Below are positions 1-64,000 of a stretch of 64,000 nt of DNA, in pieces. Source of the stretch: Desulfomicrobium sp. (GTDB taxonomy: Bacteria > Desulfobacterota > Desulfovibrionia > Desulfovibrionales > Desulfomicrobiaceae); contig JAXGMI010000002.1 of NCBI GenBank assembly GCA_040768745.1, positions 860,125-924,124 of the forward strand. The letters are read 5' to 3'. Made by a program: the position numbers and the translations under genes. Under the pieces are notes generated by a model that saw only the letters and a list, made by a program, of their open reading frames with translations, was not told the origin of the DNA and searched no databases. How positions within the stretch are numbered: position 1 is the stretch's first letter; each line of letters starts with the position of its first letter.

Positions 1-46
1 CTGGTAAAGATTGGCACATAATGGTGAATGAGGGCTAAGCAAGAAA

Positions 47-80
47 AAAGGGACTTCAGCATTCAAACTGAAATCCCTTA
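47..80 (-). terminator. Hairpin just downstream of the tRNA-Asp 3' end
   Basis: AAGGGACTTCAG-loop-CTGAAATCCCTT imperfect inverted repeat with an adjacent A-tract (U-tract on the minus strand). Confidence 0.55.
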
Positions 81-89
81 TTCTTGTAG

Positions 90-166
<77 letters not shown>

Positions 167-176
167 GCGTGGTCTT

Positions 177-252
177 TGGTGGGCGGTACAGGGATCGAAC
201 CTATGACATTCGGCTTGTAAGGCCGACGCTCTCCCAGCTGAGCTAACCGCCC
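177..252 (-). tRNA. tRNA-Val(TAC)
   Basis: Reverse complement GGGCGGTTAGCTCAGCTGGGAGAGCG...CTTACAA...GGTTCGATCCC...ACCA, 76 nt. Confidence 0.97.
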
Positions 253-399
253 TGCCCGTCCAACGAGAAACTGTCTCTATAGATTCGGCACCTGCCTGTC
301 AAAGGGTTTTTTCAAAAACCCTTCTGTAGATTGAAAATGAATAAATTCAGCAGAATAATGAATATACTCTGGATGGCACATCGTGTTCCGACAAGCCCC

Positions 400-825
400 T
401 CAGGATGAATCCTCCATCTGGTTCACATCCAGGGGCTCCACCTTCCACCGGTGGCGGATCCAGTTGATCCCGCGCAACACAGGCCCCCTGGAGACAATGA
501 ACCGCTCCAGCCGATATTTCCCGGGAAAATTCATGAGGAGCAGGCCCATGAAAATTGTCAACAGCCCCTGCCCCGGGAGGACGAGCATGACCACGCCAGC
601 CGCCACGAGCACGAGGCCCAGGAGGTTCTTGGCGGCCATGACCACCAGCCGCAGGGCCGGATGACGCCTGCCCCAGCGCGTGTCGCCTCGCCGGGAGGCA
701 GAGAAATAATCTGCCGGAATGCGCACGGCCAGGAAAGGGACCACTGCCAGAGAGGCGACGAAGGTCACTGCAGACACTGCGGCCAGCCACCACAGACCGT
801 CAACCCAGTTCTCCAGACCGAACAT
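400..825 (-). CDS. PGPGW-family membrane protein
   Basis: Hydrophobic helices and a VLPGQGLLTI motif. Confidence 0.75.
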   Translation of the reverse strand: MFGLENWVDGLWWLAAVSAVTFVASLAVVPFLAVRIPADYFSASRRGDTRWGRRHPALRLVVMAAKNLLGLVLVAAGVVMLVLPGQGLLTIFMGLLLMNFPGKYRLERFIVSRGPVLRGINWIRHRWKVEPLDVNQMEDSS

Positions 826-833
826 GCCCGGCC

Positions 834-1829
834 CTACATGGCCCTGAATCCTGCCAGAACCTGGGAGTACTGCCCGGTCTTAAGGCGCGGCCCGAATGTG
901 CCCACGACCTTGGACGCGGCGTAACTGGCAAAATTGCCGGCCTGGACATAGGTCATGCCGTGGGTGATGCCGTGCAGGAAGGCCCCGGCGAACATATCCC
1001 CGGCCCCGTTGGTGTCAATGGGGGTGACGGGATAAGGGTCGATCTCGTGGAATGCGTATCCGTCATAGACCAGGGCCCCCTCCCCACCCAGGGTAACCAC
1101 AAAGGCCCCGGCCCTCTGGCGCAGCTGATCCGCGGCCTTGGCCAGGGTTCGGCAATCGCCCCAGAGCAGGGCCTCCTCACGGTTGCAGAAGAGCAGGTCC
1201 ACGCCGTCCCCGACGATCTCTTCCAGGCCCAGGCGGAAATACTTGACCATGGACGGGTCCGAAAAGCTGAAGGCCGTTTTCACACCGGCCCCGCGGGCCA
1301 GACTCATGGCCCGGACCACGGCCGGTCTGGCCGTGGGCGAGGTGACCAGGTACCCTTCGGCATAGAGGAACTCAGAGTCCCGCAACGCGTCCTCGCACAA
1401 CTGAGCCTCGGACAGGGATTCGGAGATGCCCAGGTAGGTGTTCATGGTCCGCTCCGCATCGGGGGTGATCATGACCAGGCACTTGCCCGTCACGCCATCA
1501 GGGCGTCTGTCCGACAGATTGGTGTCCACTCCGGCACGGGCCAGTTCGGAGACATAGAAGTCGCCCATCTCGTCGTTGCTGACCAGACAGGTATAGAAGG
1601 ACGTGCCGCCGAACAGGGCGTTGGCCACCACGCTGTTTGCTGCCGAGCCACCACCCGAGCGCACCCCTCGTTCCACACGCAAGAACTCCAGGAGTTCAAA
1701 CTGCCGTCCCTCATCGACCAGGGTCATGAACCCTTTTTCTACACCCATGGTCTCCAGAAACGCGTCGGGCACTTCGAATTCCATGTCCACCAGAGCATTG
1801 CCCATGCCGTACAGATCATATTTCTTCAT
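834..1829 (-). CDS. PfkB-family carbohydrate/adenosine kinase
   Basis: GMGNALVD N-terminus, GGSAAN, DTNGAGDMFAG PfkB signature; start taken at MKKYDL. Confidence 0.9.
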   Translation of the reverse strand: MKKYDLYGMGNALVDMEFEVPDAFLETMGVEKGFMTLVDEGRQFELLEFLRVERGVRSGGGSAANSVVANALFGGTSFYTCLVSNDEMGDFYVSELARAGVDTNLSDRRPDGVTGKCLVMITPDAERTMNTYLGISESLSEAQLCEDALRDSEFLYAEGYLVTSPTARPAVVRAMSLARGAGVKTAFSFSDPSMVKYFRLGLEEIVGDGVDLLFCNREEALLWGDCRTLAKAADQLRQRAGAFVVTLGGEGALVYDGYAFHEIDPYPVTPIDTNGAGDMFAGAFLHGITHGMTYVQAGNFASYAASKVVGTFGPRLKTGQYSQVLAGFRAM

Positions 1830-1867
1830 TGCGTATCCGTTTGTTGGAAATGACGGGGCAGACAATC

Positions 1868-2953
1868 CTAAACCGTCCCGGGCTCTGCACCCTGCCCCGC
1901 GACGGATGTCAGACGGGAATGCCGCCACGCATTCAGCACTGCTTGGGCCAGGGATGCCAGGGGGATGGCGAAGAAGACGCCCCAGAAGCCCCATACCCCT
2001 CCAAACAAAAGAATGGCCATGATGGAGGCGATGGGGTGCAGGTTGACGGCTCCGGACAGGAGCAGGGGCACGAGCACATTGGCATCCAGGAGCTGGACCA
2101 CGAAATAGGCGAACATGGCCCAGGTGAAATGCGAGTCCATGCCCCACTGGATGTAGGCGATGATGAGCACGGGCACGGTCACGACCACGGCCCCGATGTA
2201 GGGGATGATGACGGACAGGCCCACCAGCAGACTCAGAAGCATGGCGTAATCCAGCCCGAAGAACAGAAAGCATCCGTAGGTCGCGCCCCAGACAATGAGC
2301 ACTTCCCAGATCCGGCCCCGCACGTAGTTGCCGGCCTGGATCTTGACGTCGGTCCAGACCCGGCTGGCCAGGTTGTGGTCCGAGGGCAGGAAGGCACCCA
2401 GCCAGGTCAGGATGACTTTTTTGTCCTTCAGAAAGAAGAAGACCATGATGGGCATGAGCACCAGGTAGACCACGAAGGAAAAAACCGAGCGGACCGAGGA
2501 CAGGGAAAAGGCCAGAATTTGCTGCCCATACTGGGAGAACTGCAGGGTCAGGGAGTCGACGATGGCCTGCATCTGGGCTTCGGTCAAAATCGGATATTGC
2601 TGGGGCAGATGCAGCATGGCGTTCTGGGCCTTGGAGATGATCCAGGGGATGTTGTCGATCAGATCCGTGATCTGGGAGGCCAGCAGCGGGATGAGGGCGA
2701 ACAGGAGCACTGCCAGGAAAAGCATGAACATCCCGAAAACGAGGCAAACCGCCAGCATGCGCGGCCAGCGGAAGCCCTCCAGGACCCGTACCAGCCCCTC
2801 CAGCAGGAAGGCGATGATCACGCTGGCGATGACCGGGGCCAGGAGATCCCCCACAGACAGGATGATGGCGGCGCAGACGACCAGCACCAGGAAGAGGATG
2901 ACCAGCTGCGTGTCCGAAAAGACGGTGTGCAGCCATTGACGGACGATGTGCAT
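1868..2953 (-). CDS. AI-2E family transporter (PerM-like)
   Basis: Multi-TM 361 aa, IPYIG and QLLDANVLVP...NLHP motifs. Confidence 0.88.
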   Translation of the reverse strand: MHIVRQWLHTVFSDTQLVILFLVLVVCAAIILSVGDLLAPVIASVIIAFLLEGLVRVLEGFRWPRMLAVCLVFGMFMLFLAVLLFALIPLLASQITDLIDNIPWIISKAQNAMLHLPQQYPILTEAQMQAIVDSLTLQFSQYGQQILAFSLSSVRSVFSFVVYLVLMPIMVFFFLKDKKVILTWLGAFLPSDHNLASRVWTDVKIQAGNYVRGRIWEVLIVWGATYGCFLFFGLDYAMLLSLLVGLSVIIPYIGAVVVTVPVLIIAYIQWGMDSHFTWAMFAYFVVQLLDANVLVPLLLSGAVNLHPIASIMAILLFGGVWGFWGVFFAIPLASLAQAVLNAWRHSRLTSVAGQGAEPGTV

Positions 2954-3031
2954 GCGATGCTCTTGTGGATGGGAGGGGACAGGATGCTTTGGCTGTTCCT
3001 AGTCAACGGGTTTTGCCGCGTCAATGTGCGC

Positions 3032-3060
3032 GAAAGAAAGGCCGCCCAACCGGGCGGCCT
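3032..3060 (-). terminator. Rho-independent terminator after glutamine synthetase
   Basis: AGGCCGCCC-GGTT-GGGCGGCCT stem followed by TTCTTTC on the minus strand. Confidence 0.7.
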
Positions 3061-3181
3061 GAGGATTCTGAATCAGACAGGGTCCGGACCTGGCGAGGGA
3101 GCATGTCCCTGCACGGAACAGTCCGGCTGCAACGGGCAGGAGTCTGAGCGTCTCCGGCCTCCGTTTGGGTGTGGATAGCCT

Positions 3182-5365
<2,184 letters not shown>

Positions 5366-5435
5366 GATATCCTCCAGAGCGAGTTGGGTAGTGTTCATCC
5401 TGACAAATCCAGGGCAACAAAGGCACCTTCATTAA

Positions 5436-5451
5436 AGCAATCGATATGCCA
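5436..5451 (-). promoter_or_regulatory. Sigma-54 (-24/-12) promoter of GSIII
   Basis: Minus strand TGGCAT-ATCGA-TTGCT matches TGGCAC-N5-TTGCW, ~70 bp upstream of the start. Confidence 0.8.
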
Positions 5452-5942
5452 TTGCGACAACATGCTGAAATTGTTGCGCCATGTTTTTCGCGGCTTGACA
5501 TAAATAACATTTTTGAAATGTGCAACCCTAAATTTCGGCCCTATCCTGGATTATATGTTGCAAATTTGTTAATTAAAAGCCGGGACAGGAACAGTTGCGG
5601 GACGCGTGCTTCGCCCTGCGGCCAGAGGCAACAGCAATGACGCGGGACCTCGATCCCACGCGTCAGCCACACAACTGTGACAGCAGATGCCATCTGACGC
5701 GGACGCCAGGGCCCTGCTCCACCCCAGGACCATGCAGGCCACCCTTGTCAGCGGCCTGTGGGCGCCGTGAACCAAAAACTCTTGATTTGCGGGTTCATCC
5801 GGAAAGAAGGGGTTCTGGCTGGCGGCGTGCTGGCCGCAGCCCTGGCAGAAGTCCGCCCGAGGTCTTGGTCCTTGCCGCATCGCGGCAAGAGGGTGTACAT
5901 ACACGGCATCTTTTACCAAATCGCACGGGGAAACCATCGAGC

Positions 5943-7355
5943 ATGCGCACCAACGACATCGCCCTCGTCGGGTTGGCCACCATGGGACAAAATCTGGCCC
6001 TGAACATGGACCGCAACGGGTTCGCCGTCATTGTGTGCAACCGCACATGGGGCAGGACCGAGGAATTCATGGCTGGCCCGGCCCGGGAAACGTCCATCGT
6101 TGCAGCGCGCGACCTGAAGGCCTGCGCAGCCTCCCTGACCAGACCCCGCAAAATCTTCCTCATGGTCAAGGCCGGCGACGCCGTGGACAAATTGATAGAC
6201 GAGATCGTTCCCTTCCTGGAGCCAGGCGACGTGATCATGGACGGGGGCAACTCGCACTTCCAGGACACGGAGCGCCGCATCCGGGACCTGCAGGGTGCGG
6301 GCATTTTCTTTCTGGGAGTGGGCGTTTCGGGAGGGGAAAAAGGTGCGCTCCTGGGGCCAAGCATCATGCCTGGCGGGGACCGGGTGGGATGGGGGCAGGT
6401 TTCGTCCATTTTGGAATCCATTGCCGCCAGAAGCGCCGATGGCCGCCCCTGCACGGACTACATGGGCGCGGGCGGGGCCGGACATTTCGTCAAGATGGTG
6501 CACAACGGCATCGAATACGCGGTCATGCAGCTCATTGCCGAAACCTACGACCTGTTGGTCCGCGGGCACGGATACCCGGATGAACAGGCGGCCAAGATTT
6601 TCAGAACCTGGAACAGAGGGCCAGGATCCTCCTATCTCCTCGAAATCACGTCCCACATCCTCGGCACCATAGACCCATCCTCGGGCCAACCCATCCTCGG
6701 TTCCATCGTGGATGCGGCAGGGAGCAAAGGGACTGGGTTGTGGACCACGCAGACCTCCCTGGCCTTGGGCGTGCCGGCCCCGACCATCACGGCTGCGGTG
6801 GAAGCACGGCTCATCTCCGGCCTGCGGGCGGAACGCCTGCACGCCGGCGCCCTGCCCGGGGTACTGACAAATCCCGAAGCTTTGTCTGACGGGGGCGACA
6901 GCCTTGGACAGGCCCTCTTGACCGCCACCCTCATGGCCTATGCCCAGGGGTTTGCCCTGCTCCAGGCAGCCGAGGCAGCCTGGTCCTGGGGACTCGACCC
7001 GGTGCGCATCGCCCGGGTCTGGAGAGAAGGGTGCATCATCCGGGCCGCGTTCCTGGATACCCTGGCAGAGGCTCTTTCCCATCCTGGATTGCCCAACCTG
7101 CTCCAGGCCGCCACCATGAGGGAGACTTTTTCACGCGGCGGGTCGCATCTGCGCCAGGCCGTGGCCCTTGCTGCCCGCCAAGGCGTCCCGGCCCCGGCCC
7201 TGGCCTCGAGCCTGGCCTATTACGATGCCTATCGCAGCGCGCGCCTGCCAGCGAACCTGATCCAGGCCCAGCGGGATTATTTCGGGTACCATGGATTCGA
7301 ACGACTGGACAGTCCCGGCACATTTCACGGACCATGGAACAATGAACGGCAATAG
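5943..7355 (+). CDS. gnd: NADP-dependent 6-phosphogluconate dehydrogenase (decarboxylating)
   Basis: GLATMGQNLALN, VSGGEKGA, HFVKMVHNGIEY, QAQRDYFG. Confidence 0.95.
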   Translation: MRTNDIALVGLATMGQNLALNMDRNGFAVIVCNRTWGRTEEFMAGPARETSIVAARDLKACAASLTRPRKIFLMVKAGDAVDKLIDEIVPFLEPGDVIMDGGNSHFQDTERRIRDLQGAGIFFLGVGVSGGEKGALLGPSIMPGGDRVGWGQVSSILESIAARSADGRPCTDYMGAGGAGHFVKMVHNGIEYAVMQLIAETYDLLVRGHGYPDEQAAKIFRTWNRGPGSSYLLEITSHILGTIDPSSGQPILGSIVDAAGSKGTGLWTTQTSLALGVPAPTITAAVEARLISGLRAERLHAGALPGVLTNPEALSDGGDSLGQALLTATLMAYAQGFALLQAAEAAWSWGLDPVRIARVWREGCIIRAAFLDTLAEALSHPGLPNLLQAATMRETFSRGGSHLRQAVALAARQGVPAPALASSLAYYDAYRSARLPANLIQAQRDYFGYHGFERLDSPGTFHGPWNNERQ

Positions 7356-7677
7356 ACGCCATTGGCCACGCCAGCAGGTCAGCGTGCCGTGCCTTGTCGA
7401 TACCCCAGAAAACGGGGAGGGAGCATCCTCGGCCCGTATCCTGAACATATGCCCCGGCGGCGTGATGCTTGAGGCGGATCAGGCCTTCATGCCAGGCCAA
7501 CGCCTGACCATAGTGCTGGAACACGGTCCGGACGCCCTCCTGTTCGAATCCATGGGGGTGATGACGGGATTTGTGCGCTGGAACCAGATCGCGGATCCCG
7601 AGAATCCGTCGCACTATCATGTCGGCGTCGCCCTGGAGCGCGACCTTCCACGCAGGATTTTCATGACTGAGCACTGA
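7342..7677 (+). CDS. Stand-alone PilZ domain protein
   Basis: RHWPR (RxxxR) and NICPGG (variant of D/NxSxxG), G-x-VRW and GV-x-L strands. Confidence 0.75.
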   Translation: MNGNRRHWPRQQVSVPCLVDTPENGEGASSARILNICPGGVMLEADQAFMPGQRLTIVLEHGPDALLFESMGVMTGFVRWNQIADPENPSHYHVGVALERDLPRRIFMTEH

Positions 7678-7782
7678 ATCCCAACATTCTTCTTGTTTTG
7701 CACCGCCTCCTGGCCTAATTGATGGGCGAGAGCGGCCAACACAGGCCAAGGCTGCAAAAGATCCTTTGCAAAGGACGATACA

Positions 7783-8130
7783 ATGCCTCTGCACATGCCG
7801 AAAAAAAGAAAATGGGAACGGTACGGATGCCTGATACCCTGCCGCATCATTCCTGTGGACCATCCCCAGATGACCGTCTCCGCCCGGATCATCAACATCG
7901 GAAGGGGCGGCCTGCTGGTCGAGGCCGATTACAATTTCAATCCCGATGACAGGGTGTGCATCCGGATCAATCCCGACGCCGAGTTGGAACGCTTTGACGT
8001 GGGTGGCGACATCCAGGGCACCGTGCGCTGGGGCCAGATTGACCCGGCCTCGCTCATGGGACTTTTCTATGTAGGCATTGAATTCGACGATCTTCTGCCC
8101 CTCAAACAGGCCATGGACCACCAGACCTGA
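7783..8130 (+). CDS. Stand-alone PilZ domain protein
   Basis: RKWER, NIGRGG, GTVRW, VGIEF. Confidence 0.78.
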   Translation: MPLHMPKKRKWERYGCLIPCRIIPVDHPQMTVSARIINIGRGGLLVEADYNFNPDDRVCIRINPDAELERFDVGGDIQGTVRWGQIDPASLMGLFYVGIEFDDLLPLKQAMDHQT

Positions 8131-8263
8131 GGCTCTGGCAGGAAAGGCACGCAAGCCCCCCACGAATCCCCCGGATGCACTGCCTCTGTGCGCCATGTTC
8201 GCCCGGCACCGGTCCGGACATGACGGAGAACGGAAAGTTTGTCCGGATCCCCGGATTTCCGGA

Positions 8264-8539
8264 CTACTGCTGGCACAATTCCTTGCGGCGGGATTCCTGG
8301 GCCAGATACCGCGACACAGCGTCCACCTCCACGGGTGTCAGCAGTTCAGGCTGGTAGGCCACCATGCGTTCCACCATCCCTTTCCACCAGGCCCTGTCGC
8401 TGGAAGCCACGTCACAATTCTTGGCCAGGTCATGACAGCCCTGGCAGCGCTGCAACACCAAGGCTCGGATGTCCGTGGCGCCGGCCAGGCAGGCCAGCAT
8501 CGCCAGGAATACAACGACGGTTCCGAGGACGTATTTCAT
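8264..8539 (-). CDS. Small periplasmic monoheme c-type cytochrome
   Basis: Signal peptide, single CQGCH, downstream WxxxVERM; GGAGG RBS. Confidence 0.75.
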   Translation of the reverse strand: MKYVLGTVVVFLAMLACLAGATDIRALVLQRCQGCHDLAKNCDVASSDRAWWKGMVERMVAYQPELLTPVEVDAVSRYLAQESRRKELCQQ

Positions 8540-8752
8540 GGTCATTCCTCCTTCGCACGGCAGATTCAGCCACCTTGTGTACGCCGGAGCGAGATGGATT
8601 CCAATGCCTTGCTCCCCTGAAAATCCGAAGACCCCTTTCCGCTGCGGCCGCAACCCCCATGGGCTGGATACCCTACGTTGCGGCTCTGGATTATTGAAAA
8701 TCTTTCGCGTAGAAATAATTTCCGGAGATTGAGACGCACCAGCGAGGAATCA

Positions 8753-9583
8753 ATGAGCCGCAACGTGATCAACATTTACCCTGACGAACTGGAAGAATTC
8801 AGGGCCAAGACCAGGGAACGAAACTATCTTCTGGTGGATGTGCGCCAGCCCTTGGAATATGCCAACGGCCATATTCCCGGAGCCCAGCTCATCCCTCTGC
8901 CGGAAATAGAAAAACGACTCGAGGAACTCGATGGGGACAAAAACCTCATTCTCTATTGCCGCACCGGCGGCAGATCCGCTGTTGCCGCGGCCCTGATCAA
9001 GGACGCCGCCCCCCGCCAGGGCACTATTTACAATCTTGTGGGAGGCATAACAGGCTGGGAAGGCAAGGCCCTGAAGGACATCCCCCATCTGGAACTCTTC
9101 CCCCGGGACATGCCCCTGGCCCAGACCCTGTACCGGGCCATGAACATGGAGAAAGGGGCCTTTCTCTTCTACGGCGATCTGGCCGAGGAGTACAAAGATT
9201 CGGAACTGGGCCGCCTGCTCCAGGACATGGGCGGGATGGAAGAGAAACATGCCCGCAGCATCTTCACATACTGGCAAAAACACGCCCCGGCCCCCAGCAG
9301 GGACACCTTCGATGAACTGTTCGAGCGTCTGGACGGTCGGATCATGGAGGGCGGCAAGCCCGTCTCGGCCTGGATGGCCCGGCTGGGCAAGGACCCCAAG
9401 GACCGCGTGCTGCGTCTCATGGAGCTGGCCTGCGAAATCGAGTATTATGCCTATGACCTGTACCGGGGGCTGGCCAGGCGGGACAAGGATGCGGAGGCGG
9501 TCCAGACCTACCTTCTGTTGGCGGAGCAGGAAAAGGCCCACGTCCGGATCATCTCCAAGGCTCTGGAGCGAGTCGTCGGGTGA
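8753..9583 (+). CDS. Rhodanese plus ferritin-like (rubrerythrin-type diiron) fusion protein
   Basis: LVDVRQPLEYANGHIPGA and CRTGGRS rhodanese motifs; C-terminal ExxH pairs (EEKH, EKAH). Confidence 0.8.
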   Translation: MSRNVINIYPDELEEFRAKTRERNYLLVDVRQPLEYANGHIPGAQLIPLPEIEKRLEELDGDKNLILYCRTGGRSAVAAALIKDAAPRQGTIYNLVGGITGWEGKALKDIPHLELFPRDMPLAQTLYRAMNMEKGAFLFYGDLAEEYKDSELGRLLQDMGGMEEKHARSIFTYWQKHAPAPSRDTFDELFERLDGRIMEGGKPVSAWMARLGKDPKDRVLRLMELACEIEYYAYDLYRGLARRDKDAEAVQTYLLLAEQEKAHVRIISKALERVVG

Positions 9584-10491
9584 TCCCTGTCTTCCTGGAC
9601 CACGCCTCGGACTACATCCAGGCGGCCCAGACGGTCCGGACTCTGCTCAAGGCCATCCTGCCGCCCCCTCGCGGCCTCAGGATTCTGCTCAAACCCAACT
9701 TTGTCTCCCTGCGCCACGCCGGCCTGGCCTGCACCCATGCCCGGATCATCGCGGCGGCTGCCGAGTATTGTCAGGACCTGGGCGCCCGGGTGACTGTCGG
9801 CGATTCCCCTGCCTTCGGAACGGCGGAACGCATAGCCAGGGAAATCGGCCTGACCGGGCTGTTGGTCCCCCTGAACGTTCCGGTCATGACGTTGAACCGG
9901 GGCGTGCGGGTCCAGAGCGGAAATGTCACGATCCCGGTTTCAACCCGCGCCCTGCAGGCAGACCTCATCCTCAACCTGCCCAAATTCAAAGCCCACTCCC
10001 AGATGCGCTTCAGCGGCGCGGTGAAAAATCTGTTCGGATGCGTTCCAGGTGTGCACAAGGCCTGGCTCCATGCGCGGCACGGGGACAAGGGCGCGCGGTT
10101 CACGGAAATGATCCGCGGTTTGCAGGCCGTCCTGCCACCCACGGTCAGTCTGCTCGATGGGGTCGAGGCCATGCATCGCACAGGCCCCATCATGGGCGAG
10201 AAGTTCGACCTGGGCTTTCTGGGGGCAAGCGTCGACAGCGCGGCCCTGGACACAGCCGCGGGACTGGCCCTGGGAGCAAAAGCAGAAATGTTTCCGATCT
10301 GGATGGAGTGCCTCCGTGCAGGGTTGCCGGGCGCGGACCCGGGCCAGCTGGCCTTCCCCCTTCTGCAACCATCTGAATTCGATACAAAGGGCTTCATCCT
10401 TCCGGCCACCCTTAAACCAGAATCCTTCCGACCGGACGTTCTCGCCAAGAGCCTGACCAAGCGCCTGTGGATGTCCTGGAGAAAAGACTGA
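9580..10491 (+). CDS. DUF362 domain protein
   Basis: LLKPNFV, VGDSP, NLPKFKAH...SGAVKNLFG motifs. Confidence 0.8.
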   Translation: MIPVFLDHASDYIQAAQTVRTLLKAILPPPRGLRILLKPNFVSLRHAGLACTHARIIAAAAEYCQDLGARVTVGDSPAFGTAERIAREIGLTGLLVPLNVPVMTLNRGVRVQSGNVTIPVSTRALQADLILNLPKFKAHSQMRFSGAVKNLFGCVPGVHKAWLHARHGDKGARFTEMIRGLQAVLPPTVSLLDGVEAMHRTGPIMGEKFDLGFLGASVDSAALDTAAGLALGAKAEMFPIWMECLRAGLPGADPGQLAFPLLQPSEFDTKGFILPATLKPESFRPDVLAKSLTKRLWMSWRKD

Positions 10492-10710
10492 CCCCACCGC
10501 CCGCGGTCAGCCCCTGAAAAAAGGACCAGCAGGCACATGCAGGTATGTGGACGATGGAGCAGGGAGGAAGATCGTGCCTTCAACGTCATGCACGACATTC
10601 CGGCCCAAACCGATGTTGCAGCCCTGCACGGCTTGAGGGTAAGGGATTTTTTGTCCCGCTCCAGTCTCCGCATCTGACTGGCTGCCCACGGAAAACGGAA
10701 AACGAAGATC

Positions 10711-13005
10711 ATGAAGCGCTGGAAATGGATCATCACCGGAGGAGTGCAGGGCGTCGGCTTTCGGCCTTGCGTCTACAGGTCTGCCCTGCAGGCCCGGGTC
10801 ACCGGCCGGGTGGCCAACACCCCTCAGGGCGTGGTCATCGAGATCCAGGGCAGCGACGAGAGTCTCGCCGCCTTTGAGAGGATCTTTTCGGCCAACCTTC
10901 CTCCCCTGGCCAGGATCGTGACCTGGGAGCGGGAAAGGCTGCCCTCCATGGACCGGGAATCGGGATTCCTGATCATGCAGAGCACCGGCGGCCACGGGCA
11001 TCAGGTTCTAATCAGCCCGGACGTGGCCACCTGCGCCGAATGCCTGGCGGACATCCAGGACCCTGGAGGCCGACGCCACCGCTACGCCTTCACCAACTGC
11101 ACCAACTGCGGACCGCGCTACACCATCACCCGCTCCATTCCCTACGACCGGGCCACCACATCCATGGCCTGTTTTCCCCTTTGCCCGGCGTGCACGTCGG
11201 AATACGAGGACCCCCTGAACCGCCGCTTTCACGCCCAGCCCAATGCCTGCCCCGAGTGCGGTCCACGGCTGTGGCTGACTGACCGGAACGGCTCGCGGCT
11301 GGCGGCCCAGGACCAGGCCATCGTCGAAGCCGCGCGCCTTCTGCTCGAGGGTCGGCTGTTGGCCATGAAAGGTCTCGGCGGATTCCACCTTGCCTGCGAC
11401 GCGACGAACCAGGCATCCGTGGCTGAATTGCGTGCCCGCAAAAACCGCAGGGACAAGCCCCTGGCCGTCATGGTCCGTGACCTCCCTGCGGCCCGGGCCT
11501 TGTGCCATATCTCGGCAGCCGAAGAAACGCTTCTGACCGGGACCCAGCGGCCCATTGTCCTGCTGCGGTCCAGGGCAGGCACCAACCTGCCGGGACTGGC
11601 TCCTGACACGGAATACCTCGGCCTCATGCTCCCCTACACCCCGATGCACCATGTCCTGTTTTCGGAACTCTCCGCCCAGGCCAAGCACCAGACAGCGGCC
11701 CTGGTCATGACCTCCGGGAACATGAGTTCAGAACCCATCTGCCTCGGCAACCGCGAGGCCCTCCGCCGCCTGGGGGCAGTGGCCGACTGTTTCCTTTTTC
11801 ATGACCGGGACATCCTCATCCGCTGCGACGATTCGGTCCTGCGCTGCGTGGATGACAGTCCCCAATTTCTCCGCCGGGGCCGGGGGTTCACGCCCTGGCC
11901 CGTGGATTTGACCGGGGACGGTCCCTCGATCCTGGGCGTGGGACCACAGCTGAAGAACACCATCTGTCTGACCAAAGGCAGTCAGGCCTTTGTCTCCCAA
12001 CACCTCGGCGACCTGGAGAATCTCGAAACCTTCACCTTTTTCCAGGAGATCGTCACCCACCTGCGCAACATCCTGCAGGTGACGCCACAGGCCGTGATCC
12101 ACGACCTCCATCCCGACTTTTTGAGCACCGGGTTTGCACTCCAATCCGGCCTTCCCTGTCTGCCCCTGCAACACCACTTTGCCCATATCCATGCGGTTCT
12201 GGCCGAAAACCAGCATGCGGGTCCGGCCATCGGCCTGGCGCTGGATGGAACTGGCCTGGGCGACGACGGGACCATCTGGGGCGGCGAAGCGCTGATGGTG
12301 GATACTGGCAGCCTAGGACATCAGCGAGTGGCCCGATTCTCGCATGTCATGCTCCCGGGTGGGGACCTGGCCGCACGCGAACCGTGGCGCGTGGCCAGAT
12401 CCTATCTCCACGCCCTGGGCATCCTGGAGCCGGCACACAAGCCCTGGCCCTGGCTGGAAAGCAACTCCCGGGCGGACAGGATCGTGTCCCAGATGCTTGA
12501 CCGCAGACTGAATGCCCCCCTGTCCTCGAGCTGCGGCCGCCTTTTTGACGCCGTATCGGCCCTGCTCGGCCTGTGTCAGCTGGTTTCCTACGAAGGGCAG
12601 GCCGCCATCAGGCTGGAGGCAGCGCAAGACAACCAGGAAGAAAATGGATATGTGTGCCCCATAGTGGAGCATGAGGGATGCTGGGAGCTGGACACCCTGT
12701 CCCTTTTTGCCCAGGTTCACGCCCAGTGGCTGGACAACGAGCCGCCGGGGCTGATCAGCAGGCGCTTTCATCTTGGCCTCATGCGCGGGCTGACAGAGCT
12801 CTGTGCCAGGCTGAGCCAGCAATGGTCCTGCCCCACCGTGGCCTTGAGCGGCGGAGTGATGCAGAACCTGACCCTGGCCCGCGAGCTGCCCCGCCTCTTG
12901 GCTGACCAAGGGCTGCATGTGCTCACCCACCGCTTCCTGCCGCCCAATGATGCCTGCATCTCCCTCGGACAGGCCGCCTATGGCAGGCTGGCTCTCAAAC
13001 CTTAA
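10711..13005 (+). CDS. hypF: [NiFe]-hydrogenase maturation carbamoyltransferase HypF
   Basis: GVQGVGFRP acylphosphatase domain, CxxC zinc fingers, KGLGGFHLAC, HDLHPD, QHHFAH, SGGVMQN, PPNDACISLGQ. Confidence 0.96.
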   Translation: MKRWKWIITGGVQGVGFRPCVYRSALQARVTGRVANTPQGVVIEIQGSDESLAAFERIFSANLPPLARIVTWERERLPSMDRESGFLIMQSTGGHGHQVLISPDVATCAECLADIQDPGGRRHRYAFTNCTNCGPRYTITRSIPYDRATTSMACFPLCPACTSEYEDPLNRRFHAQPNACPECGPRLWLTDRNGSRLAAQDQAIVEAARLLLEGRLLAMKGLGGFHLACDATNQASVAELRARKNRRDKPLAVMVRDLPAARALCHISAAEETLLTGTQRPIVLLRSRAGTNLPGLAPDTEYLGLMLPYTPMHHVLFSELSAQAKHQTAALVMTSGNMSSEPICLGNREALRRLGAVADCFLFHDRDILIRCDDSVLRCVDDSPQFLRRGRGFTPWPVDLTGDGPSILGVGPQLKNTICLTKGSQAFVSQHLGDLENLETFTFFQEIVTHLRNILQVTPQAVIHDLHPDFLSTGFALQSGLPCLPLQHHFAHIHAVLAENQHAGPAIGLALDGTGLGDDGTIWGGEALMVDTGSLGHQRVARFSHVMLPGGDLAAREPWRVARSYLHALGILEPAHKPWPWLESNSRADRIVSQMLDRRLNAPLSSSCGRLFDAVSALLGLCQLVSYEGQAAIRLEAAQDNQEENGYVCPIVEHEGCWELDTLSLFAQVHAQWLDNEPPGLISRRFHLGLMRGLTELCARLSQQWSCPTVALSGGVMQNLTLARELPRLLADQGLHVLTHRFLPPNDACISLGQAAYGRLALKP

Positions 13006-13018
13006 CCGGAGAGTAGAG

Positions 13019-14857
13019 ATGGACGCTTTGGACAAGATACGCCGATTCTTTGGCGCGACGTGGAAGGTTCTGGGCTGGATCCGGAGCGCCGTTGCCAACA
13101 TCGTGTTCCTCCTGCTCCTGGCCTTTGTGCTGGTTGGCCTTCTCGGGGACAAGGAAGAGCCTCTGGAGGCAAATTCCGTCCTGGTCATTGATCCCGACGG
13201 CCAACTGGTGGAGGAAAGTGTAGCCCCGGAGCCAGCCGAGATCTTTTTGAAAAAGATGGGCCGCGAACCGTCCAAGGCCGAGGAGAGCAAAGCCCAGGAC
13301 GTCATCGACGCCATCCGCCAGGCAGCAGGCGATTCCAGGATCAAGGCCGTGGTCATCGATCCAGGGGATCTGATCGGCTGCGACACAACCAAGCTCATGG
13401 ATATCGGCAAGGCCCTGCGGAACTTCAAGGAGAGCGGCAAGCCGGTTTTGGCCCATTCCTCCTTCTACACCCAGGGTCAGTTCCTCCTGGCCTCTTATGC
13501 GGACGCGGTCTACCTGAGTCCCCTGGGTGGGGTGTCCCTGACCGGATTCGGCACCTATCCGACCTACTTCAAGGGCCTTCTGGACAAGGCCAGGGTCAAT
13601 GTCCACGTCTACAGGGTTGGCGAGTACAAGACAGCGGTGGAGCCATTCCTGCGTGACTCCATGTCCGAACAGGCCAGGGAGTCCAATCGCGAGTGGCTCG
13701 ACGCCCTGTGGCAGGCCTACCTGAACGAGGCGGCCCGGAACCGGAGCATTTCGACCGAGTCCATTCTGGCATACGTCAACAATATCGACACGAAGCTCGG
13801 CGCGGTTGGGGGCGATGCAGCCCGCTTGGCCGTGACCACCAAACTCGTGGACGACATCAAGACCATCGACCAGTTCGATCTCATCCTGGCCACCAAGATA
13901 GGACTCAAGCCTGAAGATGTGCACCGGGTCGGTTTCAAGGACTATCTGCGCCTCTCACCCTATGAGAAGCCCATCAGCAGGGAGATGATCGGCGTCATCC
14001 GGGCGCGGGGTCCCATTGTCCCAGGGCAGCAGCCCGAGAGCATGACCGGCAGCGAGTCCGTGGCCGATCTCTTCAGGCAGGCCCGCCAGGATCCGTCCAT
14101 CGTGGCCGTGGTATTGCGTCTGGACAGCTCTGGCGGAAGTGCCACGGCCGCCGAGGACATCCATCGTGAAATCGTCCGCACCCAGGACGCCGGCAAACCG
14201 GTGGTGGTTTCCCTGGGCAGCGTGGCCGCGTCCGGCGCCTACTGGATCGCGGCCGGAGCCAACCGCATCGTGGCGGCCCCCACCACCCTGACCGGGTCCA
14301 TCGGCATCTTCGCCGCCTTCCCCACCTTTGAAAACACGGCCAGGGACTGGGGCGTGACCACCGACGGAGTCGGCACCACCGACATCGCAGACCTGGGCAA
14401 TCCCCTGCGGCCCATCCCGCCCCGGGTCAGCACTTCCATACAATTCCTGCTGGAACACGGGTACAAGGTCTTTCTGGACCGAGTGGCCAAGGGCCGGAGG
14501 ATGACAGCCCCCGAGGTGGAGGAGTTGGCCCAGGGCAAAGTGTTTCTGGGCCAGACAGCTCTCGCACGCAAGCTGGTGGACCAGGCCGGAGGCCTGGATG
14601 AAGCCATCAAGGCAGCAGCGGATCTCGCCGGCCTGACCAACGCGGCCAGCCGTGATCTGCGCAGAGAACCGACCCCGCGCGAAAAACTGCTCCAAAACAT
14701 CTTCTCCTCTGGCGCGGCCCTGCTCCTGCCCCGCACTTCCGGGCCCATGACCTCCCTGCTCCACGTGGCGCGGGAACATGCGGAACTGCTGGACTCGTTT
14801 ACCGATCCCCATCACATCTACGCCCGCAGCCTCGAATGCGAGGCCGTGACACGCTGA
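13019..14857 (+). CDS. sppA: Signal peptide peptidase SppA (67K type)
   Basis: N-terminal TM, VGEYKTAVEP, RLDSSGGS, VAASGAYW, TGSIG. Confidence 0.93.
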   Translation: MDALDKIRRFFGATWKVLGWIRSAVANIVFLLLLAFVLVGLLGDKEEPLEANSVLVIDPDGQLVEESVAPEPAEIFLKKMGREPSKAEESKAQDVIDAIRQAAGDSRIKAVVIDPGDLIGCDTTKLMDIGKALRNFKESGKPVLAHSSFYTQGQFLLASYADAVYLSPLGGVSLTGFGTYPTYFKGLLDKARVNVHVYRVGEYKTAVEPFLRDSMSEQARESNREWLDALWQAYLNEAARNRSISTESILAYVNNIDTKLGAVGGDAARLAVTTKLVDDIKTIDQFDLILATKIGLKPEDVHRVGFKDYLRLSPYEKPISREMIGVIRARGPIVPGQQPESMTGSESVADLFRQARQDPSIVAVVLRLDSSGGSATAAEDIHREIVRTQDAGKPVVVSLGSVAASGAYWIAAGANRIVAAPTTLTGSIGIFAAFPTFENTARDWGVTTDGVGTTDIADLGNPLRPIPPRVSTSIQFLLEHGYKVFLDRVAKGRRMTAPEVEELAQGKVFLGQTALARKLVDQAGGLDEAIKAAADLAGLTNAASRDLRREPTPREKLLQNIFSSGAALLLPRTSGPMTSLLHVAREHAELLDSFTDPHHIYARSLECEAVTR

Positions 14858-14863
14858 GTTCCT

Positions 14864-14897
14864 GCCGCCCGGTGCACGGCACCGTGCACCGGGCGGC
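14864..14897. repeat. Perfect GC-rich palindrome after sppA
   Basis: GCCGCCCGGTGCACGG-CA-CCGTGCACCGGGCGGC, no U-tract. Confidence 0.7.
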
Positions 14898-15034
14898 TCC
14901 CCGTCTCAATTGCGTCTTGCCAACCCCGGCCTTAAAGTCTAAAAAATTTAGTTTTCCTCATGTGGGAGAAGCCATCCTGCATGGTCCCCACGAACCACAG
15001 CCGCCGCGCCCGCGGCATGACCCACGGTGCCCCC

Positions 15035-18000
15035 ATGCCTCAGAAAGGACCCCATATATCCCTCGCTCCCGAACGCCTGGTCAAACGCGTCCTGGGACTG
15101 CCCCTGGAGGAGTTCCAGACCTGGCCTGAATACCTGCAGCAGCTGGCCCTGGAGCTGGCCGAAGAGATGTTCATCATCCGCTACAACCCGTTCATCCCTC
15201 CCAGGACCGTGCGTCAGAGCGTCACTGCCCGGCTGGAGGCTGATCGGGCGGCCCTGTCCCCTGAATATTTCCGTGAGCTTTCCGCATGCCTGGACCGGTT
15301 CTGGCAGAATTTCGAATCGGATCAGAAATTCAAGGCCAACCTCATCACCCGCATGTCCGCCATCCTGGACAAGGAGCAGATCGTCTCCGCAGCCAACAAC
15401 CTGATCGAATGCTCCACGGATGCCACGGACCTGCGCATGGAGCTGCCTGCCCTGGTGGTTTTTCCGGAAAACACCCAGCAGATTCAGGGCATCATCCGTT
15501 TGGCCAATGAGATGGGATTCCCCATTGTGCCTCGGGGCGGCGGTTCGGGCATGACCGGAGGGGCGGTGCCAGCCAAGCCCCGGACTGTGATCCTGAGCTT
15601 GAGCCGCTTGAAGGAAATCATCGATGTCGATCCGGACAACCGGACCATCACCCTGCAGTCCGGGGTCATCACCCTGAACGCCATTCAGGCCGCCGCGGAA
15701 AAAAACCTGCTTTTCACCGTGGATCCGGCCTCCAAGGCCGCATCGTCCATCGGGGGCAATATCTCTGAAAATGCGGGAGGCCCCTATGCCTTTGAATACG
15801 GCACCACCCTGGACAACCTGCTGTCCTACAAAATGGTCCTGCCCACCGGCGAGCTGATTCAGATCAGGCGGGTTGACCATCCCTGGCACAAGATCATGCC
15901 CGACGAGACGCCTGTCTTTGAGATCCTCGACGCGGTGGGCACCCGCAAGGACACCATTGTCCTCAAGGGTGACGAGATCCGTGGGGCGGCCCTGGGCAAG
16001 GACGTGACCAACAAGTTCCTGGGCGGGCTTCCCGGCGTGCAGAAGGAAGGCGTGGATGGCATCATCACCGAGGCAACCTTCACCCTGCACCCGAACCTGC
16101 CTCATTCCAGGGTCATGTGCCTGGAATTTTACGGCAACTCCATGCGCAACGCCATGTTCGTCATCAAGGACATCGTGGCCATGCGCGACGAGATCCGCTC
16201 CCAGGGCGATCTGGTCAAGCTCTCGGCCCTGGAGGAATTCGGCATCAAATATGTGCAGGCCATCGAATACTCCAAGAAGTCACAGAAATTCGACGGCATC
16301 CCCATCTCGGTGCTCATCATCCAGCTCGACTCCACCGACGAAGAGGCCGTGTTCTCGGCGGTGCGCCGCATCGTCGAAATCTGCGACGCCTACGACAACG
16401 TGGAGAGCTTCGTGGCCGCCGACGCACACGAGGCCGAGGTGTTCTGGCACGACCGGCATCAGCTCTCGGCCATCTCCAAACGCACCAGCGGCTTCAAGCT
16501 CAACGAAGACATCGTCATCCCCCTGGAAGTCATCCCTGATTTTTCGGATTTTCTGGAGGAGCAGAACCTCTACTACCTGGCCATTGCCTACCGCGAAGCC
16601 CTGCAGCAGGTACAGGCCCTTCAGGGGATCGAGGTTGACGACGAGTTCATCCGCATGGAGATGGACGTGGCCATGTCCATCATCAAGGGCAAAACCGCCA
16701 AGGACGAATTGCCGGAGCAGGAACTGCAGCTGCAGACATCCTTCTTCTTCCAGCACCTCAAAGGGAAATACCCCAAACTGCACGAAGACCTGACCAAGAT
16801 CTTCGAAAACATGCAGAACACCCGCATCGTCATCGCCAACCACATGCACGCCGGCGACGGGAACTGCCACGTCAATCTTCCGGTCAATTCCAACGACCCG
16901 CGCATGCTCGCCCTGGCCGAGGAGGCCGTGGAAAAGATCTTCCGCAAGGTCCTGGCCCTGAAAGGCCAGGTCTCTGGGGAGCACGGCATCGGCATCACCA
17001 AGATCGCCTTCCTGGCCGAGGACAAGATCGCGGCCCTGCGCGCCTACAAAAAGAAGGTGGACCCCAACAATATCTTCAACCCCGGAAAGTTGACCCAGCG
17101 GGACTTGGTGGTGGTGCCCTACACCTTCTCCTTCAATCGCCTGATCAAAGACATCAACAAGACCGCCCTCCCCGGGAAGGAAAGCCTGATCCATCTCCTG
17201 CTCAACGTGCAGACCTGCACCCGCTGCGGGAAATGCAAGCAGGTCTGCCCCATGTACCTGCCCCAGAAGGGCCTGCTCTTCCATCCGCGCAACAAGAACA
17301 TCACCCTGGGCGCCCTGGTTGAGGCCATCTACTATTCCCAGCTGCAGAAAGGGGAACCCGACCCGAGACTGCTGGATGAACTGCGCGGCATCCTCGAACA
17401 CTGCACGGCCTGTGGGAAATGCTACGCCATCTGCCCGGTCAAGATCCGCACCCAGGACGTCACCCTGCAGATGCGTTCCTACCTGGAGGAGAAAGGCGCT
17501 GGCGGGCATCCGTTCAAGAACCGGATCCTTAATCTCCTCAGCCAGGACCCGCAGACCGTGCTGCCCAGGGTGGCCAAGCTGGCCGGAATCGGTCAGGAGC
17601 TGGGCAACCGGGCCGTGCACGTGCTTCCGGCCCGATGGAGAGAGCGCCTGGACAACCCCCTTTTCCGGGGTCAGGGGCCGGCCACCCAGTTCACAAACCT
17701 GAAAGAGGCCCTGCGCCTTTCCAAGGGCAATATCTTCACCCAGGAAGGGACTGCCTCCAAACGGGCCGCACTCTATTTCCCAGGTTGCGGGGCCAGCCTG
17801 TTCTACCGCTCCATCGGCATGGCCGCGGTCCGGCTGCTGCTCGATGCCGGGGTGAGCGTGGCCCTGCCCCCGGATCACCTGTGCTGCGGGTATCCCCTGC
17901 TGGCCTCGGGCTGCCGGGACCAGTTTGAACGCATGGGCGCCCAGAACCAGAAATCCCTGGAAAACCTCATCCGGCAGGCCGAATCCAATGGATTTATCAT

Positions 18001-18586
18001 CAAGTCCATGCTGACCTCCTGCGGAACCTGCCGCGAAGGGATCAAGGACTACCGCCTCAAATCCCTGGAAACCAGACAGGTGGAGCACATGGACGTGGTC
18101 CAGTTCATCATGCAGCAGACCAAGGCCGGATTCGCCAAGGGGCCCGAGCGCCTGCTCTACCACGCAGCCTGCCACCACGAATGGACAGGGGTTCCGGCCC
18201 TCAAGGCCGGCGACATATACGCCCGGGAACTGGGCAAGCTGGTCGGCTCCACTGTGGACATCTCGCCCTACTGCTGCGGCGAATCCGGTCTGGGGGCCTT
18301 GACCTCCCCCAAGATCTACAACCGGCTGCGGGCCAGAAAAAAAGAGCAGATGACCCGGGATCTGGCCGGTTATCCGGTTCAGAACCCTGTGGTTGTGGGC
18401 TGTCCGTCATGCAAGATCGGCGTCAGCCGAACCCTCATGGAACTGCACCAGTCCCGCGAGGTCCTGCACACCCTGGAATTCCTGGCTGCCCTGCGGCACG
18501 GGAGTTCCTGGCGCAAGGACTTCCACAAGCAGCTGGCCAGGGCCGAATTCCATGACGGGGTGCAGGTCATTGCCAGGGTCCCATGA
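15035..18586 (+). CDS. FAD-binding oxidoreductase with 4Fe-4S and CCG domains (GlcD/GlcF-like fusion)
   Basis: PRGGGSGMTGGA FAD site, HAGDGNCH, SGEHGIG, two CxxCxxCxxxCP motifs, CCG motifs. Confidence 0.88.
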   Translation: MPQKGPHISLAPERLVKRVLGLPLEEFQTWPEYLQQLALELAEEMFIIRYNPFIPPRTVRQSVTARLEADRAALSPEYFRELSACLDRFWQNFESDQKFKANLITRMSAILDKEQIVSAANNLIECSTDATDLRMELPALVVFPENTQQIQGIIRLANEMGFPIVPRGGGSGMTGGAVPAKPRTVILSLSRLKEIIDVDPDNRTITLQSGVITLNAIQAAAEKNLLFTVDPASKAASSIGGNISENAGGPYAFEYGTTLDNLLSYKMVLPTGELIQIRRVDHPWHKIMPDETPVFEILDAVGTRKDTIVLKGDEIRGAALGKDVTNKFLGGLPGVQKEGVDGIITEATFTLHPNLPHSRVMCLEFYGNSMRNAMFVIKDIVAMRDEIRSQGDLVKLSALEEFGIKYVQAIEYSKKSQKFDGIPISVLIIQLDSTDEEAVFSAVRRIVEICDAYDNVESFVAADAHEAEVFWHDRHQLSAISKRTSGFKLNEDIVIPLEVIPDFSDFLEEQNLYYLAIAYREALQQVQALQGIEVDDEFIRMEMDVAMSIIKGKTAKDELPEQELQLQTSFFFQHLKGKYPKLHEDLTKIFENMQNTRIVIANHMHAGDGNCHVNLPVNSNDPRMLALAEEAVEKIFRKVLALKGQVSGEHGIGITKIAFLAEDKIAALRAYKKKVDPNNIFNPGKLTQRDLVVVPYTFSFNRLIKDINKTALPGKESLIHLLLNVQTCTRCGKCKQVCPMYLPQKGLLFHPRNKNITLGALVEAIYYSQLQKGEPDPRLLDELRGILEHCTACGKCYAICPVKIRTQDVTLQMRSYLEEKGAGGHPFKNRILNLLSQDPQTVLPRVAKLAGIGQELGNRAVHVLPARWRERLDNPLFRGQGPATQFTNLKEALRLSKGNIFTQEGTASKRAALYFPGCGASLFYRSIGMAAVRLLLDAGVSVALPPDHLCCGYPLLASGCRDQFERMGAQNQKSLENLIRQAESNGFIIKSMLTSCGTCREGIKDYRLKSLETRQVEHMDVVQFIMQQTKAGFAKGPERLLYHAACHHEWTGVPALKAGDIYARELGKLVGSTVDISPYCCGESGLGALTSPKIYNRLRARKKEQMTRDLAGYPVQNPVVVGCPSCKIGVSRTLMELHQSREVLHTLEFLAALRHGSSWRKDFHKQLARAEFHDGVQVIARVP

Positions 18587-18984
18587 AACTCCTGGGCATC
18601 GACTACGGACAAAAGCGGGTCGGGCTGGCCATGACCCGGGGCGGCATGGTCTTCCCCTACAGGACCCTGCTCAAAAGCACGCGGGACAGACTTTTCGCTG
18701 AACTTCTGGCCATCATCGCCGCGGAAAACGTTGAGGCCATCGTGCTGGGCCTGCCCCTGGATCTCGACGGATCGGCAACCCTGACCACGCGTCAGGTTTA
18801 CAATTTCCGGGACAGCCTGTCCCGACGCACCGACCTGCCCATCCATCTGGTCAACGAGGCCCTCACCTCTTTCGAGGCCAGGGATCGATTGCGACAAGCC
18901 GGAGTGCCCCAACGCAGGCATGCGGACATGCTGGACCAGATGGCGGCGGTCTGCATCCTCGAAAGTTTCATGGGAAAGCAATGA
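18583..18984 (+). CDS. ruvX: Holliday junction resolvase-like / pre-16S rRNA nuclease YqgF
   Basis: LGIDYGQKRVGLA, VLGLP, NEALTS, DQMAA. Confidence 0.93.
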   Translation: MKLLGIDYGQKRVGLAMTRGGMVFPYRTLLKSTRDRLFAELLAIIAAENVEAIVLGLPLDLDGSATLTTRQVYNFRDSLSRRTDLPIHLVNEALTSFEARDRLRQAGVPQRRHADMLDQMAAVCILESFMGKQ

Positions 18985-20027
18985 AGCAGCATCTCAAATG
19001 GGTCCTGGCCGTGCTCGTGCTCTTCGCCCTCGGCGGGGCCGTGGCCCTGCTGGGCGCATGGCGTTTCCTGGAAACCCCCATGGACCCATCTTCCAACTCC
19101 ACGGCAATTTTCACCATTGAAACGGGGGAGTCCCTGCGATCCGTAGCCTCCCGTCTGGATCGGGATGGATTCGTGCGCTGGGGTGAAGGTTTCCGCCTCT
19201 ACGGGCGACTGCGCAAAATTCCGCTCCAGGCCGGGGAATTCGCCCTTTCCAAAGCCATGAGCCCGCGGGAAATCATGCAGGAGCTCGCCTATGGCCAGCC
19301 CATCCTGTACCGTCTCCATTTCGCCGAAGGACTGACCATGCGGGAGGTGGCCCTGGCCGTGAACGCCACCGGCCTGACGTCTGCCGAGCGTTTCCTGGCC
19401 GCCTGCCGGGACCGGGAATATCTCCGCAGACAAGGCATCAACGCCACTGATGCCGAGGGCTATCTCTTTCCGGAAACCTATTTCTTTCCCCGCATTCCCG
19501 GGCAGGATCCCTATCCGATTTTGCATGCCCTGCTGGAGAGATTCCGCCAGAATACGGCCGGGCTGCCCCAGAACAGGAGCCCCGATGACCTGCACCGCAC
19601 CCTCATTCTGGCCTCCCTGGTGGAAAAGGAAACGGCCATTCCAGCCGAACGCAGCCTCGTGGCGGGGGTGTATGCCAACCGGCTGCAGCACGGCATGCTC
19701 CTGCAGTGCGACCCGACCATCATCTATGGCCTGGGAGAGAACTTTGACGGGAATCTGAAAAAATCACATCTCCAGGACGGGTCCAATCCCTATAATACCT
19801 ATGTGCATCCAGGCCTGCCGCCTGGCCCCATCTGCTCGCCGGGAAAAGAGGCCCTGGAAGCGGCCTCGCAGCCGGATGAACATGAATATCTCTATTTCGT
19901 GGCCCGTCCCGACGGGTCCCACCATTTCAGCCGGACCCTCAGGGAGCATACCAACGCGGTCATCAAGTATCAGCGCCGGGGCAGGGCCTTCCCAACTCCG
20001 GATTCAAGTGATGAGACCCCTCCATGA
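18981..20027 (+). CDS. mltG: Endolytic transglycosylase MltG
   Basis: EGYLFPETY, LASLVEKE, LQCDPT, YNTY...GLPPGPICSPG. Confidence 0.95.
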   Translation: MKQHLKWVLAVLVLFALGGAVALLGAWRFLETPMDPSSNSTAIFTIETGESLRSVASRLDRDGFVRWGEGFRLYGRLRKIPLQAGEFALSKAMSPREIMQELAYGQPILYRLHFAEGLTMREVALAVNATGLTSAERFLAACRDREYLRRQGINATDAEGYLFPETYFFPRIPGQDPYPILHALLERFRQNTAGLPQNRSPDDLHRTLILASLVEKETAIPAERSLVAGVYANRLQHGMLLQCDPTIIYGLGENFDGNLKKSHLQDGSNPYNTYVHPGLPPGPICSPGKEALEAASQPDEHEYLYFVARPDGSHHFSRTLREHTNAVIKYQRRGRAFPTPDSSDETPP

Positions 20028-20042
20028 CAGGCCGGCGCCACC

Positions 20043-20064
20043 CCCGGAAAGCTCCGGGTTTTTT
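20043..20064 (+). terminator. Rho-independent terminator after mltG
   Basis: CCCGGA-AAGC-TCCGGG-TTTTTT. Confidence 0.7.
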
Positions 20065-20154
20065 GCCGGCGAGATCAATGCCTGTCCCCATCGCATCGGA
20101 TTCCACGGGTCAGGTCCGCAAACCCATGCACTCCGGCACCAGAGGAGGGCCATT

Positions 20155-20691
20155 ATGATGCAATCCCGCCCTGTCAGTGAAAGCCAGACCCTGATGACCC
20201 ACCGCCCCCTGCCTCAGGACGCCAATCCGGCCGGCAATGTGCACGGCGGTGTGATTCTGAAGCAGATCGACCTTGCCGGAGCCGTATGTGCCATGCGCCA
20301 CGCCCGGGGACTCAGCGTGGTCACGGCCAGCATCGACCGCATGGAGTTCAAGGCTCCGGTGCAGGTGGGCGAATTGATGCTGCTGATGGCCAGCGTGAAC
20401 ATGGTCGGGCAACATTCCATGGAAGTCGGGGTGCGCGTGGAGGTGGAGAATCTTTTCACCGGCGAAAAGCGGCACGCGGCCTCTGCCTATCTGACCTTCG
20501 TGGCCATGGGGCAGGACAGGAAACCAACCCAGGTTCCCGGGCTGGTGCTGGAAAACCCCGTGCACGAACGCCGCAACCGCGAAGCCCTGATGCGCCGCCA
20601 GCTTCGCCAGGAAGAGCGCGTGCGTGAACGCCAGGCCCAGGAGTCCCAGAAGACCGCCCTGAATCGCCAGGATCCCTCGGCCATGGGTTGA
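20155..20691 (+). CDS. Acyl-CoA thioesterase (hotdog fold)
   Basis: DANPAGNVHGG, VVTASID, SMEVGVRV. Confidence 0.9.
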   Translation: MMQSRPVSESQTLMTHRPLPQDANPAGNVHGGVILKQIDLAGAVCAMRHARGLSVVTASIDRMEFKAPVQVGELMLLMASVNMVGQHSMEVGVRVEVENLFTGEKRHAASAYLTFVAMGQDRKPTQVPGLVLENPVHERRNREALMRRQLRQEERVRERQAQESQKTALNRQDPSAMG

Positions 20692-20771
20692 AAACCGCCC
20701 ACTCCGCCATTTACAGTCGGGTGGCATTCGCTTAGGTGATCCCTCGTTTTCCCATCCAGGAGTGTTCTTCC

Positions 20772-21401
20772 ATGCACGCAATCGTTATTCTCGTGGCGTC
20801 CTATATCGCCCTGCAGATCTTCTCCGATGTGGGCTCCCTGCGCATTGTCATGCTTGGCGGCATGTCCATCGACGCCGGCACGTTCATCTACCCTCTGACC
20901 TTCACCCTGCGGGACATGGTCCACAAAACCATGGGCAAGCAGGGGGCGCGGCTCATGATCGTCACCGCTGCGGGGTTCAACCTGCTCATGGCCCTATATT
21001 TCTGGCTGGTGGCCTGTCTTCCGGCAGATCTGGCCGTGGGGACGCAGGAAGAGTTCGGCCAGGTCCTGGCCCCGCTCTGGCGCCTGGTTTTCGCGTCCAT
21101 CATCGCCGAGGTCGTGGCCGAATTGACGGACACGGAGGTGTACAGTTTGTGGAAGGAGCGAGTCACTCACCGGTTCCAATGGTCCCGCGTGCTTGTCAGC
21201 AACGCGGTCAGCATCCCTCTGGACAGTCTGATCTTCTGCTGGATCGCCTTTGGAGGGCTGTTCGAGGCCAGTGTGGTGTGGTCCATCTTTCTGAGCAACA
21301 CCCTGATCAAATCTGCGGTCACCCTGATCTCCCTGCCCGGTATCTATCTGGTCAAGGAAAAAGCCTCCCTCAAGGCAGACGAGGCCCGCACACGCTGCTG
21401 A
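20772..21401 (+). CDS. Queuosine-precursor transporter (YhhQ/VUT family)
   Basis: GTFIYPLTFTLRD, R...ASIIA, SNAVSIPLDSLIF...AFGG. Confidence 0.82.
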   Translation: MHAIVILVASYIALQIFSDVGSLRIVMLGGMSIDAGTFIYPLTFTLRDMVHKTMGKQGARLMIVTAAGFNLLMALYFWLVACLPADLAVGTQEEFGQVLAPLWRLVFASIIAEVVAELTDTEVYSLWKERVTHRFQWSRVLVSNAVSIPLDSLIFCWIAFGGLFEASVVWSIFLSNTLIKSAVTLISLPGIYLVKEKASLKADEARTRC

Positions 21402-21549
21402 CCCAGACCGGGCTGGCTGAAACACCCCTTGCCCAGGCACAAGGTAGAGACAGGATCGAGACGGAAAAACTGTTGCATCTGACGCAAGCAGCCTGCCCGG
21501 GGCCTCCTCACATGCGGGAACAGGTGGTCACGTAACCGCAGAGTGTTGC

Positions 21550-21587
21550 AAAAAAAAGACGCCTGGAGGCAATCCACCGGGCGTCTT
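21550..21587 (-). terminator. Rho-independent terminator
   Basis: AAGACGCC...GGCGTCTT stem with adjacent A-tract. Confidence 0.65.
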
Positions 21588-21614
21588 GTGAACTTCAGGA
21601 GCGGGTTTAGCGTG

Positions 21615-21941
21615 CTAGCCGCCGAAGGAACCGGCGCCAAGAACTTCCAAGGCCTTGGTGTAATGCACCCTGACCAATCCGATCTTGTCCTCCAGATCCT
21701 TGGCCGCAGCCTGAACTCCTTCCAGGGGACATTCGGATTCGAGTTGAGAGGTTTTGCTTTCGATCTCGCGAACCAGCGCTTTGATTTCCGCAACGGTGTT
21801 CAGCAGCTTTCCGCGATCGGCATCTTTCAGGTCCATGAAGCTGACCATCACATCGTATAATGTCGCCTTCCAGGCAGTCAGTTCACCTTCGACTCCCTTG
21901 CAGTAACTCTTGACTGCCAGTTTCTTTGCATCATCCGACAT
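21615..21941 (-). CDS. Hypothetical helical protein (108 aa)
   Basis: Clean ORF MSDDAKKLAVKSYCKG..., GAAGG RBS, followed by a terminator. Confidence 0.7.
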   Translation of the reverse strand: MSDDAKKLAVKSYCKGVEGELTAWKATLYDVMVSFMDLKDADRGKLLNTVAEIKALVREIESKTSQLESECPLEGVQAAAKDLEDKIGLVRVHYTKALEVLGAGSFGG

Positions 21942-22250
21942 GCAGCCTTCAATAGCCGAGCAGCCCCATCCAGGTCCGGGATAATCCATGTTTACCATAA
22001 CGACCTCCAAACACGGTGTTGAAGTGTTCATGATGAGAATTCGCTATCAAAAAACTCATAATCTTTACAAAAGATAATAGCAAGCTTTATTCATATTCTG
22101 GCAAGGGGGGAGGAGCCTATTTTTCCATTTCCGTCATCTTCCTTTGCCAAGACTGAACGTCGCATCCTTTGGGACGAAACGTAATCCCTCCGGGAGCGCT
22201 TTGGAAACGCCGAAGTGCCGGACAAGGACGAGCGTTCCCGACGCGCAAAC

Positions 22251-22285
22251 AAAAAAGGGCGGTTTCCTCACAGAGATCGCCCTTT
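22251..22285 (-). terminator. Terminator after cyclophilin gene
   Basis: AAAGGGCG...CGCCCTTT stem with A-tract. Confidence 0.6.
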
Positions 22286-22320
22286 GTCTTCCACCCCGAC
22301 GCACTGCGTTCTCACCTTCT

Positions 22321-22860
22321 CTACTTCACCACTTCCGCCCTTTCGATGACAACGGTTTCTGCGGGCACGTCCTGGAAACCTGTCTTCACGGCATCGATGG
22401 CATCGACAACCTTCTGCCCTTCCACGACCTTGCCGAAAACTGCATAGCCGAAATCGCGCACGCCGTGGTCCAGGAAGGCGTTGTCCGCCGTGTTGATGAA
22501 GAACTGGGACGTGGCCGAATTGACCTCCCCGGTGCGGGCCATGGCAATGGTGTACTTGCCGTTCTTCAGGCCGTTGGCGGCCTCGTTCCTGATGGGGGCG
22601 TGTCCCTTTTTCCGGGACATGGATGCGTCCATGCCGCCGCCCTGGATCATGAACCCCTTGATGACCCGGTGGAAAACCGTGCCGGAGTAGAAGCCCTCTT
22701 TCACGTACGTCAGAAAGTTCTCCACCGTGACCGGGGCCTTGGCCGCGTCAAGTTCCAGGACAATGACGCCCTTGTTCGTGGTCAGGGCGACCTTGGGACC
22801 GGCCCAGGCCGTGGTGACGGTCAGGCAGAACAGGGCGGAAACGAAGAGAAATGTGCGCAT
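22321..22860 (-). CDS. ppiA: Periplasmic cyclophilin-type peptidyl-prolyl isomerase
   Basis: Signal peptide, [19 protein letters not shown]...[16 protein letters not shown]. Confidence 0.92.
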
Positions 22861-22873
22861 GATGTACCTTTCT

Positions 22874-23422
22874 TTAAAAGATTACGGCTTCGAACCACCA
22901 CACCTCGGTCTTGGGCTTGCGCCAAGTCCCCCTGGGCAGCCCCGCCTTGACGCAGGTCTGGTCCAGGAACGTGTCCCGGTCCCAGCCCCATTCCGTGGCC
23001 ACTTGCGGCAGGAGCAGGCCCGAATGCATGGACCTGCGGATGTACAGTCCGTGCCGGCCGACCTCGATGAGCTCCGGGTCCGGACAGGGGGTCAGGGGAC
23101 CCATGACCGAGATCTCGATTTCCAGGTCCTCAAGTTCCCCGACTGTAACCGGGGGGAAGCGCGGATCCTCGAAGGCCGCGGCTCCGGCCATGCGCTCGAT
23201 GGTGGCGATGAGCGGACCACGGCCAACGATATTGCCGATGCAGCCGCGCAGGCGGCCGTGTTTTTTCAGGGTCACGAAGGCTCCCAGCTCCGCGTTCAGA
23301 GTGTCCGACTCGAAGCTGGGTTTCTCGCAGGGCAACCCCAAATGCCGGGAAATGACAAAGCGGACCAGATCCTTGCAGAAACCCTTTTCTGCATCGGTCA
23401 GGGTCAGTTGAAAGTCCTGCAT
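22874..23422 (-). CDS. amrA: AmmeMemoRadiSam system protein A (AMMECR1 family)
   Basis: GAFVTL...[26 protein letters not shown]. Confidence 0.9.
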
Positions 23423-23594
23423 GACGGCCTCCAGGGAGGATTCAAGAAATCCTCTTCTGCTGTTGCTGCTCCAAAAAACTCGCACCCCCGTGCGCTCTGT
23501 CCGCATGCCGCCTTGAACTTATCGTTCCCATGCGGGCACAGGCACCGTGCAGAAGAAATTTTGAACAGCCCCTGGGTCATTGTTCAACACGCTT

Positions 23595-24266
23595 CTAGCC
23601 ATTGAAGGGGTGTTCCAGCGGGGGGTTGGTCCAGAACTGACCGGAAAAAACACGGGCTCCCCCGGCCACGACCACCTGCCGTTCCTGGACGCGCACCCGG
23701 CCCTGGGCGATCCACTGCAGGGCCTGGGGGTAGATGCGATGCTCCATGTCCAGGATGCGCGCGCCCAGGGACGCCTCATCATCGTCCGCGAAGGCGGGCA
23801 CCGCGGCCTGGATGACGATGGGGCCGTGGTCCATCTGTTCGTCCACGAAGTGCACCGTGCACCCGGCCAGGCGCACCCCATGCTCGGCCTGCTGCCGCTG
23901 GGCGTGCAGGCCGGGGCAGGCCGGCAGCAGGGCCGGATGGATGTTGAGCACGCGGCCGGCATAGGGCGTCAGGAACTCGGGGGTGAGGATGCGCATGAAC
24001 CCGGCCAGGGCCACCCACTCCACCCCCGCCTCCCGCAGCAGGCGGACCAACTCGCGGTCAAAGTCCTCCCGTTGCGGGAAGTCCGTGTGCAGGACACTGG
24101 CCGCGGAGATGCGCGCTTTCCGGGCGCGCGCCAGCCCCAGGGCATCCGCCCTGTTGGCGATGACGACGCGGATGTCCGCGTCAAGGCTCCCCTCCCGCAC
24201 CCGGTCCAGGATGGCCTGCAGGTTGGAGCCCGAGCCGGAGACAAGGACGCCCAGGGCGATGGTCAT
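23595..24266 (-). CDS. purN: Phosphoribosylglycinamide formyltransferase
   Basis: VSGSGSNLQA, LAGFMRIL, NIHPALLP, GCTVHFV...DHGPI. Confidence 0.96.
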   Translation of the reverse strand: MTIALGVLVSGSGSNLQAILDRVREGSLDADIRVVIANRADALGLARARKARISAASVLHTDFPQREDFDRELVRLLREAGVEWVALAGFMRILTPEFLTPYAGRVLNIHPALLPACPGLHAQRQQAEHGVRLAGCTVHFVDEQMDHGPIVIQAAVPAFADDDEASLGARILDMEHRIYPQALQWIAQGRVRVQERQVVVAGGARVFSGQFWTNPPLEHPFNG

Positions 24267-24270
24267 CGGC

Positions 24271-25779
24271 TCATCCCTTGACCAGAGCGCCCACCAGGGC
24301 CGGGATGGTGTAGTCCTCCGGCATGATGTCCGGGGTGAAGCCGAACTGCTTCAGGGTTTTCGCCGTTACGGGTCCGATGCAGCAGATCTTGAGGCCCTTG
24401 CCCACGTAGGGACGCAGGGTGTCGGCCGGGACCAGGGCGAAGAAGTTCTCCACCGTGGAGGAGCTGGAGAAGGTCAGGAAGTGCAGCCTGCCCTTTTCCA
24501 GGAGCGAGACAATCTCGGCCCCGTCCTCCTGGGTCAGCTTCGTCTCGTAGACCGGCAGCACGTCGACATGCGCCGCGACCTTGGCCAGTTCCTCGGGCAG
24601 CACCTCGCGGGCGACCTTGGCCCTGGGGATGAGAACCTTTTTGCCAGCCACACCGCGCTCCAGCAGCCCCTGGACCACGGACTCGGCCACGTACTTGGGC
24701 GGGATGAAGTCGGGGCGGATGCCGCGCTCAAGCAGGGCCTCGGCCGTGGCCGGACCGATGGCCGCCACCTGCGAGGCCCCCAGGGCCCGGGCATCCTTGC
24801 CGACCAGCTCGAGCTGGTACCAGAAATGGCGCACGCCGTTGACCGAGGTGAAGATGACCCAGTCGTAATCGGCAAGCCTGTCGATGGCCTCGCGCACCGA
24901 AGCGTAGTCCTCCAGGGGCACGATGGTGATGGTCGGGAATTCGTAGCAGGCCGCCCCCAGGCGCTCCAGGGTGTCCTTCAAACCGCTGGCCTGCTCGCGG
25001 GCGCGGGTCACGACCACGCCTTTGCCATGCAGGGGCAGCTTCTCGAACCAGTTCAGGGTGTCGTGCAGCTGCACCACCTCGCCCACCACGAGCATGGACG
25101 GGGCCTTGACCCCCTCGCGCTCGGCCAGGGCCGAGATCTCGCTCACGGTGGAGACCCAGGACCTGTGCTTGGATGTCGTACCCCAGCGCACCAGGGCCGC
25201 GGGCATGTCGGGGCGCATGCCGTGCTCCATGAGCTTGCCCGTGATGTAGGGCAGGTTCTTGACGCCCATGTAGAAGCACAGGGTGCTGGCCGCCGTGGCC
25301 AGGGCCGGCCAGTTGTGGGCCGAATCGGGCTTGGTCGGGTCCTCGTGGCCGGTGATGAGGGATACGGAGGAGGCGTACTTGCGGTGCGTCAGCGGGATGC
25401 CCGCGTAGGCCGGGCCGGCCACGGCCGAAGTCACGCCGGGCACGACCTCGAACTCCAGGCCCGCTTCAAGGAGTTCCTCGGCCTCCTCGGCGCCGCGGCC
25501 GAAGATGTACGGGTCGCCGCCCTTGAGGCGCGCCACGTCCTTGCCTTCCCTGACCTTGGTCACGATGAGCTCGTTGATCTGCTCCTGGGGCAGGGTGTGC
25601 TCCCCGCCCTTCTTGCCCACGTAGATGATCTCGGCGTCGGGGCGGCACAGGGACAGAAAGCTCTTGTTGGCGAGGTAGTCGTAGATGACGACCTCGCACT
25701 CCCCCAGGAGGCGCTGCCCCTTGACCGTGATGAGGCCGGGGTCGCCCGGACCCGCGCCAATGAGATACGCTTTGGCCAT
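24271..25779 (-). CDS. cobA: Uroporphyrinogen-III C-methyltransferase / synthase fusion (CobA-HemD)
   Basis: LIGAGPGDPGLIT, RLKGGDPYIFGRG; HemD half with VVTRAREQA, FTSVNGV, AIGPAT, FSSSSTV. Confidence 0.95.
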   Translation of the reverse strand: MAKAYLIGAGPGDPGLITVKGQRLLGECEVVIYDYLANKSFLSLCRPDAEIIYVGKKGGEHTLPQEQINELIVTKVREGKDVARLKGGDPYIFGRGAEEAEELLEAGLEFEVVPGVTSAVAGPAYAGIPLTHRKYASSVSLITGHEDPTKPDSAHNWPALATAASTLCFYMGVKNLPYITGKLMEHGMRPDMPAALVRWGTTSKHRSWVSTVSEISALAEREGVKAPSMLVVGEVVQLHDTLNWFEKLPLHGKGVVVTRAREQASGLKDTLERLGAACYEFPTITIVPLEDYASVREAIDRLADYDWVIFTSVNGVRHFWYQLELVGKDARALGASQVAAIGPATAEALLERGIRPDFIPPKYVAESVVQGLLERGVAGKKVLIPRAKVAREVLPEELAKVAAHVDVLPVYETKLTQEDGAEIVSLLEKGRLHFLTFSSSSTVENFFALVPADTLRPYVGKGLKICCIGPVTAKTLKQFGFTPDIMPEDYTIPALVGALVKG

Positions 25780-25850
25780 GATGTTTCCTTTGGTTTACAT
25801 ATTCCGGGACAGCCATGTCCGCGGCCGGAGGCCTTCGGACTGCCGGGAGG

Positions 25851-25936
25851 AGGCATGGATCCCCGCCTGCGCGGGGATGACGCCGAGACGGCGAGTCACT
25901 TCAAGGTCATTCCCGCGCAGGCGGGAATCCATGCCT
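25851..25936. repeat. REP doublet (REPIN-like) of GTCATTCCCGCGCAGGCGGGAATCCA type
   Basis: 31-bp inverted arms 25851-25881 and 25906-25936 (29/31 match), each internally palindromic. Confidence 0.85.
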
Positions 25937-25960
25937 TTACCTTTTCAAGAATGAAGAACG

Positions 25961-28624
25961 TCACCCGACGAACTCCTGCACCTTGGCCCGCAGCTGCTCC
26001 AGGGCGGCCTTCTTCTCGGCGAACTCCGCCGCCTTGGCCTTCTCCTTGGCCACCACGTCCTCGGGGGCCTTGCTGACGAAGCTCTCGTTGCCGAGCTTCT
26101 TGGTCACGAAATCGAGTTCCTTGGTGATCTTGCCCAGTTCCTTGTCCAGGCGGGCCAGCTCGGCCACGAAGTCCACCACGCCGGCCAGGGGCACGAAGAG
26201 TTCGCAGCCGCGGACCACGGCCGAGGCGCAGCCCCTGGGCGGCTCGATGTCCGGGGCCGCGGTCAGGGACCCGACCCGGGCCAGGGCCGCGATCTCGGTC
26301 TCGTGGGCCACCAGGAAGGCCTGGTCCTCGCCGCCGGCGCGCACCAGCACGTTCAGGGCCACGCCCGGTGCCACGCCCAATTCGGCCCTGATGTTGCGCA
26401 CGGCCACAACCACTCCCTGCAGGAACTCCATGTCGCGCACGGCCCCCTCGTCCTCCCACTCGGGGCGGGCCTTGGGATAGGGTCTGTGGGCCAGGAGCTC
26501 GGCGTCCAGGGCCGGGATAGAGGACCAGATCTCCTGGGTCACGAAGGGGATGATGGGATGAGCCACGATCATGATCTCGGAAAGCACGTGCTTCAGGCAC
26601 GAGCGCGCCGCGGCCCTGGCCGCCCCGTCCTCGCCGTAGAGTTCGGGCTTGATCAGCTCCAGGTACCAGTCGCAGAACTCGCGCCAGACAAAGCCGTAGA
26701 GGCCCTGGGCCGCCTCGTTGAAGCGGTAGCCCTCGATCTGCGCCGCGTGCTCCTTCTTGAGCACCTCCAGGCGGTGCAGGATCCACTTGTGGTGCAGCCC
26801 GGTCAGGGTCCCCGGGTCGAACTCGGGTTCGCTGCCGTCCACATGCATGAGGGCGAAGCGGGCCGCGTTCCAGACCTTGTTGATGAAATGCCGGTAGCCC
26901 TCGATGCGCGCCTCGGACAGCTTGATGTCGCGGCCCATGGCCGCGAACGAGGTCAGGGTGAAGCGCAGGGAGTCGCAGCCATACGTGTCGATCATCTCCA
27001 GGGGGTCGATGACGTTGCCCGTGGACTTGGACATCTTCTTGCCGTGCTCGTCGCGGACCAGAGCGTGGATATAGACGTCCCTGAAGGGCACCTCGCCCAT
27101 GAACTGCAGGCCCATCATCATCATGCGGGCCACCCAGAAGAAGAGGATGTCGAAGCCCGTGACCAGGAGCGACGTCGGGTAGAAGGCCGCCAGCTCGTCC
27201 GTCTGCTCCGGCCAGCCAAGAGTCGAGAATGGCCACAGGGCCGAGGAGAACCAGGTGTCCAGCACGTCCTCATCCTGCACCAGGTTGGCACTGCCGCACG
27301 CGCAGGCCGTCGGGTCCTGGCGGGCCACGATGACCTTGCCGCAGTCCTGGCAGGTCCAGACCGGGATACGATGCCCCCACCACAGCTGGCGCGAGATGCA
27401 CCAGTCGCGGATGTTGTCCAGCCAGTTGTAGTAGGTCTTGGTCCATTGCTCCGGCCAGATGGTTGTGTGGCCGTTCTCCACCGCCGCCCTCGCCTTTTCG
27501 GCCAGGGGCTTGACGGACACGAACCATTGCTCGGACACGAAGGGCTCGATGACCGTCTTGCAACGGTAGCACTGGTTGACCTTGTTCTCGTAGGGCTCCT
27601 CGGACACCAGGGATCCGCAGGCCCGCAGATCGACGACGATGCGCTCTCGGCATTCGGCGGCGGTCAGGCCGCGGTAGGCCTCGGGCGCGTTGTCGTTCAT
27701 GCGGCCCTGGTCGTCGATGACACTGATGGCTTCCAGGCCGTGCTTGCGGCCCAGCTCCCAGTCGTTCATGTCGTGGGCCGGGGTGATCTTCAGGCAGCCG
27801 GTGCCGAACTCGCGGTCCACGTAGGGGTCGGCAATGACCGGGATGCGACGGTCCACCAGGGGCAGGATGACGAACTTGCCGACCATGGACTGGTAGCGTT
27901 CGTCCTCGGGATGCACTGCCACGGCCGTGTCGCCGAGCATGGTCTCGGGCCGGACCGTGGCCACGGTCACGTAACCCGAACCGTCCTCCAGGGGGTAGCG
28001 CAGGTGGTAGAGCGTGGACTTGGCCGGGGCGTACTCGACCTCGTCATCGGCCAGGGCCGTGTGGCAGCGGGTGCACCAGTTGACGATGTACTTGCCGCGG
28101 TAGACCAGGCCCTGCTCGTAGAGGGAGACGAAGACTTCGCGCACGGCCTTGGACAACCCCTCGTCCATGGTGAAGCGCTCGCGGGTCCAGTCGACGCTTG
28201 CCCCAAGGCGGCGGATCTGGTTCAGGATGCGTCCGCCGTAGTCCTCCTTCCATTCCCAGACGCGCTCGATGAAGGCCTCGCGGCCCAGGTCCTCGCGGCG
28301 CTTGCCTTCGGCCAGGAGCTTGCGTTCCACCACGTTCTGGGTGGCGATGCCCGCGTGGTCCGTACCCACCACCCAGAGGACGGTCCTGCCGCGCTGGCGC
28401 ATGAAGCGGCACAGGATGTCCTGCAGGGTGATATTGAGGGCGTGGCCCATGTGCAGGGCTCCGGTGACATTGGGCGGGGGGATGACGATGGAGTAGTTGT
28501 TCCCCGGCTGAGCGGCGGCCTTGGCCGCGTCGGGGGTGAAGGTGCGCCGTGAAGTCCATGCTTCGAGCCAACGCTTTTCAACTTCTGCAGGTTCGTATCC
28601 CTTGGCAAGGGTCTCTGTGGACAT
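25961..28624 (-). CDS. valS: Valine--tRNA ligase
   Basis: PPPNVTGALHMGH, DWCISRQLWWGH, KMSKS, C-terminal coiled coil. Confidence 0.98.
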   Translation of the reverse strand: MSTETLAKGYEPAEVEKRWLEAWTSRRTFTPDAAKAAAQPGNNYSIVIPPPNVTGALHMGHALNITLQDILCRFMRQRGRTVLWVVGTDHAGIATQNVVERKLLAEGKRREDLGREAFIERVWEWKEDYGGRILNQIRRLGASVDWTRERFTMDEGLSKAVREVFVSLYEQGLVYRGKYIVNWCTRCHTALADDEVEYAPAKSTLYHLRYPLEDGSGYVTVATVRPETMLGDTAVAVHPEDERYQSMVGKFVILPLVDRRIPVIADPYVDREFGTGCLKITPAHDMNDWELGRKHGLEAISVIDDQGRMNDNAPEAYRGLTAAECRERIVVDLRACGSLVSEEPYENKVNQCYRCKTVIEPFVSEQWFVSVKPLAEKARAAVENGHTTIWPEQWTKTYYNWLDNIRDWCISRQLWWGHRIPVWTCQDCGKVIVARQDPTACACGSANLVQDEDVLDTWFSSALWPFSTLGWPEQTDELAAFYPTSLLVTGFDILFFWVARMMMMGLQFMGEVPFRDVYIHALVRDEHGKKMSKSTGNVIDPLEMIDTYGCDSLRFTLTSFAAMGRDIKLSEARIEGYRHFINKVWNAARFALMHVDGSEPEFDPGTLTGLHHKWILHRLEVLKKEHAAQIEGYRFNEAAQGLYGFVWREFCDWYLELIKPELYGEDGAARAAARSCLKHVLSEIMIVAHPIIPFVTQEIWSSIPALDAELLAHRPYPKARPEWEDEGAVRDMEFLQGVVVAVRNIRAELGVAPGVALNVLVRAGGEDQAFLVAHETEIAALARVGSLTAAPDIEPPRGCASAVVRGCELFVPLAGVVDFVAELARLDKELGKITKELDFVTKKLGNESFVSKAPEDVVAKEKAKAAEFAEKKAALEQLRAKVQEFVG

Positions 28625-28770
28625 ATCCGTAGAACTCCAGATCGCGAGCTGTTTGCTGAAGAAAAACGCCGCGCGGGCCGGCGTCGCAGAAGCAAAAATG
28701 AGTACCGGGGGGGATGTCAAAAATCAAGCCTGACTTGCCCGCCATGTCCCGACCTGCTAGGGCCGAAACC

Positions 28771-30018
28771 ATGCGCAACACGCCACCATCCCCGGCCCTC
28801 TTGTGGGACGAATCGCATCTCTGGGGCATCCTGCTCCTTCGGGCCCTTCATGCCCTGGATGTTCCGGTCACGGTTGTCAGTGCGGAACAGGTCCGCTCGG
28901 GCATCCTCTCCGCCACGGATCCAGGCATGCTCTTGGTCCCCGGAGGCTGGGCCAAGCTCAAATCCCTGGCATTGGGCGAAGACGGACGCGAAGCCATCCG
29001 GGAGTACGTGCGGGGCGGAGGCGTCTACCTGGGTTTCTGCGGCGGCGCGGGCCTGGGCCTGGCCTCGGAACCCGGAATCCCGCTGCTGGACCTGTGCTCC
29101 TGGTCGCGTAAACCTGCCACCCAGCGGCTGCCCAATTTCAGCGGGCATATGAACTGTATGGTCGGCCTGGACGGACCCCTTCACCAGGAACGGCTGCCCG
29201 TGTGGTGGCCTTCCCAGTTCGCACCTGACCCCGAGGCACCTCTGGAAATCCTGGCCAGGTACGAAAGTCCGGGGCCCGACTTCTGGTCCGCCGACCTGGA
29301 CTGGTCCGCAGTGGCGCCCACGGAAGTGGGACGATGGGAGGAATTCTACGGGATAAACCTCGATCCCGGCCTTCTGCGCGGGGACCCCTGCATCGTGCGC
29401 GGAAGATACGGACGCGGCTCCTTCATCCTGAGCTACCCCCACCTGGAAACCCCTAATTCGCCCCAGGCCAACAGTCTGCTGGCGCACCTCCTGGGACGGT
29501 CCCGGTCTGCAACTGTCCCGGAATGGAACCTTGATTTCCAGGCTCCGGTCTGGGATGACCCCGCCCTGGGGCGGATGCACTCCTTCCTGGCCGAACTGAT
29601 CCGCTTCGGGCAGAATCATTTCCTGCTCTTCTGGCGCACGCCCTGGCTCTTGGGTTGGCGGCGCGGTGTGCCCGGCTCGCCCCTGACCTTCCTGGCGACC
29701 ATGGTCTGGCAAGCCCGACACTCCCCGGCCTCGGAGCAGGCCCGCGCCTTCTGGGCCACCCAGGGGGCACACTGCATGCGTGCCTGCCAGGACTTCTGCG
29801 GGCAGGCCAAAACCTACCTGCTCCTGGAGCGGCGCATCCTCGCCTCCTCCCCGTCCTCGCCCGAAGCCAGCGCCTCACCAGAGCTGCAACGCCGCAAGGT
29901 GGAACTGTTCGGAAAATTCCCTGGCTACGGGGGACTGTACGGGGAGATCCTGGGCAGTCTGGACAGGTTGGTATGGCTGCAGATCACACCGCAAGGCGGT
30001 GGGACAGATCGGCCTTGA
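28771..30018 (+). CDS. BPL-N / class I glutamine amidotransferase-like domain protein
   Basis: LLVPGG...YLGFCGGAG and LSYPHLE motifs; start uncertain (28714/28744/28771). Confidence 0.7.
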   Translation: MRNTPPSPALLWDESHLWGILLLRALHALDVPVTVVSAEQVRSGILSATDPGMLLVPGGWAKLKSLALGEDGREAIREYVRGGGVYLGFCGGAGLGLASEPGIPLLDLCSWSRKPATQRLPNFSGHMNCMVGLDGPLHQERLPVWWPSQFAPDPEAPLEILARYESPGPDFWSADLDWSAVAPTEVGRWEEFYGINLDPGLLRGDPCIVRGRYGRGSFILSYPHLETPNSPQANSLLAHLLGRSRSATVPEWNLDFQAPVWDDPALGRMHSFLAELIRFGQNHFLLFWRTPWLLGWRRGVPGSPLTFLATMVWQARHSPASEQARAFWATQGAHCMRACQDFCGQAKTYLLLERRILASSPSSPEASASPELQRRKVELFGKFPGYGGLYGEILGSLDRLVWLQITPQGGGTDRP

Positions 30019-30751
30019 GGCATGCAAAGCGTTCTGTCTGCGGGAGCGTGGCAAAAATTTGCTCCAGGTGGCCGCGTGCGGCGAAAATCTGGCGGCTGGC
30101 GCGCAAAGACAGCTTCGGCCCCCAGGAAGCCAGAAGCAATTTGAAATCGTTCAAATACCCCAGATCGGCATAGGCAGGATTCGCACCCCTCTCCACGATC
30201 TTTAGGACGGACGCAGTCCAGGCCCCGGCATCGTCAACCAGACCCAGGGTGACCACCGGATCCCGTGGCCCGCCGGGGCGCATTTTGGACAGGACCACAG
30301 GCACGATGTCGAGTTTGTCTCCGTCCCTGACCACCTCGCACATGGACCTGGTCAGTGGGTCCAGGCTCCCGGGCAGCTCCCGCTTGTTGTGCAGCTCCAC
30401 GGTCTGCACAATGCGCTGGCGCTCTCCCGGTTTCAACGCATCCAGATAGTTCCCTGTCCGCAGGACCTGCGCCCCTTCGCTGCCATGGTCCACGGAACGG
30501 TCATCACGAAAGGTCCCGAAGCGCTCGAACTGGGAAAAGCGGCCGATGTCGTGCAGCAGGGCCGCGGCCCGGTAGATCCACGGCTGGGAAAGATCCTCCC
30601 TGGCCACGATTCTGGAAACCAGTGCGTGGACGCGCAGGGAGTGGTCGCGTTTGAGGACAATGTGCTCCCTTCCCTGCCCCACACGGCTCTCGTATGCCGC
30701 CGCAAGGGCCACAAAGCGACCCATGAGGCGCCGCTGATCCTCCCTGTGCAT
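29984..30751 (-). CDS. HD-domain phosphohydrolase
   Basis: KRDHSLRV, LLHDIGRF, DHG, VRDGDKLD. Confidence 0.85.
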   Translation of the reverse strand: MHREDQRRLMGRFVALAAAYESRVGQGREHIVLKRDHSLRVHALVSRIVAREDLSQPWIYRAAALLHDIGRFSQFERFGTFRDDRSVDHGSEGAQVLRTGNYLDALKPGERQRIVQTVELHNKRELPGSLDPLTRSMCEVVRDGDKLDIVPVVLSKMRPGGPRDPVVTLGLVDDAGAWTASVLKIVERGANPAYADLGYLNDFKLLLASWGPKLSLRASRQIFAARGHLEQIFATLPQTERFACLKADLSHRLAV

Positions 30752-30942
30752 CAGATGCCCTGGTAGAACTTGTAGAAATCCTTGTCGATCAGGAGAAGGA
30801 ACCCATCCTCGGCCTCCTCGAAGCGGATGACCTGGGCCGGGTCCAGGGCCACGTCCAGGGCATACTCGGCCAGGCGGCTGGCCTCCTTTTTGGCGGCCTC
30901 ATCCAGTTCTTTGAATTTTCCCATTTCGATCCACTGACTCAT
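30751..30942 (-). CDS. Small hypothetical protein (63 aa)
   Basis: GGAG RBS; stop overlaps the start of the HD gene (translational coupling). Confidence 0.7.
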   Translation of the reverse strand: MSQWIEMGKFKELDEAAKKEASRLAEYALDVALDPAQVIRFEEAEDGFLLLIDKDFYKFYQGI

Positions 30943-30965
30943 GCTTCTCTCCCGCCCCTCAGGGC

Positions 30966-32411
30966 CTATTTTCTCCAGAATTCAGGAATGAACAGCACCA
31001 GAATGGTATAAATTTCCAGCCGCCCCAGCAGCATGCAAAAGGTCAGCACCCATTTGGACAGCCATGGCAGCCCCCCGTAGTTGTCCACGGGTCCGACCTC
31101 GCCCAGACCCGGGCCGACATTGCCAATGCAGGCCACCACGGCAGAAAAGGCCGTCAGTACGTCCACCCCCATGGCCGTGAGGGCCAGACCAGAGAGGACG
31201 AAAAGGATGACGAAAAGGATGAAGAATCCCAGGATGCTGTTCAGCACCTCGTCCCTGACCAGCTTCTGCCCGAATTTGACCTGCACCACGGCCCTGGGAT
31301 GCACCAGTCTGAACAGCTCCCTGTAGGCGTGGTTGATGAGCAGCATGACCCGCATGCACTTGATCCCGCCGGCAGTGGATCCGGCGCAGCCGCCCACGAA
31401 CATGCACAACAGGAGCAGGCCCTGGGTCAAGGGTGCCCACAGCTCGTAATCCGCCGTGGCGAACCCCGTGGTGGTGATGATGGAAGCAACCTGAAACAGG
31501 CTGAATCGCAGGGCTTCGGACCAGGAGGAATAATTCGCCCCGTGGGTGTACACCGTGATCACCCCGGTGATGACCCCGATGACGGCCACGAAAAACCTGC
31601 ATTCCGGATCCCGCCACAAGGCCAGGGGTCTGCCGCGGAAGAGCTGGAAATGCAGGGCGAAGTTCATCCCGGCCACGATCATGAACACGGAGATCACATA
31701 GTCGATGTAGGCCGAGTCGTAGGCGGCGACGGAGGTGTTGCGGGTGGAGAAGCCCCCCGTGGCCATGGTGCCGAAGGCATGGCAGAGGCCATCGAAGAAA
31801 TCCATGCCCCCGGTCAGGAGAAGAATCGTCTGCACCGCGGTGAACAGCACATAGACCTTCCACAGCGTCATGGCCGTGTCCTTGATGCGCGGCTGCAGCT
31901 TGTCCGCCACCGGCCCCGGCACCTCGGCCTTGAAAAGCTGCATGCCGCCGACGCCCAGGAAGGGCAGGATGGCGATGGTCAGCACAATGATGCCCATGCC
32001 CCCCAGCCAGTGGGTCAGACTGCGCCAGAACAGCAGCCCCTTGGGCAGCGCCTCGATGTTGCTCAGGATGGACGCCCCTGTGGTGGTGAACCCGGACACG
32101 GATTCGAAAACCGCATCCGTGAAGGACGGAAAACCGCCGAGGACAAAGGGCAGGGCCCCGAATACCCCGCATGTCGCCCAGGCCAGGGCGACAATGACCA
32201 TGCCTTCGCGGTGGTTGATGACCAGGGGATTGGGCCGGCGGAAAAAGAACATGAGAAACGCGCCGGCCAGAACCGTGACGCAGAGGGAGAGAAAAAGGGG
32301 CGCCACCGAACCGTCGGCGTAATACACCCCGCAGAGCAGGGGCAGGGACATGCACAACCCCACGCACAGAAGGATCAGGCCCGTCACGTGCCAGGCAATG
32401 TTCCAGCGCAT
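30966..32411 (-). CDS. trkH: Trk potassium uptake membrane protein
   Basis: FESVSGFTTTGAS, TGGFS, TTTGF, GNVGPG, LGRLE. Confidence 0.96.
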   Translation of the reverse strand: MRWNIAWHVTGLILLCVGLCMSLPLLCGVYYADGSVAPLFLSLCVTVLAGAFLMFFFRRPNPLVINHREGMVIVALAWATCGVFGALPFVLGGFPSFTDAVFESVSGFTTTGASILSNIEALPKGLLFWRSLTHWLGGMGIIVLTIAILPFLGVGGMQLFKAEVPGPVADKLQPRIKDTAMTLWKVYVLFTAVQTILLLTGGMDFFDGLCHAFGTMATGGFSTRNTSVAAYDSAYIDYVISVFMIVAGMNFALHFQLFRGRPLALWRDPECRFFVAVIGVITGVITVYTHGANYSSWSEALRFSLFQVASIITTTGFATADYELWAPLTQGLLLLCMFVGGCAGSTAGGIKCMRVMLLINHAYRELFRLVHPRAVVQVKFGQKLVRDEVLNSILGFFILFVILFVLSGLALTAMGVDVLTAFSAVVACIGNVGPGLGEVGPVDNYGGLPWLSKWVLTFCMLLGRLEIYTILVLFIPEFWRK

Positions 32412-33769
32412 CAGCTCCGCCCTCTGACCCGCGAGAGCATCCTTTCCACATCGGGGATGGACTCCGTCAGGCTCAGGATGATGAACCGGTCCCCGCTCAG
32501 GATGACGTCATTGCCGCTGGGGATGAGCACGCTGTCCTGGCGCATGATGCACAGCACCAGCACCCCCATGGGGAAATTGAGATCCTTCAGGGGTTGCCCC
32601 ACAAGGCTCGAATCCTGACTGACCAGCGCCTCCATGGCCTCGGCCTGGTCCTTGATGGCCACAGTGGAAAGGACCCCGCCCTTGCGCACATGCTTGAAAA
32701 TACTGTTCACGGCCGACATGCGGGGGCTGACAATGTGTTCCAGGCCGATGGCCCGGACCAGAGGCATGTACGCGATCTTGTTCAACCGGGTGATGGCCAT
32801 GGGGGTGCCGAGCTTCTTGGCCAGGAGCGAGGACAGGATGTTGCTCTCCTCGTTGCCGGTCATGGTCACGATGACGTCCATCTGGCCGATGTTCTCCTCC
32901 TGCAGGGCTTCCTGATCCGTTCCGTCGCCGTTCAACACCACGGTGCGGCCTAGTTCGTTGGCCAGGATGGTGCAGCGCTCGGGATTCTTGTCCATCAGCT
33001 TGACGTGCAGGGGCTTTTTCTCCAGGGACCGGGCCAAGCGCAGCCCTATGTTCCCCCCGCCGATGATGAGCACGTTGCTTTTCCTGCCTGGCCGGTTGCC
33101 CAGAAAGGAAAAGACCGGCTGCAGCTCCGTGTCCTCGCAGACGAAGTAGACCAGGTCTCCCCTGCGGATCTCGTCGGCGCCCGAGGGCACAATGACCTTG
33201 TCGTTGCGGACGATGGCCGCGACAATCATGCGTCTGTCCCCCACCTTGCCGCGCAGGTCCATGAGCCGGGTCCCGGCCAGGGGGTTGGCCTCGGTGATCC
33301 AGGTGCCGGCCAGCTTGATCCGGCCCCCGGCCAGGTCGCTGATGTCCACGGCCCCCGGAGCGCTGAGCATGTGCTCGATGGTCCTCACCACTTCAACTTC
33401 GGGGTTGACGATGATGCCGATGCCGATTTCCCGGGACAGGTGTTCGGCATAGGCGATGTACTCGTCGTTGCGGATGCGGGCCAGCTTGGTCAGGCCTGGG
33501 GCCAGCATGTTGGCGAAGGTGCAGGCCATGAGGTTGATTTCGTCACTGTCGGTCACGGCCAGGAGCATGTTCGCCTTCTGGATGCCCGCCTCGCCCAGGA
33601 CCAGCGGGCTGCATCCGGATCCCTCCAGCACCTGCACGTCCATGTGGTCCAGGATGCGCTGCAGCACGGCGGGGTTGCGGTCGATGACGACCACGTCCTT
33701 CTGTTCCGAGGCCAGGCGCTGGGCAACGTAAAAACCGACCTCCCCCGCCCCGATAATGATGGCTTTCAA
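32411..33769 (-). CDS. trkA: Trk potassium uptake regulatory subunit
   Basis: Two RCK units (IIGAGEVG, IIGGGNIG); likely TTG start. Confidence 0.94.
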   Translation of the reverse strand: MKAIIIGAGEVGFYVAQRLASEQKDVVVIDRNPAVLQRILDHMDVQVLEGSGCSPLVLGEAGIQKANMLLAVTDSDEINLMACTFANMLAPGLTKLARIRNDEYIAYAEHLSREIGIGIIVNPEVEVVRTIEHMLSAPGAVDISDLAGGRIKLAGTWITEANPLAGTRLMDLRGKVGDRRMIVAAIVRNDKVIVPSGADEIRRGDLVYFVCEDTELQPVFSFLGNRPGRKSNVLIIGGGNIGLRLARSLEKKPLHVKLMDKNPERCTILANELGRTVVLNGDGTDQEALQEENIGQMDVIVTMTGNEESNILSSLLAKKLGTPMAITRLNKIAYMPLVRAIGLEHIVSPRMSAVNSIFKHVRKGGVLSTVAIKDQAEAMEALVSQDSSLVGQPLKDLNFPMGVLVLCIMRQDSVLIPSGNDVILSGDRFIILSLTESIPDVERMLSRVRGRS

Positions 33770-33789
33770 AAAAAGAACTCCGGTTGCGA

Positions 33790-34498
33790 TTATCTGACGG
33801 CCTTTTCCGGGGGCCACGGCGTGCAGTCCCGGGCCGGGGCGAACCCGGCCGCGAAGGCCTCGGCCAGGGATGAAAACTGGACCTGGTTGGATTTTTTGAC
33901 CTTGCGGCCTTGAGAGCAGGACAGGATGTGGAAGCGCAGCGAACTTCTGGTGCCGACACACCCCCTGCTCGCATCCGCAATCCCCAGGATGTGCGGCCAG
34001 AAGCCTTTGCCCTGGCTCATGGCCCGCCTCTGGGCCTGCAACAGTTCCCCGCTCAGGCTTTTGTCCCTGTCAGCGGCATGCGGATAAACGAATGCCGCCC
34101 CCTGCTCAATCATGGACAGATTGACCATGACGTTGTCCGCCCGCCATGCTATGCCCACCATACGCCCATGGCGATCCCTGTCCAGCTCGCTTCTGCGCAG
34201 GATCAGCTCCCGGCCGGAGACCAGGGCCTCCAGCATGCGCTTGGACTGCCGGCCGAAGTACTGTCCGGGCTTGCCGTTGTGGCCCAGTTCCGGCGCGTCG
34301 ATGCCGCGCAGGCGCAGCCGCTCCCCTCCGCCCAGGAGCAAGGTATCCCCGTCCAGCACCTCGGCCACGCGGACCCGCCACGACTCAGCCCGGGCCTGCC
34401 CAGCCGGGAACAGTCCAAGCAGCAAGACCAGTCCCAGACAAAGCCCAAAAAAGAAGGCAACCTGTGGGGCTGCCTTGAAAAGGGGTGACCTCGAAAGA

Positions 34499-34509
<11 letters not shown>
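33790..34509 (-). CDS. Thermonuclease (SNase) family protein with C-terminal Ada-like metal-binding segment
   Basis: [21 protein letters not shown]-terminal FH...C...AFAAGFAP..C. Confidence 0.85.
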
Positions 34510-36265
<1,756 letters not shown>

Positions 36266-36324
36266 CCGCTCCCCCAAAATTGATACATCTTGTCGCCTGC
36301 TGCCGGGACCGGCAGCAGGAACTC

Positions 36325-38028
36325 TCAGCCCTGCCTTCGCTCCTGGATGAGGGCCAGGAGACGCAGTTCCTCCTGAAAATTCCCTTCCTGGCGGGCCCTG
36401 CGCAGCCCCTCGTTGAGGCTGTCCAGCTCGCAGCGCTGGTTGGTCTGGCGCAAAAATTCACTGACTTCGCCCCACTCCTGCAGGCCTTCGTCGGCCGTGA
36501 CATCGGAGCGCATCTGGCACTGCACATAAAACTGTTTTTCGCCCTGGTCCAAACGGATCAGGACTTCATGCGGGTCTGCCCCGAAGATGGTGTTCCAAAA
36601 TTTTCTGCCCCGCTCCGTGGTCAAAGCCCGTTCCAAACCCAACTGGCGCAACTCCTGGTGGTACTCCGGAAAACGCACCGCAAAGGCCAGCAGATTCCTG
36701 TCCCGCCGGGCCGGGTTGCTGGTAGCAAGCCGCTCCTGGGCTGGCCTGGACGCCCCTGCAGCGGGATCGTGCAGGACCTGGCGCCACTCTGCCTCGGAAA
36801 GCCCCAAACCGGTGGCGAGTTTGGGCAGGTAGAAAGACTGCAGCTCGTGGGTCTTCAACTGCCCCACGAAACCTTTGGCCCACTGCAGAACCTCCTTGGG
36901 GGACATGTTTTCGGACACGTGGCGCAGGCAGTAGTCGAGGCCGTCCACGGCCCGGGACACGAGTTCCTCCAGGCGCTCCCGGCCGAATTTCTGCAGCACC
37001 GAATCCACGTCCTCTCCCTCGGGCAGGCAGACCACGCGGCATTTCAGCCCCTGAGTCAGAATCATCTCCGCGCTGCGCAGGGAGGCCTTGCGGCCGGCAC
37101 TGTCCCCATCGAAAACCAGATCCACCCGCGCCACCAAACCGGACAGGCGGTGGACCTGCTCGGCTGTGAGGGCCGTGCCCAGCACCCCGCAGCTGTTCTG
37201 AAAGCCGAACTGGTGCAGGCTCAGGACGTCCACGTACCCTTCGGTCAAAAGCACGCTCTTGGCATGGGACATGGCCCGCCGGGCCTGGAAGAGCCCGTAG
37301 AGGTGCTCGCCCTTGGTGTAGATGGGCGTCTCGCTCGAGTTCAGGTACTTGGGGCCGTCGCCGTCCACCAGGCTGCGGCCGCCAAAGGCCACCACTTGGC
37401 CGGACAGGTTCATGATCGGAAAAATGAGCCGCTCGCGGAACCGGTCGTAGTAGCTGCCCTTGGCGGACTTGCTGACCAGGCCGGACTTTTCGGCGGCCTC
37501 GTACCCGATCCCTCGGCTGCGCAAGTGGTCGCGCAGTTCGTTCCAGCCCGCTGGGGCCCAGCCCAGAGCGAAGGACTCCACGATCTCCGCGGCCAGCCCA
37601 CGCCGCGCAATATAGTCCCGCGCGGCCTGCCCGGCCTGGCCCTGCAGCGCGCGTCGGTAAAAGACCGCGGCCAGGGCGTGCGCCTCCAGGCACTGGGTCC
37701 GCGACACTCCGCCGTCGGCATTGCGCTCGGGCCGGCGGCGAATGGGGATCCCGGCCTCATGGGCCAGGGCTTCCACGGCCTCGCCGAAATCGAGGCCGCT
37801 GATGGCCCGATAGAATTCGATGATGTCACCCGAAGCCTGGCACCCGAAACAGTAATAAAAGCCCCCTTCCGGATTGACCGAAAAGGACGGCTTGGTCTCC
37901 TGGTGAAAGGGGCACGGCGCCACCAGCCTGGTGCCGACATGGCGCAGTTCGACATAGCGGCCGATGACATCCTCGATGCGCAGACGATTCTTTATCTCTG
38001 CGATCAGCCCCTGGTCGAACGTGCTCAT
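36325..38028 (-). CDS. dnaG: DNA primase
   Basis: CPFH...CFGC zinc ribbon, FGGR, KYLNS, EGYVD, FDGDSAG. Confidence 0.97.
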
Positions 38029-38047
38029 CCGGCTCCGCCTTGCATGT

Positions 38048-40351
38048 TTACCCGGCCAGGACCACCTTGGTCATGCCGTCTCCACCCTCGTCCGCTCTGC
38101 CCAGACTGAAACTGGCCACAGCTTTGGATCTGCGCAGATGCTCGTGCACGGTCCGTCGCACGGCGCCGGTACCCATGCCGTGGACGATCTCCACCTCGGT
38201 CCGCCCGGCCAGCAGGGCCTTGTCCAGAAACCGGGCCAGCTCCGCTTCGGCCTCGTCCGTGCGCATTCCGCGCAGATCGAGGCAAAGGGGCGGAGCTGCG
38301 GCCACGTCGCCCCGCATGGCGGTCGTTCCCGGAGCAGGGATGTCCATCTTCCCGGCGGGCCGCACGTCGGCAAGTCCCACCCACAGGCTGACCCCGGCCA
38401 TGTCCAGGCGGATGCGCTCCTTCCTGGGATCCACCTCCATGACCCGGCCGGTTCTGCTCCAGGGTACATAAAACAGGACCTGCCCCTGGGCAATGACCTG
38501 CAGGGAAAGTTTCTGCTCCTCGTCCCCAGGAGGACTCCCCGGCTCACCCACGGAACCACGCAGGTCGGCCAGCTCCTTCAATGCCTCCTTGCGGCCGCGG
38601 CGGCCCTCGCGCCACTGGCGCATGATCTCCCGCGACGTCTCCCGCACCTCGTTCAGCACGCGGGCCCGCTCCTGATCGAGCTTTTCCAGCTTGCGGGCGT
38701 ATTTCTGCTCCAAGGCGCGTGTTTCGGCCTTGAGGGCGGCCAATTCATCCTCCTTGGCCGCGGCTACGCGGTTCAGGCGCTCGAAGATCTCTTCGCTGTT
38801 CCCGGCGTCCAGGTAGAGGTATTCCTGGGCCCGTGTCAGAATGGTCTCAGGCAGGCCCTGTTCACGGGCCACATCCAGGGCCCGGCTGGCCCCGACCTGA
38901 TCGTAACCCAGTTTATACAGGGGCTTGTGACTGTCGGGGGAAAATATGACCGAGGCCGCGCGGACGCCCTCCCTGGACAGTCCGTAGGCCTTCAACGCCG
39001 GAAAGTGGGTGGCCACACCGACCCAGGCCTGCCTTTCCAGCAGCCCGTCAACCACGGCCTGGGCCAGGGCCGCGCCCTGGCTGGGATCCGTGCCGACCCC
39101 GAACTCATCCAGAATGACCAGGGTGCGGGCGTCAATGCGCGGCCACACCTCGCTGAAATGCCTGATCTGGGCCGTGAATGTGGACAGACTCTGCTCGATG
39201 GACTGCTCATCGCCCATGGAAACCACGAACCGGTCCCAGAACGGCAGTGTGCTGCCCTCGGCCGCCGTGACCGGGAGGCAGGCGTGGGCCATGATCCCCA
39301 GCAGACCCAATGTCTTCAGGCACACGGTCTTGCCCCCGGCGTTGCCGCCAGTGATGACCAGGACCCGCTGCCCCTCCTGCAGGACGATATCCACGGGTAC
39401 GACCTGGTCATGGCCAAAAACCAGGAGCGGATGGCGGGCTTCACGGAGGTGCAGGACAGAGTCCTTGGCGATGTCGATGACGTGGGCATCTGTCTGCCGG
39501 GCGTAATGGCAGATGGCCAGGAGCACGTCAAAGCGGACCAGCCCGGCAAAAGTACGCTCAATCTCGTCCTGCTCGGAACGGATCAGGTCGGTCAGGAAGC
39601 GCAGAACCTTCTGTTCCTCTGCCCGCTCCTCCTGCCGGTGCTCCTGCAGGTCATTGTTGAGCTCCACCAGAAACAGGGGCTCGAAATAGCAGGTCTCCCC
39701 GGTCTGGGAATAGTCGTGCACGATGCCCTTGAGCCGGCCCTTGAAATTGGTTTTCAGCGCCAGGACGTAGCGGTCGGAAGAGACGGTCAGATATTCGTCC
39801 TGCAGGATGGACTGCAGGTCCCCGCCCTGCACAAAATCCTGCACCTTGCGGGTGCACATCTGCTGGACGCGGCGGATTTCCTGCCGCACGGAATAGAGTT
39901 CTGGCGAGGCCTCATCCTTGATGGTCCCGTCCGGGGCCAGGCAGCGCCTCAGACCCGACCAGGACTTGGGCGGCAGGGTCAGGCCGGCCGCAAGACTGGC
40001 CAGACCCGGGTATCGCCCCGCGTCCGGAGCGCCGATGGCTTCCCGCAATGCAGCCGCGGCCGAAAGCATCTCCCACACCCCCACAAGGCCGTCCTGGTCG
40101 AGGAAGGCCAGGGGGTTGCGCAAAAAGGAAAAAATTCCGGCTACGTCGGGAAAGGTGGCCAGGCGCACATCGGTGTGCGCGCAGAAGTGCACGGCCTCAC
40201 GCACCAGAGCCGAACGCTCGCCGATCTCGGCCATGTCGGTCCTGGGCAAAAGGGAAAGGCAGGCATCCCTGCCCGCCTCGCTCACGGCATACGACGAAAG
40301 GTGCTGCAGGACCTTGGGAAATTCCAGCAGCTGGATTGTTCTTGAATCCAT
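38048..40351 (-). CDS. mutS2: Endonuclease MutS2
   Basis: LEFPKV N-terminus, ITGGNAGGKT, DEFGVGTDP, C-terminal Smr domain (LDLRG, IVHGMGTG). Confidence 0.93.
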   Translation of the reverse strand: MDSRTIQLLEFPKVLQHLSSYAVSEAGRDACLSLLPRTDMAEIGERSALVREAVHFCAHTDVRLATFPDVAGIFSFLRNPLAFLDQDGLVGVWEMLSAAAALREAIGAPDAGRYPGLASLAAGLTLPPKSWSGLRRCLAPDGTIKDEASPELYSVRQEIRRVQQMCTRKVQDFVQGGDLQSILQDEYLTVSSDRYVLALKTNFKGRLKGIVHDYSQTGETCYFEPLFLVELNNDLQEHRQEERAEEQKVLRFLTDLIRSEQDEIERTFAGLVRFDVLLAICHYARQTDAHVIDIAKDSVLHLREARHPLLVFGHDQVVPVDIVLQEGQRVLVITGGNAGGKTVCLKTLGLLGIMAHACLPVTAAEGSTLPFWDRFVVSMGDEQSIEQSLSTFTAQIRHFSEVWPRIDARTLVILDEFGVGTDPSQGAALAQAVVDGLLERQAWVGVATHFPALKAYGLSREGVRAASVIFSPDSHKPLYKLGYDQVGASRALDVAREQGLPETILTRAQEYLYLDAGNSEEIFERLNRVAAAKEDELAALKAETRALEQKYARKLEKLDQERARVLNEVRETSREIMRQWREGRRGRKEALKELADLRGSVGEPGSPPGDEEQKLSLQVIAQGQVLFYVPWSRTGRVMEVDPRKERIRLDMAGVSLWVGLADVRPAGKMDIPAPGTTAMRGDVAAAPPLCLDLRGMRTDEAEAELARFLDKALLAGRTEVEIVHGMGTGAVRRTVHEHLRRSKAVASFSLGRADEGGDGMTKVVLAG

Positions 40352-40355
40352 AAGA

Positions 40356-40802
40356 TTACGACGAAAGTTTCGCGCGCACCAGGGCGCTGAGTTCCTTTCC
40401 GTCAACACGGCCGGCATGGGCGCCCAGGATGGCGTTCATAACCCGGCCCATGTCTTTCATTCCGGCGGCACCAAGGGATTGAATGGTCGCATCGACGACC
40501 TCCGCCATTTCCTGGGGAGTGAGCGCCGTGGGAAGATAAGCCTGCAGGATGAACATCTCGCGCTCTTCGATTCCGGCCAGATCGTCCCGGCCCGCAGCCC
40601 GGAACTGATCGATGGACTCCTGACGCTGCTTGACCTGCCTGGCCACAACGTCAAGCATCTCGCTCTCGGTCAACTCCCGCCGGAGCTCGACCTGCTTGTT
40701 CTTGGCGGCTGCCTTGAGCATTCTCAAGACAGCCACCTCGTCAGTCTTTTTCGCCTTGAACGCGACGATGAAGTCTTTTTCAATGCGTTGAGCAAGGCTC
40801 AT
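40356..40802 (-). CDS. GatB/YqeY domain protein
   Basis: KQRQESIDQF...GRDDL, YLP, KDMGRVM, DGK. Confidence 0.92.
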   Translation of the reverse strand: MSLAQRIEKDFIVAFKAKKTDEVAVLRMLKAAAKNKQVELRRELTESEMLDVVARQVKQRQESIDQFRAAGRDDLAGIEEREMFILQAYLPTALTPQEMAEVVDATIQSLGAAGMKDMGRVMNAILGAHAGRVDGKELSALVRAKLSS

Positions 40803-41002
40803 CAGATCACCTGGAGTTTGCGGATCTTTTTCAACAGCCGTTTCTTGGCCGCAGCTTCCTTCTTTTTCTTCTGGATGCTGGGCTTTTCGAAATGCTGACG
40901 CTTTTTCAGCTCGGAAAGAATGCCTGCCTTCTCGACCTGCTTCTTGAACTTCCGCAGGGAGTAGTCAAACGTATCGCTGTCACCCATGTATACACCTGGC
41001 AA
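40802..41002 (-). CDS. rpsU: 30S ribosomal protein S21
   Basis: [30 protein letters not shown] start after GGAGG. Confidence 0.95.
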
Positions 41003-41105
41003 ACGGATCACCTCCCGTCCCGTTCTCGCTTCCGGCGTCTGGCGACGCGCAGGAAATTTTGATTTCTACGCAAAGCCCTGACCCGTGGCAAGAAAAAAAT
41101 CGCAT

Positions 41106-41130
41106 AAAAAAAGGGCGCTCAAGGCGCCCT
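41106..41130 (-). terminator. Terminator after HU and the small ORF
   Basis: AGGGCGC...GCGCCCT stem with U-tract on the minus strand. Confidence 0.7.
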
Positions 41131-41152
41131 CAAAAACATATAAATCAGGCTA

Positions 41153-41323
41153 TTACAACTTTTCTTTCACGGTTTCGGCAATAGACTTCAGAATGACGAC
41201 TCCAAGGCCGGACCCGATAATGAAAAGCACCGCGTAGAGAACTCCGAAAAAGATGGCATGGTCAGGCTGCCACCAGGGCAAATCCTGGGGCAACGGGCTC
41301 TGAACAGTTTCCCCGTGCAGCAT
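41153..41323 (-). CDS. 56-aa single-TM small protein (not in ORF track)
   Basis: MLHGETVQSPLPQDLPWWQPDHAIFFGVLYAVLFIIGSGLGVVILKSIAETVKEKL*; GGGGGA RBS; between HU and terminator. Confidence 0.75.
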   Translation of the reverse strand: MLHGETVQSPLPQDLPWWQPDHAIFFGVLYAVLFIIGSGLGVVILKSIAETVKEKL

Positions 41324-41341
41324 ACGATCCCCCTTGCGGCC

Positions 41342-41614
41342 TTACTTGATTGCGTCCTTCAGATCCTTGCCGGGCCGGAACTTGACGACCTTGCAGGCGG
41401 GAATCTTCAGCTCTTCGCCGGTGCGAGGGTTGCGCCCGGTGCGGGCCTGTCGCTCTTCGACAACAAATGTGCCGAAACCGGTGAGGGTCATCTTCTTTTC
41501 TTTCACCAGGGTTTCCTGGACGGCCTTCAGAAATTCGGTGAGGGCGCGTTCAGCGTCAGCCTTCGTCAGCCCAGCCTTTTCAGCCATTTTCGCTACCAAT
41601 TCTGCCTTCGTCAT
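41342..41614 (-). CDS. hup: HU family DNA-binding protein
   Basis: MTKAELV, GFGTF, ARTGRNPRTG, KFRPGKDLK. Confidence 0.95.
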   Translation of the reverse strand: MTKAELVAKMAEKAGLTKADAERALTEFLKAVQETLVKEKKMTLTGFGTFVVEERQARTGRNPRTGEELKIPACKVVKFRPGKDLKDAIK

Positions 41615-41857
41615 CAGTCTTCCTCCTTTGCAGTAATTCACCAACGGATGCGGAAGGTTCTCCAGAAACCCCATGGCCCGCAGCCGTCAACAGTTTGTGA
41701 TTCAAGCCTGATCTCGAAATTTACGGGCCCGATGCGCCATGTGATACTGGAATACATGGCGTATGTCCAGGGAGGCACCATACGGACCGTGCCCCCTCGC
41801 GCGCAAATGTTCAGTGCGCAGGCAAACAGATTTTTCCTTGCAAAGTCAAGCTTATTT

Positions 41858-42691
41858 TCACGCAAGGCAGTCACAACGAGAGCTCTCGGGCAAGTTCGGG
41901 TCGCGTGGCCCACCCACGTCCACGGCAATGCAGGCCAGGGCACGCAGCTGGTCGGGACCCAGGTCTTCGGGGCGGACCCGTCTGTCCACTTTGTTCAGGG
42001 CGCACCACTCCTCCATCTGTGCGGACCAGCCGGACTTCAGAATGGTGCCCAGCTGTTTGCGCCGCCGGGAAAACAGGGTCTTGAGCAGCACGGACAGTCT
42101 CCTGGCCTCGGCCCAGGCTGCATCGGGCCGGGGCGATAACCTGACAACGGCCGAATGGACCTTGGGTTGGGGGCGGAACACCTGGGGAGGAACCGTGAAC
42201 ACGAATTCCGGGCGCACGAAATTCCCGACCCAGGCCGAAATGGCCCCGTAGGCCCTGCCTCCCTCCCGTGCGGTGAGCCGCTGGGCCACTTCCTTCTGGA
42301 CCATGAAGACCATGGTCTTCCAGTTCCGGCACCGGCTGACCATTTCCCAGATCATGGGCGAAGCCACATTGTAGGGCAGGTTGCCGACCAGACACAGACC
42401 GGGCATGGCCGCTGTCCCTTCCCAACAGAATTCCAGCCCATCGGCATGGATCACCCCCACGCGCGGAAAGGTCTGCCGCACATGGCGGACAAGGTCCGAA
42501 TCTTTTTCCAGGGCCATGACCAAACCGGAATGCTCATTCAGAATCCTGGTCAAGGCCCCGCGGCCGGGTCCGATCTCAAGGACCGGGTCGCCTGGTTCGA
42601 GTCCCAGGGTGGCCACGATGCGCCTGCAGATGTTGGGGTCGGCCAGAAAATTCTGGCCCAGGGATCTCTTGGGCGAGGCGAAGTCCGGCAT
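41858..42691 (-). CDS. rsmA: 16S rRNA m6,2A dimethyltransferase
   Basis: KRSLGQNFL, EIGPGRGALT, GNLPYN, MVQKEVAQR. Confidence 0.95.
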   Translation of the reverse strand: MPDFASPKRSLGQNFLADPNICRRIVATLGLEPGDPVLEIGPGRGALTRILNEHSGLVMALEKDSDLVRHVRQTFPRVGVIHADGLEFCWEGTAAMPGLCLVGNLPYNVASPMIWEMVSRCRNWKTMVFMVQKEVAQRLTAREGGRAYGAISAWVGNFVRPEFVFTVPPQVFRPQPKVHSAVVRLSPRPDAAWAEARRLSVLLKTLFSRRRKQLGTILKSGWSAQMEEWCALNKVDRRVRPEDLGPDQLRALACIAVDVGGPRDPNLPESSRCDCLA

Positions 42692-42692
42692 G

Positions 42693-43202
42693 CTAGTCAC
42701 GATGCAGCTTCCCGCGCTGCCGTTCAAGCTTTCGCCTGGCCCTCTTGTCGTGATAGAGGCGCACGGCCCGCAGGGCCACGAAATAGGAGCCCACGGCCAG
42801 GGGTATGCCTGCGATGCAGCCGCCCAGGGTCGTGATCAGCAGCCATTTCCAGCCCTGATGCAGGAGTTCAAGAAGTGGCAGGTCGGCGAGTTCGGCGATG
42901 CTCAATTGCACGATGTCACCCGGCACGAAGATCTTGCCCAAGATATAGAGCAGAGGAAAGACGATGGCCCAGTTGAAGGGGTTGGTCCACCAGGTCCCAA
43001 GGGCCGCGGCCACGATATTGCCGCGCAGGAGCAGGGCCAGGGACACGGCGATGAACATCTGCAGGGACAGAAACGGCATGGCTCCGGAAAACACGCCCAC
43101 GGCCAGACCCAGGGCGATGGACTCGGCCGGGGCCTTGATGCGCACGATGCGCAGGTAGGCATAGCGACTCATGCGCGAAATCTTGACCCAGATTCGTTCC
43201 AT
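42693..43202 (-). CDS. DUF2062 membrane protein
   Basis: SIALGLAVGVF, GTWWTNP. Confidence 0.8.
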   Translation of the reverse strand: MERIWVKISRMSRYAYLRIVRIKAPAESIALGLAVGVFSGAMPFLSLQMFIAVSLALLLRGNIVAAALGTWWTNPFNWAIVFPLLYILGKIFVPGDIVQLSIAELADLPLLELLHQGWKWLLITTLGGCIAGIPLAVGSYFVALRAVRLYHDKRARRKLERQRGKLHRD

Positions 43203-43337
43203 GCGAGTACATTCAACGGTTTGGTTGCCCAGACAGACTTGGATCTGCCACCCAAGGCAGTTCGAGGGTCTATGGCCCTGGTCGTGACCTTGTCAATGCA
43301 TTTCATGGTGCGCTCCGCAGCCCGCCTGCTGGGAGAC

Positions 43338-43363
43338 AAAAAAGGGGCAGGTCGCCCTGCCCC
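43338..43363 (-). terminator. Terminator after ferritin
   Basis: GGGGCAGG-TCG-CCTGCCCC-like stem with A-tract. Confidence 0.7.
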
Positions 43364-43396
43364 GTCACACGTAGTATGTCATTCAACCGTCGCAGC

Positions 43397-43903
43397 CTAT
43401 TCCGCCGGAGGCGTGAAGACCCGGGTGGCCAGGTCCCGGTCCATCATGAACAGCCCGCCCCCGTGGGAGCCGAGCAGGCGCAGTTTCTGCACGACTTCGT
43501 TGACGCTGTCCTCTTCCTCCACCTGCTCGTCCACGAACCAGCGCAGAAAGCTATTGGTGGCATGGTCCTTTTCCTTGATGGCCAGATTGACCAGATCGTT
43601 GATCCGGCCGGTGATGTAGGCCTCATGCTTCTGGGCCGCCTCCATGGCTGCCAGGGGGCTCTCCCATTCGAACTGGGGTTTTTCGATGGCCTCCAGGCTG
43701 ACCCGGCCGCCCCGCTCGGCAATGTAGCGGAAGAACTTCATGGCGTGAAAGGTCTCCTCCTGGTTCTGGACGTTCATCCAGTTGGCGAACCCGCTCAGAT
43801 TCTTGTCCTGAAAATAGGCCACCATGGCCAGATAGAGATAGGCGGAGAACATCTCCGCGTTGACCTGATCGTTCAAAGCTTTTTCCATTTTGTCTGAAAG
43901 CAT
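43397..43903 (-). CDS. ftnA: Non-heme ferritin
   Basis: [30 protein letters not shown]. Confidence 0.93.
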
Positions 43904-43932
43904 GGCGCACCTCGTTCTTTGATCGTGACCGA

Positions 43933-44448
43933 TTACAGCAAGTTCTTCACCGCGTTCAGCACAGCCGCGTAGTTCGGCTCGTGGGTCATTTCCGGAACCA
44001 TCTGCACGTAGGCCACCTTGCCCTTGGCGTCGAGCACGAAGATGGCCCGGGCCAGCAGGCGCAGTCCCTCGACCAGCACGCCGTAGGCCTGGCCAAAGGA
44101 GGCGGTCTGGTAGTCGGAAACGGTCTGCACGTTCTGCACCCCGGCATTGCCGCACCACCGTTTCTGGGCAAAAGGCAGATCCATGCTCACGGTCAGGACC
44201 TTGACCTTGTCCCCCAGGGCCTGGGCCTCCTGGTTGAATCGGCGCGTCTCCATGTCGCAGACCGGCGTGTCCAGGGACGGGACCGCCGAAATGATGGTCA
44301 CCTTGCCGGCCAGATCGGCCAGGGTGACCGGACTGAGGTCGTTGTCAACCACGCTGAAGTCCGGGGCGGTCATGCCCACGCTGATCTCCGGGCCAAGCAG
44401 GGTCAGGGGGTTGCCCAGGAAGGTGACGACGTTATCTCTTTTGTTCAT
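43933..44448 (-). CDS. tpx: Thiol peroxidase Tpx
   Basis: [26 protein letters not shown]. Confidence 0.94.
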
Positions 44449-44575
44449 GTGGTACTCCTGAGGGGGCACGGCCATGTTCGGGGTGCATGGCTGCAGCCAA
44501 CGTTGAGGTTCAAAGTGTCCTTTGCCTTCTAAGGCCCGGACGCGCTTTTGCAAGGGGGAAAACCCCGCATGGCCG

Positions 44576-44601
44576 AAAAAAAGCCCCGCGTCAGGCGGGG
44601 C
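44576..44601 (-). terminator. Terminator after lon
   Basis: GCCCCGC...GCGGGGC stem with A-tract. Confidence 0.7.
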
Positions 44602-44605
44602 AGCA

Positions 44606-47053
44606 CTACTGGTGGCTCACGCAGGTCTGGCTCTTGTGCAGGGCCTTGGAGATGGGCATGACATCGGCCTCAGTGCAGAAAAGGCTCTCCCTGGTCACGT
44701 TCAGCAGGGCCTCGCACAGGACCTGGTCCATGCTCTCCACGAGCACGACTTGGAGGTCCTTGAGGATGGTTTTGGGCACCTCCTTCAGATCGCGCTCGTT
44801 CTCCTTGGGCAGGAGCACACGGGTGATCAGGCCGCGATGGGCGGCCAACAGCTTCTCGCGCACCCCCCCGATGGGCAGGACCCGCCCGCGCAGGGTGATC
44901 TCGCCGGTCATGGCCACGTCGTGTCTGACCGGAATGTCCAGCAGGGCCGAGGCCAGGCAGGTGGCCAGGGTGATTCCGGCCGAGGGGCCGTCCTTGGGCG
45001 TGGCCCCTTCGGGCACGTGGATGTGGATGTCCACGTCCTTGTAGAAATCCCGGCGTAGGCCGAACATCTCCGAACGGGAGCGGATGTAACTGATGGCGGC
45101 CCGGGCCGACTCCTGCATGACGTCACCGAGCTTGCCTGTGATCTCGATCTTGCCCGTGCCCGGCATGAGGGCCACCTCGACAAAAAGGAGCTCCCCGCCA
45201 GTCTGGGTCCAGGCCAGACCCGTGGCCACACCGACCTGGGCCTCTTCCTCGCGCTGGTCGTGGCGGACCTTGGGAATGCCCAGATAGGTGCCGACCATGG
45301 ATTTCGTCACGCTCACGTTCTTGTCCAGGTCCTTGCCTTCCACCAGGGTGCGGGCCACCTTGCGGCAGATGGAGGCCAGCTCCCGCTCCAGGTTGCGCAC
45401 CCCGGACTCCCGGGTGTAGCGGCGGATGATTTCCAGGATCGCACCCTTGGACAGGGTCAGGTTCTGCACGGTCAGCCCGTGCAGCTTCGTCTGCTTGGGC
45501 AGCAGAAAATCCGAGGCGATGCGCTCCTTCTCGGTTTCCAGATAGCCGGGGATGGAAATGATCTCCATGCGGTCCTGCAGGGGCAGCGGGATGGTCTGCA
45601 GGGAATTGGCCGTGGTGATGAAAAAGACCTGGGACAGGTCGTAGTCCATGTCCAGGTAATGGTCGTTGAAGGCAATGTTCTGTTCCGGATCAAGCACCTC
45701 CAGCAGGGCGGCCGAAGGGTCACCGCGGAAATCCATGCTCATCTTGTCCACCTCGTCCAGACAGAAGACCGGATTGTTGGAGGACACCCGCCGCAGGGAC
45801 TGGATGATCTTGCCCGGCAGGGCCCCGACATAGGTCCGGCGATGACCGCGGATCTCGGCCTCGTCCCGCACTCCGCCCAGGGACAGACGCACGAACTCCC
45901 GCCCCGTGGCCCGGGCAATGGACTTGGCCAGGGAGGTCTTGCCCACACCGGGAGGGCCCACCAGGCAGAGGATGGGGCCGCGCAGCTTTTTGACCAGGGC
46001 CTGCACGGCCAGGTATTCGAGAATGCGCTCCTTGGGCTTTTCCAGCCCGTAGTGGTCGTCGTCCAGAATTTTCTGGGCCTCGGTGATGTCGATCTCCAGC
46101 TCGCGGACCGCCTTCCACGGCAGGGCCAGGATCCAGTCCACATAGTTGCGCAGCACGGCGTATTCGGCCGACGAGGGCGGAGTCTGGCGCAGCTTCTTGA
46201 CTTCGGCCATGGCCTTTTCCCGGGCCTCCTCGGGCATGTTCTTGGCCTTGAGCTGGGCCTCCAGTTCCTCCACATCGGCTTTGGGGTCGAAATCCCGGCC
46301 CATCTCCTTGTGGATGGCTTTGAGCTGCTCACCCAGATAATAGTCCTTCTGGTTCTCCTCCATCTGCTTCTTGACCCGGCCCTTGATCTTCTTCTCCAGG
46401 GAAAAGACCTCGATTTCCTCCTGGATCAGTTCATAGACCCGCTCCAGGCGATGGATCGGGTCCAGGATCTCCAGCACGGCCTGCTTGCGGTCAAAAGGCG
46501 CCTTGAGGTGGGGGGCGATGGTGTCGGCCAGGCGGCCGGGCTGGGTCACGCCGGTGATGGCCATGACCGTCTCCTTGGCCAGTTTGCGATTGACCTGGGC
46601 GTATTCCTCCACGGCCTCGTGGGTGGCCCGGACCAGGGCCTCGCCCTCCAGGGAACTGTCCTCCCTGTCTGGCAGGGAGGCCACCCGCACCATCTGGATC
46701 TCGTCCCGGATCATGAGCCCGCGCTCCCGGTCCCAGCCTGCCCGGTACAAGCCCTCGAACAGGACCTTGATTGTCCCGTCGGGCAGCCTGAGCATCTGCA
46801 GGACCTTGCTGACCGTCCCGACCTCGAACAAACCGTGGACCTCGGGGCGCTCCTGGCCGGGGTCCTTCTGGGTGACCAGGAAAATCCGCTTCTCGTATCT
46901 GTCCAGGGCCATCTCGATGGCCTTGATGGACGAATCCCGGCCCACGAACAGGGGCACGATGGACTTGGGGAACATGACCACTTCCCGCAGGGACATGACC
47001 GGAAGGATCATGCTCTCGGACGTGGCTTTCTCGAAAATGATGGCATCGGACAT
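44606..47053 (-). CDS. lon: Endopeptidase La
   Basis: GPPGVGKTS, PKDGPSAG, TGEITLRG, GGVREK. Confidence 0.98.
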   Translation of the reverse strand: MSDAIIFEKATSESMILPVMSLREVVMFPKSIVPLFVGRDSSIKAIEMALDRYEKRIFLVTQKDPGQERPEVHGLFEVGTVSKVLQMLRLPDGTIKVLFEGLYRAGWDRERGLMIRDEIQMVRVASLPDREDSSLEGEALVRATHEAVEEYAQVNRKLAKETVMAITGVTQPGRLADTIAPHLKAPFDRKQAVLEILDPIHRLERVYELIQEEIEVFSLEKKIKGRVKKQMEENQKDYYLGEQLKAIHKEMGRDFDPKADVEELEAQLKAKNMPEEAREKAMAEVKKLRQTPPSSAEYAVLRNYVDWILALPWKAVRELEIDITEAQKILDDDHYGLEKPKERILEYLAVQALVKKLRGPILCLVGPPGVGKTSLAKSIARATGREFVRLSLGGVRDEAEIRGHRRTYVGALPGKIIQSLRRVSSNNPVFCLDEVDKMSMDFRGDPSAALLEVLDPEQNIAFNDHYLDMDYDLSQVFFITTANSLQTIPLPLQDRMEIISIPGYLETEKERIASDFLLPKQTKLHGLTVQNLTLSKGAILEIIRRYTRESGVRNLERELASICRKVARTLVEGKDLDKNVSVTKSMVGTYLGIPKVRHDQREEEAQVGVATGLAWTQTGGELLFVEVALMPGTGKIEITGKLGDVMQESARAAISYIRSRSEMFGLRRDFYKDVDIHIHVPEGATPKDGPSAGITLATCLASALLDIPVRHDVAMTGEITLRGRVLPIGGVREKLLAAHRGLITRVLLPKENERDLKEVPKTILKDLQVVLVESMDQVLCEALLNVTRESLFCTEADVMPISKALHKSQTCVSHQ

Positions 47054-47087
47054 GACTGGTCTCGCTGAGCCGTGCTGGCCGGCTGGG

Positions 47088-48338
47088 TCAGGCGCTCTTG
47101 GCCTCGGGTTTACTCAGGATGAGCGGCTCCTTGCCCTCCTCCACCACGGCACTGTTGATCACGCACTCGGCCACGTTCTTCATGGACGGCACGTTGTACA
47201 TGATGTCGAGCATGATGGATTCCATGACAGACCTGAGGCCGCGGGCCCCGGTCTCGAGCTTGATGGCCTTGGCGGCTATGGCCTTCAGCGCGTTGGTCGT
47301 GAACTTCAGCTCCACGTTCTCCAGCTCGAACATCTTCTGGTACTGCTTGATCAGGGCGTTCCTGGGCTCCTGCAGGATGCGCATCAGATCGTCCTCGGTC
47401 AGCTCGGTCAGGGAGGTGATGACCGAGATGCGGCCCGTGAACTCCGGGATGAGCCCATAGCGGATGAGGTCCATGGGATGGACCTGTTTCAGGAGGGCGT
47501 CGGTGTTCGCGTCCCCCTTGCGGCGGACCTTGGCCTCGAACCCCATGCCGGACCCCTGCACGCGCTGCTTGACCATGTCCTCCAGGCCGATGAAGGCGCC
47601 GCCGACGATGAACAGGATGTTCGAGGTGTTCAGCCGGATGAACTCCTGCTGGGGGTGCTTGCGGCCGCCCTTGGGGGGGATGTTGGCCACGGTGCCCTCG
47701 ATGATCTTCAGCAGGGCCTGCTGCACGCCCTCGCCCGACACGTCGCGGGTGATGGACGGGCTGTCGGACTTGCGCGAAATCTTGTCGATTTCGTCCACGT
47801 AGATGATGCCCCTGGCTGCCGCTTCCAGGTCATAGTCCGCGTTCTGCACCAGCTGCACCAGGATGTTCTCCACGTCCTCGCCCACATAGCCGGCCTCGGT
47901 CAGGGTGGTGGCGTCGGCAATGGCAAAGGGAACCTTCAGGATGCGGGCCAGGGTCTGGGCCAGGAGCGTCTTGCCCGAGCCCGTGGGGCCGATCAGCAGG
48001 ATGTTGCTCTTGTCCAGTTCCACGTCGTCCGCAGCCTGGGCATGATACTTGATCCGCTTGTAGTGGTTGTACACGGCCACGGACAGGATCTTCTTGGCGT
48101 CGTCCTGGCCGACCACGTAGTCGTCCAGGGCGGCCTTGATCTCCTTGGGCAGGGGGATCTCGGAAGAATCGAGCTCTTCCTTGCGGTTGTCGTTTTTGAG
48201 GATGTCATCGCACAGGACGATGCACTCGTTGCAGATATAGACATCCGGGCCGGCGATGAGGCGCTGGACCTCGTCCTGACCTTTGCCGCAAAAGGAGCAG
48301 TTCAGATCCTTGCCGGTGCGTTTCTTTCGTTCAGCCAT
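47088..48338 (-). CDS. clpX: ClpX ATPase
   Basis: CSFCGK zinc finger, [24 protein letters not shown]. Confidence 0.98.
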
Positions 48339-48367
48339 ACATACCTCAATGATTCGTGATCTGCGGG

Positions 48368-48964
48368 CTAGCCCAGGTCCTTGCGGGAGGCCAGGACCTG
48401 GTCGATGAGGCCGTAGGCGCAGGCCTCCTCGCCACTCATGAAATAATCCCGCTCCGTGTCCTGTTCAACCTTTTCCAGGGTCTGCCCGGTATGCTTGGCC
48501 AGGATGCCGTTCAGTTCCCCGCGCAGGCGGATGATCTCCTTGGCCTGGATGGCGATGTCCGTGGCCTGGCCCTGGAACCCGCCCATGGGCTGATGGATCA
48601 TGATCCGCGAATGGGGCAGGGTGTAGCGCATGCCCTTCTCGCCGGCGGCCAGCAGCACCGCGGCCATGCTGGCGGCCTGGCCGATGCAGAGTGTGGCCAC
48701 GGGGGCCGAAATGTACTGCATGGTGTCGTAGATGGCCATGCCCGACGTGACCGACCCCCCAGGGGAATTGATGTACACGTTGATCTGCTTCTCGGGGTTT
48801 TCCGACTCCAGGAACAGGAGCTGGGCGCAGATGGAGTTGGCGACGTGGTCGTCGATGGGGGTGCCCAGGAGCACGATGCGGTCCTTGAGCAGGCGGGAAT
48901 AGATATCGTACATCCGCTCGCCGCGGCCGGTGTTCTCGATGACGAATACGGAATTGCTGACCAT
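48368..48964 (-). CDS. clpP: ClpP protease
   Basis: [29 protein letters not shown]. Confidence 0.98.
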
Positions 48965-49111
48965 GAATGCTCCTCGTGCACGGACTGCGTGCTGATTCCA
49001 AAGACTTGAAAAATAACGCTCCCGGACAAGGTGTCAAGGGGAGAACGTAACGGGGGTGCGGGATGGTGGAGGATGCCCACCGGGAAACGGGCTGTCCCGC
49101 GTCCCGGGGGG

Positions 49112-49141
49112 AAAAAGGGGGCCGGAAACAAGACGGCCCCC
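49112..49141 (-). terminator. Terminator-like hairpin after tig
   Basis: GGGGGCCG...CGGCCCCC stem with A-tract. Confidence 0.55.
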
Positions 49142-49150
49142 GGGGGTCTG

Positions 49151-50461
49151 CTAGGCCGTGGCCTCACCCTGGACCGCGGGAACCTTGGCCACCTGGGCGT
49201 GGGAATAGACAATCTCCATGGCCTTGTCAGCCAGGACGCGATCCTTCAAGGGAATCATCAGGTTGTGCTGCTCGTAGTAGTCCTTGATGGAGTGGAAATC
49301 CTGCCCCGTGGAAGCCGCCATCTTCTGCAGGACCAGGTCCACCTCCTGGGGCTCCACGTTCAGGCCCTCGGCCGCGGCAATGGCCAGAAGGACCAGGGAG
49401 GACTTGACCACCTCCTCGGCCATGGGACGCTGCTCGGCGCGCAGTTCCTGGGGGGTGCGGCCAAGGGAGGCCAGGCTCTTGCCCTGGCGCTCAAGCTTGC
49501 CCTGCAATTCCACGACCTGTTTGTCGATCTGCTCCTCCACAACGCTCTGGGGCAGCTCGAAACTGACCTGGGCCTTGATCTGGTCGAGCAGCTTCTTCTG
49601 GGCGTCGCCCTTGACCAGCTGGGCGCGGGTCGAGGAGTAGGACTTCTGGATGGCGTCCTTCAGGTCCTGCACGCTCTTGTATCCGCCGGCCAGTTCGGCG
49701 AAATCGTCATCCACGTCGGGAAGCTGCCGGACCTTGATGGCGTGCAGGGTGACCTGCATGTTCACGGTCTGGCCGGCCAGCTTGTCGTTGATGAAGTCAG
49801 GGGGAAAGGTCAGTTCGCGCTCCGCGCTCTGGCCCGGGGTCATGCCGACGACGATGTCCTCGAACTCAGGCAGGGAATTGCCCTCGCCCAGGGGCAGCTC
49901 GAACTTGTTGGCAGCGATCCCCTCCATGGCCTGGCCATTCTGGAAGGCCTGGAAGTCGATGACGGCGATGTCGCCGCTGACCACGGGACGCTCCTCCTTG
50001 ATGATCACGGTCTTGGCCATGTTCTGGCGGATGCGCTCCACCACGTCCTCGACCTGCTGGGGATCCACCGCGACCTCCTCTTCCTCCACGGCCAGACCCT
50101 TGTACTCGGGCAGGTCGAACTTGGGCGCGATCTCAAAGGAGAAAGAATAGGAGAACGGCTCCTCGCGGACCATCTCCTTGGCGTCCACATCGATGCGCGA
50201 CAGGGGGGAAAGGCCCAGCTCGCCCATGATTTCGTTGATGTGGAAGTTGATCAGGTCACTGGTGGCCTCCCCGTGGATCTGCTTGCGGAACTTGGCCTCC
50301 ACCACGGAAGAAGGCACCTTGCCCTTGCGAAACCCCTTGATGTCCGCGTCCCTGCGGTACAGGGCCACTGTGGCGGCCAGGGCGGCCTGCACTTCCTCGA
50401 CCCCCACGTCGACGGTCACCTTGCGCTTGACCGGGGACAATTCCTCGACTTTGTACTCCAT
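49151..50461 (-). CDS. tig: Trigger factor
   Basis: GFRKGKVP ribosome-binding motif, FKBP domain; start MEYKVEE. Confidence 0.96.
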   Translation of the reverse strand: MEYKVEELSPVKRKVTVDVGVEEVQAALAATVALYRRDADIKGFRKGKVPSSVVEAKFRKQIHGEATSDLINFHINEIMGELGLSPLSRIDVDAKEMVREEPFSYSFSFEIAPKFDLPEYKGLAVEEEEVAVDPQQVEDVVERIRQNMAKTVIIKEERPVVSGDIAVIDFQAFQNGQAMEGIAANKFELPLGEGNSLPEFEDIVVGMTPGQSAERELTFPPDFINDKLAGQTVNMQVTLHAIKVRQLPDVDDDFAELAGGYKSVQDLKDAIQKSYSSTRAQLVKGDAQKKLLDQIKAQVSFELPQSVVEEQIDKQVVELQGKLERQGKSLASLGRTPQELRAEQRPMAEEVVKSSLVLLAIAAAEGLNVEPQEVDLVLQKMAASTGQDFHSIKDYYEQHNLMIPLKDRVLADKAMEIVYSHAQVAKVPAVQGEATA

Positions 50462-50720
50462 GACTGACTCCTTTGACCTGGGCCTTGCGGAGGCCCGGAT
50501 GTTTTTTATGGCGATGTACGCCCGAAAGCGCATCTGCGGACAGAACGGTTTGGCAGCGCCTGCAGCCCGAAGATCTCATCCTGTCCTGCCTGGCCCTCCG
50601 GGCCTGCGGGGATATGTGCGCATCGGCGTTCATTCATACAGAAGAAATTTGCTGACCACTCCCGCCACGGTGACGTCGCCGCGCATCAACCCCCCGGCCC
50701 ACAAAACCGTTCTGCCCGGC

Positions 50721-50803
50721 TGGTGCGAGAGGGGGGACTCGAACCCCCACGGTTACCCGCTAGATCCTAAGTCTAGTGCGTCTACCAGTTCCGCCACCCT
50801 CGC
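50721..50803 (-). tRNA. tRNA-Leu(TAG)
   Basis: Reverse complement GCGAGGGTGGCGGAACTGGTAGACGC...CTTAGGA...GGTTCGAGTCCC...CACCA with long variable arm. Confidence 0.96.
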
Positions 50804-50996
50804 CTGTTCACAAAAGGATGTCCATAAACAAGCTCTTCCCGCGCTGTCAATCTGCGCCCGCGGGCCTGCGCAGCCGTCAGGGCCGTGCGCGCCACGGCCG
50901 TGGCCGCGTTGACAACAGGCGGGAACTCATGCTCAATTCTCTCCACTAAAAACCCTCTTGCGCTGGCCGAGAAGGCCAACACCCCCAGAGAGAGCC

Positions 50997-52160
50997 ATGG
51001 ACATCCTCTATCTTTCCCCCGAATTCCCCCCCAACTACGCCAATTTCGTGCTGAGACTCAATGAACTGGGTGTCAATGTCTGGGCCATGGGGGAGGCTGA
51101 CTTTCATTTCATGCCCGAACAGGTGCGCTCCGCCCTGACATGGTATGTCAAGGCGGACCTGAATTCCCGGGCCGAGGTCCGCGGGGCCCTGGACACCCTC
51201 CTGGACGTCAAGACCTCCGCGGGCGGGGCGCGGCATTTCGACCTGGTCGAGTCCCACAACGAACAGTGGCTCCGGCTGGAGGCCTTCATCAACCACACCC
51301 TGGGCATCGAGGGCATCACCCCGCAGGATCTGGACCGCCTCAAGAAAAAGTCGGTCATGAAGGAGATCTTCAGGGACAGCGGCCTGCCCGTGGCCAGGGG
51401 CCAACGGGTCGAGGATCTCGAGGGTGCCCTGGCTCTGGCCCACGACCTGGGATACCCCCTCATCCTCAAACCCGACGAAGGGGTTGGGGCCGGAGGGGTG
51501 CACAAAGTCGTCGACACGGCCCAGCTCAGGCATCTGTGGCCGCAACTCGACGGCGACTACCTCATGGAGGAATTCATCGACGCCAAAATCGTCACCTATG
51601 ACGGCCTGACCGACCGAAGCGGGCGGATCTGCTTCGACAGCTCCCTGGTCTACGGGGACGGCATCCTGGACTACGTCCTGGGCAAGGACGTCTTTTTCTA
51701 CGTGAACCGCGCCATGCCGGACAGACTCAAACAGGTGGGCTCCTCCCTGGTCGAGCGCTTCGGCATCCGCAGGAAGTTCTTCCACTTCGAATTCTTCGTT
51801 GTCCGCGACGGGTACATGCCCATCGAGATCAACTGCCGGCCCCCCGGCGGACCCATCCTCGACATGATGAACTTCAGTGTGGACGACGACCTGTATGCGG
51901 CCTATGCCCGCATGGTCGCCCATGGCAGCGCCGAGGTGGCGAGGCACAGAAAGTATTTCTGCTGCTACCTCGGACGGCGGGACGGCCACTACGCGCACGG
52001 CCATGCCGACATCCTGCGCGTGTTCGGGCACCGCCTGGTGGATTACGGCGAAAATCCCCCCCTCTTCCAGAACGCCATGGGCCGATACCGCTACATCCTC
52101 AGGTCCGACTCTGAACCGGAAATCCTGCGCATGGCCCAATTCGTGCTGCAGAAGCCATGA
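50997..52160 (+). CDS. ATP-grasp domain protein
   Basis: KSVMK, GYPLILKPDEGVGA, MEEFI, FHFEFF, EINCRPPGG. Confidence 0.85.
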   Translation: MDILYLSPEFPPNYANFVLRLNELGVNVWAMGEADFHFMPEQVRSALTWYVKADLNSRAEVRGALDTLLDVKTSAGGARHFDLVESHNEQWLRLEAFINHTLGIEGITPQDLDRLKKKSVMKEIFRDSGLPVARGQRVEDLEGALALAHDLGYPLILKPDEGVGAGGVHKVVDTAQLRHLWPQLDGDYLMEEFIDAKIVTYDGLTDRSGRICFDSSLVYGDGILDYVLGKDVFFYVNRAMPDRLKQVGSSLVERFGIRRKFFHFEFFVVRDGYMPIEINCRPPGGPILDMMNFSVDDDLYAAYARMVAHGSAEVARHRKYFCCYLGRRDGHYAHGHADILRVFGHRLVDYGENPPLFQNAMGRYRYILRSDSEPEILRMAQFVLQKP

Positions 52161-52221
52161 TGTTCTGCGCGGAGTCCACCGCCGGCCCCCCTCTCCACTC
52201 CGCCTGCCGTCGCAATTGCCC

Positions 52222-53001
52222 ATGATCGACATCCACTGCCATCTCCTGCCCGGACTCGACGACGGCCCCAGGACCATGGACGAGGCCATGGCCATGGCCC
52301 GCATGGCCGTGGCCGACGGGATCCGGGAGGTTGTGTGCACCCCCCACTGGCATCCCATGCTCTGCCCCAACGAGGGGGCCGAAATCGCCGTGGCCGTGGC
52401 CGTCCTGCGGGAACGGCTGCAGGTCGGCAGCATCCCCCTGCAGGTCTGGGGCGGGAGCGAACTCAGCCTGGACATGGACCTGGAGCCAGGGCTCAAGGAG
52501 GGCCGCTTGGCCACCCTCAACGACGGACCGTGGGTGCTGCTGGAATTGCCCGTCCTGTTCCTGCCCCGGGACACGGAACGCACCCTCACGTCCTTGCTCG
52601 CCCAGGGCTTGCGCGTGATCCTGGCCCATCCCGAGCGCTACGCCTATGTCAGAAGCGACCCATCCCGGTTGCAGGGCTGGGTCGAAATGGGCCTGTTCGT
52701 TCAGATCACGGCCGCCAGCCTGCTCGGCAGCCTGGGGCCGGAACTGGTCAGCCTCTGCCGCGTCCTGCTCGAACACCACCTGGTCCATTTCGTGGCCACC
52801 GACGCCCATGGGGCCAGTTCCAGGCGGCCCCTGCTCAGCGCCGCCCGGGACGCCGCGGCCGGGATCGTGGGCCCTCAGACGGCCGCCCGCCTGGTGGAGG
52901 ACAACCCCCGGGCCGTGTTGGCCGGAGCCCCCCTCTGCCTCGAGTCATGGGCGCCCGTGCCCTTGCCGCACAAGAAGCGCCCCTGGTTCGTGTTCTGGTG
53001 A
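52222..53001 (+). CDS. CpsB/CapC-family (PHP) protein-tyrosine phosphatase
   Basis: MIDIHCHLLPGLDDG, TPH, LAHPERY, ATDAH. Confidence 0.92.
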   Translation: MIDIHCHLLPGLDDGPRTMDEAMAMARMAVADGIREVVCTPHWHPMLCPNEGAEIAVAVAVLRERLQVGSIPLQVWGGSELSLDMDLEPGLKEGRLATLNDGPWVLLELPVLFLPRDTERTLTSLLAQGLRVILAHPERYAYVRSDPSRLQGWVEMGLFVQITAASLLGSLGPELVSLCRVLLEHHLVHFVATDAHGASSRRPLLSAARDAAAGIVGPQTAARLVEDNPRAVLAGAPLCLESWAPVPLPHKKRPWFVFW

Positions 53002-53044
53002 CCGATGCTTGGCCAGCAAGCCGCTGTTCTGAGGTGAGCCACAT

Positions 53045-53085
53045 AAAAAAGCTGGAAAAACACAGGTTCTTCCAGCTTTTCTTTC
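53045..53085. terminator. Bidirectional terminator between convergent genes
   Basis: AAAAGCTGGAA...TTCCAGCTTTT. Confidence 0.7.
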
Positions 53086-53105
53086 TGCGAATGGACGCTG
53101 CGCCC

Positions 53106-53771
53106 TCAGCGCAGACTACGCCGGCGTGCGGCCGCCAGGCCGAGCAGCCCGCACCCGAGCAGCAACAGACCCGCAGGCTCGGGGACAGGGGTGGGGCCGT
53201 TGGAGAGCAGGGTGAGCATAAGGAAGTCAAACCCGTAAAAATCCTTGGATGTATTGCGGTCAACGACCACGGTCAGGGAGCTCAACTCGTTGATCGCCCC
53301 CAGGACGTCCTGGCCCAGGTCAAAAGAGCGCACCCTGGTCACGGGAAAACCATCGGTGAATGCCCATGGCTGCACGATCCCGTTGAAGGTGACGATGACG
53401 GAGCCGAACACGGCGGCCTGAAACCCGACCATGTCGAACAGCAGGCTGCCCTCGGTCCAGCCTTGACCCAAGTCCGGGAAGGTGAAGGTCGCCACCGATC
53501 CAGGCTGCGGGGAATAGGCCCCCTTCACGGCCCGCACAGTGATCAGAGTCGGATGCGTCGTGCTGTAGGTGTCCGTGAACTGGGCCCCGTTGGTGGCCGT
53601 CTTCTCATCCCCGCTGCGGCCGTCCCAGCCGGCCCAGATCCCATCGAACTCGTGCTTGGCATTGTCGGCAATGCCCGCACCGTAGCCATCATTGTCCCCG
53701 ATCATCCACGTCGCGGCCCACATGGGCCTGGCCAGGAAGACAAGCAATGCCAGAATGATGAGCTTTTTCAT
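53106..53771 (-). CDS. PEP-CTERM sorting-domain surface protein
   Basis: Signal peptide; C-terminal VPEPAGLLLLGCGLLGLAAARRR. Confidence 0.93.
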   Translation of the reverse strand: MKKLIILALLVFLARPMWAATWMIGDNDGYGAGIADNAKHEFDGIWAGWDGRSGDEKTATNGAQFTDTYSTTHPTLITVRAVKGAYSPQPGSVATFTFPDLGQGWTEGSLLFDMVGFQAAVFGSVIVTFNGIVQPWAFTDGFPVTRVRSFDLGQDVLGAINELSSLTVVVDRNTSKDFYGFDFLMLTLLSNGPTPVPEPAGLLLLGCGLLGLAAARRRSLR

Positions 53772-53895
53772 GTTTTACTCCGCAAATTTCTCGCCCTCGG
53801 CCAACCTTGACGCGAACCACCGGCAGGTTTGCGGCCTTGGTCCGGGCCAGACCAACACGGTCAATCAAAAATGGTCCTTTCCTTACTTCCAGGTA

Positions 53896-54006
53896 AGCAT
53901 ATTTTCAGCCCAGGCAAAGCATGAAACCAGTCATACCAAAGTGTGTTTTTCGGGCAGGCGGAATCGACGAGTTTCCGTTTGTCATGCGTTGTGAGTCTGT
54001 TGAACA
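53896..54006 (-). promoter_or_regulatory. Candidate sigma-54 promoter (53896-53911) and TGT-N11-ACA enhancer (53990-54006) for the PEP-CTERM gene
   Basis: Minus strand GG-CTGAAAATAT-GC-T (GG-N10-GC, otherwise weak); TGTGAGTCTGTTGAACA ~80 bp further upstream. Confidence 0.4.
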
Positions 54007-54014
54007 ATCGAAGG

Positions 54015-55379
54015 CTAGCTCTCGACCCCGTGCTTCTTCAACAGGTCGTACATGGTGGGCCGGCTGATGCCCAGGGCCTCCGAGGCCTTGATGATGTTGC
54101 CCTCGTATTTGGCCATGGCGGCCAGGATCATTTTCTTCTCGACCATGGCCCGGCCCTCCTTCAGGGTTTTGTCCACCAGGTTGAAACCATTCACAGGGGC
54201 GACCTCCTCTCCGAAAGCCAGCTCATCGGCCGTGATCCGGGAGGAATCGGCCAGCAGCACCGCCCTGCGCAGCTTGTTTTCCAGTTCGCGGATATTGCCG
54301 GGCCAGGAGTAGCCCTGGAGGTAGGCCAGGGCCTCGGGCGTGAAGCCGCGCACGCTTTTGCCCAGGTCCCTGGCGATGCGCTCCAGGAAGTGCTCGGCCA
54401 GCAGGCGCACGTCCCCGTCCCGCTCGCGCAGGGGGGGGAGGTGGATGTTGACCACGCCGATGCGGTAATAGAGGTCCTCCCGGAAGGTCCCCTTGCTGAT
54501 GGCCGCATTGATGTCGATGTTCGTGGCCGCGATGATGCGCACGTTGACCGGGATGTCCTGGCGTCCGCCGACCCGCTGGATGACCATCTCCTGCAGGAAG
54601 CGGAGCAGCTTGACCTGCAGGTTCACGGGCAGTTCCCCGATCTCGTCCAGGAAAAGGGTGCCCTTGTCGGCGTATTCGACCTTGCCCTGCACCGTGGCCA
54701 CGGCCCCGGTAAAGGCCCCCTTCTGATGGCCGAAGAGCTCGGCTTCGATCAGGTTCTCGGGGATGGCCCCGCAGTTGATGCACACCATTGGGCCGTTTTT
54801 ACGCGGGCTCTTGGCGTGGATGGCCCGGGCCACAAGCTCCTTGCCGGTCCCGCTCTCCCCGGAGACCAGCACGGGCACGTCCGAGGGCGCCACCTTGTTG
54901 ATCAGGGTCAGGATGCCGCGCATGGCCGGACAGGCCCCCACGATCCCGCAACTGTCCTCCGCCGCGGGCACGCCCTGCTGAACCACGTTCTCCCGCTCGA
55001 TGGCATGCAGGTGCAGGGCCCGCCGGATGATGACCCGCAGCTCGTCCAGGTCGATGGGCTTGCGGAAAAAATCGAAGGCGCCCAGCTTGATGGCCTGCAG
55101 GGCGTTTTCGCGCTCGTCGTTGCCCGTGACCACGATGATCTTGGCCGACGGGTTGATGTTGAGCATCTCCTCCAACCCGCGGAAGCCCTCTTCGGAGGTG
55201 TCGGGATGGGGCGGCAGGCCGAGGTCCAGGGTCACCACCCCGGGCGAAACCTTGCGGAATATCTCCAGGGCCTGGTCCACGCTCTTGGCCAGGTGCAGGG
55301 TGTAGGCCTCGGAGGCCAGACCCCATTTGAGCTGGGTCAGGATGTCTTCGTTGTCGTCAATGATGAGCAGGTGTTCCAC
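54015..55379 (-). CDS. prsR: PEP-CTERM-box sigma-54 response regulator
   Basis: Receiver TLDLGLPP, GESGTGKE, GAFTGA, Fis HTH; adjacent to prsK; start GTG 55379 (or TTG 55391). Confidence 0.92.
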   Translation of the reverse strand: MEHLLIIDDNEDILTQLKWGLASEAYTLHLAKSVDQALEIFRKVSPGVVTLDLGLPPHPDTSEEGFRGLEEMLNINPSAKIIVVTGNDERENALQAIKLGAFDFFRKPIDLDELRVIIRRALHLHAIERENVVQQGVPAAEDSCGIVGACPAMRGILTLINKVAPSDVPVLVSGESGTGKELVARAIHAKSPRKNGPMVCINCGAIPENLIEAELFGHQKGAFTGAVATVQGKVEYADKGTLFLDEIGELPVNLQVKLLRFLQEMVIQRVGGRQDIPVNVRIIAATNIDINAAISKGTFREDLYYRIGVVNIHLPPLRERDGDVRLLAEHFLERIARDLGKSVRGFTPEALAYLQGYSWPGNIRELENKLRRAVLLADSSRITADELAFGEEVAPVNGFNLVDKTLKEGRAMVEKKMILAAMAKYEGNIIKASEALGISRPTMYDLLKKHGVES

Positions 55380-55516
55380 GATCTTCCTCAAATGTGCTGG
55401 GTGTTGGAGTCCGCGACGTTGCCCTCTCCTCTCCCCTGAAGGCTGTACCTAGCAGACTCCCGCACGAAACCCAAGGGTCCTCCCGGACATGGGGCAGAAA
55501 TCGGCTGCATGGGCCC

Positions 55517-57568
55517 TCATTCCCTGCCTGCGGGCAGCCTGACCGTGAACGTCGAGCCCTCTCCCACAACGCTCCTCACCTCGATCCGCCCGCCATGGGC
55601 CTCCACGATCTGCTTGCACTGATACAGACCGATGCCCATGCCCTTGGCCTTGGTGGACTTGAACGGCTCGAACAGCCCCCCTCTGATGAACTCCTCGGCT
55701 ATGCCCGCCCCCCGGTCCGTGACCCGCAGAAAGGGTTCCGCGGCCATGCCCACCGTGACGACCACGGGTTGGCCTTCTGCCGACGCCTCCAAGGCGTTGA
55801 GGCAGAGGTTGAGGACCACCTTGCCCATCTCCTCGCCGTCGACCATGACCTCTACGTCCTGGCCCTCGAAAAGCAGGCGCTCCTGGCGCAGCAGCCGGGT
55901 GGACTCCCGGGCCAGGCTCAGGAGCCCCACGGGAGCGCGCTTCAGGGTCTGCCGCTCGGGCAGGCCCTTGAGCTGGGAAATGAGGATTTTCATCTTGCCC
56001 ACGGTGCTGCCCAGGGAATCCACCAGGTCCTTCTGGAATTCCGGGTTGCCGATGAACTTGCGGGCGTTGTCGACCATGAGGGACAGGGTGTAGACGTGGT
56101 TCTTCAGGTCGTGGACCACAAAGGCCGAGACCTTGCCCATGATCTCCATCTCCCGCGAGCGGGCCAGCTGCTCCGTGAGGCGCATGTTCAGCAGGGCCGA
56201 GGAGATGTGCCGGGCCATGGTGTTCATCAGCTCGAAGTCCTCCTCGTCGTACTCCTCCTGCGGGTTGATGGACGGCCCCAGGAGCACGAACCCGTCCAGG
56301 TTCTCCTCCCGCAGGAGGGGAATGGCAAAACCGGCCCCCTCCAGCCAGTCCGACGTCTCCGCCATGCCTGAGGCGCGGACCACGGACCGCTGGCTTTTCA
56401 GCTGGGAGGCCAGGACCGACTCCTCGCCGAACACCCCTTCCCTGGAGTCCATCTCCACCAGGCTGGCCGGGACATAGGCCCGGCTGGAATGATCGTACAG
56501 AAAGAGGGCCGCCCCCACAATGCCGAAGGTCTCGCAGCAGGCCGACAAGGCCGCCTGGCGCAGTTCATCCTGGGTGCGGACAGAACTCAGCCTGTCCATG
56601 AACTGCGCCCACTGGATGCGGTAGTCGTATTTCTCGCCGTAGAAATGCAGCTGCAGGAAGAGGCGGATCCTGCGCTGCAACCGGTCCGAGAGGAAGACAA
56701 CGACCAGGCCCAGCCCGGACAGAAAGCTCACGCCCAAAAGCACGGCCCGCCCCAGCTCCTCGCCCAGGATGCGCACCCCCTCGCCCATGAGCCCCAGGCC
56801 CACCAGGTAGAGACCCGTCACGGCCAGGACCACGGACTTGATGGCCATCCTCCTGGAGAAGCTGATCCTGACTTCCGGCCCCCGCCGCAGGTCCGAATAC
56901 CACATGAGCAGGGCGCCCAGGAGCAGGGCCAGGGAGCGCAGACCGGCCAGGCGCATGTCGATGGATCGGTACAGGAGCCCCTGGCTGAAATAGAGGAGTT
57001 GGGAGGCCAGCACGCACACGGCCCCCAGCAGGATGAACTTGATCTTCCAGCGCCGGAAATGCACGGCCCCGGCCAGGGTGGCTTCGATGTTGACCAGGGC
57101 CGCCACGCAGCACAGCGACAGGGCGATGTAGAAATAGAAGGACCCGGGCAGCAGGAAGAGGACCTGCTCGGTGTCGAAATCCGGGGTAAAGTAGGCTCCG
57201 GTGGCAGCCAGGAACCCGGCCCAGGCCGGCATGAGGGCGGACAGCGCAATGAGTCCGCGCTGGGTCCAGGGCAGGCGGCCCTCCTCGTAGTCCCGGGCGA
57301 ACAGGGCCGTGAACCAGACCCAGGCCGGAGCCAGGGCGCCTTCGACCACGAGCCCGGCCTGCCGCCATGCCTGCATGTCCATGGGATTGAGCATGGTCAG
57401 CAGGTCCAGAATCTCCAAGGCGGCCACCAGGGTCAGGGCCAGGGCCAGCACGCCCGATGCCCTGGAGCGCTCCCCTCGCACGAGGCCGCGAACCATGCGC
57501 GCGGCGAAGCCCAAGGCGACGATGACGGCGGCAAAAGTGGCCAGAGTGGAATGAATGGGAATGGTCAT
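55517..57568 (-). CDS. prsK: PEP-CTERM system histidine kinase
   Basis: Multi-TM N-terminus, KYDYR..W, GAF domain, SAFVVHDLKN, LFEPFKSTK..GMGIGLYQ. Confidence 0.93.
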   Translation of the reverse strand: MTIPIHSTLATFAAVIVALGFAARMVRGLVRGERSRASGVLALALTLVAALEILDLLTMLNPMDMQAWRQAGLVVEGALAPAWVWFTALFARDYEEGRLPWTQRGLIALSALMPAWAGFLAATGAYFTPDFDTEQVLFLLPGSFYFYIALSLCCVAALVNIEATLAGAVHFRRWKIKFILLGAVCVLASQLLYFSQGLLYRSIDMRLAGLRSLALLLGALLMWYSDLRRGPEVRISFSRRMAIKSVVLAVTGLYLVGLGLMGEGVRILGEELGRAVLLGVSFLSGLGLVVVFLSDRLQRRIRLFLQLHFYGEKYDYRIQWAQFMDRLSSVRTQDELRQAALSACCETFGIVGAALFLYDHSSRAYVPASLVEMDSREGVFGEESVLASQLKSQRSVVRASGMAETSDWLEGAGFAIPLLREENLDGFVLLGPSINPQEEYDEEDFELMNTMARHISSALLNMRLTEQLARSREMEIMGKVSAFVVHDLKNHVYTLSLMVDNARKFIGNPEFQKDLVDSLGSTVGKMKILISQLKGLPERQTLKRAPVGLLSLARESTRLLRQERLLFEGQDVEVMVDGEEMGKVVLNLCLNALEASAEGQPVVVTVGMAAEPFLRVTDRGAGIAEEFIRGGLFEPFKSTKAKGMGIGLYQCKQIVEAHGGRIEVRSVVGEGSTFTVRLPAGRE

Positions 57569-57628
57569 GCTGAAAGGAGGTGCCCCGCGCTGTTGAAGTC
57601 CGAAAAATGGGTGGTCAGATCAGGCGAT

Positions 57629-57730
57629 ACTGCAAAAAGCCGCAAATGCGTCTGCGTGTCATCCCTTTCAGACAGTTGAAAAGTCCATACATGGATCCCC
57701 TTCTCCAAGAGGATGACGACTTTTTGCAGT
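57629..57730. repeat. Degenerate REP-type palindromic element
   Basis: ACTGCAAAAAG...CTTTTTGCAGT ends enclosing GTCATCCC...ATGGATCCCC...GGATGAC, related to the REP at 25851. Confidence 0.6.
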
Positions 57731-57781
57731 CAGGTCAGATTATGCAATGCCCATGCCTGCGAACACAACTGATTCCGATTA

Positions 57782-57819
57782 TGCATAACGCTCTTTGCGC
57801 TGTCCATGGTCTGGTCAAA
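57782..57819 (+). repeat. Sub-terminal segment X, copy 1
   Basis: 30/38 ungapped identity with 60018-60055 (TGCATAACG-N12-TCCATGGTCTGG-NN-AAA). Confidence 0.75.
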
Positions 57820-57871
57820 CAGAAAAACCCGCAGCATGGATTCGGGACAACTCGGGCAGCCAGAAATGAAG

Positions 57872-57905
57872 ATTCAAGACCTCGGTCCTTTTGATGGGTG
57901 AGCCC
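57872..57905 (+). repeat. Cassette-boundary motif 1
   Basis: ATTCAAGACCTCGGTCCTTTTGATGG-GTGAGCCC; 20-mer 57878-57897 identical at 59239 and 61067. Confidence 0.85.
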
Positions 57906-57921
57906 TTTTTTGCCTCATATT

Positions 57922-57966
57922 TTTTTCCATACCAATCTTGACGGTATGGAAAAATATCCATACCAT
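57922..57966 (+). promoter_or_regulatory. hicAB sigma-70 promoter with palindromic operator
   Basis: TTGACG-17-TACCAT overlapped by TTTTTCCATACC/GGTATGGAAAAA and GGTATGGA/TCCATACC inverted repeats. Confidence 0.7.
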
Positions 57967-57994
57967 TTCTTTCAACAATATTTGAGGTGGCGGC

Positions 57995-58176
57995 ATGAAG
58001 AGAAAGGATATCCTGAAGAGGCTGGCGATAGAGGGTTCACGTTTCAGGAAGGTGGAAGCCACACCAAGGCATATGATTGTCATGGCATCTTCAGGGCCAT
58101 CATCGGCAGACACACGGAAATTCCGGAAAAGATTGTACGCCAAATCGAAAAACAAACCGGCGTCGAGTTGCATTAA
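57995..58176 (+). pseudogene. hicA: HicA toxin, frameshifted
   Basis: MKRKDILKRLAIEG joins FTFQEGGSHTKAY...GRHTEIPEKIVRQIEKQTG only if 1 nt is restored near 58031-58036; GSH motif. Confidence 0.85.
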
Positions 58177-58188
58177 AAGGAGGGCGTC

Positions 58189-58629
58189 ATGGCCTATTAT
58201 TTTCTGGTTTTCTTGCCTGTCGTTGAGGGCGGGTATGCCATTGTATCTCCTGATTTTCCTGAAATTACGTCGCAAGGGGATACTCTGGATGAATGCATGA
58301 CCATGGGAGCCGATGCGTTGGCCATTGTGTCCGAAGAGTACGCCAAGGCGCGCAGACCGCTACCGGAACCATCCAATATGGCCCAGGCCCGGGCCTTTGC
58401 CGCGAGCGAAACAGACGAAAGTGTTGACCCGCACCGCGAACCGGTCTTGCAGCTCATTCAAGCTCCGAACGCGGACATGACCCCGGTCAAGATATCCATC
58501 AGCCTACCCAAGGCTGACCTGGAAGCAATTGACGCCAAGGCACGCCGACTGGGCATGACCAGGTCCGGCCTCCTGGCCAGTGCCGCCAGAGTGTATCCCG
58601 GAGGACAAGGACGCGGAACCTCTTGCTGA
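58189..58629 (+). CDS. hicB: HicB antitoxin with C-terminal ribbon-helix-helix
   Basis: GGYAIVSPDFPEITSQGDTLDEC...DAL; KISISLP...ID..A...GMTRSGLL. Confidence 0.92.
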   Translation: MAYYFLVFLPVVEGGYAIVSPDFPEITSQGDTLDECMTMGADALAIVSEEYAKARRPLPEPSNMAQARAFAASETDESVDPHREPVLQLIQAPNADMTPVKISISLPKADLEAIDAKARRLGMTRSGLLASAARVYPGGQGRGTSC

Positions 58630-58650
58630 AAATGCCCCTCACGGGGCACG

Positions 58651-58735
58651 AGTGAATGGTGATTGGAAAAATCCTGGCCTGACACCCTGAAGTTTTCTTT
58701 CTTCCCAATCACCAATCACTGTTCACCAATCACCA
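58651..58735. repeat. Heptamer (CCAATCA) tract forming a 16-bp inverted repeat
   Basis: AGTGAATGGTGATTGG (58651-58666) pairs with CCAATCACCAATCACT (58705-58720); period-7 run continues to 58735. Confidence 0.8.
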
Positions 58736-58741
58736 CTCGGC

Positions 58742-58852
58742 ATACCGGTGGTGCGCATCGCGCCCGTGCCGCAGTAGATCATCCCCAAGGGCATCGCCAC
58801 GCCGTGCCTGCTGGCGCAGGTCATCACCGCAAAATTCTTCGACGCCATGCCG
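58742..58852 (+). pseudogene. IS66-family transposase remnant
   Basis: Translates IPVVRIAPVPQ*IIPKGIATPCLLAQVITAKFFDAMP, resembling the TnpC P..IPK..ATP.LLA.V...KF segment, with an in-frame stop. Confidence 0.7.
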
Positions 58853-59188
58853 CATGCATGTGAATTTGGATGCGGTGGGGAACCAGCATTGGATTTGGCA
58901 TAACCATGAGATTTGATTGGCAGCCAGCGCTTCCAGCTTTTCGGATGACTTTGTTTCGTCGACCACGACATGAGACAGCAACGGGTTGGTTCGCAACCAT
59001 GAGATCTGTAACAACACTTTGGACATGGCGTGGGATCGAAGATTATCTGGCCGTCGCAAGACGGTGGGGCGGCTCCGGCGGCCTAGATCCTGATGGGTGA
59101 CTGGTGCGGCGAAATACGCCAACACGCAATACTGATAATTCGAGAAAGGCAGAAAGCAAAGAAATCCGAGGCGTTATCCAGTGGTTTT

Positions 59189-59285
59189 TCCCGAGGCGAG
59201 AAAACCTGATTTCCTGGCCCGAAGGAGCACTTTCTCTTGACCTCGGTCCTTTTGATGGCTGACCCCATGCCACGCTCCTGGCCCC
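59189..59285 (+). repeat. Segment Y copy 1 plus boundary motif 2 (CTGACCCC, CTGGCCCC)
   Basis: 59189-59258 is 69/70 identical to 61017-61086; followed by CTGACCCCATGC and ACGCTCCTGGCCCC. Confidence 0.92.
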
Positions 59286-59298
59286 ATACCTGTCGCCC

Positions 59299-59636
59299 TC
59301 AACTTTCCAGACAGCCGACGGCTCGACAGATTTCCTTGTGGACCTTAGCGAATGCTTCGGAATTGAGGGCTCCGAATCGGGCGACGACGCAATCTCTGTT
59401 CAATGTGTAGAGCTTCGAAACCCTGACCCAGCTTGTCTTAGGCAATTCTCCTTCAGCCAGATCATTTGCGGATAAGATCAAACCATCCTCGTGCCCGGCC
59501 TGAGAAGTGATTGCGGCGGCAAGAAAGTCTCCGAACCCGTCGCAGGATCTCAAACGAGAACCGGCCTACGCTTGGCCGCCTGCTTGTCTGAAAACGGAAA
59601 AGGAATGAGAACCACCTCACCTGGATGCAACGTCAT
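59299..59636 (-). pseudogene. PemK/MazF-family toxin, frameshifted
   Basis: MTLHPGEVVLIPFPFSDKQAAKRRPVLV then TGA; continues (L)RSCDGFGDFLAAAITS...LPKTSWVRVSKLYTL if one T is restored at ~59552. Confidence 0.88.
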
Positions 59637-59820
59637 TCCAAACCTCATCGTCCTCGTTGCCCCAAACCCTATCCATACTGCCCTGCTGCGCAGCCATGAC
59701 ATTCCTTTCGCCTTGGTCCTGGGCCTTGTAGCGCAGGTACTCAATGAAGCGAAGGGCCTCTAGAGCATACTCATCCGGTAACGGCTTAACGCTTTTATAT
59801 ATTTCCTTCGCAAGATTCAC
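59617..59820 (-). CDS. DUF2281-like antitoxin
   Basis: LPDEYALEALRFIEYL and acidic W-rich tail VWGNEDDEVWND; overlaps toxin start; likely GTG start. Confidence 0.75.
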   Translation of the reverse strand: MNLAKEIYKSVKPLPDEYALEALRFIEYLRYKAQDQGERNVMAAQQGSMDRVWGNEDDEVWNDVASR

Positions 59821-60017
59821 TTTCTCCCCCAAGTGGACAACTTCCCGCACCATCGTGACCTTCTAACCACCAATAATCTGACGACAAGCCCCGCGCCGCC
59901 AAAGACCCGTTAAAATGCTCGCCCATAAGTCCCGACTTCCCCGGGTTCAGACGAACTCCAGCACTCAGCAGGCGCATGGCGGAGATCATTTCAACAAAAG
60001 GATCATTGATATCTTAT

Positions 60018-60117
60018 TGCATAACGTTATCTGAGGTATCCATGGTCTGGGTAAAGGCAAGATAAGTCAATAGGAGACTTGACCCCATGCTCTTGTGTGA
60101 CCCCACGCTCCTGCCCC
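60018..60117 (+). repeat. Segment X copy 2 plus stacked boundary motif 3
   Basis: X copy at 60018-60055; TTGACCCCATGCTC (60079) and GTGACCCCACGCTC (60097), then CTGCCCC. Confidence 0.8.
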
Positions 60118-60218
60118 TCTGCCTTCCCCATCCCCTACCGCTGCGCAGTCTTGCCGATTGTCCATCCGTAGCGTAAGTCACTGAGAAATTGCACCCCATA
60201 ACCCAAAAGGGGGGAAAC

Positions 60219-60527
60219 GTGATTCTTGAAGGAAAGTTTGGGGTACCTGAAGGGGAAATCCGGTCGCTGTGCGAGAAATTCCGTATCCGCAGGCTTTCGC
60301 TTTTCGGTTCCGCGCTTCATGACTCCATGAAGGCCGAAAGCGACATCGATCTCCTTGCCGAATTCGAACCGGGACATGTGCCCGGACTGATCTCCATGGC
60401 GAAAATTCAGAATGCGTTCAGCGAACTCCTTGGCCGTCCTGTGGACCTGCGCACCCCGAACGATCTGAGCCCTCTTTTCCGTGAAGCCGTCCTTCATGAG
60501 GCGCAGGCACAATATGCATCCTCATGA
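60219..60527 (+). CDS. Minimal nucleotidyltransferase antitoxin (MntA-like)
   Basis: LFGS-X10-DID motif, LLGRPVDL; upstream of a HEPN gene. Confidence 0.9.
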   Translation: MILEGKFGVPEGEIRSLCEKFRIRRLSLFGSALHDSMKAESDIDLLAEFEPGHVPGLISMAKIQNAFSELLGRPVDLRTPNDLSPLFREAVLHEAQAQYASS

Positions 60528-60898
60528 CCTGAACCACATCCGGCATATGCTCCAGGCTGCCACACCGAAGCATAATCACACATATTTCGGAAATCTTGAT
60601 TAATTTTTGAGGCCGTTCAAAAAACGTTTTGGCAAGGCGCAAGCCGATTTTGAAGAGCGAGGTGTAGCCAACTACATGAACTCTTCAAAATCGGTGAGCA
60701 ACGCAGTCCAGAACGGATTTTTCAACGATCTCGTACGAACACATTCCATGGCACGCCATAATCACAATGCACCATCGACACGTGCATGGCTATTTTGACA
60801 TTGACCACGAAGTCGTCTGGCAAACTCTCTTGCCGGATATTTCGATTCTTCTCCGCCAACTCGAAGAGGTCATGGCGACATCCGAAAACCCAAAGTAA
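60514..60898 (+). pseudogene. HEPN/DUF86 (HepT-like) toxin, interrupted and decayed
   Basis: N-terminal MHPHDLNHIRHMLQAA (60514-60561); C-terminal YEHIPWHAIITMHHRHVHGYFDIDHEVVWQT...* (60734-60898); middle replaced; Rx4HxY arginine lost. Confidence 0.82.
60609..60732. mobile_element. 124-bp palindromic MITE-like element inside the HEPN gene
   Basis: Imperfect terminal IRs GAGGCCGTTCAAAAA/TTTTTCAACGATCTC; internal perfect IR CCGATTTTGAAGAG/CTCTTCAAAATCGG. Confidence 0.7.
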
Positions 60899-61016
60899 CG
60901 GATCACGCAGGTTTGACTACAAACCAGAAACCGGGACGAGATCTGGACCATGGATGTGGCGGTCGGAAGCAAGGCATTCGTGGCCTCAGTGACTTCCTGA
61001 ACCGACGGCGCAAGCA

Positions 61017-61107
61017 TCCCGAGGCGAGAAAACCTGATTTTCTGGCCCGAAGGAGCACTTTCTCTTGACCTCGGTCCTTTTGATGGTTGGACCCCACCGC
61101 TGACCGC
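61017..61107 (+). repeat. Segment Y copy 2 plus boundary motif 4
   Basis: 69/70 identity with 59189-59258; followed by TTGGACCCC and CTGACCGC. Confidence 0.92.
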
Positions 61108-61130
61108 ACAGCCTGTTTTGGGGCGGCCTG

Positions 61131-61538
61131 CTACGGCGCTATGAGTGCAAGCCTCGGGAAATACGAACGGTATCGGGTCGCATCGCGAGTCAAAAGGGGC
61201 ATCCCTTGCACGAGAGCGTGGGCTCCGATAAAAAAATCAGGCAGCGGTGAGCGCCGGGCTCTGCCGGCGCGCCGATAGGCGAGAAAACATTTGCCAGCCA
61301 GGAACGCGGCTTCCCACGGCAGGGAACAGCGCTCGAAAATCTCCGCGGGCAACGACTCTTCGAGCTCCTCCACCCGATTGAACCCTATGGAAACTTCTGC
61401 GTAGATTATCGGATTGATCACCAGCCTTGAATCCTCGGCGCATTGCGCAAGGTGTTTTGATGACCAGTCGCACCACACCGGGTCTTGTTCGAGGATATCA
61501 AGGAGCACATTGCTGTCGACCAGCACCTGATTGCTCAT
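61131..61538 (-). CDS. vapC: VapC-family PIN-domain toxin (intact)
   Basis: VLVDSNVLLD, IIYAEVS, PLPDFFIGAHA, LLTRD acidic tetrad. Confidence 0.9.
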   Translation of the reverse strand: MSNQVLVDSNVLLDILEQDPVWCDWSSKHLAQCAEDSRLVINPIIYAEVSIGFNRVEELEESLPAEIFERCSLPWEAAFLAGKCFLAYRRAGRARRSPLPDFFIGAHALVQGMPLLTRDATRYRSYFPRLALIAP

Positions 61539-61771
61539 GAGTCGCCTCGTGTTAAGGCCATGATTTCATCGGTCGACATGCGGACGGTAGCGCGGCCGCG
61601 CATGCGGTCAATGACCTTCTTGCCACGTCCGTTCGTATTCGCGACTTTTCTCAGGACAACCACATTACCCTCCACCACAAATTCAACCTCCGAATGTGGC
61701 AACAGGCCCATTTTGTCTCGAATTTCCTGGGGTATTGTCACCTGCCCTTTCGTGGTGATTTTCATATCCAT
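61535..61771 (-). CDS. AbrB/MazE/SpoVT-family antitoxin
   Basis: KITTKGQVTIPQEIRDKMGL...VEF; ATGA overlap with vapC. Confidence 0.92.
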   Translation of the reverse strand: MDMKITTKGQVTIPQEIRDKMGLLPHSEVEFVVEGNVVVLRKVANTNGRGKKVIDRMRGRATVRMSTDEIMALTRGDS

Positions 61772-61796
61772 GCCCCCTTAAGTAAGAATAAAAAAA

Positions 61797-61825
61797 GTAT
61801 TACTATTGAAGAAACCCCATGTCAA
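61797..61825 (-). promoter_or_regulatory. Sigma-70 promoter of the AbrB-VapC pair
   Basis: Minus strand TTGACA-17-TAATAC. Confidence 0.65.
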
Positions 61826-61970
61826 GTATGCAACGCAGGCAGGGAGAAGCCGCCAGCAAGTAAGTAAAGCCAGAGGAAAATCTGACCACTTTTCGATCTG
61901 TCTGGCTGCAAGCGTCGGGCAGAGTCTGGATATGCTCGTGATCTCAGAGCCATGGCCACTCAGGCAGTCA

Positions 61971-62003
61971 AAATTCAAGGTTCAAGATCTGACCCCAGGC
62001 TCC
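61971..62003 (+). repeat. Boundary motif 5
   Basis: AAATTCAAGGTTCAAGATCTGACCCCAGGCTCC; compare ATTCAAGACCT at motif 1 and TGACCCCACGCTCC at motif 3. Confidence 0.8.
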
Positions 62004-62441
62004 ACGCGCACTTATCAAGAAAAAACAAATGAAATTCCAGATAATTATTTTGATTTAGTTGTATGCAACGACGTCATCGAGCATATGGCAGATCATGATT
62101 ATTTTTTTAAATCCATAAAACAAAAAATATCACATAACGGATTTCTAGTCTTCTCAATTCCGAACGTGAGATATCATAAAAATTTATACAATCTGATTGT
62201 AAATAAAGATTGGAAATATGAAGACATCGGAATATTAGATAATACTCATTTAAGATTTTTTACAAAAAAAAGCATCCTTAGGACTGTCGATCACCATGGC
62301 TTTACTATCGAAGATTGCATAGGGATCAATGATTATTGGTTTAAAAAATTCTGGGAACGCTGTGTATATTTCGTTGCCAGAACAACTCTCGGTGAAGATA
62401 TCAAATATCTTCAATTTGGAATTCGATTAAAAAAATCATGA
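62004..62441 (+). pseudogene. 5'-truncated class I SAM-dependent methyltransferase (AT-rich)
   Basis: YFDLVVCNDVIEH, GFLVFSIPNV, GILDNTHLRFFT present; motif I (DxGxGxG) and a start are missing; homology begins right after motif 5. Confidence 0.78.
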
Positions 62442-62463
62442 AGAATGGGCTCAGACGACTTAT

Positions 62464-63096
62464 TCAAGACGGCAGATACTCCCGGAAAAGTGGGTAGAAA
62501 TCCCTCAGGAAATCCTCGACCCGTCTGTTGGCCGCATCCACATTGCCCTTGGCCTGGACAGAGATCCGAATGAAACTCTGGTCGCGACGGTTGTGAAACA
62601 TAGAACCGGTGATCTCTGCCAGTTTGAGGGAATATTCGTCGGACATGGTTGTCCCACGCATGTAGAACCAGTAATAGATCAGTTCCCGCTGCTCACCCAT
62701 GGCATAGAGTGCCCGGACCAGGTTGACCTGCTCTCCTCCCAGTTCCCTGACCGTACGTTCGGATGACATCTCGAACCATCCGCTGCCCGGCAGACAATGC
62801 TTGGGGGAATGGATGCCGCCGGTGTCCGGGCCGCCGTCGAAGAAACTCAGGTACATGTCCACCGTTGTCCCATCCGGCGCCACATAGCGTCGAGACAGAT
62901 AATCCGTGGGCATGAGCACCTTGATGACATTGTCGCTCAAGGATGACTGCCCGACCATGCGCCATCCATTATGGACCGGGGGGAATTCGCTGAATGGTTT
63001 GGCCAAGGGTACGATCAGGTCGCGATGGAAGCTCATGTACGCGGCCATACCGGCCAACAAGACATAGAGAACGAGAAATCGGAAGCGGAGATTCAT
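62464..63096 (-). CDS. epsI: Exosortase-associated EpsI family protein
   Basis: IHSPKHCLPGSGW, YYWF; coupled to the exosortase gene. Confidence 0.9.
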   Translation of the reverse strand: MNLRFRFLVLYVLLAGMAAYMSFHRDLIVPLAKPFSEFPPVHNGWRMVGQSSLSDNVIKVLMPTDYLSRRYVAPDGTTVDMYLSFFDGGPDTGGIHSPKHCLPGSGWFEMSSERTVRELGGEQVNLVRALYAMGEQRELIYYWFYMRGTTMSDEYSLKLAEITGSMFHNRRDQSFIRISVQAKGNVDAANRRVEDFLRDFYPLFREYLPS

Positions 63097-63926
63097 GACC
63101 ACCTCTTCAAACTGGTGCCAAGAAGTACAAACATGACCACGGCCGCGCCGAACACAAACAGTCCTGCAAATTCATGAAAAAAGCCCTCGGCGGCCGCCGA
63201 GCCGAAATACTGGGCCAGGATGCCCGTGGCTATGACGCGCAGACAGTTGGTGAAAATGGCGATGGGCAGGGTCGCGAGAATGAGAATGACCCGATCCCTT
63301 ATCTTGGCGTGCAGCACAAAGGCGTAGGCCGCGCCCAGGGCCAGCAGGGACATGATGGAGCGCAGGCCGCTGCAGGCGTCGGCGACCTCAAGGGTGATGT
63401 TCGGGAACATGAGAATATTGCCCTCTTGGAGCACCACGATGCCCAAGGCCTTCATGCTCAGAACCGAAACTTTGGTGACGAACAGCTTAAGGGGGAAGGC
63501 CGCTGCGTCGTAGATGATATACGGAATGGGCACCATGAGCAGCAGGTAGCACAGAGGGGCCAGCAGGATCTTGAATATTTCCCATCCCAGCAGATAGAGC
63601 ACCGATCCGGCCACGATGATGACCAGGGAGGAGCGCATGGTAAAATATTCCGTGCCCAGCCACCCGAGAAAAAGCACGCCAAGGCCCATGACGATAATGG
63701 CAAGTCCGGAATTGCTGGGCCGGACCACGGCTGCCACAAGATCATCCTTCCGCATGTAGGCCAGATACCCGGCGATGAACGGCACAAGGAAGCCGTGAGA
63801 ATAGTTGTCGTCCTTTTGCCAGTCGAGAATCATCTCGAAGACGATGGAATGGTACACGGCCCCAAGGAGCAGAAGCAGGGCGAGTAACTCGAACCTGTGT
63901 TTCAGCAGGGTTTGAACAAGGGTCAT
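63093..63926 (-). CDS. xrtA: Exosortase (EpsH/XrtA type)
   Basis: DDNYSHGFLVP, VADACSGLRS (Cys), NCLRV (Arg), FFHEFAG (His). Confidence 0.92.
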   Translation of the reverse strand: MTLVQTLLKHRFELLALLLLLGAVYHSIVFEMILDWQKDDNYSHGFLVPFIAGYLAYMRKDDLVAAVVRPSNSGLAIIVMGLGVLFLGWLGTEYFTMRSSLVIIVAGSVLYLLGWEIFKILLAPLCYLLLMVPIPYIIYDAAAFPLKLFVTKVSVLSMKALGIVVLQEGNILMFPNITLEVADACSGLRSIMSLLALGAAYAFVLHAKIRDRVILILATLPIAIFTNCLRVIATGILAQYFGSAAAEGFFHEFAGLFVFGAAVVMFVLLGTSLKRWS

Positions 63927-64000
63927 AATTTCTCCTTCACAGCCTGGCCATTTGTATTTCTTTCAGTCAGTTCACCGACGAATTTTCCATCATGCAAATA
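63923..64000 (-). CDS. Possible 3' end of an upstream gene (partial)
   Basis: Open frame ...YLHDGKFVGELTERNTNGQAVKEKL* whose stop overlaps the exosortase ATG (ATGA). Confidence 0.35.
   Translation of the reverse strand, partial: YLHDGKFVGELTERNTNGQAVKEKL

Follow-up and report, generated by a model that had tools for sequence, protein, structure and literature searches.

We lean toward reading the array between the prsK-like and epsI genes of this Desulfomicrobium sp. as a pile of solitary TIRtron ends, remnants of IS1111-type elements and toxin-antitoxin (TA) pairs, likely built by one-ended joining reactions of TIRYT transposases acting in trans. The array occupies positions 57782-62441 of the window, the 64,000-nucleotide stretch analyzed as a whole. 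Four TA pairs and a truncated methyltransferase gene sit between same-strand TGACCCC-type sites (Table 1), and the motifs recorded in an earlier note on this DNA are all present on the plus strand, at the coordinates given there. That note saw a single motif at every junction; the sites have three origins, namely the terminal inverted repeats (TIRs) of type a, those of type b and the right end of an IS1111-type element. Nor is the bare TGACCCC enriched in the genome (618 occurrences observed, 635 expected), so that the significance is carried by longer motifs: the 20-mer that recurs at the junctions has four copies in the 3.09-Mb genome, three of them inside the array, and TGACCCCAnGCTC has three, every one inside the array. 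The proposed A-n-GCTC consensus is seen within the array and is confined to it.

Table 1. Features of the array and its flanks (positions in the window)
Feature	Position	Strand	Remarks
prsK-like histidine kinase	55517..57568	-	conserved left flank; Pfam, orthologs
125-bp MITE-like element	57617..57741	.	partial copies in genome
Remnant homologous to TIR-proximal end of G001 PemK unit	57782..57877	+	ends in partial type-a TIR
Site 1	57878..57905	+	IS1111-type right end (last 23 nt), then degenerate TIR core
Promoter-like site before hicA	57938-57966
hicA, frameshifted	57995-58176	+	Pfam HicA weak, E=0.004
hicB, intact	58189-58629	+	Pfam HicB
Heptamer repeats, inverted arrangement	58651..58738	.	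second border class
Internal fragment of multicopy transposase	58739..58852	+	10 other copies, 86%
Whole right non-coding region of IS1111-type element, transposase lost	58861..59259	+	91% to G024 element; predicted guide motifs matching TIR (alignment)
Site 2	59260..59266	+	TIR core remaining right of IS1111 insertion
pemK, split over two frames	59299-59636	-	Pfam PemK; intact ortholog in G001
DUF2281 antitoxin	59617-59853	-	Pfam, just under cut-off
Site 3, type-b TIRtron TIR	60062-60086	+	solo copy
Site 3, stacked partial TIR copy	60097-60110	+
MNT antitoxin + HEPN gene	60189..60898	+	MNT to 60527; Pfam
MITE-like repeat splitting HEPN gene	60608-60735		intact HEPN ortholog in G005
Site 4	61017..61095	+	IS1111-type right end (last ~70 nt), then degenerate TIR core
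vapC, intact	61131-61538	-	Pfam PIN
vapB, intact	61535-61771	-	Pfam MazE/AbrB
Promoter-like site before vapB	61825-61796
Site 5, type-a TIR	61974-61996	+	one mismatch vs intact TIRtrons; solo copy
Site 5 tail	to 62008	+	population breakpoint 62006-62008
Methyltransferase, 5'-truncated	62009..62441	+	31% G+C; fused to TIR tail; Pfam
epsI + exosortase	62464..63926	-	conserved right flank; Pfam, orthologs

The toxins of three of the four pairs are broken (hicA, pemK and HEPN, the Pfam match of the last being a fragment), and the promoter-like sites agree with the earlier observation of promoters for two modules. Pfam matches in the locus include PrsK/PrsR-like proteins, EpsI and exosortase. The junctions 58738/9 and 58860/1 lack a TIR; other borders carry heptamer repeats, a border class also present in G019 and G001. 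The transposase fragment is presumably of the IS66 type, to judge by sequence features. This fragment, the two MITE-like repeats and the heptamer repeats were absent from the earlier listing of the interval. The 125-bp MITE-like element is missing from one contig of run X8 (joint 57616-57742).

TIRtrons and TIRYTs were named by Di Nocera et al. 2013 (PMC3733652), and TIRYT corresponds to TnpA-Y1 subclass 2.1 of Quentin et al. 2018 (PMC6006769), and in that survey only one class of TnpA-REP-like proteins is larger. The elements described there share with those found here a Y1/HUH gene between GGGGWSAS TIRs and a C-terminal helix-turn-helix (HTH), and in both cases TIR copies also occur singly, as dimers or in groups; no account was found there of a mechanism, mobility, tail, join offset, TA cargo, strand bias or targeting of the TIRs by insertion sequences. 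In this genome there are five type-a TIRtrons of ~0.9 kb, of which two retain intact genes, together with one type-b TIRtron and one TIR-bounded MITE. The type-a TIR, GGGGTCAG, flanks a TIRYT gene and conforms to GGGGWSAS, and the type-b TIR, GGGGTCAA, departs from that consensus at its last base. Three TIRYT genes are intact, all outside the array; PF01797 was found in the intact genes at C1:429655, which encodes a 281-aa TIRYT, and C1:899102, and the TIRYT gene at C2:641865 shows 99% identity over its full length. A C-terminal HTH was recognized as Bac_DnaA_C in the type-b protein and as HTH_23/28 in the G013 homolog of the type-a protein, the type-a protein of this genome giving no HTH match at E<=1e-4. 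Sites 3 and 5 of the array are solitary TIRtron TIRs, and the site 3 motif also bounds Y1+Bac_DnaA_C genes in G024, G020 and G015. The Y1/HUH (RAYT-like) source that the earlier note had suspected is borne out, with intact genes elsewhere in the genome; the cassette system it had attached to that source is not. No Y1/HUH transposase gene was found inside the array, so that TIRYT action there would be in trans.

A NERD gene, intact in 8/8 relatives examined, is split by one of the TIRtrons; at this insertion (n=1) a 10-bp duplication lies outside the extra flanks. In the tail that follows the TIR, pyrimidines predominate at positions 1 and 5-9 (43-51 of 52). The tail was considered as a target duplication and rejected because it travels with the element, being common to 4/5 right ends, and is absent from the donors.

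The 20-mer is the right terminus of an IS1111-type element, whose insertion point is the TGA within the TIRs. The parent element in G024 contains PF01548 and PF02371 (DEDD transposase); the transposase is missing from the genome studied here. By eye, imperfect subterminal inverted repeats of ~12 bp were placed 6-7 nt inside the left end and 2-3 nt inside the right one. The downstream non-coding region (~400 nt, conserved in 10 aligned copies) contains conserved motifs with matches to the donor junction and to each target strand and is a candidate guide; its single-sequence fold is no better than that of shuffles (z=0.18) and it has no Rfam match. Shared with the IS1111 family are a 339-aa DEDD transposase, subterminal inverted repeats, a long downstream non-coding region and site-specific insertion. 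Members of this family target the sites of other elements, IS4321/IS5075 the TIRs of Tn21, ISKpn4/ISPst6 attC and ISPa11 REP (PMC11187229). The element described here differs from its relatives in its target, the TIRYT TIR core, and no description of such insertion was found in the published papers searched. The junctions are ends of known IS/MITE types (TIRtron TIRs and IS1111 ends), an outcome that the earlier note had itself named as speaking against its reading.

Genus-wide, traceable DNA begins 7-14 nt past TGACCCC at 23/117 ends, compared with 2/342 and 5/347 in shams. Of 118 ends 34 were traceable, 21 with an offset of 7-14 nt (12 of them at 9-10 nt) and 13 with an offset outside that range. 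The joins show no landing consensus, and inspection by eye revealed no conserved dinucleotide at the cut. Whereas the earlier note postulated crossover at TGACCCC, the joins lie ~9-11 nt outside the motif, on unrelated sequence. Its expectation that breakpoints between genomes follow these ends was confirmed. At an orthologous pilin locus, a TIR tail (+9) in G001 is fused to the middle of a GNAT toxin gene, and the locus is 663 bp shorter than in G015. Conspecific contigs from four independent metagenomes carry an otherwise near-identical array but diverge 11-13 nt after the last TIR, one divergent continuation matching the interior of a flippase gene in the prsK-epsI interval of G021. The contigs leave gaps in cover (59308-59541 in X6, beyond 62116 in X8 and X13) that were not taken as absence. 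A metagenome scan for site 5 plus tail returned nothing, and a VapC scan returned no conspecific contig. The orthologous prsK-epsI intervals of 11 relatives (2 empty, 6 with ~2.2 kb, 3 with 5.5-15 kb) contain none of the four array modules; these relatives are at species-level distance and hence of no use for exact breakpoints. Solo ends lie on the lagging-strand template in 46/67 cases (14 vs 4 by locus), a bias in which orientation is confounded with the direction of transcription and for which the skew was derived at each locus from one or two flanks of 20 kb.

These observations are consistent with a mechanism in which TIRYT, acting in trans, joins a single TIR end to unrelated DNA ~9-11 nt outside the TGACCC core. 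TIRYT would nick the strand reading GGGTCA inward, presumably while it is single-stranded as the lagging-strand template, and would keep the 5' end as a phosphotyrosine, from which probably any available 3'-OH releases the enzyme. HUH chemistry in which an added 3'-OH brings about release has been demonstrated for TnpA-REP (PMC8266576); for TIRYT, neither biochemistry nor any activity was described in the papers found. With a 3' end from beyond the nick the product would be nested tandem copies, as in the stacks; with one from elsewhere it would be an adjacent deletion or the capture of foreign DNA. Each further round would place new DNA outside the newest TIR and thereby create a polar pile, whose left part holds the degenerate sites and dead toxins and whose right part holds the intact VapBC and the best TIR, followed by variable polysaccharide genes. 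A putatively RNA-guided IS1111 clade may insert into the TIR core and then be trimmed by a neighboring TIR, which would leave the 20-mers.

Genes of TA systems lie within 1.5 kb of a TIR in 17/92 cases, with 1.4 expected, an enrichment of about 12-fold relative to the whole genome rather than to other island genes; 75/92 are not near a TIR. The over-representation in the pile may reflect selection against TA loss.

It is doubtful that the modules are integron-like cassettes, in which case TIRYT would cut two co-oriented TIRs, excise the cargo with one TIR as a circle and reinsert it behind another TIR. The block order B-A-C in G019 and B-X-C-Y-A in G003, with TIRs at most junctions, would suit such a system, as would block A between co-oriented TIRs also in G015, a HipBA module between co-oriented ends in 2/5 genomes and a similar PemK-MNT array at a different polysaccharide locus of G001. 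Neighboring ends are co-oriented in 30/43 pairs, but 7 of the 30 are halves of one IS-split site (23/36 without them, by hand count), and the strand bias by itself yields co-orientation. The fixed crossover that cassettes imply at both borders is contradicted by joins at ~+9/+10 onto unrelated DNA. Instead of defined units, the far border of each unit differs between copies, and the sequence from cargo to TIR varies as well, as in HipBA and in the PemK unit, which ends in type b here and in type a in G001; among 250 genomes of the order, just one other has the PemK module at the DNA level, so that its borders could be compared only once. Close homologs of HicAB (G019), MNT-HEPN (G021) and VapBC (G027) are free of TIRs. 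VapBC as an obligate cassette was rejected, a TIR-like motif lying near 3/95 VapC relatives, against 1 for the control. No module-skipping joint, precise module loss or circle was seen in 4 runs analyzed as contigs, in which rare variants are lost and repeats cause breaks.

Nor do we consider it probable, and if anything slightly less so, that the array is a passive graveyard in which whole TIRtrons, IS1111, IS66 and MITEs landed in an intergenic spot that tolerates insertions and were eroded by host deletion, the TA pairs having arrived by other routes and simply sharing the island. Many unrelated element remnants within 4.7 kb, the dead toxins and the near-identity of the array across four studies fit this view, and islands accumulate TA genes as well as mobile elements. 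However, host deletion explains neither the sharp +9/+10 offset and conserved tail nor the strand bias and the nested duplications, whose right border is fixed. Least probable is that the TIR with its tail, bound for example by TIRYT, is a fork-stalling or slippage site at which the joins arise through template switching or microhomology repair by the host, with no Y1 catalysis: a few bases are shared at some joins (by eye) and short tandem repeats are plentiful nearby, but the offset is narrow and many joins have no donor match upstream of the switch.

Integron and CALIN arrays are polar, TA-rich and have co-oriented short sites between unrelated small genes. The array resembles them in its co-oriented short sites, TA richness and apparent polarity; it differs in its imprecise borders, the promoters of its modules and the lack of an attC-like site. 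The integron signature is absent, as noted earlier: no attC-like or dif-like site lies within 57701-62500, where a simple pattern scan detected no RYYYAAC...GTTRRRY pair, no Rfam family matched, and no intI or attI was found beside the array, the sole integron integrase of the genome above the cut-off being at C3:63562, on another contig. One-ended transposition of IS91/ISCR involves a Y2 HUH enzyme and one fixed and one variable end. The latter features and an HUH enzyme are shared with the system proposed here, which in contrast has a Y1 enzyme and two equivalent inverted ends, with no tetranucleotide target seen. Like the system proposed here, TnpA-REP (RAYT) with REP/BIME has an HUH enzyme that works in trans on short repeats, cleaves outside the recognized motif and transfers the strand to a 3'-OH (PMC8266576). 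Unlike TnpA-REP, the array has gene-sized cargo between the repeats, no conserved CT at the join (by eye) and neither a REP hairpin nor a GTAG stem, its junctions folding weakly as DNA (-1 to -10 kcal/mol).

Beyond this locus, we suggest tentatively that TIRYTs are fork-coupled HUH end-joiners, that solo TIRs serve as polar gene-capture anchors at +9-11 nt, and that an RNA-guided IS1111 clade parasitizes the TIR. From the offset, the tail and the strand bias, the place and timing of TIRYT cleavage can be predicted precisely enough to be tested. If this is right, the target of a widespread IS1111 clade has been identified, and capture at solo TIRs would stack TA and surface-polysaccharide genes in order with no integrase involved; gene arrays of this kind would then form, and surface polysaccharides turn over, by a route that escapes integron finders.

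Five motif sites, four toxin-antitoxin (TA) pairs and a truncated methyltransferase lie in the array as the earlier note had placed them. Heptamer repeats, two MITE-like repeats and a transposase fragment, of which 10 further copies exist, also occur in the interval. Frameshifts disrupt hicA and pemK, and an insertion interrupts the HEPN gene; since contigs of metagenome run X8 over these stretches show zero differences from the genome, the breaks are real and not assembly errors. VapBC, the only whole TA pair, adjoins the best-kept terminal inverted repeat (TIR). A MITE-like repeat of ~128 bp, multicopy in many genomes of the genus, splits the HEPN gene, and heptamer/octamer tandem repeats lie at TA borders whether or not a TIR is present. 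A pattern scan of the array found neither attC nor dif, and the only integron integrase above the NCBIfam cut-off is encoded on another contig, C3. The TGACCCC 7-mer by itself shows no genome-wide enrichment (618 vs 635 expected); the 20-mer has four exact genome copies, three within the array. The prsK-epsI interval of 11 relatives is empty in 2, ~2.2 kb long in 6 and filled with 5.5-15 kb of other genes in 3, and none of the 11 contains a match to the array's modules. In G023 this interval carries a reverse-transcriptase-like remnant, group II intron-type by eye, that ends beside TGACCC.

Positions of the features discussed
Feature	Location
Sites 1, 2, 3, 4, 5	window 57878-57905; 59260-59266; 60062-60110; 61017-61095; 61974-62008 (TIR, 61974-61996)
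MITE-like repeat	window 60608-60735
Heptamer/octamer repeats	window 58651-58738; L039:8100-12900; L040:5100-5900
Reverse-transcriptase-like remnant	L029:4730-6040
Integron integrase	G000:C3:63562-64488
IS1111-type non-coding region	window 58861-59259; L096-L109
Candidate right end, second IS1111-type element	L066:2290-2330
RelB/ParE TIRtrons	L292:3567-5337 (G015); L293:3106-4910 (G001)
Type-b TIRtron, this genome	L005
NERD duplicate	G000:C1:117183-117636
Low contig cover	window 62116-63350
Second polysaccharide locus	G000:C1:1080000-1096000 (L291); G001:C14 (L297)

The reading of the sites as Y1-transposase ends holds for sites 3 and 5, whereas sites 1, 2 and 4 are mainly an IS end. A single base separates site 5 from the inverted ends of five ~0.9-kb elements of this genome, each enclosing a Y1/HUH gene (2 intact, 3 frameshifted, possibly through assembly error). 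Such elements are named TIRtrons or TIRYT, with the TIR motif GGGGWSAS, in PMC3733652 and PMC6006769. Site 3 is a TIR of a second type (b), which bounds genes combining Y1 and Bac_DnaA_C in G024, G020 and G015; one intact gene of this type is present in this genome. A NERD gene interrupted here by a TIRtron is intact in 8/8 relatives, and a 10-bp duplication lies outside the carried flanks, which demonstrates that the TIRtron has moved. A TIR-RelB/ParE-TIRYT-TIR composite is common to G015 and G001 (95%). It directly follows a type IV pilin gene, and a pilin gene also precedes this genome's type-b TIRtron.

Each of sites 1, 2 and 4 joins the terminal part of an IS110-superfamily element (its final 23, 400 and 71 nt, respectively) to what is left of a TIR. 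The element's subterminal repeats and long downstream non-coding region correspond to the IS1111 layout as described in PMC11187229. Its closest named matches point to Desulfomicrobium as the probable host genus. No intact copy is left in this genome; G024 has three complete copies inside type-a TIRs, inserted at TGA. A survey covered 80 relatives, with several from the same genome. It located the right end in 55, with G(A/T)CCC directly after it in 36, and the left end in 48, with RGAYYT directly before it in 24; both flank patterns occurred in 13/31. Motifs that match both strands of the target are conserved in the non-coding region and would guide targeting. Two tandem target-matching hairpin units were seen in this region, their central bases partly tracking whichever TIR variant the element is inserted in. 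A short piece resembling the right end of another IS1111-type element occurs at TIR stacks, including loose ends in runs X6 and X13.

Outer DNA was traceable to a donor at 34 of 118 distinct TIR or IS-split ends, drawn from this genome and from loci selected for carrying such ends. The switch falls 7-14 nt past TGACCC in 21 (9-10 nt in 12), closer in at 0-5 nt in 8 and farther out at 18-38 nt in 5, and the landing points of the 34 joins share no consensus; in a shift control, 23/117 true ends stood against 2/342 and 5/347 shifted ones. Pyrimidines predominate at tail positions 1 and 5-9 (43-51 of 52). The joins include nested tandem copies whose right border stays fixed, a G001 tail that runs into mid-gene sequence of a GNAT toxin (whole in G015), and tails landing at many different points of the IS1111 body. 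A duplicate of the NERD 5' part departs from the +9/+10 rule, its edge coinciding exactly with the outer boundary of the TIR (offset 0).

The stretch is partly present in twenty metagenome runs, and four (X6, X8, X10, X13) from four studies were compared, all as contigs. Near-identical contigs cover the array in 4/4, and divergence sets in at 62006-62008 in 4/4, a point 11-13 nt beyond the TGACCC of site 5. One contig of X13 follows the genome for 860 nt up to this point and one of X8 for 265 nt, and both are unlike it from there on; X6 and X10 each have at least two loose ends there among the matches listed. One continuation matches, by hand comparison, 27/30 bases inside a flippase gene of the G021 prsK-epsI interval, another a piece adjoining a TIRtron end in G008. 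In the four runs, contig cover is low or absent across epsI and the greater part of the exosortase gene, with a loose end of X6 at 63351; the strains that dominate there may have a divergent allele.

In 30/43 pairs of neighbouring ends, both lie on the same strand; 7 of these pairs are the two halves of one IS-split site, and 23/36 remain by hand count when they are removed. With the replication strand called from G/C skew of flanking DNA, the GGGTCA strand is the lagging-strand template in 46/67 solo ends and in 14 vs 4 of 29 loci (the remainder being 5 with unclear skew, 3 that lack solo ends and 3 ties), a bias confounded with gene direction. The window's own ends agree with it, and it could alone account for the co-orientation. 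The favoured strand is that used by IS608-type Y1 enzymes, according to PMC6006769.

TA genes at most 1.5 kb from a TIR numbered 17/92 vs 1.4 expected (five genomes, six Pfam families, genome-wide control), a count that omits two weak Polbeta matches and Phd antitoxins beside a listed toxin, keeps two weak Phd matches and may include non-TA Polbeta proteins; without this genome and G001's array it was 10/80. Non-TA cargo also accompanies TIR ends. At a second polysaccharide locus, here and in its G001 ortholog, an MNT-HEPN run ends in a type-b TIR and different sugar genes follow. MNT/HEPN-like pairs lie there between gmd/fcl-like genes, and the flippase genes past the TIR differ between the two species.

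The site-specific cassette array of the earlier note, with modules moving as circles, would fit the different block order of G019 and G003, where most junctions carry TIRs, and the similar PemK-MNT array in G001. It is nevertheless unlikely: inner borders are not alike between copies, three modules have close homologs without TIRs in other genomes, VapC relatives are seldom near such ends (3/95, control 1), and two internal junctions lack a TIR. No module-skipping joint was found in contigs of the four runs, where such joints could be missed because contigs break at repeats. A passive graveyard is about as unlikely, and host repair at a stall site is less likely still.

In the model that we favour as somewhat probable, TIRYT makes the cut. 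HUH enzymes leave a 5'-phosphotyrosine, and a free 3'-OH can release it, as shown for TnpA-REP (PMC8266576). No description of TIRYT activity or of an IS targeting TIRYT ends was found in the literature, supplements, ISfinder and most subscription papers aside. The nick would fall ~10 nt outside the TIR core on the lagging-strand template, and a 3' end, either nascent or foreign, would then release the phosphotyrosine intermediate. Nick and release would together give all observed product types, namely nested duplications, adjacent deletions and capture of polysaccharide genes, and the pile would extend outward from the most recent TIR. The TA genes would be retained through selection.
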